34,876 bases of DNA from the NCBI GenBank assembly GCA_964430685.1, contig CAYSGV010000002.1:1-34876 (forward strand). Reading direction: 5' to 3'. The position numbers and the translations under genes were made by a program. Shown here in pieces: positions 1 to 34,876 of the stretch (position 1 is its first letter; each line of letters begins with the position of its first letter). Below the pieces are notes generated by a model, which saw only the letters and a program-made list of their open reading frames with translations, was not told where the DNA came from and ran no database searches. The stretch comes from an uncultured Gammaproteobacteria bacterium (lineage in GTDB: Bacteria > Pseudomonadota > Gammaproteobacteria > CAYSGV01).

Positions 1-1954
1 CCTGTAAGCATAGAAATTTTATGTTCTTCTTTAAATTCTGACATGTTAATGGTAATTAGGCTTTGTTCATTACCAAATAGGAGTTCCGCCAAGGCTAAAG
101 CTGTTTCAGTTTTACCAGTACCACTTAAACCTAATAATAAGAATACACCAATTGGTTTGCGTGGATCGGCTAATTGTGCCCGCGCTATCTTTACACTTTG
201 CGCTATAGATTCAAGCGCATGGTCTTGACCGATAACACGTTCTTTAAGTTTATCAGCTAGGTTCAAAACATCATCCGTTTGGTTGCTCAGCATTTTATAT
301 ACAGGAATGCCAGTCCAGTTGGCAATTATTTGTGCAATGGTAAAGGCATCAACATACAGCTGTACCATATTTTCCTGATTGCTTTTAATTTCTTGCCGTA
401 TTTGTTGTAGTATCTCTAATTGAGCATGATAGGTTGCAGGATCTTCTGTAACGAGTTTAGGCATTTGTGTTTCTATTGTACGTACTTTTTCAAACAATTG
501 TTTTTCAGTATCCCATTGTTCTTGTAATTTTGTGAGCTCACTATTGATACCGTTATATTTATTTTTTAAATCTTCTACAATTTGTGTTTCTCTTAAACCT
601 AATACCGATTCACGTTGACTCAGATTAATTTCATGTTCTAACCCAATTAATCGCTGTTGCAGATCTTCAATTTTCTGCGGGCATGAATTTTGGCTAAGAT
701 GCACACGTGCACAAGCAGTGTCTAATAAGCTGACTGCTTTATCGGGTAATTGTCGATGGGGTAAATAGCGTTTAGATAGTTGTACCGCAGCAACTAAAGC
801 TTCATCAAGGATCTTTACGTGATGATGTTCTTCTAATTTTTCAGCTAGCCCGCGTAATATTGCTATGCCGGTGCTTTCGTCGGGTTCGTCAATTTTAACA
901 GGTTGGAACCTACGCGTGAGGGCAGCATCTTTCTCAAAAAATTTCTTATATTCAGCCCAAGTAGTGGCTGCAATGGTTCTAAGTTCACCGCGTGCTAGTG
1001 CAGGTTTAAGTAAATTGGCGGCATCTCCTTGTCCGGCTTGATTACCTGCGCCAATTAAATTATGTGCTTCATCGATGAATAGGATAATAGGTTGTTCGGA
1101 TGATTTAACAGCTTCAATAACTGATTTTAACCTATTTTCAAATTCACCTTTAACACTAGCGCCTGCTTGTAGTAAGGTTAAATCCAATAAGAGCAAGCGT
1201 ACATTCTTTAATTTATCAGGCACAGTTCCTTGAATTATTCGTATTGCTAAACCCTCGGCTACGGCAGTTTTACCCACACCGGCTTCACCAACAAGGAGGG
1301 GATTATTTTGTCGCCGACGGGAGAGTATATCAATCATTTGTTGTATTTCTTGGTCACGGCCAATAACCGGATCTAGTTTGCCATTTTTTGCGGATTCAGT
1401 TAAATCAAGAGTAAATTGCGCAAGTGCAGATTGTTTTTGTTGATTGGATAAAGTGGCAGGCGCAGCAAACGACGCACTCTCTTTTGCCACAGCCGTAATG
1501 TCGTGAAATTGCTCCTTTAAAACTTGCAGATTCACAGCTTTTAAGCAGTCTGCTAAATAAGCCGTTTGTTGCATCAATTCATTAGTATTGAGTAAAGCGT
1601 ATAATAAACTACCAGATGATATTGAAGTTAGATCAAACTCTAAAGAACTTGCTAACCAACCGCGATGTAACCATTCGAGTAATTGCGCTGAAAAGCTTGG
1701 CGTGCGATTATTTCCTGTTTTGAAACTTTTCATTTCTTGGTCGACTTTATGCATTAATAGACTTGGGTCAATATTAAAATGATTAAGAATTGCTATTGCT
1801 TGGCTATTTTCATTTTGAAGAATGCTAAATAAAAAATGTTCAATTTCGACATTAAAATGCATTTGAGCCGCACAACTGGCAATGGCTTGTTCTAGGCATT
1901 GTCGTGAGAGTGGGTTTAATTTACTGATAAGTGCACGGAGTTCTAATGTAGCCA
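1..1954 (-). CDS. tssH: ClpV/TssH, the T6SS AAA+ sheath-recycling ATPase. About 650 N-terminal codons are present; the 3' end lies beyond the window start.
   Basis: Missing from the ORF track because it is open at the window edge. The minus strand from ATG 1954..1952 (AAGGAAA upstream) reads [25 protein letters not shown]... with no stop down to position 2. First Walker A is [10 protein letters not shown] (about 1263-1289). Second P-loop is GLSGTGKTE (about 105-131). This two-AAA+ Clp/Hsp100 layout lies last in the sheath operon. Confidence 0.9.
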
Positions 1955-1970
1955 TATTTTTTTCCTTAAG

Positions 1971-2354
1971 TTAAGCGTTATTCACAGTGACTTGGCCGGG
2001 CATCGTAATATTAATGATGCCTCCCCACATACAAATACATTTAGCATTTTGATTTAGTGTAGGCATATTACCTGCAAGAACGGTTGGTGCACCGGGTATC
2101 CAAGGTGCGGGAATAACCGGCACGCAAGGTGCTTGCGTCACAGCCCCTAATGATGCTGAGATAGCTGCTGCAACAGCTGGATTACTAGGAGTCATACACA
2201 TACCAAATGTCATGATATTAGGTGGATTTTTGTCCATTATGTTTCCTGCCGGTGTGCCAGAGAGCACACGTTTATCAGGAAGAATATTTAATACTGTGGG
2301 TGCAACACCGAAACTACATTTTAACATTGCACCGGTACAAACTTTTTGTGTCAT
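1971..2354 (-). CDS. DUF4280-type PAAR-like spike-tip protein (127 aa)
   Basis: The N-terminus VCTGAMLKCSFGVAPTVLNI, the later FGMCMTPSNP and APCVPVIPAPWIPGAP, and the C-terminal KCICMWGGIINITMPGQ match the Cys/Gly pattern I know for DUF4280. ATG 2354 overlaps the upstream stop as ATGA. It lies two genes downstream of vgrG. Confidence 0.8.
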   Translation of the reverse strand: MTQKVCTGAMLKCSFGVAPTVLNILPDKRVLSGTPAGNIMDKNPPNIMTFGMCMTPSNPAVAAAISASLGAVTQAPCVPVIPAPWIPGAPTVLAGNMPTLNQNAKCICMWGGIINITMPGQVTVNNA

Positions 2355-2899
2355 GCTTCTACTCCTTGTTCATCGGCAACATTATTTTTTTCTAATACTT
2401 TTCCATCAGGTGAATAACGTATTACATTGCCACTTAATTTACCTTGGTGGTAATAATATTTTTCGAGCGGTTTATTATTATGATAAATAATTAACTTTCC
2501 ATGTAACTGCCCTTGATAATAATGAGCGATTTTACAGATTTGGTCTTTATCGCTATACCAAATACTCTTGCCATGTAAAAGGTCATCTTTATATTCTTGC
2601 AATAAAGCAAGAAATCCTTTTTCGTTAAATATTTGGGTAATACCATTCTTTTGACCATTTAAATATTGCGATTGCATGTATAAAATAGTGTCAACGTAGA
2701 TCAACATTTCACCATTTAATAGGCCATTTTGGTATTGAGCTTGTTGTATCAATTCACCTGCTTCGTTATATAGAAATAGTTCACCATGTAACTTATCAGC
2801 AACATAATTAGCACGCGTAGCGATTGCATTATTATCATGATAAGAAACGTATTCACCGTTTAACTCATCAGTGTCATTGACCTGAGCATTATCATCCAT
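2351..2899 (-). CDS. MORN-repeat-variant (YwqK-like) protein, 182 aa from ATG 2899
   Basis: It has repeated Y-x-N/Q-G-x-L-H/N-G-x5-Y units (YQNGLLNGEMLIY, YLNGQKNGITQIF, YKDDLLHGKSIWY, YYQGQLHGKLIIY, YHQGKLSGNVIRY). The track ORF starts at a GTG (2923) inside vgrG. I prefer ATG 2899, which has AAGGAAA 7 nt upstream and sits 1 nt after the vgrG stop. Confidence 0.75.
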   Translation of the reverse strand: MDDNAQVNDTDELNGEYVSYHDNNAIATRANYVADKLHGELFLYNEAGELIQQAQYQNGLLNGEMLIYVDTILYMQSQYLNGQKNGITQIFNEKGFLALLQEYKDDLLHGKSIWYSDKDQICKIAHYYQGQLHGKLIIYHNNKPLEKYYYHQGKLSGNVIRYSPDGKVLEKNNVADEQGVEA

Positions 2900-2900
2900 A

Positions 2901-4805
2901 TTAATTTTCCTTAATAATACCACCCTTTAAAGTTAAAATGCCGTCAGCGCCTACTTCTTGCATGGCTGCTTTGGTGGTCAAACGGATATCTGCTTGATGC
3001 GCAATTTCAAGAGCCTTATGTGAAAGTTTTGTTTTGGCTTGATTGTTAATCTCAAGCGCATTTTGTGTTAATTTCGCTTTAGCAGTGATGTTGATATTAG
3101 CCCCCGCATTTTTTTCAATATTTTTCTTCGCACTAAGCGTCATATCAGTGCCTGCTTTAATCTGAATGGCTTTGCCAGCTTCTAATGTAATAGAGCCGTC
3201 AGCTTTAATGGTAATGTCACCTTTGACTTGTAAAACATAATTGCCTTTTTTAACAGTTTGTGTTGAATCTTTTTCGTCAACAGTCAAAACATAGTTACCT
3301 TTTTTAACAAGTTGCGTTGAGTCTTGCTCAACCGTAATGAGATGATTTTTAGCCGCGTACACACTTAATTCTTGATTGTCTATTTTATCCTGGAAGCGAA
3401 TTTCATTGTATTTTTTTTCATCGGCCTGTTTAACATAACGACGTTTTAAAACAGATTGCGTTTGTTCATTTGGCATGCTGTTAATTGGCATAAGCCCCGC
3501 ATTATGTATAGGCCCTAATATAATTGGTTTATCCAGATCATCGTCAATAAACCCTATAAGAACTGGAGTACCAATGCGCAGTAACCCTTCCCATTGTTGA
3601 ATAGAGCGCATCCAGCAGGAACTGTGCTCATCATTTTTACCTTCACGATGCCAAACAAATTGGACTTTCATTTCACCGTATTTATTGGTGTAAATTTCTT
3701 TACCTTTTTCACCTACGACTGTAGCCAGTTGTACACCTGGGGCCATTGGTTTCACAGTAACACGCGCTGGTCGAAATGTTTTATCAGCAGGAATACAGGT
3801 AAATTCATTATGATAGATAACCTGACTTGAACGATTAACATCTAAATTAATATAATGAGAGATAGATGTGATTAAGTACGGTTTACCTTTATCCTCTGTA
3901 AAGAGGGGGTTATCTAAGCTAAGTTTGCTGGCTACAAGTAGATGCGGGTAAGTACTGGTTGCTTCAACCATCAGCGCAGAGGTTTCTTGTTCCTCAAGCC
4001 TAACTTTAGCTATTTTTTCGCCGGCCATTGTATCATTATATAAACCGGGATAATTATATACTGAATAACTGGTATTATTTGCTAGGTTTTCTTTACTATC
4101 TATGTCAACTAACAATTTTTTATTAGGATTCGTATAGTCATGGTCGTTAATAATCCATTTGCCGGTGAAAAACTGTGAACGTTTTTGCCAGCTTTGTATG
4201 CCGACCTCATTTGCCGGTGTCAGTTTACAGGCTATCGTATTTGAACTGTAGGATTGCTTACCATCAGAAAATATAAGCTTATGTTGATCCTTTGCATGTT
4301 CAAATAGATAAAAAATACCAAAATGCTCAAGTAAACGGCTAATAAAACTAAAGTCTGATTCTTGATATTGGACACAATAATCAAGTGCTTTATAGGTTGA
4401 GCTTATTTTACTGGTTAAATCATATTTACTGACTTTATTCTCTTTTAAGATTTGTTCAATAATTTGTATAACACTTTGGTTTTGAAATATACGACAGTTT
4501 TTGCGAAATTTTAGTAAGGTAAGTTGTGGTACGAGCTGTGCGCAATAAGTTAACCCGTCAGTGTTATGCCATTTAATAAATTGCAGAATAATTCCATGAA
4601 AATAACGTGGCTTAGTACTATTATTATCTTGTGGAATATTATAAGCCAGCGTTAGTTTTTTACCAATAATCTTTTGTGGGTCTAATATTTTTTCAGAAGT
4701 AATAATTAATTTAAAATGAAAGAGGCATGATAGCCCTTCATAGCCTTCCATTTTGATTAACTTCAGTGCTGCCGATTGGCCTTCAATTGTTAATTCTGTT
4801 AGCAT
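2901..4805 (-). CDS. vgrG: VgrG/TssI spike protein (634 aa) with no C-terminal effector extension
   Basis: The N-terminal half is gp27-like (...YCVQYQESDFSFISRLLEHFGIFYLFEH...). The gp5-like OB region is SSCWMRSIQQWEGLLRIGTPVLIGFIDDDLDKPIILGPI. The C-terminus carries beta-helix repeats (DSTQLVKKGNYVLTVDEK / DSTQTVKKGNYVLQVKGD). Starts at ATG 4805. Confidence 0.92.
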   Translation of the reverse strand: MLTELTIEGQSAALKLIKMEGYEGLSCLFHFKLIITSEKILDPQKIIGKKLTLAYNIPQDNNSTKPRYFHGIILQFIKWHNTDGLTYCAQLVPQLTLLKFRKNCRIFQNQSVIQIIEQILKENKVSKYDLTSKISSTYKALDYCVQYQESDFSFISRLLEHFGIFYLFEHAKDQHKLIFSDGKQSYSSNTIACKLTPANEVGIQSWQKRSQFFTGKWIINDHDYTNPNKKLLVDIDSKENLANNTSYSVYNYPGLYNDTMAGEKIAKVRLEEQETSALMVEATSTYPHLLVASKLSLDNPLFTEDKGKPYLITSISHYINLDVNRSSQVIYHNEFTCIPADKTFRPARVTVKPMAPGVQLATVVGEKGKEIYTNKYGEMKVQFVWHREGKNDEHSSCWMRSIQQWEGLLRIGTPVLIGFIDDDLDKPIILGPIHNAGLMPINSMPNEQTQSVLKRRYVKQADEKKYNEIRFQDKIDNQELSVYAAKNHLITVEQDSTQLVKKGNYVLTVDEKDSTQTVKKGNYVLQVKGDITIKADGSITLEAGKAIQIKAGTDMTLSAKKNIEKNAGANINITAKAKLTQNALEINNQAKTKLSHKALEIAHQADIRLTTKAAMQEVGADGILTLKGGIIKEN

Positions 4806-4834
4806 GATATATATCTTTGCCTCATTTTCATAGT

Positions 4835-6232
4835 TTATTTAGCTGATGATATTTCAGTCATTAACAACAATGTTGAGCGAATTTGTTCTAATTGCACTCT
4901 TGGTTGCAGATGAATTAGACATGAATAGGCGCCTGGTTTGCCGGGCTTTTGCTTAATTTGTACCTTTGCATTAAGTAATGGGTAATTTAATTTTTGATCA
5001 GGTGTTAAATCTTCATTGCTGGCTACGTATTGAATCAACCAAGAATTGATATACGACTCAAATTCTGGTGCGGATAGGAATGAACCTATTTTGGTGCGAC
5101 CAATTATTTTTATATAATGTGCAAAACGGCAAGCACAGAGTAGATATTGTAATGTTGCTGATATTCTTGCATTTATATTCGCAATATTATCGCTATATAT
5201 TTTAGGTGAATGAATGGAATTATTATTATAAAAAACTGCTTTCGCACTGCCTTTTATTTGACATAGACCAATAAAACCAAGGTCAGCAAGCGATTTCTCT
5301 TGAGCATCCGTCAGTAAAAGCTCTACATTATAATTATAAAATATATTCGTATGGTCACTGCTGAAATATATTTCTGGTAAATAATCAATCAAACCGCCAC
5401 TGTGATGAGCTGAAGAACCCTTTAAGTGAACAAACCAGCCTGACTCATAAAAGGAATTCATCAGTACCATTGCAAATGCGTAACCAGCATTGCCCCATAA
5501 ATATTCTTCATGATGTGTGGTATGCTCATGAAATACAAAGCCCATTTTGCCTGCGTAATTTGAAGAATAGGGTAGTCGCACTAAGATACGTGGTAAGACT
5601 AAGCCAATAAAACGCGTATTTTCACCTAGGCGTAGTTTTTCCCATTTGTAATATTCGGCGGTTTTAAAAATCTGCTCTAAGTCCGGTAATTGATCTAAAT
5701 CAGTAAATTGATCAATACCCAGACTAGCAGGGGAGATGCTACTAATAAAGGGCGTAAATGATGAGGCCAATATTTCAGCAAGTGTACTTAAAGCGTTCAC
5801 ATCATCATATTCATCGCGTAGTTGTATTTGATAATCACCAACAATTGCAGTATAAGGCTCACCACCCGGCATACCGAATTCTTGATTGTATAATATGTTA
5901 AATAATTCGCATTGATCAAAATCCAGGGCTTGCAGCAGGTCTTTTTTAGCTTCCAGCCATGATAAATCTAATAATTTGATTTTAATATTTTTTCGTTGCG
6001 TAGCGGGTTTTACTAAACTAAAAAGATTTAACCAAGACGCTTCCAATTGCTGAAAAGTTGGGTGATGTAATATTGTATTTAAAAGTATATTACATCGCTC
6101 ATCAATTTCAGCAATTGTGCGTATAATAATCGATTTAATTTTATCTTGATTGCTTAAATCACAATTAACTTCATTAATTAAATTCGCTATTGAGTTATTA
6201 GCGTTATTATCTATGGCTAATGTTGAAACCAT
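4835..6232 (-). CDS. tssC: Second TssC-like sheath large-subunit paralogue (about 465 aa from ATG 6232)
   Basis: It aligns by eye with the adjacent TssC: GMPGGEPYTAIVGDY vs [15 protein letters not shown], and RFIGLVLPRILVRLPY vs [17 protein letters not shown]-terminal KPGKPGAYSCLIHLQP matches [16 protein letters not shown]. The track start at 6274 is a TTG overlapping tssC. ATG 6232 lies 16 nt after the tssC stop. Confidence 0.85.
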   Translation of the reverse strand: MVSTLAIDNNANNSIANLINEVNCDLSNQDKIKSIIIRTIAEIDERCNILLNTILHHPTFQQLEASWLNLFSLVKPATQRKNIKIKLLDLSWLEAKKDLLQALDFDQCELFNILYNQEFGMPGGEPYTAIVGDYQIQLRDEYDDVNALSTLAEILASSFTPFISSISPASLGIDQFTDLDQLPDLEQIFKTAEYYKWEKLRLGENTRFIGLVLPRILVRLPYSSNYAGKMGFVFHEHTTHHEEYLWGNAGYAFAMVLMNSFYESGWFVHLKGSSAHHSGGLIDYLPEIYFSSDHTNIFYNYNVELLLTDAQEKSLADLGFIGLCQIKGSAKAVFYNNNSIHSPKIYSDNIANINARISATLQYLLCACRFAHYIKIIGRTKIGSFLSAPEFESYINSWLIQYVASNEDLTPDQKLNYPLLNAKVQIKQKPGKPGAYSCLIHLQPRVQLEQIRSTLLLMTEISSAK

Positions 6233-6248
6233 ATATAAATTTAATTTT

Positions 6249-7739
6249 TTAAGACAATTGCGGTATGCGCGCAACTAATCTTAATGATGTTGTTAATTCT
6301 TCTAATTGCAACCAAGGTCGAAGCCAAGCAACTGCATGATATGAGCCAGGTTTTCCAGCTACTTCTTGCACAGTGATTTTAGCTTCTGCCAATGGATATT
6401 TAGATTTCATGTCAGCACCACAATTGGGATTGGCATTGATATAATTCAATATCCAGCGATTTAGCCAAATTTCGGCATCACTTACTTCCATGAATGAACC
6501 AATTTTATCCCGCGCCAGCACTTTCAAATAATGCGCAAAACGTGAAGCTGCCATGATATAAGGTAAACGTGCAGAAATTGCAGCATTGGCTGTTGCATTC
6601 GGATCATCATATTCTTTAGGTTTTTGTACAGATTGAGCACCAAAGAATACAGAATAATCGGTATTCTTATAATGACAGAGCGGTAAAAAGCCTAGTTTAC
6701 TTAATTCTGCTTCACGACGATCAGTAATGCCTATTTCACTTGGGCATTTCAAATCGAGGTCACCATTGTCACTGATAAAGACGTGCGCGGGCAAGTTTTC
6801 TACCTTACCACCGCCTTCAGCACCACGGATAGCCGTACACCAACCGTGTTGTGCAAAAGCATCCGTTAAACGCGCGGCCATAACGAAGCTTGCATTCATC
6901 CAAGTGTAATCGCTATTTCGTACAGTTTTGGCCATACCCTTTTCATCAGTTTCAAATTCTTCAAAATGGAATTCTTCTATCTGTTTTGACTTTTGTCCAT
7001 AGGGTAAGCGCGACAGCACTCTAGGCAACACTAGTGTAACAAACCGTGAATCTTCTGTATCACGAAAACCGCGCCATTTCGCATATTCTACGGATTCAAA
7101 TATTTTCTCTAGGTCACGTGGTTTAGATAAATCGGTCCATTGATCGAGCCCTAATAATTGCGGCGCTGCTGCTGCAATAAAAGGTGCAAATCCCGCTGCA
7201 GCGACACTCGAAATATTATTCAGCAATTGCACGTCATCAGCATTATTTGTAAATTCATAATCGCCAATGAGGGCGCCATATGGTTCGCCACCAGGTGTGC
7301 CATATTCATTTTCATAGATTTTTTTGAAAAAATCGCTCTGATCAAATTCAATGGCTTTGTCCAAATCTTTAAAAAGTTCGCTTTTATGGATGTTTAACAC
7401 TTTGATTTTAAGCGTACTACCACAAAGGGAGTTTTTCACCAAATAGTGCAAGCCACGCCATGAACCTTCTACTTTTTGTAAGGGTTCGGCATGGAGAATC
7501 TCGGCTAATTGTTTTGAGAGTAGTTGGTCAATTGCAGCGATAGCAGAGTTTATGGTTTTAGTTAAGTTTTTATCCCAACTAACAACTCCACTTAAAGCTT
7601 CTTTTGTTAATGCTTTTAATAACTCTTGCGCACGATCAGGTTCAGTTTGCTTTGTAGCTGCAACAACTTGATCTAATAAGCTTTGGCTTTCAGTAGTTGT
7701 TGCGCTTTCGTTTTTTGTTGCAGTTGCGGTATCGTTCAC
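6249..7739 (-). CDS. tssC: TssC (VipB-type) contractile sheath large subunit, 496 aa
   Basis: Canonical TssC blocks are present: [53 protein letters not shown] and [21 protein letters not shown]. The GTG start overlaps the tssB stop as GTGA, with GAGGAGG 7 nt upstream. Confidence 0.93.
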
Positions 7740-8251
7740 GATGTGGCCTCCTCGGTTGCTTCAACTTTTAATGCTTCAGATATTTCTTTTAAGTCATCGC
7801 TGTTTTGCAATATACGTTCAAGTAAACTCTCTAGGTCAGCAGAGCGATCAGCTTTGCTTAGCAATTCACTTAATTTTTTGCGAGTATCGATTAACTTTTT
7901 AAGTGGTTCCACCTGATCAATAATACGGCTAGGTTCAAAATCATCCATAGATTTAAATTCTAGATTTACGGCCATTTCACTGCCATCACCTTTTAGGGTA
8001 TTAGCCACTTTAAGTTCAACAGCGGGAGCCGTGCGTTGCATGACATCATTAAAATTATCGCCGTCAATTTGCACGAACTTTCGTTCTTTAAGCGGTTTTT
8101 TAACGCCTGCATTACCAGAAAAATCACCCATTACACCCAATATAAAAGGTAATTCTTTTTTAACAGTTGCTCCTTCGGTTTCCACATCATAAGTGATATG
8201 AATCCGAGGTTTGCGAACTTTACCTAATTTATCATGTACGCTATTTACCAT
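7736..8251 (-). CDS. tssB: TssB (VipA-type) sheath small subunit, 171 aa
   Basis: [33 protein letters not shown] is the typical TssB N-terminal block. ATG 8251 has AAGGAG upstream. Confidence 0.92.
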
Positions 8252-8327
8252 CGTTTTACTCCTTTATTTATTAGACATCCCACATTATAAAGCTATGGTT
8301 TCGGGCAGATGTCTGAATGATGACATT

Positions 8328-8336
8328 TTGTAACAA
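8328..8336. promoter_or_regulatory. TTGTAACAA motif in the tssA-tssB intergenic gap
   Basis: An exact 9-mer lies 77 nt upstream of the tssB ATG, in the only sizeable gap (108 nt) of the minus-strand operon. Confidence 0.4.
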
Positions 8337-8359
8337 AATATGAATGGAAAAATTCAGTA

Positions 8360-9517
8360 CTAGTAATTTTCATTCTCATTATGTTCGAAATCTTCAGACA
8401 TCGAAGCAAACCGTCCCATATTCCCCATATTGCTCTCATTACTGTTCGGTGCTTGTACACCAATTAATTTATAAATATGTGCTAAAAATTCTGGATTGGG
8501 GATGACTTCTGCTAACCATTCGGGTAATGCTAATTCATTCCAACGAATTGCTTGTTCTAATAAGTAAGCCACGGGTGAATAAGGTTCAGTTTGTTTATAA
8601 AAATCGGCCAATTGCTGAATTAACTGCACTGCTTGCGCTTTTGAAGTTACGTGTTGGTTATTAAAGGATGGGCGCGTGTCACCATTATCTACATCACTTT
8701 TTATTAAATCAGGGGTATTCTGTGCAACAGTGGCTGCAGGTGCAACCATCTTTGCAAATGTTTTAACGACTTCTAAGCAAGATTGTAAAGCTTTTTCAAT
8801 ACCAAAGAGGGTGGGGATATCTGGACCGCATAAATCAGTTATAGCCTGGCTTACCCGACGAAATACTTCTAGACAGGCATTTATTTGTTCAGCGGTATTA
8901 TTATACTGAGTATGTGTATTACTCACCACAGCTTGCCGTATTTCATCTAATGAGAGTACGCCTGTGCTCGCCAGTTTTTTCAAACGGTCTTCATCGGTTA
9001 TTTTTGCATTCTTCAGTGCTTGCTGATATTGCCAAGTAGCAATTGGCATTGCTGGTTCACAAGTCAATGATAAAGAATAAATCGGGGTAATTAGTGCGCC
9101 CTCATTTTGATTACCACTTAAACCAATCAGGGGCATTAATTTCGTTATCACACCATCTTCATCGGGCAAAGGATACAGGCTATCCCAGTAATTAATTAAT
9201 AAACCTTCAATAAGCTCACCTCCTGCCAATAGACCAGGAAATGCACTTACCCGGGTTAAGGCTTCTGTCAACCATGATGCGACAGTCAAATCTTTTGCAT
9301 GTTCTTTAAGATAGGCAGGGGCTAATTCAATTATTTTTCGCCAATTGCGCAAATCTTTTATAGATTCAGTATCAAACATAGAATCGCGTTCTTGTTGACG
9401 TGCCTCTGAACGGGCATCTTTTAATTCAAGAAATAAAGCATGCGAATGGTTACTTATTTCTGAGTTGATAACTTCTTGATTTGGCTCAGCGGAGAGTATT
9501 TCTGCAACATTTATCAT
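8360..9517 (-). CDS. tssA: TssA (ImpA_N-domain) T6SS baseplate/cap protein, 385 aa
   Basis: The ImpA_N-type block is WRKIIELAPAYLKEHAKDLTVASWLTEALTRVSAFPGLLAGGELIEGLLINYWDSLYPLP. It sits at the head of the sheath operon. Confidence 0.85.
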   Translation of the reverse strand: MINVAEILSAEPNQEVINSEISNHSHALFLELKDARSEARQQERDSMFDTESIKDLRNWRKIIELAPAYLKEHAKDLTVASWLTEALTRVSAFPGLLAGGELIEGLLINYWDSLYPLPDEDGVITKLMPLIGLSGNQNEGALITPIYSLSLTCEPAMPIATWQYQQALKNAKITDEDRLKKLASTGVLSLDEIRQAVVSNTHTQYNNTAEQINACLEVFRRVSQAITDLCGPDIPTLFGIEKALQSCLEVVKTFAKMVAPAATVAQNTPDLIKSDVDNGDTRPSFNNQHVTSKAQAVQLIQQLADFYKQTEPYSPVAYLLEQAIRWNELALPEWLAEVIPNPEFLAHIYKLIGVQAPNSNESNMGNMGRFASMSEDFEHNENENY

Positions 9518-9568
9518 TTATTTGATTCTCAAATTTTTAACAGAATAGTATATTAAGTTAGCTGGTTT

Positions 9569-9591
9569 ATTTGTAACATATTGTTACAAAT
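9569..9591. promoter_or_regulatory. Perfect palindrome ATTTGTAACA-TAT-TGTTACAAAT in the tssA/tssJ divergent intergenic region; candidate operator
   Basis: The 10-bp arms (9569-9578 and 9582-9591) are exact reverse complements. The site lies between the two divergent core operons. Confidence 0.6.
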
Positions 9592-9621
9592 TATTACTGT
9601 AGTTGGGTTAGGAATTTTTTA

Positions 9622-9649
9622 GTTACAAATATTTATATTTTGGTAACAA
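9622..9649. promoter_or_regulatory. Degenerate second copy of the motif: GTTACAAA-N12-GGTAACAA
   Basis: The half-sites at 9622-9629 and 9642-9649 resemble the arms of the 9569-9591 palindrome. Their orientation is opposite and the spacing is longer. Confidence 0.3.

Positions 9650-34876: not shown

Follow-up and report, generated by a model that had tools for sequence, protein, structure and literature searches.

Probable OmpR-type binding sites and type VI secretion

Response regulators of the OmpR family bind to units with a 10-bp period, which are contiguous 10-bp units at ompF and ompC, and the CpxR box has the form GTAAA-N5-GTAAA. In Legionella and Coxiella, a tandem-repeat element recognized by PmrA is located upstream of Dot/Icm effector genes; it is TTAA-rich and has a period of about 11 bp. 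The RstA box TACATNTNGTTACA contains the tandem TACA-N6-TACA (PMC4117788). In Salmonella Typhi, OmpR ChIP-seq peaks yielded the motif TGTWACAW, and mutation of TGTTACAA upstream of tviA abolished the binding of phosphorylated OmpR; this motif is absent from the classical sites at ompF and ompC (PMC3586657). Further, in Yersinia pseudotuberculosis OmpR binds and activates the T6SS-4 promoter, which harbors several boxes (PMC3686713).

Here we analysed the window, a stretch of 34.9 kb that corresponds to a whole metagenomic contig, and a motif recurring in its intergenic regions. The core of this motif is identical to that of the enterobacterial OmpR box: all five exact copies read TGTAACAA or TGTTACAA, and thus TGTWACAA, which fits the OmpR motif TGTWACAW. 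As with the enterobacterial box, there are multiple copies per promoter and they are intergenic. The candidate binder encoded on the contig has a recognition helix nearly identical to that of OmpR (RSIDVQVSRLRQKLEE in the window regulator, RSIDVQISRLRRMVEE in OmpR), and its relatives have an EnvZ-like partner kinase. In contrast to enterobacterial OmpR, however, the window regulator is located in a T6SS cluster, lacks a kinase, scores below the NCBI cut-off, is linked to an MFS transporter in its relatives, and is 38% identical to E. coli OmpR (the E. coli sequence used is consistent with the PDB alignment in its C-terminal part). The window units are also more regular than the ompF and ompC sites, with perfect cores and AAT spacers.

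The resemblance to Yersinia T6SS-4 consists in an OmpR-type regulator and multiple boxes in a T6SS promoter region, with box binding being predicted in our case. While the Yersinia system relies on the chromosomal EnvZ/OmpR, which is unlinked to the cluster, and on one promoter, in the window the regulator is encoded within the cluster, and boxes are present in the two divergent promoter regions as well as ahead of a cargo gene. RstA and CpxR boxes are likewise tandem elements with a 10-bp period, but the window sites have the full core TGTWACA in both units; when AACATATTGTTACA from the window is compared with the RstA consensus, a single specified position deviates. With PmrA the locus would share the principle that an OmpR-family regulator ties secretion effector genes together via a tandem repeat just upstream of the -10 region, whereas PmrA belongs to another regulator subfamily, its element has another sequence, and the secretion system is of type IVB.

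The T6SS cluster and its surroundings

The public runs in which the contig was found originate from activated sludge, and at an identity of at least 99% they contain the same strain, with one difference in 1.6 kb, so that population variation gave no signal. According to the Pfam analysis, the contig carries a type VI secretion (T6SS) cluster with the following layout:

minus strand, with tssA at 8360-9517: clpV, a DUF4280 PAAR-like gene, a MORN-repeat gene, vgrG, two tssC paralogues, tssB and tssA
divergent from tssA, starting with tssJ at 9704: tssJ, tssK, tssL, tssM and a 1212-aa ORF
minus strand, with the 346-aa ORF at 20275-21315 and Hcp at 24819-25301: the 346-aa ORF, an F-box ORF, a 427-aa ORF and a weak Hcp
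plus strand and divergent from hcp, starting with tssE at 25503: tssE, tssF, tssG and the gene of an OmpR-family response regulator (28863-29633)
right end of the contig: a 351-aa ORF, ribF, murJ and an ORF of no assigned function from 33635

In a search of 5.8 billion proteins, the best match to TssA was merely 37% identical, and therefore no close genome could be used for support; an exact look-up of the window TssA also retrieved no identical sequence. The T6SS clusters of the closest TssA relatives (L001-L004, at most 37% identity) have FHA, PP2C and TagF as regulators. They contain neither this response regulator nor the motif and were used solely as negative examples.

A motif enriched in intergenic regions

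A preceding sequence-only reading had drawn attention to the 9-mer TTGTAACAA or its complement TTGTTACAA (TTGTWACAA) at 8328, 9581, 21698, 25385 and 33508. All these positions and sequences proved to be correct, as did the two palindromes with a 3-bp spacer, which are a perfect 10-3-10 palindrome at 9569-9591 and a 7-3-7 palindrome at 21699-21715. The distance between the latter and the 346-aa gene, given as about 385 bp, is 384 bp from the ATG, and the degenerate pair that had been seen near 9622-9649 corresponds to TAGTTACAA at 9620 and TGGTAACAA at 9641. It was also right that no exact copy is located inside a CDS: all five are intergenic, and the nearest copy within a coding sequence is GTGTAACAA at 7034, in tssC. 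Finally, the rough estimates of 35% G+C and of one chance match agree well with the calculated 35.4% and 1.02 +/- 0.99 expected matches, as compared to the five found; none of 100 shuffles reached five. On one point the picture changed, since 25376-25392, which had been taken for a single copy, is also a two-unit site.

The copy at 33508 counts as intergenic because the start of murJ was taken to be the ATG at 33464; the longest ORF would cover the site. The position of the MurJ domain and an A/G-rich stretch upstream of this ATG back the shorter version. Reading by eye, we noticed a near-consensus sigma-70 promoter (TTGAAT-17-TATAAT) at approximately 33567-33595, before the ORF at 33635. The over-long version of the murJ ORF would enclose this promoter, which supports the shorter start as well.

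Since the motif had first been chosen by eye, an unbiased word count was run, for which a first-order Markov model of just the 3,288 intergenic bases served as background. TTGTWACAA was the top 9-mer in the intergenic DNA of the window (5 copies versus 0.117 expected, P 1.6e-7), and the top 8-mer was TTGTAACA. The density of the 7-mer TGTWACA was 2.13 per kb in intergenic and 0.095 per kb in coding DNA, a 22-fold difference. When one mismatch was allowed, the 9-mer showed no enrichment (29 matches versus 23 expected), while the tandem form TGTWACA-N3-TGTWACA with at most one mismatch was found three times (9572, 21699 and 25376) as compared to 0.11 expected matches. The signal resides in the exact cores, above all in the tandem form. 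Importantly for the interpretation, TGTWACA is self-complementary except for its central base, so that two cores separated by a 3-bp spacer can equally be read as an inverted repeat or as tandem units with a period of 10 bp.

A position weight matrix (PWM) trained solely on sites from other organisms (see below) singled out exactly three sites in the window, with 20.8-22.6 bits, the next position having 13.5 bits. The individual sites are:

9572-9598, strong tandem site in the tssA/tssJ divergent region: TGTAACA (9572), TGTTACA (9582) and a weaker TATTACT (9592) with a 10-bp period; 21.8 bits; the ATG of tssA is 55 bp away and that of tssJ 106 bp
9620-9628 and 9641-9649, two one-mismatch units in the same tssA/tssJ region, TAGTTACAA and TGGTAACAA, 21 bp apart and weak alone
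21699-21715, strong tandem site upstream of the 346-aa ORF: TGTAACA-AAC-TGTTACA; 22.5 bits
25376-25392, strong tandem site in the hcp/tssE divergent region: TATTACA-AAT-TGTAACA; 20.8 bits
8329-8335, one exact unit within the 108 bp between tssA and tssB; its partner GATGACA at 8319 is poor; just 10.3 bits
33509-33515, single exact unit in the divergent region between murJ and the ORF at 33635, with no recognisable partner and absent from the 20 best two-unit PWM matches

The operon following the site at 25376 is tssE-F-G with the regulator gene at its end. The site at 21699 is located within an 889-bp gap in which a duplicated gene fragment is found as well. As to the two single units, 8329 and 33509, they are weaker and their function is putative. 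The centre of the 8319/8329 pair is approximately 50 bp upstream of a transcription start site inferred from a perfect TATAAT, and the unit at 33509 is located, as judged by eye, about 50 bp upstream of the -35 region of the good sigma-70 promoter TTGAAT-17-TATAAT.

These results bear on the proposal that the motif ties the 346-aa gene, and perhaps the ORF at 33635, to the T6SS regulon. For the 346-aa gene such a link is plausible because of the full-strength tandem site upstream of it, while for the ORF at 33635, with its one isolated unit, it is weak.

Promoter elements near the sites

All -10 and -35 assignments in this work were read by eye. In the direction of tssA and of the 346-aa ORF, a -10-like hexamer stands 16-17 nt beyond the promoter-proximal unit (TAATAT and AATAAT, respectively; on the minus strand, AATAAT comes 17 nt after the 21699 site). 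With this spacing, the promoter-proximal unit thus occupies the place of a poor -35 region. This reading of the promoter geometry is tempered by the fact that -10-like hexamers are common in DNA with 25% G+C. A scan of the region 8200-9800 with the sigma-70 consensus gave fewer matches than in shuffled sequences. Sigma-54 promoters are common at T6SS clusters; in the window, sigma-54 elements (TGGCAC-N5-TTGCW, at most three mismatches) were found 173 times versus 163 expected, none of them prominent in promoter regions. In Rfam and tRNA scans of the window no match was obtained.

The response regulator encoded in the cluster

The best candidate for the binding protein is encoded in the cluster itself:

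28863-29633, plus strand: OmpR-like response regulator of 256 aa, last gene after tssE-tssF-tssG, with the Pfam domains Response_reg and Trans_reg_C

In the receiver, residues D12, D13, D56 and K105 are conserved. Of the NCBIfam models, OmpR scores best, with 205 bits as compared to a cut-off of 331 bits, and over the whole protein the RstA and CpxR models score below OmpR. Among solved structures, OmpR was the best match to the DNA-binding domain (E 1e-19), followed by RstA (E 1e-14). Since the best model is OmpR but the score is below the curated cut-off, the regulator is to be called OmpR-like and not demonstrably OmpR itself; the EnvZ/OmpR equivalog assignment fails on this score and on the lack of a kinase adjoining the regulator gene in the window. 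Pfam searches of all window ORFs, small ORFs included, detected no other DNA-binding or HTH domain.

The closest homologues of the regulator are 49-52% identical to it, and in their alignment the recognition helix is invariant. Genomic context was retrieved for seven of them. Four (L005, L007, L088 and L091) are located inside T6SS clusters, where the regulator gene follows tssE-F-G-clpV or tssA-B-C-C-vgrG-DUF4280 and is in turn followed by genes for an EnvZ-like kinase and an MFS transporter. The other three (L089, L090 and L092) belong to operons of a response regulator (RR) and a histidine kinase (HK) outside T6SS clusters, with an MFS gene preceding the regulator gene in L089. The EnvZ-like histidine kinase is always next after the regulator in the relatives (196 bits, cut-off 415), and the regulator is the only DNA-binding protein conserved in the related clusters. 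One relative has the tssA/tssJ gene order of the window. In the window, the regulator gene is followed after 115 bp by an unrelated minus-strand ORF, and the kinase and MFS transporter are absent there. Either the window regulator has lost the adjacent kinase and transporter of its relatives, or it never had them.

Recurrence of the boxes in related loci

Together with two further T6SS loci of relatives (L213 and L214), nine relatives' loci were available, and tandem boxes were found in seven of them:

L088, three units TTTCACA-AAT-TGTAACA-AAT-TGTAACT, approximately 114 bp upstream of tssE, equivalent to the window site at 25376
L214, two tandem sites in the 208-bp tssA/tssJ gap, equivalent to the site at 9572
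L213, three units between tssK and tssL
L007, one tandem site that lies downstream of tssM and precedes the operon from tssA to the regulator gene
L089, perfect TGTAACA-AAT-TGTAACA, 85 bp upstream of the MFS-RR-HK genes
L090, CGTAACA-GAG-TGTAACA, 63 bp upstream of the regulator gene
L092, one tandem site in a divergent promoter region 2 kb from the RR-HK genes

Thus several of these boxes stand upstream of the regulator's own operon. The hcp/tssE region of L005 contains merely scattered one-mismatch units, and no box was found in L091, where, however, the T6SS promoters are cut off. Relatives with a G+C content of 40-46% also have the motif. The three strong window sites and the eight sites of the relatives are all intergenic and located 55-170 bp from a start codon, with the exception of 21699 at 384 bp.

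We also considered the central base of the core as a marker for direct versus inverted orientation of the units, but rejected it. The central base is the same in both units at six of the eight tandem sites of the relatives and opposite at three of three in the window. Its variation among sites is consistent with W at this position, and the orientation is not defined by it.

In 140 kb of the relatives' loci there are eight tandem matches, all intergenic, as compared to an expectation of about one per Mb. For the window plus seven loci, eight tandem matches stand against 0.14 expected. As controls we used 80 loci (1.3 Mb) around distant OmpR-family regulators with at most 40% identity, taken from among the matches listed. 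They contained two tandem matches, and none was present in the 350 kb of controls below 45% G+C. Six of eight loci, versus 2 of 80 control loci, contained a tandem match (Fisher 1.4e-6). The earlier suggestion of a cis-regulatory element common to the T6SS promoters is supported, as opposed to a chance occurrence.

The exact 17-mer TGTAACAAATTGTAACA is present in at least 120 metagenome stretches. Of 80 that were retrieved, just two (L123 and L160) have an OmpR-family regulator nearby, and since the other 78 do not, the 17-mer alone is not diagnostic. In two marine metagenome contigs, L135 (1599, 2266 and 3230) and L098 (3030 and 3156), it is part of a longer repeat (e.g. ...gtcaaatcgtaagtcattgaTGTTACAATTTGTTACAat...), which recurs every 0.1-1 kb and represents an unrelated repeated promoter or operator, possibly of phage origin.

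L123 harbors three TGTTACA units in register at 7452-7478, upstream of an RR-HK operon. In L160, three units (the third being TGTTACT) are found at 2667-2693, upstream of a small gene with an LTxxQ motif which looks CpxP/Spy-like by eye and is followed by RR and HK genes. The two regulators are 36-37% identical to that of the window and have a different recognition helix, RTVDITISRLRQKL; their systems are probably CpxR-like.

Which protein binds to the boxes?

The identity of the motif, the OmpR-like domain and the presence of boxes in the loci of the homologues together make the encoded regulator the best candidate binder, and we consider it probable that the motif is an OmpR-type box array read by this OmpR-like regulator (28863-29633). 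That it is this particular regulator which binds is something we infer from these three lines of evidence. Third units in register, as at 9592 and in L088, L213, L123 and L160, fit an array and not a single dyad. Points that do not sit easily with this reading include the distance between site and start codon, which ranges from 55 to 384 nt, the missing kinase, the results for L005 and L091, and the frequency of the 17-mer in metagenomes, where some copies belong to unrelated repeated promoter-like units.

The main competing explanation, to which we assign a clearly smaller but real chance, is that these are genuine OmpR-family sites bound by a paralogue (the housekeeping OmpR, or a CpxR- or RstA-like protein), with the cluster regulator having other targets or sharing the sites. 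OmpR, RstA and CpxR-type regulators recognize related repeats with a 10-bp period, the chromosomal OmpR controls T6SS-4 in Yersinia, and the window regulator has no adjoining kinase. Further, the TGTTACA arrays upstream of the more distant RR-HK operons in L123 and L160 support the site class, yet with CpxR-like systems they indicate that paralogues share the specificity, and therefore the rival stays live. On the other hand, the boxes accompany this regulator family into non-T6SS loci, where they are located directly upstream of its own operon (L089 and L090), the family shows no variation in its recognition helix, and near distant OmpR-family regulators a tandem box is rare (2 of 80 loci). 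This favors the regulator encoded in the cluster over a paralogue.

The sequence-only reading had preferred a dimeric helix-turn-helix protein over the encoded response regulator, arguing from the palindromes. Indeed, the inverted repeats at 9569-9591 (10-3-10) and 21699-21715 (7-3-7) are perfect, and the units of all three strong window sites have opposite central bases. The symmetry, however, is inherent in the self-complementary core, which makes tandem response-regulator sites look palindromic, so that symmetry alone is no ground to exclude OmpR-family binders. At six of the eight tandem sites of the relatives, the two units agree in their central base and the spacers are asymmetric. Three-unit arrays do not suit one dyad, and an HTH regulator is neither encoded in the window nor a conserved member of the related clusters. 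Arrays with units one helical turn apart correspond to the binding mode of the OmpR/PhoB family, and therefore, also in view of the third units in register and the match to the OmpR motif, the argument from the palindrome fails; we regard a palindromic operator of a dimeric repressor or activator other than a response regulator as improbable. Slightly less credit still can be given to the idea that no regulator site is present, and that the motif is a by-product of A/T-rich promoters (-35-like TTGTAA or GTTACA), a REP/MITE-like repeat or an RNA hairpin. GTTACA agrees with TTGACA at four of six positions, -10-like hexamers follow 16-17 nt downstream at the tssA and 346-aa sites, and the 9569-9591 palindrome can form a hairpin with -8 to -9 kcal/mol (z-scores -2.1 and -3.3). 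But the 25376 site does not fold (z-score +0.47), the enrichment persists against the intergenic-trained background and the low-G+C control loci, and the motif recurs in relatives with 40-46% G+C. Moreover, the sites have the short core alone in common and show no extended flanking similarity, a single 29-nt match with 72% identity linking two of them; they are located in divergent promoter regions and not at 3' ends, and have no match in Rfam. In the window and the loci compared, the motif thus does not behave like a generic A/T-rich or REP-like repeat.

A model for the regulation of the cluster

If the sites are read by the OmpR-like regulator, each 10-bp unit (consensus approximately TGTWACAAAT) would be contacted by one winged-helix domain, and two to three units in register would allow cooperative binding of a phosphorylated dimer or oligomer. 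The three full sites would then place both divergent T6SS operon pairs and the 346-aa cargo gene under one signal. Autoregulation is common in two-component systems. Here the regulator gene is the last gene of the tssE operon, and boxes stand before the regulator's own operon in relatives; an autoregulatory circuit is therefore predicted. OmpR- and PhoB-dependent promoters have their sites over or just upstream of poor -35 regions. Because the window sites have such a position, activation of transcription by the bound regulator is favored, as far as the sequence allows such a conclusion.

If confirmed, this would provide a wiring diagram of a T6SS in an uncultured low-G+C bacterium from sludge, with one OmpR-like regulator, three strong operators and autoregulation. 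Further, the PWM could nominate cargo or effector genes in this lineage by their promoters, such as the 346-aa ORF. The proposed switch itself is of an ordinary bacterial kind and raises no new question for T6SS or two-component biology.

It is tempting to speculate, although we are less than convinced, that this T6SS subtype (with two tssC genes and the gene order DUF4280-MORN-vgrG-tssC-tssC-tssB-tssA / tssJKLM) is a self-contained travelling package, which includes an EnvZ/OmpR-like pair, an MFS transporter and TGTWACA arrays before every operon, so that regulator, operators and machine move and evolve together. The copy in the window would have lost the kinase and the transporter, with the orphan regulator still addressing the T6SS operons and newly acquired eukaryote-like cargo genes.

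Further observations on gene content

The two adjacent tssC (sheath) paralogues at 4835-7739 are 37% identical to each other, and such an adjacent pair is kept across all related clusters retrieved, including L001, L003, L007 and L213. An F-box-like ORF (E 1.3e-4) is located at 22205-23224 and a MORN-repeat ORF at 2351-2923, directly 3' of vgrG; their domains suggest cargo aimed at eukaryotic cells, e.g. sludge amoebae. The 346-aa and 351-aa ORFs have no Pfam match even at permissive thresholds, and their single-sequence AlphaFold2 models reached a pLDDT of 30 and 38, respectively, too low to be of use. In the 351-aa ORF (29749-30804, minus strand), a CxxC...CxxC is present near the N-terminus, and by eye the spacing of a 'CAE ... 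PCDGC' near the C-terminus resembles that of deaminases.

Traces of rearrangement are also visible. A fragment copy of the tssM C-terminus is present at 19438-19632 (and at 19944-20144), after the 1212-aa ORF and 4 kb past the end of the real gene. It has 48% amino-acid identity, and nt 19461-19538 are 81% identical to 15362-15439. With a sub-threshold match to a Mutator-like transposase nearby (E 0.021), it looks like a scar left when cargo genes were inserted. Just downstream of the F-box gene there is also a second copy of the 3' end of the 427-aa gene (22019-22188 versus 23329-23499, 78-91% nt identity), and the F-box ORF therefore lies between the gene end and its copy. The box at 21699 is located 300 bp past this copy. 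Finally, a second word, AGTGCTA/TAGCACT, is over-represented in the intergenic DNA (6 copies versus 0.36 expected); it is found at 19275, 19430, 19436, 19560, 21988 and 33608, mostly inside the gap at 19233-20274.
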